A DNA stretch of 49,648 nt from an uncultured Candidatus Saccharibacteria bacterium (GCA_964636435.1 CAZWRS010000005.1:1-49648), one strand, 5' to 3'; numbered from the stretch's first letter, positions 1-49,648 are shown. Numbers and translations: made by a program. Notes: generated by a model not told the origin, from the letters alone.

Positions 1-818
1 ACGAAAAGCTCCAGGGGAATCCTCGTCGTATCAAGAGGTTCCTGAACGACCTTTACGTCCGGCAGGCCATAGCAGCGCGGCGTGGGATTTCCCTAGACGC
101 CGAAGTGATCGCTAAGCTTATGACCCTTGAGGTACTGCTCAATAAGGAATTCAAGGCTGTGCTTGAATGGCTGGCAAGAGGAGAGCTTAGGCCTAGCATG
201 GAGGCACTCGAAGCCCAAGCCCGGCAGGCTAAAAGCAGCTCCGCGGCAGGAAAAAAGAGCGCAGAGGAGGATACTAGCGAAGATGAAGACGGGCCAAACT
301 TTTCTGAACAATTGCTACGGTGGGCGAAGCTACCCCCATCCCTCGGCTCGATTGACCTTGCCCCGTATCTACACCTCGCCGCTTCTTTTTCGGGCAAGAC
401 CCTTCTTGACCAGGATCTGCCTGAGCGCTTACGCGACTTAGCCTCTAACCTTCTCTCTGATATTAAGGCGGAACAGCATTCAGTACGGGACGAAGACCTG
501 CTCGCGTTAACCAGTAGCGATGCGGCCGCGCTCGTTAACCATTTGGGACGCATGGGTAGGGATAGACCAAGTGACCAGCGAAGGGCGGTGTCAGGAATTC
601 TTAGAATTTCCCGTCTTCACACATCCGTCGTTGAAGATGTAAAAACTGCACTACACTCTATACCGCCTGATGAGGTGGCGTTGCCGTCCATACTGCTATT
701 CAACTTGCCACATGACAGCGACCTGCGTCCGGTGCTGGAAAGTTGGGCAGCAAACACATCGAAAACGCCTACCAAAAACGCTATCACTAACTTGCTCAAT
801 AATGGAGGGACCGCGTAA
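1..818 (+). CDS. qatA: QatA-like KAP-family P-loop NTPase, C-terminal part (5' end outside window)
   Basis: Frame 3 is open from base 3: EKLQGNPRRIKRFLNDLYVRQ..., containing the KAP-family NPRxIKRFLN motif. Its stop overlaps the next ATG (TAATG at 816-820). It lies upstream of qatB/C/D-like genes. Confidence 0.8.
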   Translation, partial: EKLQGNPRRIKRFLNDLYVRQAIAARRGISLDAEVIAKLMTLEVLLNKEFKAVLEWLARGELRPSMEALEAQARQAKSSSAAGKKSAEEDTSEDEDGPNFSEQLLRWAKLPPSLGSIDLAPYLHLAASFSGKTLLDQDLPERLRDLASNLLSDIKAEQHSVRDEDLLALTSSDAAALVNHLGRMGRDRPSDQRRAVSGILRISRLHTSVVEDVKTALHSIPPDEVALPSILLFNLPHDSDLRPVLESWAANTSKTPTKNAITNLLNNGGTA

Positions 819-1648
819 TGGGAACGAGCGCTTCATACTCAGGTAGTGGCTCCAAGCCAGCAAAAGACTTAAGACAAGAGATAGCTGAATGGCTTGATTC
901 ACAGTCGCAGCAGGAGACACCCCAACAACCTGATGACGACAAACAACCTGATGCTCCATCGCCCGTGACGATCCCGTCAGAAGTACTGATGCCTTCGATT
1001 TCCTTGCTGCGTCCAAGTTCAGGCGGCCGTGGAAAATCAGGCGGCGGTACTGGTGGCGGTGCGTCATCTGGCAGTGACGAAATTGGAGGCCGATCACGCA
1101 GTGGTGGCGGAGCGCAACGCTCAGTTCGGAAATCAGCAGCGATTGCTGGGCGTGCCGCTGCGGCAGCATACGCTTTTAAACAAGGTGACCGTGAAGCCCT
1201 TGAAAAACTGGGGCTTTCTTTTGATGAATTACAGAAAATTGATAACCCTCTCGATCTGATAAACAAGATTGTGGATGCCGCTTGCGATGCGCAAGATGAC
1301 AGTACGGTAAGTGGTTATGAGCAACGAACGGTGGCGGCCGAGGTAGCCGATTGGGTTATCACACAAAGTGAAAATGGCGGCGAGCCCAGTGCGCAGGATA
1401 TTGTACGCAAATCTATTGCCTGTATTGTAACTGAAGTCATAGCTAGCGAAACAGGTGAGATGTTGAGGCAAGGAGAATGGTCGCAAGATGTAACAGCCAA
1501 GTTTGACCAAGAGCTTCGCGAGAGTGCCGAGGTGCTAGCCGACCAGGCAAAATTGTCAGTTAACGGCGTAACGGACAAAGAGTTTTCTAAGGCTATCGAA
1601 AATGGTATCGAAACACTCCGCAAAATCATAAAGGGCGGTAAGAAATGA
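818..1648 (+). CDS. qatB: QatB-like protein
   Basis: MGTSASYSG N-terminus, Gly/Ser-rich stretch, then a helical acidic C-terminus. Sits between the KAP NTPase and the QueC-like gene with coupled overlaps. Confidence 0.72.
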   Translation: MGTSASYSGSGSKPAKDLRQEIAEWLDSQSQQETPQQPDDDKQPDAPSPVTIPSEVLMPSISLLRPSSGGRGKSGGGTGGGASSGSDEIGGRSRSGGGAQRSVRKSAAIAGRAAAAAYAFKQGDREALEKLGLSFDELQKIDNPLDLINKIVDAACDAQDDSTVSGYEQRTVAAEVADWVITQSENGGEPSAQDIVRKSIACIVTEVIASETGEMLRQGEWSQDVTAKFDQELRESAEVLADQAKLSVNGVTDKEFSKAIENGIETLRKIIKGGKK

Positions 1649-2931
1649 CTGCGTATCGCTTAAAATTAGAGATTCCTGAAAAAATCCCTGCCGCTGAAGC
1701 AAAAACAACCTTTTACTGGACGCCAAAAGGATCATTCGACTCGACCTACGATGCGAACTTAAGCCAGCTTGGTCGCGTGCCGCACCCTAACATCGAATTC
1801 GTAAGAGTGGCTGCCACCGTATTCGCTGCTGACAGGAGCACACCCCGCCAACAAGGGGGATCAAACTGGCGGCAGCGAGATATAAGCATAGAGGTACCTG
1901 TTTTTGAACCGAAACGCTGGGTTACAGTCAGTGGCGACCTGGCTGAATTGCTTGGATTTCTGTCTGGCGACAAATGGCAGCTGAACTTTGTAAAATCACC
2001 CGAGCCAGCAGAACAGGAAAGCCTAGTTTCCGTTGATAACGGTGCTAAACGTGTCGTTCTCTTAAGCGGAGGTGCTGATTCGGCGGCAGGAGCGATTGTG
2101 TCGAGAGCTGAGTTGGGTCAAGACAAGCATATTCTAGTATCACACGTCGGCTCAAAGAACATTGCCCCGGCCCAAAGGAATGTCGCTCAGGCTATTAAGG
2201 ACGCTCTGGATGGGCCCGAACAGGAACACATACAAATAAGCTTCCGGCGGCATACAGCCCAACCTGACGGTACGGCTTTCTACGATGAGCCGTCCACACG
2301 AACGCGCTCTTTACTGTTCCTTGCTTTAGGGCTAGCAGTGGCATCCCGCGATGAACTTCCGTTATGGATACCTGAGAATGGCTTCGCCTCGCTCAATTTT
2401 CCTCTCGGCCCAGAACGCCGCGGTAGCCTGTCGACACGCACCACCCACCCTACCTACCTCCGCGATCTTAGCAATATATTGCAGCGTGTCGGTGCGCATG
2501 CTGATATTACTAATCCGTTTGAAGACCTGACAAAAGGAGAAATGTTTGCCAAAGTAGCCAAGCTCATCGGCAAAGAAAAGGCAGCCGACATACTTGGCAT
2601 GACACACTCTTGTGCGAACACCGGACAGCGTAATTTTAAGATACCGGTCAAAACTCAATGCGGTGTTTGCTTCAGTTGCGTGGTACGGCGCGCATCCTTC
2701 GGGGCTGCGGGGCTGAAAGACCCGACAGTGTATATCGACCCGAAACAAGACGCGCGTCTTCCGGCTTGGCTTGCCGGAAAATCTATAGAACGAGCCGTTA
2801 AAGACCTGCTCGGCCGGGGCGTGCCAAAACATGAGGTGGCCGCCATGCATCTGCCCGACGATTACCCAGCATCCAAGGCGTTAAATCTGATAGAAAGTGG
2901 CTTCAAAGAACTCCAAGAGTATTACGCATGA
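1645..2931 (+). CDS. qatC: QatC, QueC-like PP-loop protein
   Basis: SGGADS PP-loop, RTRSLLF, PENGF, RTTHP, NPF..TKGEM, THSC and CGVCFSCVVRR Zn motif; ATGA overlap with the upstream gene. Confidence 0.87.
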   Translation: MTAYRLKLEIPEKIPAAEAKTTFYWTPKGSFDSTYDANLSQLGRVPHPNIEFVRVAATVFAADRSTPRQQGGSNWRQRDISIEVPVFEPKRWVTVSGDLAELLGFLSGDKWQLNFVKSPEPAEQESLVSVDNGAKRVVLLSGGADSAAGAIVSRAELGQDKHILVSHVGSKNIAPAQRNVAQAIKDALDGPEQEHIQISFRRHTAQPDGTAFYDEPSTRTRSLLFLALGLAVASRDELPLWIPENGFASLNFPLGPERRGSLSTRTTHPTYLRDLSNILQRVGAHADITNPFEDLTKGEMFAKVAKLIGKEKAADILGMTHSCANTGQRNFKIPVKTQCGVCFSCVVRRASFGAAGLKDPTVYIDPKQDARLPAWLAGKSIERAVKDLLGRGVPKHEVAAMHLPDDYPASKALNLIESGFKELQEYYA

Positions 2932-3695
2932 GATTTTTACAGCAACTCGACGTCCATGCACACATAAACCCTTCCATACCAAGCGATGAGCTACGGCAGC
3001 TTGACGCAACTATCTTCGGCATGACACGCAGCTTAGATGAGGCCGAAGAAGTCCTGCGCAGGAACGACAGTAATGTTCTATGGGGTGTTGGCTGTCACCC
3101 GGGACTGGCAAAGGTGCAGAAAGGTTTTGACGCACAAAAGTTCTCTAGAACGATTGACAAAACAGCACTCGTAGGCGAAATCGGACTTGATGGCAAATCG
3201 CGCGTGGCACTAGATTTGCAGCTGAAGAATCTTGTATCCATCCTAAGCACCTTGCAACAAAAACCACGCATAGTCTCTATGCACAGCAGTTCGGCCACCG
3301 AAAAGCTGATACAAGCTTTGAAGGAAAACCCTAGCAAGGGCATTATTTTACACTGGTGGCTTGGCGACAGAAATCTTACGCAGCGTGCCTTATCGCTCGG
3401 TTGCTACTTTTCGCTCAACAACTCCTCACTAAGATATACGGAACTGATAAAGGATATTCCTATAAACCGCATCTTAACCGAAACGGACCATCCGTTTGGT
3501 GATCGCTGGGCTCCAGCTCCTCAGCGTCCTGGTAGCGTCAGTGATGTTGAAGCCGGGCTGGCTCGTTTGCACGGACTAGAGATTGGCGAAGTCAGGCGCC
3601 AAGTCTGGACAAATTTTGGATCTCTCGTTAAAGAGACAAACACCTATCAACTCTTGCCACAGAGCATACGTGCGGCTCTTGCTGCCGCAATCTAG
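2928..3695 (+). CDS. qatD: QatD, TatD-family metal-dependent nuclease
   Basis: DVHAH, GCHP, VGEIGLD, MHS, ILHW and ETDHPF TatD motifs; ATGA overlap with qatC. Confidence 0.87.
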   Translation: MRFLQQLDVHAHINPSIPSDELRQLDATIFGMTRSLDEAEEVLRRNDSNVLWGVGCHPGLAKVQKGFDAQKFSRTIDKTALVGEIGLDGKSRVALDLQLKNLVSILSTLQQKPRIVSMHSSSATEKLIQALKENPSKGIILHWWLGDRNLTQRALSLGCYFSLNNSSLRYTELIKDIPINRILTETDHPFGDRWAPAPQRPGSVSDVEAGLARLHGLEIGEVRRQVWTNFGSLVKETNTYQLLPQSIRAALAAAI

Positions 3696-3715
3696 CCGAG
3701 AACGGTGTACGCTTA

Positions 3716-4942
3716 ATGTATGTACACCCATCTCAAAGATCGCCAGTATTACGAAGACACTACGATCGTCACACCGTAGAAATCTGTCGCAAGAACGAAC
3801 AGATGCTGCTGGATGTCTTTTTGGCTGGCGTTGAGAAAACCTTACCAGAACTGGCTGAAAGCCCGGTAACAAAAGAAGGCCGTGATCCTATTGAGGAACT
3901 TGCCCGCGTACACCACACCTTCCACTATTTCTATATCGACTACAATGCCGGTGAACGTTGGGAAGATCGCGAGAAGACGATTGCCGAATGGATAGCAAAG
4001 GACGAGAGCAAAGACCAGCAGTTACAGAACGCCCGGCTTACCACAGAACCGGTATGCCAACATTGCGGTAAAACCGGCCTCAGAATCATTTCCAAGGATC
4101 TAATGCATCGGGGTGACGGCTACAAGTGGGATGACCCTGAAGAAGTGCTTATTATGCTGAGCTGTACCCATTGTGATAAGAACAGCGCATATTGGGAAGA
4201 CGGCAGCCCTTGGGAGCGCATCCATACCTATTGCACCAAATGCAAAGCTATCATGAAAGAAAAGACCACAACCAAAGGCAAGGTCTTAACGACTGTATAT
4301 AGCTGCCTGGCATGCGGCCACAGCTACAGTGACACCCTCGATTTGCGCCGCAAGCCAAAGCCGAAAGAGAAGCCCGACCCTGATTATGAGAAAGACAAGC
4401 TGCGCTTCTGCTACAACGAAGAGCAAGGCAAGGAGTTTCTAAAACAGAAGCAAAACGTGCTTGAAATGCAGCGTATCGTAAAGGGCTGGCAGGAGAAACG
4501 GGATAACCAGGAAACTTACGATGCCATTGCTGCTATAGACAAGGTCACCATACCCCAACTCTCCGAGCGCATCCGTCCAGCCGTAGAAAAGGCTGGATAT
4601 ACCGAATTTAGCCTCGATAAACCAGAGATGGGCAAAGATGTGTTTGTTGGCTTCAACTGTTTAGATAGTAAAAATGGCCGTGGGGATTATGATAGTCGAA
4701 ACATTCTTAAGAAAACCATTGAGAAAGCTCTCGCGGATACTAACTGGCGACTGATGAGTGATGGAATTCACTATCGGCTCGGTTACCTGAGTGGACGGCT
4801 TCGTGCCTATGAACGAGAGGAAGATCTCAAAGGCTTGGTGCAGCGCAGCATGAAGTCAAAGAAGAAGCGAAAGCCAGATACGTCAGTAGCTGATCCAGCA
4901 AAATCATTTAAGACACCTGATGGAAGGGAAATAATATTCTAG
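3716..4942 (+). CDS. Hypothetical protein with four CxxC zinc-ribbon motifs
   Basis: 408-aa ORF containing CQHC, CTHC, CTKC and CLAC; highly charged. Confidence 0.75.
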   Translation: MYVHPSQRSPVLRRHYDRHTVEICRKNEQMLLDVFLAGVEKTLPELAESPVTKEGRDPIEELARVHHTFHYFYIDYNAGERWEDREKTIAEWIAKDESKDQQLQNARLTTEPVCQHCGKTGLRIISKDLMHRGDGYKWDDPEEVLIMLSCTHCDKNSAYWEDGSPWERIHTYCTKCKAIMKEKTTTKGKVLTTVYSCLACGHSYSDTLDLRRKPKPKEKPDPDYEKDKLRFCYNEEQGKEFLKQKQNVLEMQRIVKGWQEKRDNQETYDAIAAIDKVTIPQLSERIRPAVEKAGYTEFSLDKPEMGKDVFVGFNCLDSKNGRGDYDSRNILKKTIEKALADTNWRLMSDGIHYRLGYLSGRLRAYEREEDLKGLVQRSMKSKKKRKPDTSVADPAKSFKTPDGREIIF

Positions 4943-4944
4943 TA

Positions 4945-5736
4945 CTAAAGTTTTGAGGCAACAATCTTCTTTGAAGCATCAAATATGACAGGAATAATCT
5001 TTTTTCGAGATTTGTAGCCTTGAAAGAAGCCACTGACTTTGACAACATCTTCGCTTGAGTGGCATATAACTAGGTAAAAAGCATTATTATATCCAGCCGC
5101 ATCCATATAGTGCGGTAGTTGCTTATCGATACCTCTTTCCACTAGGGCTAAGTTGCCGCCCAGTTTTACCTCGATCAGTACTTTTTCTCTATGGTTCTTA
5201 AAAAACTTAAAATCAATCTTCCCAGTCCCGAGGTCAGCCTCTCTTGAAATATCCATGCCCTTGTCTTTAAGGTATGTTGCAAAAAGTGAGTCTAGTAATA
5301 TTTGAGTTTCAGTTTCCGTTATCGGTTTATCTTTATGCCAGAAGGATTTATGTAGTCCACGGTGTGATATTCGATGTGATATAAATTCTAGCATGTTCGA
5401 TATATCATCTAACAAGCTAATCTGAGCCTTTTGCTTTTCGTATTGCACACGAATGTCCTTTGGTAGCAATTCTTTATAGTAATCAAAATCAATTCCCATC
5501 ATATACTCAAGTGATGTGTCGCCAATACTACGGTAGTTACTTAGATCGGGTAGTAGTAAAAAATCACTGTCCTCGAAACAAAGCTCTTGGATGGTGCCTA
5601 TGTCGTGTAAAAAATCTGCAAGATCATCAACTTTTTTCATTGCACCATCAAACATATCTTTTATCCGTAACTTTCCCCATAATTCCTTAACTGCTAACCT
5701 ATCATCCTCGTTGTAATATATAGAATCGATTTGCAC
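4945..5736 (-). CDS. Putative PD-(D/E)xK (restriction-endonuclease-like) nuclease domain protein
   Basis: C-terminal READLGTGKIDFKF...LIEVKLG...QLPHYM pattern; visibly AT-rich DNA; GTG start directly behind two in-frame stops. Confidence 0.6.
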   Translation of the reverse strand: MQIDSIYYNEDDRLAVKELWGKLRIKDMFDGAMKKVDDLADFLHDIGTIQELCFEDSDFLLLPDLSNYRSIGDTSLEYMMGIDFDYYKELLPKDIRVQYEKQKAQISLLDDISNMLEFISHRISHRGLHKSFWHKDKPITETETQILLDSLFATYLKDKGMDISREADLGTGKIDFKFFKNHREKVLIEVKLGGNLALVERGIDKQLPHYMDAAGYNNAFYLVICHSSEDVVKVSGFFQGYKSRKKIIPVIFDASKKIVASKL

Positions 5737-5891
5737 TTATCATTTTGCTCTCTAACCAGATGTTTTGGAAAGATACCCGGGAGCATTGAGTCTAATATAT
5801 CGCCGCTATCATCATAAAAAATTTCTGCTTCCAGAAAAATACGGATCTTTCTATTGAAATACTCTACGAATTCGGTGTCGAATACTATCAT
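5694..5891 (-). pseudogene. Possible separated N-terminal portion of the 4945-5736 nuclease gene
   Basis: Protein-like ORF MIVFDTEFVEYFNRKIRIFLEAEIF... overlaps the nuclease ORF by 43 nt in a frame one base away. Confidence 0.35.
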
Positions 5892-5958
5892 AAGCTGTTC
5901 AAAAGTTGTATTTATTATAACACTAAATACAACAAGAGGCAAACACCCTTCTGCATTC

Positions 5959-5995
5959 ATGAGACACTTGACGTTCGTGTCTCATTTGTCTCATT
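5959..5995. repeat. Inverted repeat plus tandem repeat of a TGTCTCAT motif
   Basis: ATGAGACAC (5959-5967), 9-nt spacer, GTGTCTCAT (5977-5985); TGTCTCATT occurs twice in tandem (5978-5986, 5987-5995). Confidence 0.65.
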
Positions 5996-6009
5996 GTAAA
6001 GTGTTAGTC

Positions 6010-6291
6010 TTAATCTTTTGCCCAGGCCGGCTTTGTGTTCGTGTAACCAAAATAGTAGAGCTTAGAATCATCCCCGGCATCATAAATCCCGCAGAATAGG
6101 TCGCTCAGAAATACCCTGTATGTAATATCATCTTTGATCTTCTTGTAGTATTTATCAAAATTTATCTTGTAGCTGGATACCTGATGATGGTGCTTGCCGA
6201 AGCACTCATAAGAATTAGCAAATAGTTCCCGTAATTGCCTACCGGTTAGGTATTTTTCCTCGTAGCCAGCATAAACAGCTCTTTTCTCCAT
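6010..6291 (-). CDS. Small hypothetical protein (about 93 aa)
   Basis: Tyr/Lys-rich ORF. The ATG at 6291 lies 6 nt after TATAAT (6303-6298), so it is preferred over the 6351 start. Confidence 0.6.
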   Translation of the reverse strand: MEKRAVYAGYEEKYLTGRQLRELFANSYECFGKHHHQVSSYKINFDKYYKKIKDDITYRVFLSDLFCGIYDAGDDSKLYYFGYTNTKPAWAKD

Positions 6292-6309
6292 ATATACATT
6301 ATAGCCAAG

Positions 6310-6406
6310 TGGGTCTGGTACCAGACCCGTATGCTCAATAATTCGAGTCACGTTTGGTGTCGCATGAGTCCGGACACATGGGTCTGGTCCTAGACCTATA
6401 TGCTCA
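6310..6406. repeat. Two 28-bp imperfect direct repeats with an internal palindrome
   Basis: TGGGTCTGGTACCAGACCCGTATGCTCA (6310-6337) and TGGGTCTGGTCCTAGACCTATATGCTCA (6379-6406) match at 24/28 positions. 6311-6328 is a perfect 18-bp palindrome. Confidence 0.8.
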
Positions 6407-6418
6407 CCGTTAATAGGA

Positions 6419-6453
6419 AACCAGACGCTGACAGTTCTTGCCAGCGTCTGGTT
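6419..6453 (-). terminator. Hairpin, likely terminator of the GH16 gene
   Basis: 12-bp stem AACCAGACGCTG / CAGCGTCTGGTT just downstream of the GH16 stop. Confidence 0.55.
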
Positions 6454-6478
6454 CGAGAGAGTCAGACGTACTGTAAGT

Positions 6479-8455
6479 CTACTTAAGTGTACAGAAGATC
6501 AACCAACACTGCGCAGTGGCGCTCGTCGTAGCAGCTCCGGAAGTATTTCCAGCTGCGTCACGTGCACGAACTGTCACATCGTATTTAACGCCCTGTTGCA
6601 TCTTAGTAAAGCCAAAAGTAGTTGACGTCGTCGTAAACTGCTCATTACCCTTTGCAGACTTAATGTCAACGACATAGTCTTTCACGCCAACATTATCTGT
6701 TGAAGGTCGCCAATTAAGTCGAAGTACGTACTGCATCCATTCAACGTTCAGTGAGCGAGTCAAGTTCGTCGGTACGCTCGGTGCTTGCCTGTCTGCTGAG
6801 GTTGATCCGCCATCATTCGACGAGCCACCAGAGTTGCCGCCTCGCCCTCCTCTGCCACCACGGTCGCCTCTACCAGAGCCGTCACTTGAGCCCGCATTCA
6901 CGACCGTAAACGCCTTTTTCTCGCTCGTTGTGGTATTACCCTTGTTGTCAGTTGCCCTGACATAGACAGCATAGTTACCGGCTCGCAGCTCACGCATCCT
7001 CACAGAGTACGGCGCCGTGGTACTCGTTCCGAGCCATCTGTCATCCTGGTCATAGAAGGAGACCCTGTCTATTCCATCGCTATCCTTAGCCGTAACACTT
7101 ACCGTGACCGTAGCAGGCGCGGTGTAGGTCTGGTTCAGGCTGCCGAAAGTTACTGTTGGTGAGCCATTTGGCTGTGAAGGCTCGCTCAGTGGAGGAGCTG
7201 GCGTACCGGGCTGTGTCACCCTGAAGGTTTGCTCATTGCTAGTGCTGTGCGCGCCCTTACGATCAATGGCACGCGCAGTTACCGTGTAAGTACCGGCTGG
7301 AATATTACTCCAGGTGTAGTTATATGGTGAGCGCGTTGCTTCCCCGAGCTTCGTACTACCGCGATAAAACTCAACCTTCTCTATTCCATCGCTATCACTG
7401 GCAGTTGCAGTTAGCGTTACACTGGCTGGCGCAACGTAGCTACTCTCAAGCCTACCGAGACTTACGACAGGAGGCGTGTTTGTTGAGCCACCACCAGTGC
7501 TGCCGCCTCCGCCACCGCCGGTATTACCACCACCGCCGCCTGTGTTACCATCACCCGAACCACTACCAAGCGCCCATACACGAACATAATCTACCTGTAC
7601 AGTTTGCGGAGCATTAGATTGCCCACCCCACTCACCAGTCGTGTTATTGACAATTATATAGTGCGGTGAAGTCACGACACCATTCGTGTGAGTACCAACT
7701 GCTTTGCCATTATAGTAGTAGGTTAGCCTATTACGCTCGCGCTTAACACCAAAGGTGTGCCAACCACTATTTGTGGTCATTGGACAAGTAGAGCTGGTAG
7801 AACCGCCACTCCAATGATAGTTCCAGCAAGCTTCGCCGCCAAGAATTTCCATGATGTCAATCTCCCCATCACGTGGCCAGCTTTGACCATTGGTCCAGAA
7901 TGCTGGCCAGTTGTAGCCACGACTACCTGTGCCTGGTATATACATGCGGGCTTCATAGTACCCTTCAGTAAAATTCTGAGCTCTAGTGTGTATTAGCGCG
8001 GATCGGTAGCTAGCCGTACGACCGCTTCGATCCTTACAGTTCGAATCTGTATTACGCTCTACCCTAAGGCTGAGTAGTCCTCCGGAGACTGAGATGTTTC
8101 TTGGGTCATAGCAGGAAGTTTCTGCTGAATTAACTGGTTGCGTTACCGAAGAGTCATTGGCACCAAACCAGTTCGGCTTCCAGACACTCGTATTGAGGCT
8201 GTTGCCATCAAAGTTATCCTCGAAAATCAAGCCACCGACACCAGTTACTTCACCCACAGGAGGAGCGGGCGCTGCCATAGAAAACTTATATGATACGAAT
8301 GCGCCAACAAAAATAAATACCGTTGCAAAAACCGCCCATCGATTTCTGAGGATAGACCTTAATCTGTCCAAACCGGATGAAGAGGCCCTGGAGCTTCTTT
8401 TTTTACTGTTTGTTCTTGAACTTCGCTTATTTTGTGTTCTTCTTTGTGCGGGCAT
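6479..8455 (-). CDS. Secreted GH16 glycoside hydrolase with Gly-rich linkers, two Ig-like (Big) domains and a C-terminal FN3 domain
   Basis: WPAFW and GEIDIME catalytic motifs; two repeats of the P.V...TA.DSDGI..V.FY...Y....RA.D..G pattern; APSVPTNL...W...DNVGV..Y..TVRARDAAGN FN3 pattern; N-terminal basic region plus hydrophobic segment. Confidence 0.88.
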   Translation of the reverse strand: MPAQRRTQNKRSSRTNSKKRSSRASSSGLDRLRSILRNRWAVFATVFIFVGAFVSYKFSMAAPAPPVGEVTGVGGLIFEDNFDGNSLNTSVWKPNWFGANDSSVTQPVNSAETSCYDPRNISVSGGLLSLRVERNTDSNCKDRSGRTASYRSALIHTRAQNFTEGYYEARMYIPGTGSRGYNWPAFWTNGQSWPRDGEIDIMEILGGEACWNYHWSGGSTSSTCPMTTNSGWHTFGVKRERNRLTYYYNGKAVGTHTNGVVTSPHYIIVNNTTGEWGGQSNAPQTVQVDYVRVWALGSGSGDGNTGGGGGNTGGGGGGSTGGGSTNTPPVVSLGRLESSYVAPASVTLTATASDSDGIEKVEFYRGSTKLGEATRSPYNYTWSNIPAGTYTVTARAIDRKGAHSTSNEQTFRVTQPGTPAPPLSEPSQPNGSPTVTFGSLNQTYTAPATVTVSVTAKDSDGIDRVSFYDQDDRWLGTSTTAPYSVRMRELRAGNYAVYVRATDNKGNTTTSEKKAFTVVNAGSSDGSGRGDRGGRGGRGGNSGGSSNDGGSTSADRQAPSVPTNLTRSLNVEWMQYVLRLNWRPSTDNVGVKDYVVDIKSAKGNEQFTTTSTTFGFTKMQQGVKYDVTVRARDAAGNTSGAATTSATAQCWLIFCTLK

Positions 8456-8532
8456 GTTACTACCTTTTTATTAGTATTATGTACATCATTACAAAAGCAT
8501 GAGCATTTTTCAAGCTTTAGGGTGCTAAGTTA

Positions 8533-10026
8533 TTAAAATTCATATCTATCAAGTAGCCTCGCTATAAAGCTTTGGTTAATTTGCCGCCATGCACTCCAGC
8601 CTCGAGTCATGCCCTGGCCTGTGTTTGAGTGCAGTATCTGCGTAACCTCCGCCTCAAACTGCTCAATACTCATAGCATCTGTAGGTATATCAACACTTAA
8701 ATTCTCGGCATTTATCTTGGTATCTGTAGTCCACTCCAGTGTAGCCTTTTTATCATCGAGCGAGACTTTCGCCTTGGTCGGGTAGCGATGCTTTTTACTC
8801 ACCCACAGCTCGAAGACTGGTTTGACGGACGCCTCCTTGTCAGCTTGCTTCTTAATTTGGTCGAGCTCTTTTTCTATGTCTTCAAACTTTATTTCACAGT
8901 CAGCTTTTACCCTTGAGAATGATTCAAGTTCGATAAAATCTTTGATAAATCGAACCCCAGCCTCTTGATTCAGGTCTAGCTTATAGTGATAACTACTATC
9001 GCCATCAATCGATTCGTCAGGCAGCTCTTCAGATGCAACTGCAAACTGATTGTTTTTAAAAATTTCTTTGACCCGCTTCTTGTCCTGTTCTGAGATGCGC
9101 AGATCCGTTAGCGCCTGCGTACATTTGCCCAAATCCTTATCTGTCTCAACAAGGCCGTACTTTGCAATACTTTGCCCGTCTATTTTAATCCACTGACCAT
9201 CAATTTTCTGTATGAGCGGTCTCATCTCATCAGCCACTAATCTCATCTGAGGGTCCATGCGCACTATATCGTTGACAGTTTTTTGCACATCATTCAAGCG
9301 CAGATACATCGTATTGCCTGCAGCTACCACGCTACCCGACGCGCTTATATCAAGGAGCGGTCCGGCCTCGACACGCACTTTTGCGTTCATCGCACCATTT
9401 TCACCCACAAGCTTGGTATCCATATCAATCGTCAGCACAATCGGCTGACCGTTCTCCTCGAACTCAATCTTCATATTGCTGACAGCCTGCAGCGGCTTGC
9501 CGTCCAGCATATCAGTCATTGTATTGGCTAATGCGTCCGCCAGAACTTTTTCCGGTGAGTTGTTCATGATACTGATGTAGGCATATGCACTACCGCCAAG
9601 CCCGAGCAGGAGCACAGCAGCAACTGCTACGAACAACTTCTTGCCCGAGAAGCGTCGCTTCTGAGCGACTGTAGCCTGCGGCGTACTCGACATGAATGGC
9701 ACACTACCCGGTTCTGCCTGATAGTGAGCGGGCTGAGTGTTGGTTGGGATTTGCTGCTGATCGGACGATGCTAAGTGATGAGATGGTGAACTGAAGCTAG
9801 TGGGCGCTACACCCTGCGGCCGACTATTAGCGGCAGGACTATGAGATAGCGATGCCGCCACGGGCGACGGGGCCGATGACGGCTGCCCAGGTGATGGGGT
9901 TCCAGACTCAGATATGGCACTGTCTACCGGTACATTAACTGGTGTCTGCTGAGGGCCGAATACCTGCGGCTGCTGCGGCACCGAGTCCGGCCCATGCCCC
10001 GGTGCATTATCTTGTTGTGGATTCAT
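8533..10026 (-). CDS. Membrane-anchored hypothetical protein (Pro/Gln/Ser-rich N-terminus, one TM, beta-rich LppX/LolA-like ectodomain)
   Basis: Low-complexity first ~125 aa; TM segment LFVAVAAVLLLGLGGSAYAYI; alternating beta-strand patterns. The fold assignment is inference. Confidence 0.7.
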   Translation of the reverse strand: MNPQQDNAPGHGPDSVPQQPQVFGPQQTPVNVPVDSAISESGTPSPGQPSSAPSPVAASLSHSPAANSRPQGVAPTSFSSPSHHLASSDQQQIPTNTQPAHYQAEPGSVPFMSSTPQATVAQKRRFSGKKLFVAVAAVLLLGLGGSAYAYISIMNNSPEKVLADALANTMTDMLDGKPLQAVSNMKIEFEENGQPIVLTIDMDTKLVGENGAMNAKVRVEAGPLLDISASGSVVAAGNTMYLRLNDVQKTVNDIVRMDPQMRLVADEMRPLIQKIDGQWIKIDGQSIAKYGLVETDKDLGKCTQALTDLRISEQDKKRVKEIFKNNQFAVASEELPDESIDGDSSYHYKLDLNQEAGVRFIKDFIELESFSRVKADCEIKFEDIEKELDQIKKQADKEASVKPVFELWVSKKHRYPTKAKVSLDDKKATLEWTTDTKINAENLSVDIPTDAMSIEQFEAEVTQILHSNTGQGMTRGWSAWRQINQSFIARLLDRYEF

Positions 10027-10199
10027 ACGGTTCCTATGTTTTTATTTTGTACTTTGCTCTTATTAAAGAGTAACGGTTCATGATGTCAAGCTTAAGCCCT
10101 GCCACCAACGAACCGGTATATGCCAAGAATTGCTGTTAAGTATAGTATGCTTGGATATATAGCTCAGCTAACCAGTTAAGTAGATGTTGCTAGAAAATA

Positions 10200-11360
10200 A
10201 TGCGTAAAAAATCCCCGCCCCCTCAAGAACCGCTGCCAAAAAATTATCACGCTATTACCACGTCATCTTACCAGCCAGCTGCTCGCAAAACCGCGAAACC
10301 AAAGAAGCAAAAACTCAAGAAAAAACGCTCGGTATGGAAACGCATGCTGCTGTTGATTCTTGCCATATGTCTTGGTTTGATACTCACCATTATCGCTTGG
10401 GACATACGTAATTTTTCAAATGCCAGCCAAAAGCTATTTGGTACCGACAACGCCTGGGAAGTGCTGCGGACACAACCGCTTAAAAGAGCTCCGAACGGAC
10501 GGACAAATATCCTGCTCGTGGGCTACTCTATTGATGCACCCGGCCATGGTGGTGCTGATCTGACCGACTCGATACTCATCGTCAGCCTTGATCAGACTAA
10601 ACAGTCTGGCTTTATGTTGAGCGTACCACGCGATCTCTACGTCGATATTCCGGGCTATGGCACCGCCAGGATAAACGAGGCACACCAGGCAGGTGAAGCC
10701 CTCGATTTCCGAGAAAGCGGGCGGCCGCGCGGTGGCATGGGCTTGTTACAAAAAGTTATCAGTGAGACGTTTGATATTGAACTGCACTACTACGCACTCA
10801 TAAACTTCACTTCCGTCAAGGAGATTGTCGATGCGCTCGGCAGCATTGACGTCACCATCAATAATGAAGATCCACGCGGCATTTATGATCCTGCTTTTCC
10901 ACCCGAACAGGGCGGCCCGCTCAAACTTGCAAACGGCACCCATACGATTGACGGCCAGACTGCTCTCCGATTGACCAGGGCACGCGGTGCCTCCTATGGC
11001 TCATACGGATTCCCCCGTTCCGACCATAACCGCACCCAACACCAGCAACAAGTATTTATGGCAATCAAACACAAACTGGACTGGAAACTGGTACTCGATC
11101 CGAGAACAAATGGAAAAATCTTTGATGCTGCTGGCGACAATATTAAAACAGACCTGACAATCGGTGAAGTCATCCCGTTTTATCGACTTCTGACGAACGT
11201 ACCTAACGGTGACCTCAAACCCATATCGCTCAGTGACATCAACAAGCAAAATCTACTCACCGGCATTACGACGCCAAGCGGCCAGCAGGTACTTATACCC
11301 CGAGCTGGCATGGCCGATTACTCCGAGATTCAAGCTACCGTCAAGCAGCTCAGCCGATAG
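10200..11360 (+). CDS. LCP (LytR-CpsA-Psr) family cell-wall polymer ligase
   Basis: TM anchor, then NILLVG, TDSILIVS, SVPRDLYV, RINEA, ALRLTRAR and SDHNRTQHQQ motifs. Confidence 0.92.
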   Translation: MRKKSPPPQEPLPKNYHAITTSSYQPAARKTAKPKKQKLKKKRSVWKRMLLLILAICLGLILTIIAWDIRNFSNASQKLFGTDNAWEVLRTQPLKRAPNGRTNILLVGYSIDAPGHGGADLTDSILIVSLDQTKQSGFMLSVPRDLYVDIPGYGTARINEAHQAGEALDFRESGRPRGGMGLLQKVISETFDIELHYYALINFTSVKEIVDALGSIDVTINNEDPRGIYDPAFPPEQGGPLKLANGTHTIDGQTALRLTRARGASYGSYGFPRSDHNRTQHQQQVFMAIKHKLDWKLVLDPRTNGKIFDAAGDNIKTDLTIGEVIPFYRLLTNVPNGDLKPISLSDINKQNLLTGITTPSGQQVLIPRAGMADYSEIQATVKQLSR

Positions 11361-11376
11361 TTTTCAGCTGATACCT

Positions 11377-11688
11377 TCATGTCTCCTCCGATTCATCTGG
11401 CGGATGATAATCGGCCACGGTCGCATCAGTGGGGTCTAAGTTTGCTGCCGGCAGATCAAGTGCTGCCTGATCAATACCCTCATCATATGCTTCGTGTTCA
11501 TCAATATTACTTTTGCTGTCATGTAGCTGATGCGTGTCAGGAAACTCATCCACTGCATCCCGTGGCTCAGAAAATGGCTTCGCACTATCTTGCGGTTGCT
11601 GCTGATCTTTCTGAATTGCCTTATGTGTTTCGTAATCTTCATCACCATGGTCTGGGTATGGCACGAAGCCATCATCTTGCTGTGTCAT
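11377..11688 (-). CDS. Small acidic, probably disordered hypothetical protein
   Basis: 103-aa Asp/Glu-rich ORF starting 11 nt after the LLM stop. Confidence 0.65.
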   Translation of the reverse strand: MTQQDDGFVPYPDHGDEDYETHKAIQKDQQQPQDSAKPFSEPRDAVDEFPDTHQLHDSKSNIDEHEAYDEGIDQAALDLPAANLDPTDATVADYHPPDESEET

Positions 11689-11699
11689 ATATCACCTCC

Positions 11700-12653
11700 T
11701 TATTGTGCGAGCTCTGCTTTGAGCTCGCTGCTCCACATATCCATGAACCCGCGATAATCCTTCCCCGGGTACGCCAGAGCCAGGTGTGTGATACCTGCTT
11801 CGAGATACTTCTGGGCTTTTTGTATATGCACACCCGCATCAGGCCCGGCGTCTGCTTGCATGTCCTCTGGCTTGATCATGCTTGTTGCGGCTGCAAAATT
11901 AACTGGGTTCGGCAACTCAGCTTGAACTTTCCAGCCAGCTACCGAAAATCGGAAATTGTCATATAGCTCCTGGGCAGCCTTTTGCTTATTGTCGCCCCAG
12001 GCCAGGACAACTTGCGCCCAGACAGCCTGCTCCTCGCCCCCATTCTTAACATAAGTATTGACCATATTCTTATCGGCATCCGATACACATATACCGTCAG
12101 CCTTGGCAGCTGCCAGTCTGGTAGATGACGGCCCGCTCGCCGCCACAAAAATAGATAACGGATCTTTCGGAAGGTCAAATACTTTGGCGTCCTCGACGCT
12201 AAAGTAACTTCCTTCATATGACACGTACTTGCCGCTCCACAGCGCCTGCATGATATCAATCGCCTCTGCTAACATAGCATGACGAATATGTACCGCTGGC
12301 CAGCCGGCCCCGACAACGTGCTCGTTCAATCGCTCGCCCGCGCCAAGCCCCAGCGTAAACCTGCCCCCACTCAGCACGCCTACGGTAGCCGCCATCTGCG
12401 CGACAATTACCGGATGATAACGGACAATCGGGCAGGTCACCATGGTAGCCAGCTCTATAGTCTTAGTTGCTTGGGCGACGGCGCCCAGTACACTCCAGGC
12501 GAAAGCCGAATGCTGCTGTTCGGGCAACCACGGATGGTAGTGATCGGAAATGGCCAAGAAATCGAAACCAGCCTCTTCGGCCATAATCGCTTGCTCCACC
12601 AGACTGCGCGGATCATTCCCTTCACAGTACAACGTATAGCCAATCTTGGTCAT
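11700..12653 (-). CDS. LLM-class F420-dependent oxidoreductase (G6PDH-like, TIGR03557-type)
   Basis: AEEAGFDFLAISDHYHPW, WSVLGAVAQAT, VTCPIVRYHP, GLGAGERLNEH and ELPNPVNF motifs; GGAG SD upstream of the ATG at 12653. Confidence 0.85.
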   Translation of the reverse strand: MTKIGYTLYCEGNDPRSLVEQAIMAEEAGFDFLAISDHYHPWLPEQQHSAFAWSVLGAVAQATKTIELATMVTCPIVRYHPVIVAQMAATVGVLSGGRFTLGLGAGERLNEHVVGAGWPAVHIRHAMLAEAIDIMQALWSGKYVSYEGSYFSVEDAKVFDLPKDPLSIFVAASGPSSTRLAAAKADGICVSDADKNMVNTYVKNGGEEQAVWAQVVLAWGDNKQKAAQELYDNFRFSVAGWKVQAELPNPVNFAAATSMIKPEDMQADAGPDAGVHIQKAQKYLEAGITHLALAYPGKDYRGFMDMWSSELKAELAQ

Positions 12654-12708
12654 GTCCAGACTCCCGTAGTTACCACTCTCATTATCGAGGTTCATGCAGC
12701 TGACGAGC

Positions 12709-12724
12709 AGTAAGATATCACACA
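12709..12724 (-). promoter_or_regulatory. Degenerate Crp-type box upstream of the LLM gene
   Basis: Minus-strand TGTGT-GATATC-TTACT, with GATAAT at 12686-12681; box centre at about -42.5. Confidence 0.45.
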
Positions 12725-12735
12725 GGTGCTGCGCG

Positions 12736-12984
12736 CTACTTCAAGTCCGGATCAATTTTGGCCGCCTGCTCCCTCGCTGATAGGTAGATCTTATGAATCG
12801 CACGTTTCGCTTCTTGCAGCCCTGTGTCTGCCCATTCAAAAGCGAATGACAGGATAAAAAACGCCAACAGGCTCACTAGTACACCTGGACCGGGTAGCGG
12901 CACGAGTACGATTCCCAGTGCTAGTAACGGGAATCCTATGAGGCCTATGAGTAGTTTCCGCAATGCAGTTTTAGTCTTCTTCAT
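12736..12984 (-). CDS. PGPGW-domain small membrane protein
   Basis: LGIVLVPLPGPG motif within a hydrophobic hairpin. Confidence 0.8.
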   Translation of the reverse strand: MKKTKTALRKLLIGLIGFPLLALGIVLVPLPGPGVLVSLLAFFILSFAFEWADTGLQEAKRAIHKIYLSAREQAAKIDPDLK

Positions 12985-13049
12985 GGCGTCCTTTTTACGT
13001 CTTATCTGCTAAAGTTCCGAAAGTATAAACACAAATTCATGTGATGTGA

Positions 13050-13065
13050 TGTGAAAAACTTCACA
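13050..13065. promoter_or_regulatory. Consensus Crp box
   Basis: TGTGA-AAAACT-TCACA, a perfect TGTGA-N6-TCACA, between the divergent PGPGW and DUF2795 genes. Confidence 0.75.
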
Positions 13066-13123
13066 GTCGCGTCCGCCGATTTGCAGGATAGTAGGTGGGT
13101 AAATGCAAAAGGAGTGAGGCGCC

Positions 13124-13312
13124 ATGACACAAACCCAAACAGCAGAAGCCCAAAAATATATCATGAGTTTGGCGTACCCATGTACGCGCGATGAACTCGC
13201 CAATCATATGCGTGCGCAAGGCGCTGATGCACAGGTAGTGCGAGCTATTCGCCAGCTACCCTACGACTACTTCACTAGCCCCTATGCCGTGCGTGATGCA
13301 ATAAGTTCATAG
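13124..13312 (+). CDS. DUF2795-family small protein
   Basis: YPCTRDEL...A...GA...V...L..LP...F.S pattern; AAGGAG SD. Confidence 0.78.
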   Translation: MTQTQTAEAQKYIMSLAYPCTRDELANHMRAQGADAQVVRAIRQLPYDYFTSPYAVRDAISS

Positions 13313-13358
13313 ATACAGCCAATACTACTTCTTCCCGCCCTAGCTACCCTAAGAGCTC

Positions 13359-13374
13359 GGTGGCAATTCTTACA
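13359..13374 (+). promoter_or_regulatory. Degenerate Crp-type box
   Basis: GGTGG-CAATTC-TTACA, with TACAGT at 13396-13401; box centre at -41.5. Confidence 0.45.
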
Positions 13375-13426
13375 GACCGCTGACTTGCCTTGCACTACAG
13401 TAGGCAATGCAAGGGAGATACGTAGC

Positions 13427-13921
13427 ATGTCCAAGAATTCCTCCAGCTCCAGTGCCCAGGCTGACGAGGCCATGCAGGTACCTGGACAAATTCGCAAACA
13501 CAAAGCCATGGATGAATCAGCTATTGAGTTGACCCAGACTATACAGAGCTCTCACGAAGTGCTCATTAAGGCGTCAACTGTTTTTCCGTTCACGCTCTTT
13601 CCTGACACTGTCACATTAGACCGTGCGAAGCTTACTATTTCACACCGTGAATTCTTCAGAACGGGAGAGGTTATGAGTATCCGTATCGAAGATATTCTCA
13701 ATGTGACGGTCGATGTCGGGCCGTTTTTTGGCTCTCTGAAGATCTTTACCCGGTTCTTCAATGCCAACAAGCCGTATATGGTTAGCTTTCTACGACGCGA
13801 CGACGCCCTTAGAATTAAGCGCATTTTGCAGGGCTATATAATCGCGTTGCAGAAGAATATAGACTGCTCGACGCTTCCTACTAAAGAGCTGGCAGATATG
13901 CTTCATGAGCTAGGTAAATAG
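13427..13921 (+). CDS. Hypothetical protein (PH-like domain, inferred)
   Basis: AGGGAG SD before the ATG at 13427; FPFTLFPDTVTLDRAKLTI..R.FF...V.SI...DILNV..GPFFGSL pattern. Confidence 0.7.
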   Translation: MSKNSSSSSAQADEAMQVPGQIRKHKAMDESAIELTQTIQSSHEVLIKASTVFPFTLFPDTVTLDRAKLTISHREFFRTGEVMSIRIEDILNVTVDVGPFFGSLKIFTRFFNANKPYMVSFLRRDDALRIKRILQGYIIALQKNIDCSTLPTKELADMLHELGK

Positions 13922-14020
13922 ACCAGTAGCGTAACATTTTGTCATTTTTGTTCCCCTCATGAAGCATAAGTATGTTATCGTGAAAGTGCAGTAATAAATT
14001 AAATACAAACAAGAGAGCAA

Positions 14021-14590
14021 ATGCTCAAAAAAATCATTACCGAAACAACTGATGCGGTGGTCGCGGCCGTACAGGGCGTCGATGACATACTAGGAGCCAT
14101 AACCGGTACCGTTAAAAATCAGGTAGTAAATGCCCTGCAGGGTGTTGGTGAAGTCGGTAGCACAACTGTCGAGTCCGTTGCATCCGTTGCTGACGGTGCG
14201 ATTCGTGGCGCCGGCCAGGTTGGCACTTCCGTTACCGATACCGCCACCAATACTATGAGCGGCATCATTGGCGGCGTCACACAAGTTGGCGGTGACGTTA
14301 TTTCTGGTATCCGTGGCGGTGCACAAGGCATTGTGCAGGGCGTTGCTGAAACTGGCGGCGATGTCGGGGAAGCAGCGGTTGCAGCTGTACAAGGAGCCAT
14401 CAAGGCTGCCGGCGATACCGGCCAAGACACGACCGAAGCTGCCAAAGCAGCGGTTGGCGGGGCACTCGATGCAGCAACCAGCGTTGGCGGTGACGCAGCC
14501 TCAAAAGTGCGCGAAGCGCTCCTTTCGACCGCAGCCTTACCGCATGATGTAATCGAGTCAGCCATCAAAGGCCGCGACGACGAGCAATAA
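14021..14590 (+). CDS. Gly/Ala/Val/Thr-rich protein with 22-residue tandem repeats
   Basis: About seven consecutive 22-aa units, for example GIIGGVTQVGGDVISGIRGGAQ and GIVQGVAETGGDVGEAAVAAVQ. Confidence 0.8.
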   Translation: MLKKIITETTDAVVAAVQGVDDILGAITGTVKNQVVNALQGVGEVGSTTVESVASVADGAIRGAGQVGTSVTDTATNTMSGIIGGVTQVGGDVISGIRGGAQGIVQGVAETGGDVGEAAVAAVQGAIKAAGDTGQDTTEAAKAAVGGALDAATSVGGDAASKVREALLSTAALPHDVIESAIKGRDDEQ

Positions 14591-14611
14591 GTTTTACGCA
14601 CCTCACACTCT

Positions 14612-14649
14612 GTCACCTCATCATTTCGCTATGGTGAGGTGACTTTATT
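14612..14649 (+). terminator. Intrinsic terminator
   Basis: GTCACCTCA...TGAGGTGAC stem followed by TTTATT. Confidence 0.65.
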
Positions 14650-14682
14650 ATCTCTACAGTCTCGAGCCGGTATAATGTATAT

Positions 14683-16452
14683 ATGTTCTTCGTAAATACG
14701 CGTAAGCGATTAACTTCGAGTAACCTGTTTCTGCACTTGCTGCCCACCAGTGCCGTGCTCATCACCATACTCGGACTGACCTTTCTCGGCTGGCGCAATG
14801 CCGGTCAGGCCTTGGAGGATGAGCGAAGCGCAGCTGTTGAAAGTACCGTAAGTGAAACAAGCAACGATATCCTCGATCGCCTGGAGTCCTACCGACTCGT
14901 GTTATTCGGCGCAGCTGGGCTTTTTCTGTCGTCAGGTGATGTCTCGCGTGATGAGTGGAGTAAGTTTATCCAAAGCTTCAACCTCCAACATAACTATCCA
15001 GGCGTGCAGGGGCTCGGCTACATGACTAGTGGCCGTCGCAGCGAGCTACCGAAAATTATGCGCGATATTCACCGTGATGGCTTCGAAAATACGACGCTCC
15101 ATCCCACTGATCATACTGGCGAGTATGCTATCACGACATATTTCGTACCGCAGCATGAACCGGGGCTGGGTTATAACATGATTTCGCACCCTGGTCGCAA
15201 GGCAGCTATCGCTGCCGCTAGAGAATCGGGTACCGCAACCATCAGCGACAAGGTCATTTATACCAAAACCGAAATGCCGTTTAGTGGCACCGGGTTCTCG
15301 ATGTACTACCCAGTGGCAAGCTCTAACGAAGAATTGGACAAGGCGCCCACCGAGCGCAATATTCGGGGCTATGTGTTTGCGCCATTTTTGGCGGAAGGTT
15401 TTTTTGAAGCCGCCCTGCAGCACAATATCAGTAATGACTACGGGCTAAGAATCTACGACAACGGCCATGGTGATGAAAACTTGTTGTACCAAACCGCCAA
15501 CTTTGCCTCCCTGAATAACGATACAGCCATCCGGCACACCGAGACCATGGAGCTTTTCGGCCAAACCTGGATTCTCGAATATCTGTTTTCACCCGATATC
15601 GTTGATACTACATCACGCAACCGGCCGCTGGCCGCCCTGGTTGCCGGTATCATGCTAAGCCTTCTTTTATCGGGCTTTGTTCTCACCCTACTGATCACGC
15701 GAACCAGAGTATTGGCCCACAACAAGCAGCTTGAGGTGCAATCCGCGAAAGATGAGTTACTCTCCCTCGCGTCACACCAGCTGCGCACACCGGCCACGTC
15801 CGTTAAGCAGTATCTCGGCATGGTGCTCGAAGGCTTTGCTGGTAAGCTTAACAGCCAGCAATCAACGCTGCTCGATAAAGCCTATGAGAGCAATGAGCGG
15901 CAGCTTCATATCATCAACGAGATACTCTACGTAGCTAAAATTGATGCACAGGGTATTGTCTTGACACCACGGCAATTAAACATCAATAAACTCTTACGTG
16001 AACTGACCCAGGAGCTTTCCGTTTCTGCCAAAAAGAGTAATCAGAAAATTCGCTTGGTTATGCCTAAAAAACAAGTCTACATAGAAGCTGACGAACACAG
16101 TCTGAGGATGGCAATTGAAAACCTCATTAGTAACGCGCTCAAATACTCCGAAGAGGGCACTACGACGACCGTCAAGCTAACGACAAACAACGACGAGGTG
16201 CAGATAGCCGTAAAAGACAAGGGTATCGGCATCGATCCCCAGGATATGCCGCTACTGTTTCAACGGTTTTCACGGATCCCTAATGAACTGTCGCGGCAAA
16301 CAACTGGCAGCGGTATAGGCCTGTATCTCAGCCAACAGCTCGTCAAGCTACATAACGGCGATATCACGGTCGACTCTGCCAAGAACAAAGGTACGACATT
16401 TATTATTACATTACCGAAGACGCACAATCCGGCCGAACACCCGACTGACTAA
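14683..16452 (+). CDS. CHASE-domain sensor histidine kinase
   Basis: Two TMs flanking a CHASE-like region (YPGVQGLGY, GYVFAPF); H-box SHQLRTP; N-box NLISNALKYS; G1 DKGIGI; G2 GSGIGL. Confidence 0.92.
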   Translation: MFFVNTRKRLTSSNLFLHLLPTSAVLITILGLTFLGWRNAGQALEDERSAAVESTVSETSNDILDRLESYRLVLFGAAGLFLSSGDVSRDEWSKFIQSFNLQHNYPGVQGLGYMTSGRRSELPKIMRDIHRDGFENTTLHPTDHTGEYAITTYFVPQHEPGLGYNMISHPGRKAAIAAARESGTATISDKVIYTKTEMPFSGTGFSMYYPVASSNEELDKAPTERNIRGYVFAPFLAEGFFEAALQHNISNDYGLRIYDNGHGDENLLYQTANFASLNNDTAIRHTETMELFGQTWILEYLFSPDIVDTTSRNRPLAALVAGIMLSLLLSGFVLTLLITRTRVLAHNKQLEVQSAKDELLSLASHQLRTPATSVKQYLGMVLEGFAGKLNSQQSTLLDKAYESNERQLHIINEILYVAKIDAQGIVLTPRQLNINKLLRELTQELSVSAKKSNQKIRLVMPKKQVYIEADEHSLRMAIENLISNALKYSEEGTTTTVKLTTNNDEVQIAVKDKGIGIDPQDMPLLFQRFSRIPNELSRQTTGSGIGLYLSQQLVKLHNGDITVDSAKNKGTTFIITLPKTHNPAEHPTD

Positions 16453-16491
16453 AGCAGCACGTTCTGGACAGAGTGGGGTATAATGGAGTTG

Positions 16492-16869
16492 ATGGCAACA
16501 ATACTGATCGTAGAAGACGAACGAAATCTCAACGAAGCCTACCAGATGATACTGCAGCATCAGGGGCACGAAATCCTGGCCGCCTATGACGGCACAGAGG
16601 CACTAAAAATCACCGAGAAAGTAGAGCCGGATCTGATATTGTTGGATCTGCGTATGCCACAAATGGGCGGCGTGGAATTCTTGAAAAAGTATGATCTGAA
16701 AAAGCATCACCCCGATGTAAAGGTGGTGATATTCAGCAATCTCGATACCCAGCACGAGATTGATGAGGCTTATCGTCTAGGTGCTGAAAAGTATATGCTC
16801 AAAGCCTGGGCGTCTCCAAAAGAACTTATCCAGCTCGTGAACAGCCTACTCAAAACCAAAAAGAAGTAG
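16492..16869 (+). CDS. Single-domain response regulator (receiver only)
   Basis: MATILIVEDE, DLILLDLRMP, then YMLK. The track start at 16483 overlaps a TATAAT, so 16492 is preferred. Confidence 0.9.
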   Translation: MATILIVEDERNLNEAYQMILQHQGHEILAAYDGTEALKITEKVEPDLILLDLRMPQMGGVEFLKKYDLKKHHPDVKVVIFSNLDTQHEIDEAYRLGAEKYMLKAWASPKELIQLVNSLLKTKKK

Positions 16870-16892
16870 TCCCCTGAAAGAGGAAACGAATA

Positions 16893-17561
16893 TTATACGA
16901 ATGACAGGTCTTTGAAGTTGTCTTCGCCTATACTTTGGATCAGCTTATCGCGATCAATGATGTATTCACGGCCTTTATACTTCAAAACACCCTGCTTCTT
17001 TAGCTTGACGAGCTCAGCAGCCGTCGTTTCGCGTGTGAGGCCAATCAGGTCAGCCACCATTTGCTGGGTGAGCTGGATGTTCACCCGTACTACGCCAGGT
17101 CTGATTTCATCACCATATACCTGGACCAGATAATACAGCGTGTAGAGCACTTTGTCAGATGCTTTGGGCTGCTCCAGGGCCGTAATGCGCATGAGCGCAC
17201 CAGCATACTTGCTCAGGTAATGATTCGCGACTGTCTGCATGGCCACCGGACTTGAATTTATAAATTCATCAAACGCCTCACGTGATACGACATACATTTC
17301 ACCATCGGTCTGGGCTTCGTAGTAATAAAAGGCGGATGCGACCTTTTTAAACGACCAGGTCGTCGGAAACATATCACCGGAGCGCTTGAAGGCCGCGATA
17401 CGTTCGTCACCTTGGGCTGTGATATTGTACAATTTCACGATGCCTGATTTTATGAGGTACATGTTTCGCGGAACTTCGCCTTGGTACACCAAGATATTGC
17501 CCTGCCGGAACTTCTTGGTCATGAGCGTCTTTAGAAACGGCTGGAAAACTTCCTCTAGCAA
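16893..17561 (-). CDS. Crp/Fnr-family transcriptional regulator
   Basis: cNMP-like beta-roll (QGE...YLIKSGIVK), plus HTH LTQQMVADLIGLTRET. TTG at 17561 after a GGGGAG SD is the preferred start. Confidence 0.9.
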   Translation of the reverse strand: MLEEVFQPFLKTLMTKKFRQGNILVYQGEVPRNMYLIKSGIVKLYNITAQGDERIAAFKRSGDMFPTTWSFKKVASAFYYYEAQTDGEMYVVSREAFDEFINSSPVAMQTVANHYLSKYAGALMRITALEQPKASDKVLYTLYYLVQVYGDEIRPGVVRVNIQLTQQMVADLIGLTRETTAAELVKLKKQGVLKYKGREYIIDRDKLIQSIGEDNFKDLSFV

Positions 17562-17657
17562 ATGTTTCTCCCCTGTTCGCTTAGCGATACACCTATTGTA
17601 TAGCATTGAGAGTTTTCTGTCTGCTTTTAGAAAATCCGCGTGTAACGCGAGCATAAT

Positions 17658-17673
17658 TGTAATGAATCTTACA
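17658..17673. promoter_or_regulatory. Palindromic Crp-type box
   Basis: TGTAA-TGAATC-TTACA, with TACTAT at 17695-17700; box centre at -41.5. Confidence 0.7.
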
Positions 17674-17728
17674 GCTCGGGAGCAAATCGCTTTGTACTAT
17701 AGAGGCATCACTTAATAAGGAGGTTTGC

Positions 17729-17863
17729 ATGTTACTGTCAGAATCGGAACGAGATCGCAAGATAGACGACTTTTTAGCAAGGAAATTTCGACAGTTCGAC
17801 ATTGAGGATAATATGCCATCAGTCAGAGAAGTGCGATCATTCGGCGGCCTGCACAGCAAGTAG
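17729..17863 (+). CDS. 44-aa small protein (absent from the ORF track)
   Basis: AAGGAGG SD; MLLSESERDRKIDDFLARKFRQFDIEDNMPSVREVRSFGGLHSK*. Confidence 0.6.
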   Translation: MLLSESERDRKIDDFLARKFRQFDIEDNMPSVREVRSFGGLHSK

Positions 17864-17909
17864 CAACCTTATAACACACTATTAGTTAGCGACAAATATA
17901 TACCGGTAA

Positions 17910-18197
17910 ATGTTTATAGAAATTATTATCTGGCTCCTGCTTGGAGCTTTGAGCGGCTGGATTGGCTACCTGGCCAGCAGAACCCCAGAGAAAGGCCATA
18001 TCAGTATATTCCTGGGTATTGGCATGGTTGGTGGCGTAGTGGGTGGTGCAATCGCTGAACAAGCAGAACTCGCAGAAATTCCGGAATCTATCGATGCTGC
18101 TAGCAGTATCACTGCCTTATTCCTGTCAGCTGTCGTCGTCATCCTCTACAGCGTTATTGCCAGTATCATGAGAAAGCGTAGAACAAAGCGACGCTAA
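17910..18197 (+). CDS. GlsB/YeaQ/YmgE-like small membrane stress protein
   Basis: IIWLLLGALSGWIG...IFLGIGMVGGVVGG three-TM Gly-rich pattern. Confidence 0.7.
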   Translation: MFIEIIIWLLLGALSGWIGYLASRTPEKGHISIFLGIGMVGGVVGGAIAEQAELAEIPESIDAASSITALFLSAVVVILYSVIASIMRKRRTKRR

Positions 18198-18206
18198 GCC
18201 TTTTAC

Positions 18207-18476
18207 CTACTGACGCGCATCAACACGTATCGCAGCGGCTAGCTTGCGCTTGGCAAGTACGAGCTGCAGTGAAACAATCGTCAGCAATGCCAAGCCGAGT
18301 ACGCAGGACTTCAGTAAGTGCGCCCGGCTGTTCATTACCAGCATCGTGCCGGACCCAAGCATGGCGAGTGTGGCCAGGCGGGCCGCACGCAACACAATTT
18401 GAGATGGTCTGAAGTATGCCGCGCTGGCCAGGCTGAGACTAGCGAGCGCTGCCGTAACGTGAAGAGCTATTATCAT
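18207..18476 (-). CDS. Small three-TM hypothetical membrane protein
   Basis: Hydrophobic ORF; ATG 7 nt after TATACT (18489-18484). Confidence 0.65.
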   Translation of the reverse strand: MIIALHVTAALASLSLASAAYFRPSQIVLRAARLATLAMLGSGTMLVMNSRAHLLKSCVLGLALLTIVSLQLVLAKRKLAAAIRVDARQ

Positions 18477-18500
18477 AAGCACTAGTATACAGCACGTGCC

Positions 18501-19370
18501 TCACGGTAGCCAGGCGTTAATCGAGATGAGCAAGGAAAAGGCCAGCAGCACGATAAGTGAATGCCGGAAAATGCGCCGGGCCCATACCGCCGCATTGGCT
18601 GCCCTGAAGCCCTGCACGCCAAGCCAGAGCCAGTACAGGCACAGTGCAGCCATGGACACAAGGTAGACGTAACCAGCGTAACCGGCGAAAGCGAGCGACA
18701 GCGCCGCAGCCGCAAACGCCACGAGGTATACCATAATGTGCTTTTTCGTATGCTCCACGCCCCTTACGACCGTAATCACTGGTACGCCGGCCGCCTCATA
18801 CTCCTTACGCCGGTATACGGCAATCGAGTAAAACTCCGGCATCTGCCACAAAAAAAGAATCACGAACAAAATGACAGCCCCCAGGTCGATATCATTCGTG
18901 ACCGCCACGTAGCCCGCCAAAATGGGGGCAGCACCGGACACGCTACCAACCAGCGTGCCGTGAATTGATAAGCGCTTGGATAGCATCCCATACAGCACGA
19001 CGTACGTTATAAAACCAGCCAGCCCAATAGCGACGACTAACATGTTGACCCAAGCATATAAGATTGCTAGACCTAGGACACCGAGTACGATGGAGAATAT
19101 CACCGCACCACGCCCACTCACCTCGCCAGCGATCAACGGTCGTGTTTTGGTACGCTCCATCTTTTGGTCAATATCTTGGTCCAGGAAATTGTTAATCACA
19201 CAGGCTGATGCAATGACCAGTGTCGTGCCAATAAGCGTCGCTGCAAACAACTGCCAGTCGACCGACCCCTTGCTAGCCAACAGGAAGCCAGCCGCGGCCG
19301 TCAGCACGTTTCCGTACAAAACGCCCGGTTTGGTTAACCGATAATACGCGCTAATCGTTCCCTTGCTCAA
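18501..19370 (-). CDS. cyoE: Heme o synthase (protoheme IX farnesyltransferase)
   Basis: LTKPG, NNFLDQDIDQKMERTKTRPL and LWQMPEFYSIA motifs. Confidence 0.95.
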   Translation of the reverse strand: MSKGTISAYYRLTKPGVLYGNVLTAAAGFLLASKGSVDWQLFAATLIGTTLVIASACVINNFLDQDIDQKMERTKTRPLIAGEVSGRGAVIFSIVLGVLGLAILYAWVNMLVVAIGLAGFITYVVLYGMLSKRLSIHGTLVGSVSGAAPILAGYVAVTNDIDLGAVILFVILFLWQMPEFYSIAVYRRKEYEAAGVPVITVVRGVEHTKKHIMVYLVAFAAAALSLAFAGYAGYVYLVSMAALCLYWLWLGVQGFRAANAAVWARRIFRHSLIVLLAFSLLISINAWLP

Positions 19371-19741
19371 AAGCCCTTATAACTTTCTTGCATCATATGC
19401 TCGTCCATCTCATGAGCAGGCATTTCCGGCATCATGTTGTAGTTGAGGTTATGCATAATCCACAGACTGGCAATCACAATGATCGACAAGACGGCACTCA
19501 TAAACAACAGCGTCCACAGGCTCCAACGCGGCTTCGACTCACTGCTCAGGTGCAGGAAGTAGTAGAGTTGGACAGCGACCTGCAGCAGAGCCAGTACGGT
19601 GATGTAGGCCAACAGCTCGCCACCCGTCAGCAGCTCTTGGGTAACCGCCACGTAGGCTGACACGGTAAGCGCCACTGACCAGCAAAAACCGGTGACATAT
19701 AACCGGAGAACCGGATCGGTAGTTTTCTGCTTACGCGTCAT
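19367..19741 (-). CDS. cyoD: Cytochrome bo3 ubiquinol oxidase subunit IV
   Basis: YVTGF..SVALT, QVAVQLYYFLHL, SLWIMHNLNYNM. Confidence 0.93.
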   Translation of the reverse strand: MTRKQKTTDPVLRLYVTGFCWSVALTVSAYVAVTQELLTGGELLAYITVLALLQVAVQLYYFLHLSSESKPRWSLWTLLFMSAVLSIIVIASLWIMHNLNYNMMPEMPAHEMDEHMMQESYKGF

Positions 19742-20322
19742 GAGGCGGCTCCAAGTAAGTATACGAACGTAAAGATAAATATCCAGATAATATCAAGGAA
19801 GTGCCAGAACATACCCAGCATGGCAAGTCGCTTCGGCAGCGAGCCGCCGAAACCCTTTTGCAGCATCTGTACGATCAGTACGGTGAGCCAGATTATACCA
19901 GCAATGATGTGCAAGCCGTGGGTGCCGACGAGCGTAAAGAACGCAGACAGAAAGGCGCTCTGCCGCCAGTCATGGCCAGCCTGAACCAGCTCCTTAAACT
20001 CGTAGAACTCAAGACTTACGAACAATATTCCGAGCACTAAAGTCGCCACTGCCCACAGCAGCGATTGTCGCTGCTTGCCTCTCGACACAGTCAGCACGGC
20101 CATGCCAATGGTAAAGCTGCTCGTCAGCAGTACGAGCGTCTCGGTCAGCACGAATGGCAAGCTAAAAAGATCTCCGCTTGAGGGGCCGCCGAAAGTTCCA
20201 TGTCGAAGCACGATGAACGTCGCGAACAGGCTCGCGAATAGAATACAGTCGGTCATAAGGTATACCCAGAGACCGAACGCTGACTTATCATCTACGGAGC
20301 TAGGCGCCTGTACCTGACTCAT
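19738..20322 (-). CDS. cyoC: Cytochrome bo3 ubiquinol oxidase subunit III
   Basis: [43 protein letters not shown]. Confidence 0.96.
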
Positions 20323-22280
20323 GCAAACCGCCTTTTCTGCGTTTTATCCAGCTTAGCAAGCTCCTCAGCCGTAATGGTGTACTCGGTATTCTCCATAGTC
20401 AAGCGTCGTATTAGTAGTACAATCAGTACCACAAGGCTCAGCGACACCAACCACCATATATGCCATACCACCGCGAAACCAAAAACCAGCGCCGCACCGG
20501 CAATCAGCACGCCATCACCTGTATTTTTGGGCAGGTGGATGTCTTGGTACTTCGGGCTGACTGGTTTTGCCTGCCGCTGCTTCATGGCCCAAAATGCGTC
20601 ACGCTCGCTAACCGTTGGTAGCTCCGCAAAGTTATAAAACGGCGCCGGAGACGGCAGTGACCACTCCAGCGTTCGACCGTCCCATGGATCACCGGTCTTG
20701 TCCGGGTTCTCTTTGCGCTTCCAAATACCATGCGCCACCTGCAGCAGCTGCAGGCCGATGCCCGCTACAATCACCAGCGCGCCAATCGCTGCCACAATGA
20801 AGAGCGGCTGCCAGCTCGCCGACTCGTAGTGATCCAGCCGCCGAGTCGCACCCATCAACCCCAAGATGTATAGCGGACCGAAAGCCAGCACAAAGCCCAC
20901 AACCCAGCACCAGGCGGCTGCCTTACCAAGAAATTCATTGAGCTTAAAGCCGGTAATTTTCGGGAACCAGTAAGCCAGACCGGCAAAGTAGCCGAACACG
21001 ACACCGCCAATGATCATGTTATGGAAGTGCGCCACGAGGAACAAGCTGTTATGTACCTGGAAATCAATCCCCGGCACGGCCAGCAGCACACCCGTCAGCC
21101 CACCTATGGTAAAGGTATAGATGAACCCCATAAACCAGACCATTGGCGAAGCAAATGAAATCCGCCCACGGAACATGGTAAACAGCCAGTTAAATACTTT
21201 GACGCCGGTCGGTATAGCGATAATCATCGTCATAATACCGAAAAAGGCGTTCACGTTGGCGCCCGCGCCCATGGTGAAGAAGTGGTGCAGCCAAACAATG
21301 AACGACAGGAGCGCAATTGATGTCAGTGCAAAAACCATCGTGGCATAGCCGAACAGCCGCTTACGGGAAAAGGTAGCCACGATTTCCGAGAAAATTCCAA
21401 AAGCCGGCAAAATCAATATGTAGACTTCTGGGTGTCCCCATGCCCAAATCAGGTTGACGTACATCATGGGGTTGCCACCATGACTGGATGTAAAGAAATG
21501 CATGCCCATCGTCCTATCAAGCGCCAGCATGGCGAGTGTGGCCGTCAGAATCGGGAAGGCAAACAGGATCATCAACATGGTCGTCAGCACGCTCCAGGTG
21601 AACATGGGCATCTTCATGAGTGTCATACCAGGAGCCCGCATCTTAATAATCGTCACGAAAAAGTTGACGCCAGACAATAAGGTACCGATACCAGCTATCT
21701 GCAGGGCCCATATCCAATAGTCAACTCCGACACCAGGACTGTACTCGAGACCAGAAAGCGGCGGGTAGGCCAGCCAGCCAGCAACTGAAAACTCACCAAT
21801 CACCAGCGAGATGTTAATCAGCACCATGCCGGCTGCGAACAGCCAAAAGCTCACGGAATTCATAAACGGAAATGCGACGTCACGGGCACCAATCTGCAGC
21901 GGTACGATCAGGTTAATGATGCCGAACATCAATCCCATAGCTACGAAAAAGATCATGATTGTGCCATGAGCAGAGAATACTTGCTGAAAAGTGTCAGATG
22001 ACACAATCCCCGACGCGTCGCCGGCAGCCAGCGCCTGCTGTGCACGCATCATCAGCGCATCAGCCACACCGCGCAGCAGCATCAATACGGCCACCACGAT
22101 ATACATTACGCCAATTTTTTTATGGTCTAATGAGGTCAACCACTCCCGCCACAGCCAGCCAAGCTTTTTGAAATATATCAGAGCAGTGAGCATCCCGACT
22201 GCCGACACAGTCATCATAACCGCGCCGCCGATAGTTATCGGATCATCAGGTAAGGCGTTCAGGCTGAGTCGTCCTAGCAT
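20319..22280 (-). CDS. cyoB: Cytochrome bo3 ubiquinol oxidase subunit I
   Basis: All six metal-ligand His are recognisable (SAHG, WGHPEVY, WLHHFF, VAHFH); ARDVAFP and TGVKVFNW are present. ATG at 22280 with AGGGG SD, 8 nt after the cyoA stop. Confidence 0.97.
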
Positions 22281-22287
22281 ATATCCC

Positions 22288-23220
22288 CTAGTGCTGGTGT
22301 CCACTGTTTATTTCATGGCCGGCATGATTCGCGTGTTCATCCGTCTCACCATCCGGCTGCATGGTGTGGTCCATGTACTTCATGACTATTGTATCATACA
22401 AGTCGTGGTCCGCAGCAGAGTAGGTGGTAACGGGATGCTTACTGGTTGGCTGGGCCAGTTTGGCGTACTCCTCATGATCCAATGTCGCCGTACCACGCTT
22501 AACTGATGCTACCCATTCGTCAAATTCAACACGGGTTGTCGCCCGCACCTTGAACCGCATGCTTGCAAAGCCTTCGCCGCTTATATTTGAGGATACGCCG
22601 TCGTACTCACCGATCTCGTCGGCCTGCAGGTGCAACTTGGTCACCATGCCATTCATGGCATACACTTGTCCGCCCAGCTTAGGGATCCAAAATGAGTTCA
22701 TCGGTGCATCAGCCGCTATCTCAAAGTTTATCGGCGTCTTTTCTGGGACTTGGATGTAGTTGACGGTAGCAATATTCTGGTCCGGATAAATAAACAGCCA
22801 CTTCCACTGCAGTGCTACGACCTGGATGGTGACTGGCGGCGTATCAGTTTCTAGCGGTTTATACGGATCGAGATCGTGGGTGGTTCGCCAGGTGACTATC
22901 GACAAAATGATAATAATGACAATCGGTATACCCCACCAAACGGCTTCAAGCCAGTGGTTCTTATCCCAGTCAGGCCGGTAGGCAGCTTTCTTGTTGCCCT
23001 CCCGGTACCTATAGGCAAAGGTAGCCGTCATAATGAACACCGGCACTACCACGATCATACCGAGAAGCGTGGCAAAGACTAGCAAGTTACGCTGCTTTTC
23101 CGCAATCGTACCGCTTGGGTTAAGTATGGCGATATCATTTATGCGGATCAGGTAGGCAAAAAGAGTAGCAATACCTGCGAACAGCAGTATTGGCAATAGA
23201 ATCTTCAGTCTTTTGTTCAT
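22288..23220 (-). CDS. cyoA: Cytochrome bo3 ubiquinol oxidase subunit II
   Basis: [46 protein letters not shown] and SGEGFASM motifs; no CuA cysteines (quinol type). Confidence 0.96.
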
Positions 23221-23323
23221 AGCGCTTACGATTCAAGCATAGCATAACCGCGCGCGTAAAAAATGATACTGTAGCACCCCGGCCTGTGATACAATAGCAA
23301 CATAAGCAAAAAGGAATCTCTCT

Positions 23324-23863
23324 ATGGCCAAAAAACAACCCCTTAGCCACGCTGGTGCACGCATTTGGGCGCTACTCCGCATCGCACTGGGTGTAACTTT
23401 TCTGTGGCCCTTTTTCGATAAGCTAATCGGGCTCGGCTTTTCAACCTGCCGTGATGAGGCCACCAACACCGTTACCACTATGTGCTCCAAGGCGTGGCTG
23501 GAAGGCGGATCGCCGACGCTTGGTTTCCTTAAGTTCGGCACCAAGGGGCCGTTGGCTGAATTTTACCAAAGCCTCGCTGGCAACCCGCTCATAGACGGGC
23601 TATTCATGTTCGGCTTACTGCTTATTGGCGTTGCCCTCATACTGGGTATCGGCATCCGTTTAGCTACCACGACTGGTGCACTGCTGCTCTTCATGATGTG
23701 GACAGCCGCGCTGCCACCAGAAAATAATCCGATTGTAGACGACCATATTATCTACATATTGGTTTTGGCAGGTATTTATCGCACGAATGACAGGCAAGCC
23801 TGGGGCTTCAGGAACTGGTGGGTTAAACAACCAATCGTCAAGAAACTGCCCATCCTTGAATAG
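23324..23863 (+). CDS. DoxX/DoxD (TQO small subunit)-like membrane protein
   Basis: LLRIALG..FLW.FFDK, W..GGSPT.GFL, LIGVALILG...R, NPIVDDHIIY. Confidence 0.8.
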   Translation: MAKKQPLSHAGARIWALLRIALGVTFLWPFFDKLIGLGFSTCRDEATNTVTTMCSKAWLEGGSPTLGFLKFGTKGPLAEFYQSLAGNPLIDGLFMFGLLLIGVALILGIGIRLATTTGALLLFMMWTAALPPENNPIVDDHIIYILVLAGIYRTNDRQAWGFRNWWVKQPIVKKLPILE

Positions 23864-23935
23864 CAACTTACGCGTACGCTCACTGCAATGAGCCGGCATG
23901 CCTGTGCCGAGAACTGACGCCAGCGTCCCGGTCGC

Positions 23936-25609
23936 TTAGAAGTTTTTTCGGAAATGCTTAGTGGTATACGCCCACGTCGCGTCAGCTTTCTTATTGGGAT
24001 TAAATATGCCCTGCGGGTCAAAAATGCCTTTGAGTTCCTTGAAGTAGCCGACGATTTTCTCCCCATACATCTGCTCCAACCACGGTCCGCGGATCAGCCC
24101 ATCGTTGTGCTCGCCGCTTAAACTGCCACCGTAGCTCAGGACTAGCTCGTTGACTTCTTTCATGGCCGGGAGAATCGTATCGCGCTCGGCCTTATTCTCA
24201 ATATTCATGAGTGGAATGATATGAAAATTACCATCACCCATGTGTCCGGCAATGGTCGCAAACAGTTTATACTTCTTGATAATTCTACGAATCTTTGGCA
24301 AAAAATCCGCTAGATGTTCCGGATTGACGACCAGATCATCAATAAACGGTGCCGTGTGCTTGTCTTTGACTTTGCTGCGTAAAATCTGGAAACTGTAGCG
24401 CCGCATAATCCAGAACTTTTCACCCTGCCGCTCGTACGGTGCTTCCTCGAAACCACTAATACCGTAGTACGACCGCTTCTCGTCGAGTTCTTTGCGCAGC
24501 GCATGAATCTTATCTTTGATTTCTTCTGGATTATCTCCCTTAATGGACACCATGAGCACCAACCGCGGCACCCCGCGCAAAAGCAGCAGGGCGTCCGGAA
24601 TCAATCGGATAACGAGATTGAGAAACTTAACCGGTCCGAGAAACTTTAAGAAATACGGCATAAAGCGGATGGAGAGGATCAGTGTATTATCGTCGAATGA
24701 TTCGAACCGCGATGGCTTTTTATCAGCAATCACCTTGATGAGCTCACCGAGCCGCTTCATATCTTTGACAAAAACCACCAGCAAGCCCTCGTCCGACCGG
24801 GCATGCGTCACGCGGAATTCGATGTCTGTCACGAATCCGAGTGTCCCCTGCCCGCCAACAATTGCTTTCGTCAGGTCAAATATGCCAGTCTCGCGGTCCC
24901 AAACATCCCATAAGTTGTAACCGGTAGCGTTTTTGCTCACCTTAGGCTTAGCAGCCTTTATCTCATCGTAGTTTTTGTCGACCAGCTCGAAGACTTTTCG
25001 GTAGACTTCACCTTCAAAGTCTTTTTGCTTCATCTTCTTATCCAGCTCCGCTTTGGTAATCGGGCCGACTTTTCGCGCCTTGCCGTCAGCAAAGACAAAC
25101 TCCAGCTCATTCACAAAATTTGCTGTCTGGCCGAACTCGATAGACTTTTCACCACCCGAGTTGTTATTCACCATGCCACCGACTGTACAGAGATCGCGCG
25201 ACGCCGGATAAGTCGGCATCAACACACCCTTCTCCTTAGCGCGCGCATCAAAATCTCTAAAGTATACTCCGGGCTGCACCTGTGCCGACTCTTGGCCGAT
25301 GCGCTCAATCTCGTTGAAATACTTCTTGAAATCGACAATCACCGATTCATTTATAGCGCCCCCCGACATATCGGTACCAGCGCTGCGGGCCGTCAGGGAC
25401 AGATTCTTAATCTCCGTCTTTGCCTGCTTGGCCACCGCCACGAGGCGCTCGACATCCTCAGCATGCTTCGGCGCCACAACCAGTTCCGGCCTAATCTCGA
25501 ACATCGAAGCATCGTGACTGTATAGGTCACGCAGTTCGCTTGAATTATCTATATCACCCTCAAAGCCAGCCTTTTTGAGCGCGTCAATAAATGTCTGCAT
25601 GTTTGTCAT
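23936..25609 (-). CDS. FAD-linked oxidase (PCMH FAD-binding plus FAD-oxidase_C), D-2-hydroxyacid/D-lactate dehydrogenase-like
   Basis: YSHDAS, RSAGTDMSG, TVGGMVNNNSGG, GGQGTLG, GHMGDGNFH and SGEHNDG motifs. Confidence 0.85.
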   Translation of the reverse strand: MTNMQTFIDALKKAGFEGDIDNSSELRDLYSHDASMFEIRPELVVAPKHAEDVERLVAVAKQAKTEIKNLSLTARSAGTDMSGGAINESVIVDFKKYFNEIERIGQESAQVQPGVYFRDFDARAKEKGVLMPTYPASRDLCTVGGMVNNNSGGEKSIEFGQTANFVNELEFVFADGKARKVGPITKAELDKKMKQKDFEGEVYRKVFELVDKNYDEIKAAKPKVSKNATGYNLWDVWDRETGIFDLTKAIVGGQGTLGFVTDIEFRVTHARSDEGLLVVFVKDMKRLGELIKVIADKKPSRFESFDDNTLILSIRFMPYFLKFLGPVKFLNLVIRLIPDALLLLRGVPRLVLMVSIKGDNPEEIKDKIHALRKELDEKRSYYGISGFEEAPYERQGEKFWIMRRYSFQILRSKVKDKHTAPFIDDLVVNPEHLADFLPKIRRIIKKYKLFATIAGHMGDGNFHIIPLMNIENKAERDTILPAMKEVNELVLSYGGSLSGEHNDGLIRGPWLEQMYGEKIVGYFKELKGIFDPQGIFNPNKKADATWAYTTKHFRKNF

Positions 25610-25629
25610 TTTTCTCCTATAGCTTTAGC

Positions 25630-25645
25630 GATATGGTACCATATC
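25630..25645. promoter_or_regulatory. Perfect 16-bp palindrome, candidate bidirectional extended -10 or operator
   Basis: GATATGGTACCATATC lies between two divergent genes and reads TG-G-TACCAT on both strands. Confidence 0.55.
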
Positions 25646-25678
25646 AGGGAAATCTTTAATAGGAACAGTAATAGGCCC

Positions 25679-26893
25679 TTGAGCAAAAAAAACATAGTTA
25701 TCATTGGTGGCGGCTTCGGCGGCATCAAGGCCGCCCTGGAGCTGGTGAACGATCCCGGGTTCCATGTCACCCTGATTGCCGCCCATGCCGATTTTCGTAT
25801 TTATGGCACGCTGTACCGGGTAGCGACTGGCGGCAGCCTGAAGGTATCCAGTGTGCCGCTCACGGAAATCTTTGCCGGCAAGAAAATCGACATCATTATC
25901 GATAAGGCTACTAAGCTTGATCGAGAGGCTCGTACGGTTACGACTGAGAGCGGTCAGACCCTCAGCTACAACGCGCTCATCTGTGCGCTGGGCGTTACGA
26001 CCAACTACTTTGGCATCAAAGGCTTGGAAGAGTTCTCCTTTGGCATCAAATCACCTGCCGAGGCCGAGAAACTCAAAGAACACCTGCACCATCAGTTAAC
26101 TGATGAAGGTAAAATTGATCTCAACTATGTCGTCGTCGGCGGTGGCCCGACCGGTGTAGAGCTGGCCGGAGCACTTCCTTCCTATATCAGAAAAATCAGC
26201 GAACAGCACGGTCTGCCGAAACGGAAAGTACGGGTAGAGCTCATTGAAGCATCACCGCGCATCTTACCCCGTATGCCGAAGGATATCTCCTACACCGTTA
26301 AGCGTCACTTGCAGAAGGAAGGCGTGCGCGTCATGACTAGCAGGGCCGTACAGGCGCAAACTGCCGAAGCTTTGCTCGTCAACGGCAGGCCCATACAGAG
26401 CCAAACGGTTATCTGGACCGCTGGCGTGACCAATAACCCTTTCTTCACAGCGCAAGGATTCCAGCTGGCCGCCAACCGCAAAGTCCGCGTCGACCAGTTC
26501 CTGCAAGCAGAGCCCGGCATCTACGTCATAGGCGACAATGCCGATACGCCCTACAGCGGCATGGCGCAGGTTGCGCTGGATGACGGAAAATATGTCGCCC
26601 AAAATCTCCGGCGTATTGCACGCGGCGACGACCCCAAACCGTATCAAGCTAAAAAACCTATCTACGTCATGCCCGCGGGTCCGCGCTGGGCAGCTGTCCT
26701 GTGGGGCAAGTTCCGGATATACGGTATCCTCGGCTGGTGGTTACGTCGGGCAGCCGATTTCATCGCTTACCACGACTACGAGCCTTGGTACTCGGCCATA
26801 CAGCGCTGGCTAGCCGAGGACGATGAAGAAGAGAACTGCATTACCTGCGACGCCAAACTTGCCCGCGTCATGTACGAGTCCGGCGAAATCTAG
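25679..26893 (+). CDS. ndh: Type II NADH:quinone oxidoreductase (NDH-2)
   Basis: Two Rossmann motifs (IIGGGFGG, VVGGGPTGVELAG), IWTAGV, VYVIGD-like YVIGDNA and AQVA; TTG start. Confidence 0.85.
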   Translation: MSKKNIVIIGGGFGGIKAALELVNDPGFHVTLIAAHADFRIYGTLYRVATGGSLKVSSVPLTEIFAGKKIDIIIDKATKLDREARTVTTESGQTLSYNALICALGVTTNYFGIKGLEEFSFGIKSPAEAEKLKEHLHHQLTDEGKIDLNYVVVGGGPTGVELAGALPSYIRKISEQHGLPKRKVRVELIEASPRILPRMPKDISYTVKRHLQKEGVRVMTSRAVQAQTAEALLVNGRPIQSQTVIWTAGVTNNPFFTAQGFQLAANRKVRVDQFLQAEPGIYVIGDNADTPYSGMAQVALDDGKYVAQNLRRIARGDDPKPYQAKKPIYVMPAGPRWAAVLWGKFRIYGILGWWLRRAADFIAYHDYEPWYSAIQRWLAEDDEEENCITCDAKLARVMYESGEI

Positions 26894-26910
26894 CAGCATA
26901 TCGTAATAAG

Positions 26911-27261
26911 CTACGACGAATCTACACCCTCAGCCCTATCGCGTGGTGCACGTGGCCAGATAATTTTAGCTATGACATCATCGAAATCCAGCCAGCCGAA
27001 CTGGCGGCTATCGGAACTGTCGGCCTCATGATCACCAACGACATACAACTTCTTACCCCTGATAGCAGTAATGCGTTTTATCTTCTCTTTGCCATTATGG
27101 AAAAATATAACCACATCGCCCGGTTTCAGCCGCGCAAACCATCGCCAGCCATACACCAGCGTACCCGGTGGCAGAACCGGCAACATACTATGCCCACTAA
27201 TCTGACGGATAGTGACGGGCAGCTTACGACTTGGTCGCTTTGAAGATTTCGGCGATTTCAT
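26911..27261 (-). CDS. sodX: Ni-SOD maturation protease (S24/S26 family)
   Basis: GHSMLP (Ser), KIKRI (Lys), GD...SSDSRQFG; immediately downstream of sodN. Confidence 0.85.
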   Translation of the reverse strand: MKSPKSSKRPSRKLPVTIRQISGHSMLPVLPPGTLVYGWRWFARLKPGDVVIFFHNGKEKIKRITAIRGKKLYVVGDHEADSSDSRQFGWLDFDDVIAKIIWPRAPRDRAEGVDSS

Positions 27262-27613
27262 CGATCATCTCCAACAACTTCTGGCCCTCTTCGGGCTCCA
27301 AGTGATGCTTGCACTCACTCGCCTGCTTGATGGCTCGCCAGAATTTGTCATGCAGATCAGGATACTTTTCCAGATGCTCTGGCTTAAAGTAGTCTGCCCA
27401 CAGCACCATAAGGTGGTGCTTTACCAGCTCAGCACGCTCTTCTTTGATAATAATTGCCCGGGTTTTGTTATGGTCATCCAGCCCCGGATACTTATCCATG
27501 ATGGCCTTCACGCTCTCCGCCTCAATGCGTGCTTGCGCCGGATCATAGACGCCACAGGGCAAATCGCAGTGTGCATACACCGGCTTAATAAATCCCGAAA
27601 TTAGCTTAAACAT
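27224..27613 (-). CDS. sodN: Nickel superoxide dismutase precursor
   Basis: Ni-hook HCDLPCGVYDP after a 14-aa leader; KEERAELVKHHL..LW.DYFK; GAGGAGG SD. Confidence 0.96.
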   Translation of the reverse strand: MFKLISGFIKPVYAHCDLPCGVYDPAQARIEAESVKAIMDKYPGLDDHNKTRAIIIKEERAELVKHHLMVLWADYFKPEHLEKYPDLHDKFWRAIKQASECKHHLEPEEGQKLLEMIDEIAEIFKATKS

Positions 27614-27675
27614 AACCCCTCCTCAGTTACCTTTTCAGTATAGCAACTACCGCTGAATATTTTCTGTAATCGAAG

Positions 27676-28329
27676 TTACTTCTTTTGCGCGTCGGCTTGC
27701 TCACGGCGCCAGGCTTCAATGGCAGCGTGATTACCACTGAGGAGCACTTCGGGCACTTTCATGCCACGAAACTCCTCTGGCCGGGTGTATTGCGGAAACT
27801 CCAGGTTATCTCCGTGGCTAAAGCTCTCTATCTCAGCGCTCATTTCACCGCCGAGTACGCCGGGAATTAAACGGACTACCGCGTCCACTATCACCATAGC
27901 TGCCAGCTCTCCGCCTGTTAGCACATAGTCGCCGATACTAATTTGTCGATCCACCAGCGTCGTAATGCGTTCGTCGTACCCTTCGTACCGCCCGCAAATG
28001 ATAATCATACCCCTGTTTTCGCCAGCTATTTCTCGCGCCCGCTGCTGCGTAAACCTATCGCCACGTGGTGTCATGAGGTATACCAACGCGCCTGGGTCCT
28101 GCGCCTTGGCATGCTCGACAGCCGCAAATAACGGCTCAGGCTTCAGCAGCATACCGTCGCCGCCGCCATACGGGGTATCGTCAACTGTCTTGCGCGGTCC
28201 TAAGCCAAATTCACGCAAATTAACGTAGTCGTATTCAGCCAGCCCCTTGTCTTTCGCCTTCCAGAGCATGGATGTCTCCAGCACGGGCGCGAACATTTCT
28301 GGAAACAAGCTGATAATCTGTATTTTCAT
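27676..28329 (-). CDS. trmD: tRNA (guanine-N1)-methyltransferase
   Basis: [37 protein letters not shown] and LLSGNH motifs. Confidence 0.97.
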
Positions 28330-28352
28330 AGTCATATCTTATCCTATAAAAC

Positions 28353-28384
28353 CACTAAAACCCGGTGGTACCCGGGTTTTAGTG
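28353..28384. terminator. 13-bp stem hairpin between khpA and trmD
   Basis: CACTAAAACCCGG / CCGGGTTTTAGTG with a 6-nt loop. Confidence 0.5.
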
Positions 28385-28511
28385 TCACATAAAGCTCCCA
28401 CATATAGTGGCTCGCAATGAGCTTATCGAGTGTTTGTTTTTGAAAGTTCTTGATCTTTGTATAGACCAGAAATAACTCTACAGCATGAGCGCTTCGTTTG
28501 CAAGCGTCAAT

Positions 28512-28880
28512 TTAGATATCCAGGTCGTCAAGATCTTCGAGCTCTTTACGGGTATTCTTTACGACGTCACTTTCGGCTGGCTCTTCCTCAGCCTCTGGCT
28601 CACTACCTGTGTCCGGCGCTGAAGTCACCGTGCCGGTCGTATCGACAATCTTCAGATTATAACGGGCATCATTTTTGGTACCAAGTGCCCGTAGTAACGT
28701 TCGCAGACTCTGGGCGGTTGCGCCGCGCTTACCGATAACTCGGCCGAGGTCTTCACCGTCGACTGTAAGTTCCAAAAGTACGCCTTTTTCATCTATGCGC
28801 CGCTCGATTTGAACAGCATCTGGATTGCTAACGAGTGACTTGACAATAAACTCTACGAATTGTTGATCAATTGTGCTCAT
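28512..28880 (-). CDS. khpA: KH-domain RNA-binding protein (KhpA-like) with acidic tail
   Basis: DLGRVIGKRGATAQSLRTLL GxxG motif; downstream of rpsP. Confidence 0.88.
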   Translation of the reverse strand: MSTIDQQFVEFIVKSLVSNPDAVQIERRIDEKGVLLELTVDGEDLGRVIGKRGATAQSLRTLLRALGTKNDARYNLKIVDTTGTVTSAPDTGSEPEAEEEPAESDVVKNTRKELEDLDDLDI

Positions 28881-28948
28881 GTGCGGTCGGTCCTCCATTA
28901 CAGTCTTCCCCATTATACACCACGCGCCCGTAAGGCAAGACGGCACAT

Positions 28949-28980
28949 AAAAAAGCCCCGTGTTTTTCGGCGGGGCTTTT
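28949..28980 (-). terminator. Intrinsic terminator after rpsP
   Basis: AAAAGCCCCG...CGGGGCTTTT, with a T-run on the minus strand. Confidence 0.75.
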
Positions 28981-29009
28981 ATGTATCAGCGGCAAGGTAA
29001 GTGCTTGCT

Positions 29010-29405
29010 TTAAGCTTCCTGCTTTTCTTCTGCGTCGACAGCCGCCTCCTCAGCTGGCGCCTCGGCTGGCTCTTCTGCGACCGGCTCTTCTTTCGGCTGG
29101 TTCTTGCGCAGTTTTTCTACATTCTTAATGGCACGCTGCTTCTTTGCCTCGAGCTTAACCCAGTTAGGCAGCTTCACGCCCTCACTCTTGAGCAGGCGAG
29201 CCGCACGGTCAGATGGCTGGGCACCATGCTCTAGGTAAAACGATGCCTTCTCCTTATCGATGACGGCTGTCTTGGTGTGTGGATTATAGTGGCCTAGGAG
29301 CGCCACCACACGGCCACTGCTAGGGGTCCGGCGTGAGTCTTGAACGACGACGCGGAATTGAGCGTGACCCTTACGGCCAGTACGCTGCATACGAATGACT
29401 AACAT
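29010..29405 (-). CDS. rpsP: 30S ribosomal protein S16
   Basis: MLVIRMQRTGRK..AQFRVVVQDSR, LGHYNP, GAQPSD. Confidence 0.97.
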   Translation of the reverse strand: MLVIRMQRTGRKGHAQFRVVVQDSRRTPSSGRVVALLGHYNPHTKTAVIDKEKASFYLEHGAQPSDRAARLLKSEGVKLPNWVKLEAKKQRAIKNVEKLRKNQPKEEPVAEEPAEAPAEEAAVDAEEKQEA

Positions 29406-29477
29406 TTCGTTAACTTCTCTCTTCCCTTTAAGGTGTTACTAAATACCGGCTAAGTCTACAGTCTTTGACCTCTGTTG

Positions 29478-30182
29478 TCAAGAAGCCTTCGCTTTAAGGG
29501 ACCGGAGTGCAGCTTCGGCAGCAGCAACCTGAGCGTTTTGCTTGCTGGGGCCTGAGCCCTTGCCCCGAAGGCCGCCGTCGACAAACACCCCGACCGTAAA
29601 GATTTTTTCATGATCCGGCCCCTCCTCACCGAGTACTTTGTACTGCGGCGTGTGACCCTCCTGGCTCTGAACAATCTCTTGCAGGTGTGACTTAGGATCC
29701 ATCCAAGAACCAGTCTGTAGGATCTCTTCAAAGGTGACTAAAAGATTCTTTTCAATGAATGCCTTGGCAGCATCATATCCCTGGTCTAGGTACAGAGCAC
29801 CAATAACTGCCTCGAACGCATTAGCCAAAATTTGCGCCCTGGCCCGCGGCGTACCGCGCTTCTCGCCACGACTCAGCCTGAGTAACGGCTCAAAATCAAG
29901 CTTGGCCGCCGCGGCGCCAATACTCTCCGTACGCACCAAGGCGCTGCGCCAGTTTGTTAGCACCCCTTCAGGCTCTGTAAAGTTGGCATATAGGTACTCG
30001 GTCACGACCAGCTCTAGCACCGCGTCACCGAGAAATTCTAGCCGCTCGTTATGCTCACGAGCCGTTTTTTTATGCTCGTTGACATACGATCGATGCGTAA
30101 AGGCCGTCACCAGCAACTCAAGCTGCTGAAATGTGACCCCTAGCTTTTCTTGTGCAAATGTCTGGTATTTACTAAAGTCCAT
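29478..30182 (-). CDS. rnc: Ribonuclease III
   Basis: THRSY, NERLEFLGDAVL signature, ANAFEA, dsRBD with GPDH. Confidence 0.98.
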   Translation of the reverse strand: MDFSKYQTFAQEKLGVTFQQLELLVTAFTHRSYVNEHKKTAREHNERLEFLGDAVLELVVTEYLYANFTEPEGVLTNWRSALVRTESIGAAAAKLDFEPLLRLSRGEKRGTPRARAQILANAFEAVIGALYLDQGYDAAKAFIEKNLLVTFEEILQTGSWMDPKSHLQEIVQSQEGHTPQYKVLGEEGPDHEKIFTVGVFVDGGLRGKGSGPSKQNAQVAAAEAALRSLKAKAS

Positions 30183-30189
30183 GCTTTTC

Positions 30190-30720
30190 TTATAGTCCGG
30201 CTTGGCGAATTTTCTTCAGTCCCAACAGTATTATCTTGCCAATATCTTCGTACTCGATCTTGTCTAACGCCTGGGCAGCAGGGAACCACTTGATGCCATT
30301 CATCCAGTCTTCTGGCTGCAACTTATCGGTGTCACCCCGCCCCTGCACCAGGAATATCTCGGTCGTCATCAGCACCAGACTGGTGCCACGCCGGTAGCGA
30401 AAGTTAATCTTACCCAGCCAGTTCAGCACTTTTATTTCCTGCAAACCCGTCTCTTCACGGATTTCACGCTCGGCCGTTTCCTTGGCTGATTCGCCCTCCT
30501 CGATGTGACCCTTAGGAATAGTCCAGCGATCCTTGGCATCTTGAATCAACAGGATTTCAATATCATTACTCTTTTGATTGCGACGGAAAATAATGCCCCC
30601 GGCGGTCGGCTCGCGGACTACTTCGCTAATTGCAGGGCGCCGTTTATTAACAAACTTTTTGATGCCCTGAATCGGCTTCTGGATGCCCTGGAAGGGCTTT
30701 GGTCGCTTCGGTTTCTTCAT
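30190..30720 (-). CDS. NUDIX hydrolase
   Basis: Nudix box [23 protein letters not shown]. Confidence 0.9.
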
Positions 30721-31196
30721 GCTTTTTCGACTTTCTTCGGTGTATCAGGCGACGGCTCTTTATCCGTGCCGCCAGCGTGTTCTTTGAACAGCGTGCCGAG
30801 CACGCCGTTGACGAACTTGCTGGAGTTCTCGCCGCCAAAACTCTTGGCCAGTTCGACAGCTTCGTTAATAACGACTTTGGGCGGTACATTGTCTCCGAAC
30901 AGCAGTTCGTACGCGCCCATTCGGAGCACAATACGGTCCATACGTGCTATCTGATCAATCGGCCACTCGGGCGCTATTGGCTGGAGAACTTTATCCAGCT
31001 CCGCCCGTTTTGCATCGACGCCTTGTACCAGGTTCGCGATAAATTCCTGGTCCTCGACCATGTCTTTATAGCGACTGATATTCCTGGCCAAGACCACCTC
31101 GAGCTTAAACGCCTTATCCTGACATTCAATACGAAACTCTTGCTCGTACAGCGTTTGCAGTGCGATGATGCGTCCGAGGTGGCGGTTCGATGCCAT
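30717..31196 (-). CDS. nusB: Transcription antitermination factor NusB
   Basis: [46 protein letters not shown]. Confidence 0.97.
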
Positions 31197-31257
31197 ATTG
31201 TTAATTCCTTGTTTAGAGGTGTATCACGTATCAGTATACGCTACTGATACAAAACGC

Positions 31258-31404
31258 TTAAGCAGCTTTTTTACCAGTTTCGCGCTTCGTGGTGCGCACT
31301 TTTACTGGCGACTTAGCGTTGACGGCCCGCGCTAGCTTAAGCACCAAATGGCTGCGGCGAGCACCAGTGCGACGCGGGGTGGTTCGTTTCTTAGGCTTAC
31401 CCAT
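31258..31404 (-). CDS. rpmF: 50S ribosomal protein L32, 48 aa, Cys-free (absent from the ORF track)
   Basis: MGKPKKRTTPRRTGARRSHLVLKLARAVNAKSPVKVRTTKRETGKKAA*; PKKRT...RRSH is the L32 N-terminal signature. Confidence 0.8.
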   Translation of the reverse strand: MGKPKKRTTPRRTGARRSHLVLKLARAVNAKSPVKVRTTKRETGKKAA

Positions 31405-31505
31405 ACGTAAACATAACTCCTGTTTCTTGGTTTAATCCGACAAATATTGCATCTCATTCTAGCGCAAAAACAGATATAACTCAAGGGCTAATCAGAGGAT
31501 AGCTA

Positions 31506-31534
31506 TTGACAAAAACGTATTATTTTGATATAAT
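31506..31534 (+). promoter_or_regulatory. Consensus sigma70 promoter
   Basis: TTGACA (31506-31511), 17 nt, TATAAT (31529-31534) with a TGn extension; ATG follows at 31542. Confidence 0.85.
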
Positions 31535-31541
31535 TCAGTTT

Positions 31542-31856
31542 ATGAATCGTCATGATCGCATTACTGGTTATAGAGCAGAGTCGAGTATCCTTGACCGGAT
31601 ACTCGACCACCCGCGCGCTATCGTTGTCGGCATCGCAGCCGCTGGCGTAGCTATCGTGGGCCTTACCCATTTAGAGGAGTCGCACCAGGCTCGACTGGAC
31701 GAGATCCAAGCTTGTGTCGATGAGGAACTAGGACCTGGCGTTCATCAGGTTACAGACCATCCTGAGACCCGAAGGGTACTCAAGCCCGAAGAGCATTATG
31801 AACTCATAGATGCCTGCCAGAAAGAGGTGGTCGCGGCTAATAGCACAGGAGGTTAA
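31542..31856 (+). CDS. Hypothetical single-TM protein
   Basis: TM segment AIVVGIAAAGVAIVGL. The track start at 31506 is actually the -35 hexamer. Confidence 0.7.
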   Translation: MNRHDRITGYRAESSILDRILDHPRAIVVGIAAAGVAIVGLTHLEESHQARLDEIQACVDEELGPGVHQVTDHPETRRVLKPEEHYELIDACQKEVVAANSTGG

Positions 31857-31860
31857 GCGT

Positions 31861-32178
31861 ATGAATCTTTTTAACCGCAAAAAAGAACCAAAACTAATCG
31901 AGGGTCTGACGGACCCAATCAGTCACGTGCGAAAAGCACCGTACGACTGGGCGGTTGATGCGCCTGATCTTGCACCGGAGCATGACGCAGCATACAACGA
32001 AGCGCAGCAGGCTACTGTTGAGCAGCAGTCAAATGTCATCAACATAGCAGACTACGCTGGCAAGACTGCCCTAGAGGGTACTAAGCAGGACTTTGTGCGA
32101 GCAGACGACACTATCGATCCATCAGTCGTGAACCACATCCAAGAGCTACCGCCAGAATTGCAAAATCCCAGCGAGTAG
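31861..32178 (+). CDS. Hypothetical acidic protein
   Basis: AGGAGG SD before the ATG at 31861. Confidence 0.68.
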   Translation: MNLFNRKKEPKLIEGLTDPISHVRKAPYDWAVDAPDLAPEHDAAYNEAQQATVEQQSNVINIADYAGKTALEGTKQDFVRADDTIDPSVVNHIQELPPELQNPSE

Positions 32179-32188
32179 CCATAGCCTC

Positions 32189-34624
32189 CTAGCTAACGAC
32201 GAAGTTCACCAACCGGCCCGGGACATAAATCTCCCGGGTTATTTCTTTGCCTGCTAGGTACTGTGCAACTTTCTCGTTTGCCTTCGCTCCAGCTATCACT
32301 GATTCTTGGTCGGCATACTGCGCTACCTCTATTTCTGCACGCACCTTGCCGTTTACCTGCACGACAACTTTCATCGCATCTTGGGCGAGCAGCTCATTGT
32401 CCCACGCTGGCCACTCACTGACATGCACTGACTGGCTATGCCCTAAATTATGCCAGAGCTCTTCGGCAATGTGAGGCGCGAACGGAGCAAGCAACTGTAC
32501 TAGCGCGGTCAAAGCAGTTTTCCACGAAGCGGTATCACTAAAACCCTTGTCCGCCTTAATCTTGTACAGCTCGTTCGTCAGCTCCATAAGGGCAGCGACC
32601 GCTGTATTGAAGCCCATGTCGTGCATATCTTCAGTAACACGCTTTATAGTCTTGTGAGCGCTCGCAACAACCTCTGGCTGGCTGTCTTCTGCGTGGTCCG
32701 CTTCCAGGAACTCATGCACTAACACCCAAACCCGCTGCAGGAAACGGAAACAGCCGCCAAGCCCCTCTACACTCCAGGCAGCCTCTTGATTCCATGGCCC
32801 TATGAATAGCTCCATCAAGCGCACTGAATCTGCGCCGTAACCTTGTTCAATGAGCTCATCCGGTGCAATAACATTTCCCCAACTCTTACTCATCTTGCGG
32901 CCATCTGGGGCTAAAATCATACCTTGGTTGCGCAGAGCCTTGAACGGCTCATCAAATTCAATGAGCCCAGCATCAAACATCACTTTGGTCCACATTCGTG
33001 CATACAGCAGGTGCATTACCGCATGCTCGGCGCCTCCAATATAGTCGTCTACCGGCAGCCAGAACTTGACCTTCTCTTTACTAAACGGCTCCTCATCGTT
33101 GTGCGGATCGGCAAAACGTAAGAAATACCAACTTGAACAGGCAAACCCGTCCATGGTGTCCGTTTCCCGCTTTGCCGGACCACCGCACTGCGGGCAAGTA
33201 GTATTTACCCAATCATGTACGCTGGCAAGTACGCTCGTACCTTCACCTGTCGGCTGATAGCTCTCAACATCTGGCAGCTCAACGGGCAGCTGCTCATCCG
33301 GAACTGCCACAGCCCCGTCTTTCTCGCAATGCACTATAGGAATCGGCGCGCCCCAGTACCTTTGGCGCGATATCAGCCAATCACGAATTTTGTAGTTTAC
33401 CTTTTCGTTCGCCAGTCCTTGCGTAGCTAAGTCGGCCACTACCTTTTCGCGCATATCTGAAGTTCGCATACCATCGTACTGACCGGAGTTCTTAACCACT
33501 CCTTCGCCGCCAAAATTATCATCTGCACCATCCTTGTCATAGACCGCAACCACTGGCAAATCAAACTTCTGGGCAAACTCATAGTCACGTTCGTCGTGAG
33601 CAGGAACAGCCATGATGGCTCCCGTGCCATACCCATACAGGACATAATCTGCTATCCAGACTGGAATTTTTTTGCCATTCACGGGATTGAGAGCATAGCC
33701 GCCAGTAAACACGCCAGTTTTCTCACGATCAGTTTCTTGGCGCTCTATTTCACTCTTTGCCTGTGTTGTTTTTTTGTACTCTGCTACCGTTTCTTTTTGC
33801 GATTCTGTCGTTATTACTTCGACCAAAGGATGCTCCGGCGCTAACACCATGAACGTCACACCAAACAAAGTATCTGGTCGCGTCGTGAAGACTCGAATCT
33901 TGTCGTCTTCTCTGCCATCGATACTGAAGTCAAGCTCCGCGCCCACACTACGACCGATCCAGTTGCGTTGCATCGACTTAATAGAGTCGGACCAGTCGAG
34001 CTTATCCAAATCGTCTATGAGCCTATCCGCATACTCAGTAATTTTAAAGAACCATTGGTTCAAAGGCTTTTTCGTCACCAAGTTACCACAGCGCCAGCAC
34101 TTACCAGCTTCAACTTGCTCATTAGCCAACACAGTCTTGTCAGTGTCACACCACCACTGCAGACTAATATCCTGATAGGCTAGACCTCTCTCGAAGAGTA
34201 GCTTAAAAAACCACTGCGTCCACTTGTAGTAGCTAGGGTCTGATGAATTAACTTCGCGGCTCCAGTCATAGCTAAAGCCCATCTGTGTTAACTGCTGCTT
34301 GAACTTTCCTGTGTTTTCAGCAATTGCCTGCTGGGGACTAATATTATGCTTGATAGCGTAGTTCTCTGCCGGCAACCCAAAGGCGTCCCAGCCCATGGGA
34401 TGGAGGACGTTTTCTCCCTGCATCCGATGAAAGCGGGCGACCGCATCACCTATTGTATAGTTTCGTACGTGACCAACATGCATGGCCGCACCGCTGGGGT
34501 AGGGAAAATACTCGAGAACATAGCGCTTCGGCCTAGTTGGATCTTCTGCTGCTCGGTATATACCACTCTGCTGCCACTTCTCTTGCCACTTCGGCTCAAT
34601 ATCTTTAGGATTGTATCGCTTCAT
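32189..34624 (-). CDS. leuS: Leucine--tRNA ligase
   Basis: FPYPSG..HVGH, GWDAFGLPAENYA, CP1 TTRPDTLFG and GTGAIMAVPAHD, KMSKS. Confidence 0.98.
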   Translation of the reverse strand: MKRYNPKDIEPKWQEKWQQSGIYRAAEDPTRPKRYVLEYFPYPSGAAMHVGHVRNYTIGDAVARFHRMQGENVLHPMGWDAFGLPAENYAIKHNISPQQAIAENTGKFKQQLTQMGFSYDWSREVNSSDPSYYKWTQWFFKLLFERGLAYQDISLQWWCDTDKTVLANEQVEAGKCWRCGNLVTKKPLNQWFFKITEYADRLIDDLDKLDWSDSIKSMQRNWIGRSVGAELDFSIDGREDDKIRVFTTRPDTLFGVTFMVLAPEHPLVEVITTESQKETVAEYKKTTQAKSEIERQETDREKTGVFTGGYALNPVNGKKIPVWIADYVLYGYGTGAIMAVPAHDERDYEFAQKFDLPVVAVYDKDGADDNFGGEGVVKNSGQYDGMRTSDMREKVVADLATQGLANEKVNYKIRDWLISRQRYWGAPIPIVHCEKDGAVAVPDEQLPVELPDVESYQPTGEGTSVLASVHDWVNTTCPQCGGPAKRETDTMDGFACSSWYFLRFADPHNDEEPFSKEKVKFWLPVDDYIGGAEHAVMHLLYARMWTKVMFDAGLIEFDEPFKALRNQGMILAPDGRKMSKSWGNVIAPDELIEQGYGADSVRLMELFIGPWNQEAAWSVEGLGGCFRFLQRVWVLVHEFLEADHAEDSQPEVVASAHKTIKRVTEDMHDMGFNTAVAALMELTNELYKIKADKGFSDTASWKTALTALVQLLAPFAPHIAEELWHNLGHSQSVHVSEWPAWDNELLAQDAMKVVVQVNGKVRAEIEVAQYADQESVIAGAKANEKVAQYLAGKEITREIYVPGRLVNFVVS

Positions 34625-34649
34625 ATACTCGCTATTATAACAGAGGTAG

Positions 34650-35945
34650 CTAGATGACGAAATTGGCTATCGCCTGCAGGGTACGCGTAAACAACGCGTC
34701 GTCCTCTTCGAGCAGCGTCATCCGGAAACCTGGCACATAGCTATTGAAGCCGGAAGTGAGTGGTACCGTACAGATACCGGTCGCGGCCATCAATCGATAG
34801 CAGAACTCTTTGTCGAACTCACCAGCCGGCACATTACCGAGCGCCTCTCGTAGCAACCCTTCAGCCTCAGCATTATGTGCGGGTTTATTGCGAATTTGTT
34901 TCAACAACTCCTCTTTAAGCGTGACCGACAAGTAGAAAGCACCCTTCGGCTCAACTACCTGAAAGTGCGGTACAGCTCCGAGCACCTCGACCGCTTCCCG
35001 TGCCCGTTTTCGGTACTTTTCTCGCCGCTGCTTGAGATGGGGCTCATAGCGCCGGTCGCCGAGGATATGTGGCAGCACGGTTTGTGGCAAGGTCGTAGAG
35101 CACACCTCGGTCATTTTAGCCTCCTCAATAGATAGCGCATAGCGGGCAAACGCATCATCTCGCTCGAGGTTATAGAACTCAAGCCAGCCACACCGACTAC
35201 CCGGCCACGGCACTTCTTTGGAAAGTCCACGCATAATGATTGTCGGTAAATCGCCAGCCACTTCGGCGACAGACGTAAAGTTCTCAGCATCGAATGCTAA
35301 TTTGGCGTAGATTTCGTCCGCAATCAGGAAAAGATTATACTCCCGCGCAATATCTGCAAACGCCTGCAGCACCTCCCGTGGGTAGACGGTGCCCGTAGGG
35401 TTATCGGGATTTATAACGAGTAGCGCCGCAATGTTTGGATTGTACTTAACCTTATTCCTAATATCTTCCATATCTGGCAGCCACCCCTTGCTGGGATCAA
35501 GATTATAGGTCAACATCGGTGATCGGCCATGCGCGCCCTCAATCGACGAGTGCGTCGGGTAGGCTGGATTCGGCCCCAAAACTCGGGCGACGGGGTTAAG
35601 CCATGTGTAAAGTTTAGTTATAGCATCACCCAGACCATTAAAAAATAAAATATTTTCTGGCGTCAGGCTGCTACCGGATTCCGCATTACGCGTAGCCGCC
35701 AAAAACTCCCGGGCCTTAGCCAACCCCTTCGTCGGCGAGTAGCCGTAGGCTTCATTACTTTCTGCCTCGGCCGCCACAAGTTCCCGTATCCACATCGGTA
35801 CCTGCTCCCCTTTTGCGACTGGGTCACCGATGTTCTCCATAGTCATGTCCATACCCGTATCAGCCAACTTCTGCGCCAGCCTGACAATCCCTCGAATTTC
35901 GTATCGGAGCTCACCGGCTCCGGGGTGTACAATATTGAGCCTCAT
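34650..35945 (-). CDS. PLP-dependent class I/II aminotransferase (AlaA/AlaT-like)
   Basis: NIGDP, GYSPTKGL, INPDNPTG, ADEIY, LSKEVPWPGSRCGW (PLP Lys), PKGAFY. Confidence 0.85.
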   Translation of the reverse strand: MRLNIVHPGAGELRYEIRGIVRLAQKLADTGMDMTMENIGDPVAKGEQVPMWIRELVAAEAESNEAYGYSPTKGLAKAREFLAATRNAESGSSLTPENILFFNGLGDAITKLYTWLNPVARVLGPNPAYPTHSSIEGAHGRSPMLTYNLDPSKGWLPDMEDIRNKVKYNPNIAALLVINPDNPTGTVYPREVLQAFADIAREYNLFLIADEIYAKLAFDAENFTSVAEVAGDLPTIIMRGLSKEVPWPGSRCGWLEFYNLERDDAFARYALSIEEAKMTEVCSTTLPQTVLPHILGDRRYEPHLKQRREKYRKRAREAVEVLGAVPHFQVVEPKGAFYLSVTLKEELLKQIRNKPAHNAEAEGLLREALGNVPAGEFDKEFCYRLMAATGICTVPLTSGFNSYVPGFRMTLLEEDDALFTRTLQAIANFVI

Positions 35946-36853
35946 GCTAATTCCTCCTCTGCCATCTCGATGAATCGTTCAACCAGATCCTGCATTGGCA
36001 TACCAGCAGCTGCCGCACTTTTAGGATATAAGCTTTCACTCGTCATGCCTGGTATCGTATTTATCTCCAGTACCACCATACTGCCATCCGGACGGACGAT
36101 TATATCAACACGTGATATATGGCGGCAGCCTGTCAGCGCATGCACCTGTTCTGCCATACGTTGCGCTTCATGCTGGGCTTCCGGCGAAATACTTAACGGT
36201 GGGCAGAGCTCCTGTGTGGCGCCATTGTACTTGTTGGTAAAGTCGAATTCGCCGTCAGCGGGTGGCTGGATCTCAATAACCGGCAGGGCGGCTTGGCCTA
36301 AAATCGGCACCGTTATCTCAACCCCTTCAACAAGCTCTTCTAAAATAGCTCGGTCATCAAGCTTAAAAACCTCAGCAATCTGCGCCTCATCAACCTTACC
36401 CGGCTGCTTCACGAACACGGTACCGATACTGGAGCCGCCACGAGCAACTTTGAGTATATGCGGCTTACTGGTCAGGTCACTCTCCTGGTAGGTGCGCCTG
36501 TCAACAGCCAGTCCCTGCGGAACCGGCACATTATTGCTAATAAGTATTTCCCGTGTCTGCGCCTTGTCGAAGCACACCCTCGAGGCAATGCTGCCGGAAC
36601 CTAAAAAGCGCAGGTGAAGCTTTTCCAGCTCGAGCTGCAGCACGCCGTCTTCCCCGCCAGCTCCGTGCAAAATCGGTAAAACCACATCGGTACCATCAAG
36701 CGTGCTCAAGAATTCCAGCCCGTCCGCTGGATTATAGAACTCTGGCTCATGGCCACGGCCCCTGAGTGCCTGCATAACATTATCAGCAGACTGAAGAGAT
36801 ATATCGCGCTCCGGCGAGTCACCGCCACCCAGTACCACGATTCGCCTAGCCAT
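35942..36853 (-). CDS. ddl: D-alanine--D-alanine ligase
   Basis: VLGGG.SPERDISL.S, LHG.GGEDG, CFDK, GSSIG, DFTNKY, LEINTIPGMT..SLYP. Confidence 0.95.
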   Translation of the reverse strand: MARRIVVLGGGDSPERDISLQSADNVMQALRGRGHEPEFYNPADGLEFLSTLDGTDVVLPILHGAGGEDGVLQLELEKLHLRFLGSGSIASRVCFDKAQTREILISNNVPVPQGLAVDRRTYQESDLTSKPHILKVARGGSSIGTVFVKQPGKVDEAQIAEVFKLDDRAILEELVEGVEITVPILGQAALPVIEIQPPADGEFDFTNKYNGATQELCPPLSISPEAQHEAQRMAEQVHALTGCRHISRVDIIVRPDGSMVVLEINTIPGMTSESLYPKSAAAAGMPMQDLVERFIEMAEEELA

Positions 36854-38120
36854 GATGCCCCCAGAGCTTGGCTTTTCGCTTGAGCCAATACTCATCCTGC
36901 CGAACGAGCTGGTCGGCGTCTGCCGGATCAGCTAGTAAACGCTTGACCGCTTCTTCGGCGAATACCCCATTTTGTGAGCCCTTGGCAAGTATCAGCGCGC
37001 CGTCCTGCAGCACTTTCTCAATCTCCTGCGCGGCGAGATAGGGGTCTTCAACCCGCACAACCTTGCAGCCCTCTCTGGCTGCCGCCTCAGCCAGGTACTT
37101 ATTCGCATCCGTCCCGAGCGTCACCACCAGATCGAGCTGCTTCGGATCACAGTACGCCCCCACTGCTCGATGCGCTTCAGCCGAAAAATCACCTAACTCG
37201 TTCATATTGCCGAGTAGAGCGATTTTCTGCGGCGCTTCAGCAGCATAGAGGGTGTCTAGGGCAGCGCGGACAGCCTCTGGACTAGCGTTGTAGGTATCAT
37301 CGAGAATGATAGAGTTCTTCACCCCATTTAACCTTTGCATGCGACCCTGGACAGCACGAACGGCCCCGGCACCTCTTGCCAGCTCTGCCCGCTCCATACC
37401 AAGTAAATCACCGACTGCAGCGGCAGCTGTTAAGGAAACCAGCTGAGTCGTTGCGATGCTGCTATGTACACCATCTAGTAGCGCCTTCTTGCGCACGTTT
37501 ACGGTATATTTCAGACCACCCTTCACCGGCTCGACTCCCGCCAACTGGTATGTGGCTGCTGCTCGGGTACCGTACGTTATGAACTCTTCAAGCTCCCTTA
37601 AATAGCGCTGATCACACAGATCGACGTTCACCAGTAGCTTTTCCGACAGTTCGGCAATCGTTAATTCTTCTTTAGCGACAGCATCAATATCCTTAAAGTA
37701 CGTCATGTGCTCCGGGGCGATAGCAGTGAGCACGCCAATGTCAGCCTTGATGTAGTTTTTGAACTGAGCGAGGTTACCGGGGAAATCAGTGCCCAATTCT
37801 ACAACCACCACATCGTACGGATATGGCCGGCGCAGCTGCGATTCGATACGAATAAAAGTCCTCAGCCAGCCCAGCGGACTAAAGATGTGAGGCAGGGGTA
37901 GTCCGAAGAACACCAGCGGAACGCTCACTATGTCGTTGTAGTTTCCCTGCTGCCAGCGAACCTGCATTTTCGTCGCCAGCAGGTTAGCAATGGCAAACTT
38001 GGTACTGGTTTTACCAACACTACCAGCGATTGCAACGAGCTTAAAGTCTGCCTTCTGCCGCAAACGTCGCACCTGCCACCCGAGGACAGTTGCTATTGCA
38101 TTTTTGGCAAATCTTTTCAT
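36846..38120 (-). CDS. murF: UDP-MurNAc-tripeptide--D-Ala-D-Ala ligase
   Basis: IAGSVGKTSTK P-loop, GNYN, ELG, EHM, GRM, DDTYNASP, LGNMNELG, AKGS. Confidence 0.9.
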   Translation of the reverse strand: MKRFAKNAIATVLGWQVRRLRQKADFKLVAIAGSVGKTSTKFAIANLLATKMQVRWQQGNYNDIVSVPLVFFGLPLPHIFSPLGWLRTFIRIESQLRRPYPYDVVVVELGTDFPGNLAQFKNYIKADIGVLTAIAPEHMTYFKDIDAVAKEELTIAELSEKLLVNVDLCDQRYLRELEEFITYGTRAAATYQLAGVEPVKGGLKYTVNVRKKALLDGVHSSIATTQLVSLTAAAAVGDLLGMERAELARGAGAVRAVQGRMQRLNGVKNSIILDDTYNASPEAVRAALDTLYAAEAPQKIALLGNMNELGDFSAEAHRAVGAYCDPKQLDLVVTLGTDANKYLAEAAAREGCKVVRVEDPYLAAQEIEKVLQDGALILAKGSQNGVFAEEAVKRLLADPADADQLVRQDEYWLKRKAKLWGHHG

Positions 38121-38145
38121 TGACGCTTGTTAGGTATCGAAACTA

Positions 38146-39054
38146 CTACTCTTGAATTGACTGGAGCTTGGCCTGTAGCTCCTCGAGCGGGATTGACTCT
38201 TGGGGTGGCTCAATATTGTGGATTACGCCGTAGCCGCTCAGTCGTTCTGTGGTGCCACTCGGGTCAGCCACCGCAATGATGTGCTGGCCCCAGACATCAA
38301 CCGTCAATTTGAACGTCTCGGCTGGCATACCCTGGAACTGCGCAGGATCTAGCCCTTCAAGCTGCTGGATGTCGGCAATTTCGCCGTACCGCTTGATGAA
38401 TTTATAGAAGGCTACCGGGTTAACCTGTACATCGTAGACGTACACCGGACGGCCATTTTCAGTCTTGCGCTCGACTTTTGCCTGATCGAAGGTATACACA
38501 TTCTCATCACGTACAATCTGCATGAGCGATTGCCGATCATGGGCGTTGAAATTACCCGATGGCACGACGCCTGACAACAGCGCCATCTGTAGTTGGCCCA
38601 ACTGACCGGTTGGCGCAGCCGGGCTCTTGCCCCACACATTAATGAGCTCATCAAAGTTAAGCGCTTCACCCGCCTCGTTCTTCTGATCAGTTTCAATCTT
38701 AGTCCAACGAACATATTCGGCGTCCCGGGTATTGATAGCCTCGGTCTGCACGGTGGTGCCGCCTTCATCAGTTCCGCTCGATTGGGTCGTGAACGAGCGC
38801 GTCTTTATTTCTGGCGAGACGACTAGCTCCATGGCCTGCTCAGAACCGTCAAATGCCACCTGTCGAGTCACGCTACGTGTGCGCAAGCTATTTTCAACCG
38901 CACCGTACAGTACCCGCTCAGGGTTACTGCGCACCTGACGCCACCACATCAAGCCACTGATTACAAAGATTATTATCGCCAGGCCGAGCAGCAACCGGGT
39001 GAGTTGCTTAGGCTGGATGCCACCCTTCTGTAGGATATGTGAAGTTTTGCTCAT
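38146..39054 (-). CDS. TM-anchored hypothetical protein, similar in layout to 8533-10026
   Basis: TM segment LLLGLAIIIFVISGLMWW followed by SNPERVLYGAVENSL and beta-rich patterns. Confidence 0.72.
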   Translation of the reverse strand: MSKTSHILQKGGIQPKQLTRLLLGLAIIIFVISGLMWWRQVRSNPERVLYGAVENSLRTRSVTRQVAFDGSEQAMELVVSPEIKTRSFTTQSSGTDEGGTTVQTEAINTRDAEYVRWTKIETDQKNEAGEALNFDELINVWGKSPAAPTGQLGQLQMALLSGVVPSGNFNAHDRQSLMQIVRDENVYTFDQAKVERKTENGRPVYVYDVQVNPVAFYKFIKRYGEIADIQQLEGLDPAQFQGMPAETFKLTVDVWGQHIIAVADPSGTTERLSGYGVIHNIEPPQESIPLEELQAKLQSIQE

Positions 39055-39112
39055 TGCTTTATTGTAACAGGTTCACTTATGCCGCGCACATGCTATAATA
39101 TGCAATCGAAAT

Positions 39113-39188
39113 GGGGATATAGCTCAGCTGATAGAGCGCTTCGCTGGCAGCGAAGAGGTCCGGGGTTTGAATCCCCGTATCTCCACCA
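39113..39188 (+). tRNA. tRNA-Ala (GGC)
   Basis: GGGGATA acceptor stem, anticodon arm CTTCG-CTGGCAG-CGAAG, CCA encoded; TGcTATAAT promoter upstream. Confidence 0.96.
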
Positions 39189-39197
39189 CATAATGAG

Positions 39198-39227
39198 ACC
39201 CATCGGCTGATGGGTTTTATTATTTTT
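39198..39227 (+). terminator. Terminator after tRNA-Ala
   Basis: ACCCATC-GGCT-GATGGGT followed by a T-rich tail. Confidence 0.7.
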
Positions 39228-39303
39228 CCAGTGTGTCATTTTTCATTTCACCGGTCAGTACCTTAGTGCTACCCTACCCCTTACCGTAAGGAGGAGCCAT
39301 AGT

Positions 39304-39681
39304 ATGGCAAAACAGTATGATTTTTCCGGCATCTGGCACACTGTCTATGATTACACCAGTAGCGCTAGGCCGGGTCATTTCAAAAGTGAGTACGATGTCC
39401 GCATCCACAGTGTCGGCAACCAGGTTATTATGCAAAGCGTCCCGAATGATTATGGCGACTACATACTGCTGCGCCTCACCCAGCACGACAGAATCCTGAC
39501 CGGTACCTGGTTCGAGCAAACGTCACCGAAAGGCCCGTATAAAGGTGTAGCCTATTACGGCGCAATCCAACTCATTATCAGTGAGGACGGTAATAGTATG
39601 CAGGGTAAGTGGGTCGGCTTCGATCGACAAATGAATGTACGAAGCGACAACTGGCAGCTCACCCGCACCGATAAAAAATAA
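39304..39681 (+). CDS. Hypothetical beta-barrel protein
   Basis: TAAGGAGG SD (39287-39294); DFSGIWHTVY...LTGTW...GAIQL...M.GKWVG pattern. Confidence 0.72.
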   Translation: MAKQYDFSGIWHTVYDYTSSARPGHFKSEYDVRIHSVGNQVIMQSVPNDYGDYILLRLTQHDRILTGTWFEQTSPKGPYKGVAYYGAIQLIISEDGNSMQGKWVGFDRQMNVRSDNWQLTRTDKK

Positions 39682-39817
39682 CCGTCCTGCTATTTTGGCA
39701 GAACGGCTACTCATTCGTGCGCGCCCACCCTGCGGCGGGTGAACGCTCAATTTTGTTTTGATTGTTTATTTTCGCCGCATTATGCGCACGATTACTACTA
39801 AGCTTAACCTTTTTTAC

Positions 39818-42825
<3,008 letters not shown>

Positions 42826-42852
42826 GTCCGGTCCTTATAAATAATGCTACTA

Positions 42853-43728
42853 CTATCTATGAAAGCCTAGGCTGCGCAATCGCGACACCCGCTCCTCAAC
42901 CGGCGGGTGAGTGCTAAACAGCGCTGATAGACTTTTGCCTTTCAGAGGGTTCGCAAAGAACAAGTGAGCCGTCGATGCATTTTGCCGGCGCATACTGCTA
43001 CCGTACGCACCGATCTTCTCTAGGGCACTTGCTAGCCCCTCCGGATGCCGGGTGGTCTCCGCACCGGTCGCGTCAGCCAGGTACTCACGTTGACGAGAAA
43101 TTGCCAGCTGGATGAAACTGGCAATAATGGGTGTCAATATGGCTGCCACCAAGCCAATTAGCATAAACATACCGCTACTGCTATTGCTGTTCCGGTCACG
43201 GAAGAACGTCATGCGCAAAATAATATCAGCAAGAATACTGACAACCGCTACCAGTGCGAAAGCAATCATCGACACTCGGATGTCGTAATTTTTAACGTGC
43301 CCCATCTCGTGCGCCATCACCCCTTCCAACTCAGTGTCTGTCATGATATCCAGAATACCGGTTGTCGCGGCCACTGCGGCATGCTTCGGATCGCGGCCAG
43401 TTGCCATAGCGTTCGGTGCTGGGTCATCAATGATATAGACTTTCGGCATCGGCATACCGTTCGTGATAGCCAGGTTCTCAACAATCCGCCAGAGCCGCGG
43501 ATTGTCACGCTTTTGGATCTCCCGGGCGCCGTTAAAGGCCAGCGCCATCCGTGACCCAGCAAAGTAGCTAATGAGGGCGTACACCGCCGCACCAATCAGC
43601 ACGTAGGGGGTCAATAACGGCTCACCGACATACGCAGCGAACAACCAGGCCAATCCGGCGACAAGCGCCACAAAGAGCAGCATTAACAAAACTGTTTTGC
43701 GCTTATTGGCAGCAATCTCCTTATACAC
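42853..43728 (-). CDS. htpX: M48 zinc metalloprotease HtpX
   Basis: PNAMATGR, HEMGH zinc motif, SRQREYLAD, THPP. Confidence 0.95.
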   Translation of the reverse strand: MYKEIAANKRKTVLLMLLFVALVAGLAWLFAAYVGEPLLTPYVLIGAAVYALISYFAGSRMALAFNGAREIQKRDNPRLWRIVENLAITNGMPMPKVYIIDDPAPNAMATGRDPKHAAVAATTGILDIMTDTELEGVMAHEMGHVKNYDIRVSMIAFALVAVVSILADIILRMTFFRDRNSNSSSGMFMLIGLVAAILTPIIASFIQLAISRQREYLADATGAETTRHPEGLASALEKIGAYGSSMRRQNASTAHLFFANPLKGKSLSALFSTHPPVEERVSRLRSLGFHR

Positions 43729-43759
43729 TCGTAACTATTCCTCCAGCTTGGTGCATTAC

Positions 43760-44317
43760 TTAGAAGCTGACTTCTGTGGGCTGGGAGATAGTGGCCATCT
43801 CTGCCTCCTCGACCTCAAAAAACTCGCGCTCCTTGAAGCCAAACATGCCAGCAAAGATGTTGTATGGCACCGTCTTGACCTTGATGTTCAAATCACGCAC
43901 CGATCCGTTATAGAAACGGCGAGCAGCCTGAATCTTGTCTTCAGTATCTACCAGCTCGTCTTGCAGCTGTTTGAAATTCTCATTAGCCTTCAAGTCAGGG
44001 TATGCTTCAGCAACGGCAAACAAGCTCTTCAGCGCACCGGTCAGCATGTTCTCGGCATCAGCCGTTTCCTGCACGCCCTCAGCGTTGACGACAGCTGCAC
44101 GCGCCTGGGTGACCTCTTCGAACACGCCGCTTTCATGCTTCGCATAGCCCTTCACTGTGTTGACTAGATTTGGAATTAAGTCAGCCCGACGCTTCAATTG
44201 AACAGTAATATCACTCCAGGCTTCGTCAACGCGGATGTTAGACCGTACCAGCGTGTTATAGATGACAATCAGCGCGATAACGACTACTGCAATTAATCCG
44301 ATAATAATCCATGTCAT
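43760..44317 (-). CDS. lemA: LemA family protein
   Basis: YNTLV...[36 protein letters not shown]. Confidence 0.96.
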
Positions 44318-44423
44318 ATCTGTAGTTTTTCCTCTATTATTTACTCTTTTAGTATAGCATTACAGCTGGTATTTTCAGACAATTTTATTTTTGCAATCGG
44401 TAGGACTGAGCTCAGAAACCAGC

Positions 44424-45386
44424 TCAGCCAACACCTGCAAAAGCTATCTGCGAAGCTGGCACCAGAGTTGGCGCAACATATGGCAGCGGCGGGGGCGCCG
44501 TCAACGCTGTCGACTGACTTGCAGCAATGACCGGCTCGATGCCCGAGTAAATGGCATTGCCGAGGGCAGCAACAAAATTTGGTGTGGTATCGGCAGTAAC
44601 GAGTAAGCCAAGGTAATATACGCCAGTGTAGGTCGTAACGTGCGGCGATTGCAGCGCGAGCGTCTTTAAAGAGTTAGCGGGCCAAGGGTTGGTGGTATCA
44701 TTTTCAGTCACCGCAACTGCAGTCCGCCCTGCATCAAACAGGCCGAACCACTGATTGGTCGGAGCCACCGCCGCGCGCGACGCCGACAAGAAAGAGATAT
44801 TTTGCACTCGAAAACCTTTTGGTAACTCAATTGCGGCTAGGTATAACCTGCCGGATGTCGCAATGATATCCTGGATACTGGCATTGGACATGCGGGGTAT
44901 CGTACTGTACTTCATTGGTGACGGCAGGAGTGATGTCCGATCGTGTGCATTCAGGCCACGGTCCTGAATTTCGGTACGCCGGGCCTCAGATTGTACATAA
45001 CTCAGTGATCCGCGCAAGTTACGTGCCACCAACACTCGACAGGCCGCATCGGCTACAATTGTCGTTGACGGTGCCATACCCGTAACACCCTCAATCAGTA
45101 CGCTGTCACAATTCTCAAATTGCATAGCCGTTGCCAGGCTACCATAATCACCTATGTTGCAGTCTACGACTGTGACGTCATCAACGCCTTTCACGAGCAG
45201 CGGTGCCGCCAACGCTCCATTATTATTCACAGTGTTTGCGGATGGTGAAGCGATATTACAACCTTCGACACGCAATGAGCGGTGGCGATTGCTATTAACA
45301 TTATTATCCACCAAAATAGCCGAGCCAAGCGAGCTTAAGGAAGTGTTTACTAAAATTGAAGGGTTGAACCTTTTTCTAAAATCCAA
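44424..45386 (-). pseudogene. Phage tail fibre/tailspike-like fragment (beta-helix plus C-terminal jelly-roll-like domain), probably N-terminally truncated
   Basis: Beta-helix-like Asn/Val/Gly-rich repeats, then SGRLYLAAIELP...NISF.S...PTNQWFGLFD...YLGL. No credible ATG/SD; the open frame runs back into tRNA-Leu. Confidence 0.55.
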
Positions 45387-45460
45387 AAAGGCGCAACCTA
45401 CGGCTGCCCAAACTGTTTCTCCCCCTCTGAAAAATCCTTGGCTTGCGCTCCGCGCAACCA

Positions 45461-45485
45461 AAGAAAAAACGGCGCATTTGCGCCG
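45461..45485 (-). terminator. Terminator of the tRNA-Cys/tRNA-Leu transcript
   Basis: CGGCGC-4 nt-GCGCCG followed on the minus strand by TTTTTTCTT. Confidence 0.7.
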
Positions 45486-45508
45486 CAATTCCAATTTTTG
45501 TACTTTCT

Positions 45509-45597
45509 TGGTGCGCGGGGCGGGACTTGAACCCGCAAGCCTTGTTAAGGGCAACAGATTTTAAGTCTGTCGTGTATACCAATTCCACCACCCGCGC
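45509..45597 (-). tRNA. tRNA-Leu (TAA)
   Basis: GCGCGGG acceptor, ACAGA-CTTAAAA-TCTGT anticodon arm, long variable arm, GGTTCAAGTCC, CCA end. Confidence 0.96.
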
Positions 45598-45601
45598 ATG
45601 C

Positions 45602-45675
45602 TGGAGGTGCGTACGGGTAACGCTCCCGTCTTCCAGGTTTTGCAGACCTGTGCCTAACTTCTCGGCCAACGCACC
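45602..45675 (-). tRNA. tRNA-Cys (GCA) with non-canonical D and T loops
   Basis: GGTGCGT/ACGCACC acceptor, U discriminator, CAGGT-CTGCAAA-ACCTG anticodon arm, T arm ACGGG-AGCGTTA-CCCGT, CCA; TGaTATAAT upstream. Confidence 0.9.
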
Positions 45676-45701
45676 ATTTCGCTGTTGATTATATCAGATT
45701 A

Positions 45702-46289
45702 CTAGTATCGCTTGCGCGGCGTGGTTTTGACAATACCTGTTTCGGTATCAATATCCACTGCTTCATAATCCAACGCATCAAGACCAAATTGCACGACTGC
45801 CAGTCGGCCGGTTGCCCATGGCACGCCCAATTGGTTCGCCTGCCAGGGGTTGCTAGTTGTATCCAGTACACCCGCAACATAACGGACGCGCCCGTCCTGA
45901 TGCGTGATCGCTAACAAACCTTCGTCACGAATACTGCCGCTATCTTTATCGACAGACGCTTTGCTCGACGGTCCTATCATCACCTGCTGCGTATCAGCAT
46001 GCAGTAATCGGACGTGGTCAACGATGATCAGCTCGCCAGGGCCCACCTCTACAACGCCGGCGTCGTTTTGCTGTGGAATCCGACCATTGATGAGCATTTG
46101 ACCGAGCGGCGCCTCCAGGCGGCGGATGTTTAGCTCATCAAGCTGAACATCGCCCCTTTCGACAGCCGGTAAAAAGGGAGCATAGGGCCGATCGGGGACC
46201 CTGTCTGGTAAACTTAAAAACGGCCGTAGTAATTCGCTCATAATACATGTGCCGCCTGTTTGCTCTGAGGACGAGCAAGCCATAGGCAA
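45702..46289 (-). CDS. Hypothetical protein (true start may be the ATG at 46283 or 46241)
   Basis: Long open frame with globular composition and no recognised motif. Confidence 0.6.
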   Translation of the reverse strand: MPMACSSSEQTGGTCIMSELLRPFLSLPDRVPDRPYAPFLPAVERGDVQLDELNIRRLEAPLGQMLINGRIPQQNDAGVVEVGPGELIIVDHVRLLHADTQQVMIGPSSKASVDKDSGSIRDEGLLAITHQDGRVRYVAGVLDTTSNPWQANQLGVPWATGRLAVVQFGLDALDYEAVDIDTETGIVKTTPRKRY

Positions 46290-46845
46290 ACTATTATTAT
46301 ATAATATTAAGCAATTATTTCATTCCAACTTGTCCCCAGGCACACTATCTTTCGCTAGCCTCCCTGCTCATCGTCCGCATGCTTTACTACTAGCTGTCTA
46401 GTAAACGCATATGATTTCAAACTTACCCGCCGATACCCAAGCTATCGTATTTTACTTTTCTCTGTTATTTTCTTCTTATTTTTCCTCCTTTTTATATATA
46501 TAAATATAGAAGAGAAATATGAAGCGAGTGATGAATCGACATGTATACCTGTAATGGTGTGTGTATGGTGTGCTGTATAGGCAGTGCTAGAAGTAGGTCA
46601 GTAGGTGGTTATAGTCTCGTATAGTCGACATGGGCATTAGAGTTAATGGATAGCTCCATGAACAAGCCTGAAGCTGGCCACGTAAACAAAGCTACGTGCT
46701 GCGAATTATTGAACAACCAGCAACTTAGCACCCGAGCCACCTGACACGCAAATATCCCCAATCTTCGCCGGGAGCTTTGAAGTAGCGCAGAAGCCGGCTT
46801 TTCTCTATAATAGGCAGTTAGTAACCAACTATAGGCAGAGAAGCC

Positions 46846-48600
46846 ATGCTTTTGTGGCAAAAATCAAAAAGAAAAAAACGACGATCATCCCGTGTCGCCT
46901 TTAGGCCAGGCGCACCCCATAAGGCCGGCGCCTTCGTACTGGCATTCGCCGCCATTGGCGGTGTGTTCATGCTCTTCTCTACCAAAGCAGCCATCCCCTA
47001 TGTGCCCGACACACAGCACCGGGCCACGTGTGTCGAGAATAGCCCGAGCAAGACCGTCGTGCGGCCGGGCGAACAATTTACCGCCAGAATACGCATCCGC
47101 AATACGGGCACCTCAACATACCATCCTGATTTCGCCGTCTACCTGGAAGAACTGAGAGAAGGTGGCCGTATCTGGAACGCTTCTGGCACCAACCTAAGTC
47201 AACCTGTCGGACCTAATGGTATCGCGACCTTTAATCTTTCGATGCGCGCACCAAGCACCCCTGGCACTTACAGCTTTAACTGGGGTATTGCGATTGCCAT
47301 GAAAGGCTTTATGCGTAACCCCTGTACCGGCAAAACGATACGGGTCATGAATCCGCCGTCCGTGACGCTGCAAGCCAACAACCAGAACAAGAACATCTCT
47401 ATCACCCGAGGCGGCAACCTCACGCTGCAGTGGTCAGCGAGCAACAGTCCCTCGAACTGCACCGCCTCTGGTAGCTGGAGTGGCGGCAAGCCAGCCAGCG
47501 GTAGCGAAAACCGCGCCGGTGATGCCCGCAGCGCCGGTACGCGAACCTACCGCTTGACCTGCTCAAATGCGGTCGGCTCCAGCTCAGCCACACGAACGGT
47601 AACGGTAAATAACCCGCCCGCACCGGCCCCGCAGCCACGGCCGTCGCCGCCCCCTGCCGGGCCCGCGCCCGCGCGGCCATCACAACCGCGGGCCAACCCA
47701 TCACCCGCGCCTTCTTCACCACGGACACCACCACGCACCTCACCGGCCGATAATGACAGCCCGGAGCCCGTCAGTGTGCCCGAACCGCAACCGCCCATCA
47801 CCCTATCGGCTCTGGCAGTCGGCGATTCAACCGTTCGCCTGACATGGGGCAAAGCAGATAACGACAGCAGCACCCATGGCTTTGAGGTGCAGCGCTCAAC
47901 TGACAATAAAGATTGGCAAACACTCCAGGAATACACTACTGACGAAGTGTATATAGACTCGGACGTTCAGTTTGAAACGAAGTACTACTACCGGGTGCGC
48001 TCGATCGGCTGGGAGGATAAGAAATCCAAATTTGCCAACGTTGAAGTCACCACCAACCCATTCACCTCCAACACCAGTGGCAGTGATCTAACGCTGGAAA
48101 GCGAAGACCGACAGATTACAGTCGTCATTCCCGATGCGGCCATCACCGAGGACGCCTTCTGCAGCCTGAGAAACGATCATTCCAAGCCCGCCCCAGAAAT
48201 CAAGAACCATGAGGTTGCCCTCGGCCCCTACGAGGTGCTGTGCAAAACCCGGGACAGCGCCATCATCACTGACTTCAAAGCACCACTCGACGTCTCTGTC
48301 CAAACCGAAGCCGAACCATATATCGCTCTCAAGTTATACGGCTATGATGACAGCTGGACTGAGATTGCCGACATTACGACTGCTGCCGGCAGCCCGCAGG
48401 CAGTTACTACGCCGCATTTCGCTGTGCTGGGCGAAAAAAAATCGAGTCCGCTCATACTGAAAATCGCTATCGGACTGGGTATCGCAGCTGGCACGATAGC
48501 TGGTGGCGTTATCCTGCTCGGGCTACTCGGCCGCTACAAACAGCAGCGAGCCATCAAGAGCAAGCTCGCTGACTACCGCTCCAAAGAGCGGGGCTACTAG
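46846..48600 (+). CDS. Surface protein: NBR1-type Ig-like domain, second Ig-like domain, Pro-rich linker, FN3, C-terminal TM anchor
   Basis: VRPGEQFT.RI.IRNTGT...VGPNG.ATF.L.M.APSTPGTY...W; TYRLTCSNAVG; PxP linker; LTW...F.VQRS...Y.D..V.....YYYRVRS; TM ILKIAIGLGIAAGTIAGGVILLGLL. Confidence 0.8.
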   Translation: MLLWQKSKRKKRRSSRVAFRPGAPHKAGAFVLAFAAIGGVFMLFSTKAAIPYVPDTQHRATCVENSPSKTVVRPGEQFTARIRIRNTGTSTYHPDFAVYLEELREGGRIWNASGTNLSQPVGPNGIATFNLSMRAPSTPGTYSFNWGIAIAMKGFMRNPCTGKTIRVMNPPSVTLQANNQNKNISITRGGNLTLQWSASNSPSNCTASGSWSGGKPASGSENRAGDARSAGTRTYRLTCSNAVGSSSATRTVTVNNPPAPAPQPRPSPPPAGPAPARPSQPRANPSPAPSSPRTPPRTSPADNDSPEPVSVPEPQPPITLSALAVGDSTVRLTWGKADNDSSTHGFEVQRSTDNKDWQTLQEYTTDEVYIDSDVQFETKYYYRVRSIGWEDKKSKFANVEVTTNPFTSNTSGSDLTLESEDRQITVVIPDAAITEDAFCSLRNDHSKPAPEIKNHEVALGPYEVLCKTRDSAIITDFKAPLDVSVQTEAEPYIALKLYGYDDSWTEIADITTAAGSPQAVTTPHFAVLGEKKSSPLILKIAIGLGIAAGTIAGGVILLGLLGRYKQQRAIKSKLADYRSKERGY

Positions 48601-48671
48601 GCCCAGGCCGCGGATTAACGATGTGAACTTTCTTATATCCGCTATCTGCTCGCGTCGCGTATGATGCCCGC

Positions 48672-48980
48672 ATGAGCCTGTACCGCGAACTTCAAAATAT
48701 TGATGGTGAGCGTCTCTTTGACAGCTTTGCTACGAGCGTCCCCGCCCTTGGTGACCCAGCAAGTGAGATTGAAGAACAGACGCGTATACATCTATCTAAA
48801 ATGGAGCACTTTCCATCGATCATGACATACATTCGTGAATACGGCGCCTGGACACTTCGTCAGGTAGAAAATGGCGAGCTCACCCGTCAGGATGCCCAAA
48901 TGCTGCTTATGGGCGCCATGAGTACAGCCGCAGCCCTTGCTGACTACGCTCTCGGAAGACAAAATTCACAAGAGACGTAA
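48672..48980 (+). CDS. Hypothetical helical protein
   Basis: 102-aa ORF; ATG 6 nt after TATGAT. Confidence 0.6.
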   Translation: MSLYRELQNIDGERLFDSFATSVPALGDPASEIEEQTRIHLSKMEHFPSIMTYIREYGAWTLRQVENGELTRQDAQMLLMGAMSTAAALADYALGRQNSQET

Positions 48981-49089
48981 ATGTACATACCCTTTCCACT
49001 CATCCATGACGACCCAACTGACAGCCCATACGGTAGCTCAAAAAAAATCAAAAATACATTACAAGACTGCGAAAAGGGGCAGAGCTATG

Positions 49090-49515
49090 TTAAATTCCCG
49101 TAGCTTTAATAGCCCGGATGAAGAAGCTTAGATCATCCTCATTGATAAACATAGCCTCTGCCTCATCGGGATCAAACCAGCCAGCATCAGTAATTGCCTG
49201 GTCTCGCGGCTGAAGTCTCGTTTGGGCCGTCGTGAAAGCAAACATAGTGATATGCTTTAACTCCTTGTAATTTGGCTTCCCTAGGTGGTCAAACGTTGAA
49301 CGGGTGTATGAGCCGAGATTGGCAATCTTCGTCAAATCTGAAATACCTGTTTCTTCATATATTTCTCGTATTGCAGCCTGAAGTGCATTCTCACCCGGCT
49401 CAAGGTGCCCACGTGGCAATCCCCAATACTCGCCGAACTCCTGTACGAGCAATACTTGGCTATGTTCATTACAGACCAGACCGCCCGCGCTTTTTGACTC
49501 TGGGATTTTATCCAT
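49090..49515 (-). CDS. NUDIX hydrolase
   Basis: Nudix box RGHLEPGENALQAAIREIYEETG. Confidence 0.9.
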   Translation of the reverse strand: MDKIPESKSAGGLVCNEHSQVLLVQEFGEYWGLPRGHLEPGENALQAAIREIYEETGISDLTKIANLGSYTRSTFDHLGKPNYKELKHITMFAFTTAQTRLQPRDQAITDAGWFDPDEAEAMFINEDDLSFFIRAIKATGI

Positions 49516-49648
49516 GCGCTGATAATACCATGCGTAACTATAGTGAACTTACCGTAACCATATGCATACGCGCAGGTACCAAAAGCTAGCAAAAACGCTG
49601 ATTTGCTCGAAGTTTTCTAGAGGTCATGCTCTTACTTAAATTTGGTGC

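What the first reader, a model, noticed from the sequence alone, without database searches (positions are those of the whole stretch)
12675..17730. Self-contained Crp-family regulon: four boxes at class II spacing drive a stress/dormancy-like gene cluster
Seen: TGTGA-N6-TCACA (13050-13065), TGTAA-N6-TTACA (17658-17673), GGTGG-N6-TTACA (13359-13374) and minus-strand TGTGT-N6-TTACT (12724-12709). Each is centred 41.5-42.5 bp from the TSS implied by a -10-like hexamer: GATAGT 13087-13092 (DUF2795), minus TATACT 13027-13022 (PGPGW), TACAGT 13396-13401, TACTAT 17695-17700 (44-aa sORF) and minus GATAAT 12686-12681 (LLM). A Crp/Fnr gene with an RET recognition helix is in the same cluster. Known: -41.5 is class II CRP/FNR activator geometry. 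Inference: a dedicated activator-controlled stress or life-stage programme (LLM, acidic protein, PGPGW, DUF2795, PH-like protein, sORF) in a lineage thought to have minimal regulation. This is the best candidate for an undescribed system in the window.
Basis: partly seen in the sequence, partly recalled or inferred. Interest (0 to 1): 0.82.

Follow-up and report, generated by a model that had tools for sequence, protein, structure and literature searches.

The report
Conserved Crp-type stress regulon in Saccharibacteria
Binding boxes for a CRP-like gene switch sit at a fixed activating distance in front of small stress-type genes in this tiny Saccharibacteria genome and its relatives; the switch is real and conserved, but it is a conventional kind of regulation and covers about 10-18 promoters genome-wide, not only this cluster.

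Summary
All four boxes and five -10-like hexamers are at the stated coordinates. The two perfect boxes (13050-13065, 17658-17673) are well above chance. TGTNA-N6-TNACA occurs 8-10 times in intergenic DNA against 1.15 expected. A -10-like hexamer peaks at exactly box start +37 (9 against 1.2). Both boxes are kept with invariant spacing in orthologous promoters, the 17658 box in 12 genomes of several families. Box 13359 keeps only its promoter-proximal half (CTTACAGAC) plus the -10 in five genomes, so it is probably real. Box 12709 is weak and poorly conserved; LLM is more likely co-transcribed with PGPGW.

"Self-contained" is wrong. The same promoter design drives at least eight more genes on other contigs: sORF2, a coiled-coil protein, an MS-channel-like protein, YGGT, PEBP, a YtxH-like protein and an amine-oxidase-like flavoprotein. 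A second Crp paralog lies on contig C19.

Crp1 lacks the cAMP-contact residues and has no cysteine, and the genome has no class III adenylate cyclase. It is therefore neither CRP proper nor FNR. The closest working parallels are the effector-independent stress regulators SdrP/DdrI and the NtcA promoter layout. Conserved synteny with a CHASE kinase, a receiver-only response regulator and a 44-aa sORF hints at a protein-based input.

Verdict: real; a new member of a known kind; moderate interest.

The parts
13050..13065 (.). Perfect Crp-type box TGTGAAAAACTTCACA, shared by the divergent DUF2795 and PGPGW promoters
   Evidence: PWM score 18.1 with a PWM trained on other genomes. Kept in G001, G003 and G002 (A2).
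13087..13092 (+). -10 hexamer GATAGT of the DUF2795 promoter, 21 nt after the box
   Evidence: Invariant GATAGTAG at the same spacing in 4 genomes. Neither a -35 nor a TGn element is present.
13022..13027 (-). -10 hexamer TATACT of the PGPGW promoter, 22 nt from the box
   Evidence: A -10-like hexamer lies 20-22 nt from the box in all 4 genomes.
13124..13312 (+). DUF2795 protein, 62 aa
   Evidence: Pfam PF11387, 6.5e-12.
12736..12984 (-). PGPGW membrane protein, 82 aa
   Evidence: Pfam PF09656, 1.8e-12.
12709..12724 (-). Weak box TGTGTGATATCTTACT (2 mismatches) between the PGPGW stop and LLM; doubtful
   Evidence: PWM 5.7. The ortholog in G003 has 3 mismatches. No terminator lies between PGPGW and LLM.
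11700..12653 (-). F420-type LLM oxidoreductase (true start ATG 12653), probably co-transcribed with PGPGW
   Evidence: TIGR03557, 8e-126. SD GGGAG precedes 12653, and the start is conserved in G003. The gene is absent from G001.
11377..11688 (-). Acidic 103-aa protein, 11 nt after LLM, same operon
   Evidence: no family hit.
13359..13374 (+). Half-site box GGTGGCAATTCTTACA; the proximal half TTACA(G) is conserved and the distal half is degenerate
   Evidence: CTTACAGAC is kept in 5 genomes of 2 genera (A2; A6). PWM 7.1.
13396..13401 (+). -10 hexamer TACAGT of the 164-aa gene promoter, 21 nt after the box
   Evidence: CTA(C/T)AGTAG is conserved at fixed spacing.
13427..13921 (+).
   Evidence: Orthologs in 10 of 41 relatives, linked to crp1 at 2.3-3.2 kb. 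AF2 pLDDT 50.
14021..14590 (+). 189-aa Gly/Ala-rich repeat protein with its own extended -10 promoter (TGtTATCGT, 13973-13981); not box-controlled
   Evidence: The -10 is conserved with G004 but the box region is not (A8). Terminator at 14612-14643.
14683..16452 (+). CHASE-domain histidine kinase with its own TATAAT (14663-14668), near-leaderless
   Evidence: Pfam CHASE, HisKA and HATPase_c; sequence.
16483..16869 (+). Receiver-only response regulator, convergent with crp1
   Evidence: Pfam Response_reg only. The same crp1/RR arrangement occurs in G001, G002, G005, G010, G011, G016 and G036.
16893..17561 (-). crp1, Crp/Fnr-family regulator, 222 aa from TTG 17561
   Evidence: cNMP_binding + HTH_Crp_2. 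Ortholog matches start at residues 18-31 of the long ORF. Aligned with E. coli CRP.
17595..17623 (-). crp1's own sigma-70-like promoter, CAGACA-17-TACAAT
   Evidence: Conserved in the family, but its distance to the box varies (gaps in A1).
17658..17673 (.). Perfect Crp-type box TGTAATGAATCTTACA
   Evidence: Top PWM hit in the genome, 20.8. The 8 specified positions are invariant in 12 genomes (A1).
17695..17700 (+). -10 hexamer TACTAT of the sORF1 promoter, 21 nt after the box
   Evidence: [T/C]AnnnT lies at ungapped, identical spacing in 12 genomes.
17729..17863 (+). sORF1, 44 aa, conserved partner of crp1
   Evidence: The motif E-x-(D/E)-R-(K/R)-I-x-D-F-L-x-R-K-F is kept with synonymous changes in 8 genomes.
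17910..18197 (+). 95-aa membrane protein downstream of sORF1; co-transcribed or with its own leaderless promoter
   Evidence: Weak Transgly_assoc hit. Ortholog at the same place in G001.

Best explanation
The boxes are operators of a Crp/Fnr-family activator. The activator is Crp1, encoded in the cluster, and possibly also its paralog Crp2, which has a near-identical recognition helix. The dimer binds TGTNA-N6-TNACA centred about 41.5 bp upstream of the start site. It replaces the missing -35 element and recruits RNA polymerase to a bare -10 hexamer, which is class II activation.

In this window it drives:
- sORF1;
- the divergent DUF2795 and PGPGW(-LLM-acidic protein) transcripts, from one shared box;
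- probably the 164-aa gene, through a conserved half-site.

The regulon is genome-wide, about 10-18 promoters. The targets are mostly small membrane, coiled-coil and redox proteins of the general-stress type. The regulon is conserved across several Saccharibacteria families.

The regulator cannot sense cAMP or oxygen in the canonical ways. Its input is unknown. The best candidates are its own abundance, as for SdrP, or the syntenic CHASE kinase and receiver-only RR.

Shown: the boxes, their enrichment, the fixed spacing, the conservation, the regulator's domain make-up and the missing ligand residues.
Inferred: binding, activation rather than repression, the start sites, and the stress role.
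For: (1) Enrichment. TGTNA-N6-TNACA occurs 8 times in intergenic DNA against 1.15 expected (P=2.7e-5), and 3 times in coding DNA against 7.9 expected.

(2) Independent PWM. A PWM built only from 11 boxes of other genomes ranks C5:17658, C1:977, C2:74946, C5:13050 and C19:6122 as the five best hits of the whole genome.

(3) Geometry. -10-like hexamers peak at box start +37, 9 against 1.2 per offset (P about 5e-6). For perfect boxes the count at offsets 36-38 is 8 against 1.0. For 1-mismatch boxes it is 35 against 17.8 (P=2e-4).

(4) Uniform layout. Start codons with an SD lie 67-81 nt from the box start. The PEBP gene starts 7 nt after its -10 in G000 and G001, as expected if the TSS is where inferred.

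(5) Footprints.
- Box 17658 and its -10 spacing are invariant in 12 genomes whose flanks average 43% column identity.
- Box 13050 and GATAGT are kept in 4 genomes.
- Orthologous promoters of the coiled-coil protein (G003, G006), the MS-channel-like protein (G001), PEBP (G001, G003) and sORF2 (G001, G005, G013) keep boxes.

(6) These promoters have neither a -35 nor a TGn element, whereas box-less neighbours have one: crp1, sodN, the 189-aa gene.

(7) Regulator. cNMP_binding + HTH_Crp_2, with R180-E181-T182 kept.

(8) -41.5 is the class II position for NtcA, CRP and FNR (PMC11850224).
Against: - No binding or expression data exist. No RNA run holds this organism, so the start sites are inferred only from -10-like hexamers.
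- A site over the -35 region could also be a repressor operator.
- Which paralog binds which box is unknown.
- Box 12709 is not supported: 3 mismatches in G003, and its remnant persists in G001, which has lost LLM.
- Two-mismatch and half-site boxes show no genome-wide enrichment.
- Site turnover is visible. The 125-aa gene at 39304 has lost the box that G001 and G003 keep.
- The motif count in relatives without a Crp homolog was not clearly lower than in those with one, though numbers were small.
Confidence: 0.8

Rival explanations
1. The boxes are repressor operators. Crp1/Crp2 sit over the -35 region and block RNA polymerase until a signal releases them.
For: A site spanning -49 to -34 overlaps the polymerase footprint. 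Crp/Fnr proteins can repress. No expression data are available.
Against: The target promoters have no -35 or extended -10 element to make them active on their own, unlike box-less promoters nearby. The box to -10 distance is fixed to within 1 bp over 12 genomes and about 15 promoters. Face-specific activation needs such precision; occlusion does not.
Confidence: 0.1
2. Only the two perfect palindromes are functional. Boxes 13359 and 12709 are chance look-alikes next to ordinary promoters, so the window holds two operators serving three promoters.
For: Two-mismatch boxes with a correctly placed -10 are no more frequent than chance, 230 against 214. Half-sites alone are not enriched, P=0.09. The proximal half of 12709 decays to TCGCT in G003.
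Against: The 13359 proximal half-site CTTACAGAC and its spacing to the -10 are kept in five genomes of two genera, while the surrounding DNA diverges. The crp2 promoter shows the same layout, a perfect proximal half, a degenerate distal half and N22 before TACAAT, in G000 and G001. PWM scores of 5.7 or more occur at only 5.6e-4 per intergenic position.
Confidence: 0.3
3. The palindromes are bound by a regulator other than the Crp paralogs, or are a lineage-specific promoter element read by the RNA polymerase or sigma factor itself.
For: No binding data exist. One exact match, C14:14810 TGTCAATATATTGACA before an NrdR-like gene, looks like an NrdR box. The pattern therefore also catches sites of other factors.
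Against: TGTGA-N6-TCACA is the signature of R-E-x recognition helices of this family, and both paralogs carry RETT. The most conserved box sits directly beside crp1 in 12 genomes, and a second sits beside crp2. The TTACA to -10 spacing of 21 nt does not fit a -35/-10 pair.
Confidence: 0.05

Closest known systems
E. coli CRP at class II promoters (e.g. galP1), including one dimer serving divergent promoters
   Same: 16-bp palindrome TGTGA-N6-TCACA. R-E-T recognition helix. Site centred at -41.5 in place of a -35 element.
   Different: About 19% identity. The cAMP contacts are absent: E72->T, R82-S83->A-F, T127-S128->A-L. R185->A. No class III adenylate cyclase in the genome. Position 4/13 of the box is free (A or G). 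Scores far below the CRP equivalog cut-off, 47.5 against 266 bits.
Cyanobacterial NtcA promoters (GTA-N8-TAC, -41.5) with the small co-activator PipX (PMC11850224)
   Same: The layout here, TGTA-N8-TACA then 22 nt then TAnnnT, has the same geometry as NtcA-activated promoters (the N22-TAN3T rule is from my own knowledge). A small protein gene (sORF1) is the conserved partner of the regulator.
   Different: Not an NtcA ortholog: 37.9 bits against a cut-off of 245. sORF1 (44 aa) has no detectable relation to PipX. No evidence for 2-oxoglutarate sensing or nitrogen genes among the targets.
Thermus thermophilus SdrP and Deinococcus radiodurans DdrI (effector-independent CRP-family stress regulators; PMC12040651, PMC11253593)
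   Same: CRP-family activators that do not use cAMP and control stress or stationary-phase genes. SdrP activity is thought to follow its own abundance.
   Different: No close sequence relationship was shown here. The targets differ. The conserved synteny with a CHASE kinase and a receiver-only RR is not a feature reported for SdrP or DdrI.
FixLJ-FixK cascade of rhizobia (PMC9104804)
   Same: A two-component system sits next to and upstream of a Crp/Fnr-family activator.
   Different: FixJ is a DNA-binding RR that transcribes fixK. Here the RR has no output domain, so it cannot act that way.
M. tuberculosis CRP and Cmr paralog pair (PMC5758884)
   Same: Two Crp paralogs with overlapping motifs. 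In M. tuberculosis, positions 4 and 13 discriminate between them.
   Different: Here orthologous boxes switch freely between A and G at position 4. Partition between Crp1 and Crp2 is therefore not evident.

Membership tests
Crp/Fnr superfamily regulator | N-terminal cNMP-binding-type beta-barrel plus C-terminal Crp-type HTH | tested here: met
   PF00027, 3.9e-15, and PF13545, 1.7e-11. PDB hits to FNR, DNR, CRP and NtcA over the full length.
Crp/Fnr superfamily regulator | Recognition helix with R-E-x that reads a TGTGA-type half-site | tested here: met
   R180, E181 and T182 are invariant in the alignment with E. coli CRP, Crp2 and the G016 ortholog.
Class II Crp/Fnr-dependent promoter | Palindromic site centred near -41.5 that replaces the -35 element | tested here: inconclusive
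   The box to -10 spacing of 21 +/- 1 nt is sharply enriched and conserved, and no -35 is present. The start sites are not mapped because no RNA data exist.
Class II Crp/Fnr-dependent promoter | The regulator binds the box and activates transcription | not testable with these tools
   Needs EMSA or DAP-seq and a reporter or in vitro transcription assay.
CRP proper (cAMP receptor protein) | cAMP contacts Glu72, Arg82-Ser83 and Thr127-Ser128 (PMC11253593) | tested here: not met
   T, A-F and A-L stand at the aligned positions in Crp1, and similar substitutions in Crp2 and the G016 ortholog. NF008732 scores 47.5 bits against a cut-off of 266.
CRP proper (cAMP receptor protein) | A cAMP source in the cell | tested here: not met
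   No PF00211 cyclase in the 98%-complete genome. Class I and class IV cyclases were not searched.
FNR | N-terminal cysteine cluster for a 4Fe-4S centre | tested here: not met
   The 222-aa Crp1 sequence contains no cysteine. NF008365 scores 50.5 bits against a cut-off of 228.
NtcA | Equivalog-level similarity | tested here: not met
   TIGR03697 scores 37.9 bits against a cut-off of 244.95.
SdrP/DdrI-type effector-independent CRP | DNA binding without any ligand; active-like apo structure | not testable with these tools
   Only the absence of cAMP-contact residues is shown.

The most novel reading that the evidence does not exclude
Crp1 is controlled by proteins rather than by a small ligand. 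The CHASE kinase would phosphorylate the receiver-only RR that is always encoded tail-to-tail with crp1. The RR, and/or the 44-aa sORF1 product that is Crp1's most conserved target and neighbour, would then bind Crp1 as co-activator or anti-activator. The effect would be PipX-like, but wired to a two-component sensor. That would be a new input mode for the Crp/Fnr family and a compact stress-signalling module of Saccharibacteria.
Probability: 0.12. Interest if true: 0.75.

Novelty: new member of a known kind. Interest (0 to 1): 0.42.

Why it matters
Saccharibacteria and other CPR bacteria have very few transcription factors, and almost nothing is known about how they regulate genes. I found no paper describing a Crp regulon in them. 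This locus gives a concrete, conserved regulon:
- a motif;
- a strict promoter grammar (box, 21 nt, then the -10);
- about 10-18 target promoters;
- two regulators.

The motif can be used to annotate promoters and start sites in uncultured relatives, and to pick stress-response markers for host-attached versus free cells. The mechanism itself is textbook class II activation, so the value is descriptive rather than conceptual. That would change if the kinase-RR-sORF link to Crp1 proves to be a real protein-based input.

Tried and rejected
- RNA evidence. Two run searches and one read-laying gave only DNA metagenomes (compost, bioreactor). Three metatranscriptomes held nothing of this organism, so start sites could not be mapped.
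- Half-site-only promoters. T[TC]ACAG with a -10 26 nt downstream is not significantly enriched, 8 against 4.6.
- Two-mismatch boxes are not enriched at the class II offset.
- Crp-less relatives as a negative control. Pattern counts against a reversed-pattern control were 16 to 8 in six genomes without Crp, and 194 to 96 over all 41 genomes. This is not discriminating.
- sodN as a regulon member. The 1-mismatch box is kept only in G001. Other genera keep only the extended -10.
- A box before the 189-aa gene. TGTCATTTTTGTTCCC is not conserved with G004.
- The C14:14810 palindrome was rejected as a Crp site. It has an NrdR-box-like core before an NrdR-like gene, and its -10 is at the wrong distance.
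- Autoregulation of crp1 through the 17658 box. The distance from the box to crp1's own promoter varies between genomes, so there is no phase-specific role.
- 'PH-like' fold of the 164-aa protein. The AF2 model (pLDDT 50) is too poor for a fold search.
- Rfam found no known RNA in 11000-19000.
The RR synteny was therefore checked by reading ORFs in loci already held.

Full report
**What is there.** The window is contig C5 of a 740-kb, 30-contig genome that is 98% complete. Close relatives are titled Candidatus Saccharibacteria, and DNA runs holding the stretch come from compost and bioreactor metagenomes.

The genes, as sources, are:
- acidic 103-aa protein (11377-11688, minus);
- F420-type LLM oxidoreductase (TIGR03557; true start ATG 12653, minus);
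- PGPGW (12736-12984, minus);
- DUF2795 (13124-13312, plus);
- a 164-aa protein with no family (13427-13921, plus);
- a 189-aa Gly/Ala repeat protein (14021-14590, plus);
- a CHASE histidine kinase (14683-16452, plus);
- a receiver-only response regulator (16483-16869, plus);
- crp1 (minus; true start TTG 17561 behind SD GGGGAG, 222 aa);
- sORF1 (17729-17863, plus);
- a 95-aa membrane protein (17910-18197, plus).

**Is it more than chance?** Genome-wide, TGTNA-N6-TNACA occurs 11 times. With crude gene calls, 8 hits are intergenic against 1.15 expected (P=2.7e-5), and 3 are coding against 7.9 expected. One of the three coding hits is box 13050, which the crude caller mis-assigned.

I built a PWM only from the boxes upstream of crp orthologs in 11 other genomes. 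It ranks C5:17658, C1:977, C2:74946, C5:13050 and C19:6122 as the five best hits of the whole genome.

For hits scoring 8 or more, -10-like hexamers (A2, T6, at least 4 of 6) peak sharply at box start +37. The count there is 9, against 1.2 per offset elsewhere (P about 5e-6). At offsets 36-38, perfect boxes give 8 against 1.0. One-mismatch boxes give 35 against 17.8 (P=2e-4). Two-mismatch boxes give 230 against 214, which is not significant. Statistics alone cannot validate the two 2-mismatch boxes.

**Conservation of the 17658 box.** A box lies upstream of crp in 12 genomes, from the same genus to other families of the order (26-87% protein identity). The eight specified positions are invariant, while the flanks average 43% column identity. 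The stretch from the box to a [T/C]AnnnT hexamer aligns without a single gap. Downstream, sORF1 is a real gene. Its motif E-x-(D/E)-R-(K/R)-I-x-D-F-L-x-R-K-F is kept in eight genomes with synonymous changes.

crp1 has its own sigma-70-like promoter, CAGACA-17-TACAAT at 17623-17595. That promoter is conserved, but its distance to the box varies between genomes. The box therefore serves sORF1, not crp1 in any phase-specific way.

**Conservation of the 13050, 13359 and 12709 boxes.**
- *13050.* The box is kept in the three other genomes of the genus, with GATAGTAG invariant on the DUF2795 side and a -10-like hexamer 20-22 nt away on the PGPGW side.
- *13359.* It keeps only its promoter-proximal half. 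CTTACAGAC and CTA(C/T)AGTAG stand at fixed spacing in five genomes of two genera, while the distal half is degenerate. I rate this box about 60% likely to be functional.
- *12709.* It is weak. The G003 ortholog reads TGTGTAATATCTCGCT, with 3 mismatches. G001 has lost LLM but keeps the remnant. No terminator separates PGPGW from LLM. LLM and the acidic protein are most simply read as the tail of the PGPGW transcript. I rate an independent Crp-dependent LLM promoter at about 20%.

**Not self-contained.** The same grammar recurs on other contigs: box, 21 +/- 1 nt, -10, then a start codon with SD 67-81 nt from the box start. The sites are:
- C19:6122, a 48-aa sORF2;
- C2:74946, a 117-aa coiled-coil protein;
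- C4:55109, a 250-aa MS_channel_1st_1 membrane protein;
- C4:57321, a YGGT protein;
- C2:17289, a PEBP protein;
- C10:8141, a YtxH-like acidic membrane protein;
- C10:5249, a small membrane protein that looks HdeD-like by eye (not scanned);
- C1:977, an amine-oxidase-type flavoprotein.

Orthologous promoters keep boxes for the MS-channel-like protein (G001), PEBP (G001, G003), the coiled-coil protein (G003, G006) and sORF2 (G001, G005, G013). The PEBP start codon lies 7 nt after its -10 in G000 and G001. This leaderless layout places the start site where the class II reading needs it.

A second paralog, crp2 (C19:6441-7166, 37% identical), lies tail-to-tail with sORF2. Its recognition helix is RETTGIE, against RETTAAE in Crp1. 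Its own promoter has TGATGGATATCTGACA-N22-TACAAT, and the same layout occurs in G001. This is a possible cascade or auto-activation.

**What is not in the regulon.** Inside the cluster, the kinase-RR operon has its own TATAAT, 14 nt before the start codon. The 189-aa gene has a conserved extended -10 and no conserved box.

**Mechanism.** The target promoters have a reasonable -10 but no -35 and no TGn. Box-less promoters nearby (crp1, sodN, the 189-aa gene) do have one of these. Together with the 1-bp precision of the spacing, this favours face-specific class II activation over repression. NtcA, CRP and FNR all act from -41.5 (PMC11850224).

The regulator is a distant superfamily member, below every curated subfamily cut-off. 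Aligned with E. coli CRP taken from NC_000913.3, it keeps R180-E181-T182. It replaces the cAMP contacts named in PMC11253593: E72->T, R82-S83->A-F, T127-S128->A-L. It has no cysteine, so an FNR-type cluster is excluded. The genome has no class III adenylate cyclase and one GGDEF protein.

In working terms it therefore resembles the effector-independent stress regulators SdrP and DdrI (PMC12040651, PMC11253593). The promoter layout equals the NtcA one.

One feature is striking. crp1 is followed tail-to-tail by the receiver-only RR in G001, G002, G005, G010, G011, G016 and G036, and the CHASE kinase follows the RR in all of these except G036. The spacing in G003 and G004 fits the same arrangement. 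This synteny, together with the constant sORF1 partner, suggests a protein-based input, by analogy with NtcA-PipX. That is the novel reading, and it is unproven.

**Function of the regulon.** The targets are small membrane, coiled-coil and redox proteins that recall general-stress regulons. 'Stress' is plausible. 'Dormancy' or 'life stage' has no evidence, and no RNA data exist.

**Novelty.** I found no paper on a Crp regulon in Saccharibacteria. Earlier notes of this scan report similar Crp class II boxes in other Saccharibacteria genomes. They are unchecked leads, but they agree that this is a recurrent and conventional unit. I file this as a new member of a known kind, of moderate interest.

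**Limits.** Gene calls for the statistics are my own crude ORF picks.

Noticed in passing
window 27665-27680 (minus), upstream of sodN 27227-27613: One-mismatch box AGTAACTTCGATTACA lies 22 nt before an extended -10 (TGcTATACT) of the Ni-SOD gene. The box is kept in G001 only; other genera keep just the extended -10. It may be a genus-specific addition to the regulon, or chance.
   Followed up: partly
window 39232-39247, upstream of the 125-aa gene 39304-39678: G001 and G003 have perfect boxes (TGTGACATACTTTACA, TGTAACATACTTTACA) with TACACT at class II spacing. In G001 the downstream gene was read and is the ortholog of this gene. Here the box has decayed to TGTGTCATTTTTCATT with TACCCT, an example of site turnover.
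   Followed up: partly
genome contig C19:6122-7400: A second module: box TGTGAGAAATATCACA, then the 48-aa sORF2 (6203-6349), tail-to-tail with crp2. The crp2 promoter carries a half-degenerate box, TGATGGATATCTGACA-N22-TACAAT, also seen in G001. G005 keeps sORF2 and its box but has no crp2 match.
   Followed up: partly
genome contig C14:14810-14825: The palindrome TGTCAATATATTGACA lies before an NrdR-like gene and is conserved in G003. Its core CAATATATTG resembles the NrdR box (my own knowledge), so it is not a Crp site although it matches TGTNA-N6-TNACA.
   Followed up: no
genome contig C2:17289-17340 and G001:C2:48737-48789: The PEBP-family gene is leaderless: its ATG lies 7 nt after the -10 hexamer in both genomes. 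In G003 the same gene starts 19 nt after the hexamer.
   Followed up: yes
window 14660-14685: The kinase-RR operon starts 14 nt after a perfect TATAAT (14663-14668; ATG 14683). The leader is therefore very short or absent.
   Followed up: no
genome contig C1:832-977 (minus): The amine-oxidase-type flavoprotein behind box C1:977 has its GxGxxG motif (VVVIGAGLAG) upstream of the first ATG/GTG/TTG in frame. Either it uses a rare start codon or there is a sequence error. The gene runs off the contig end.
   Followed up: no
window 11700-12653; L044 (G001): The F420-family LLM gene and the acidic protein are present in G000 and G003 but deleted in G001, which keeps about 160 nt of their upstream region next to the LCP gene.
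   Followed up: partly
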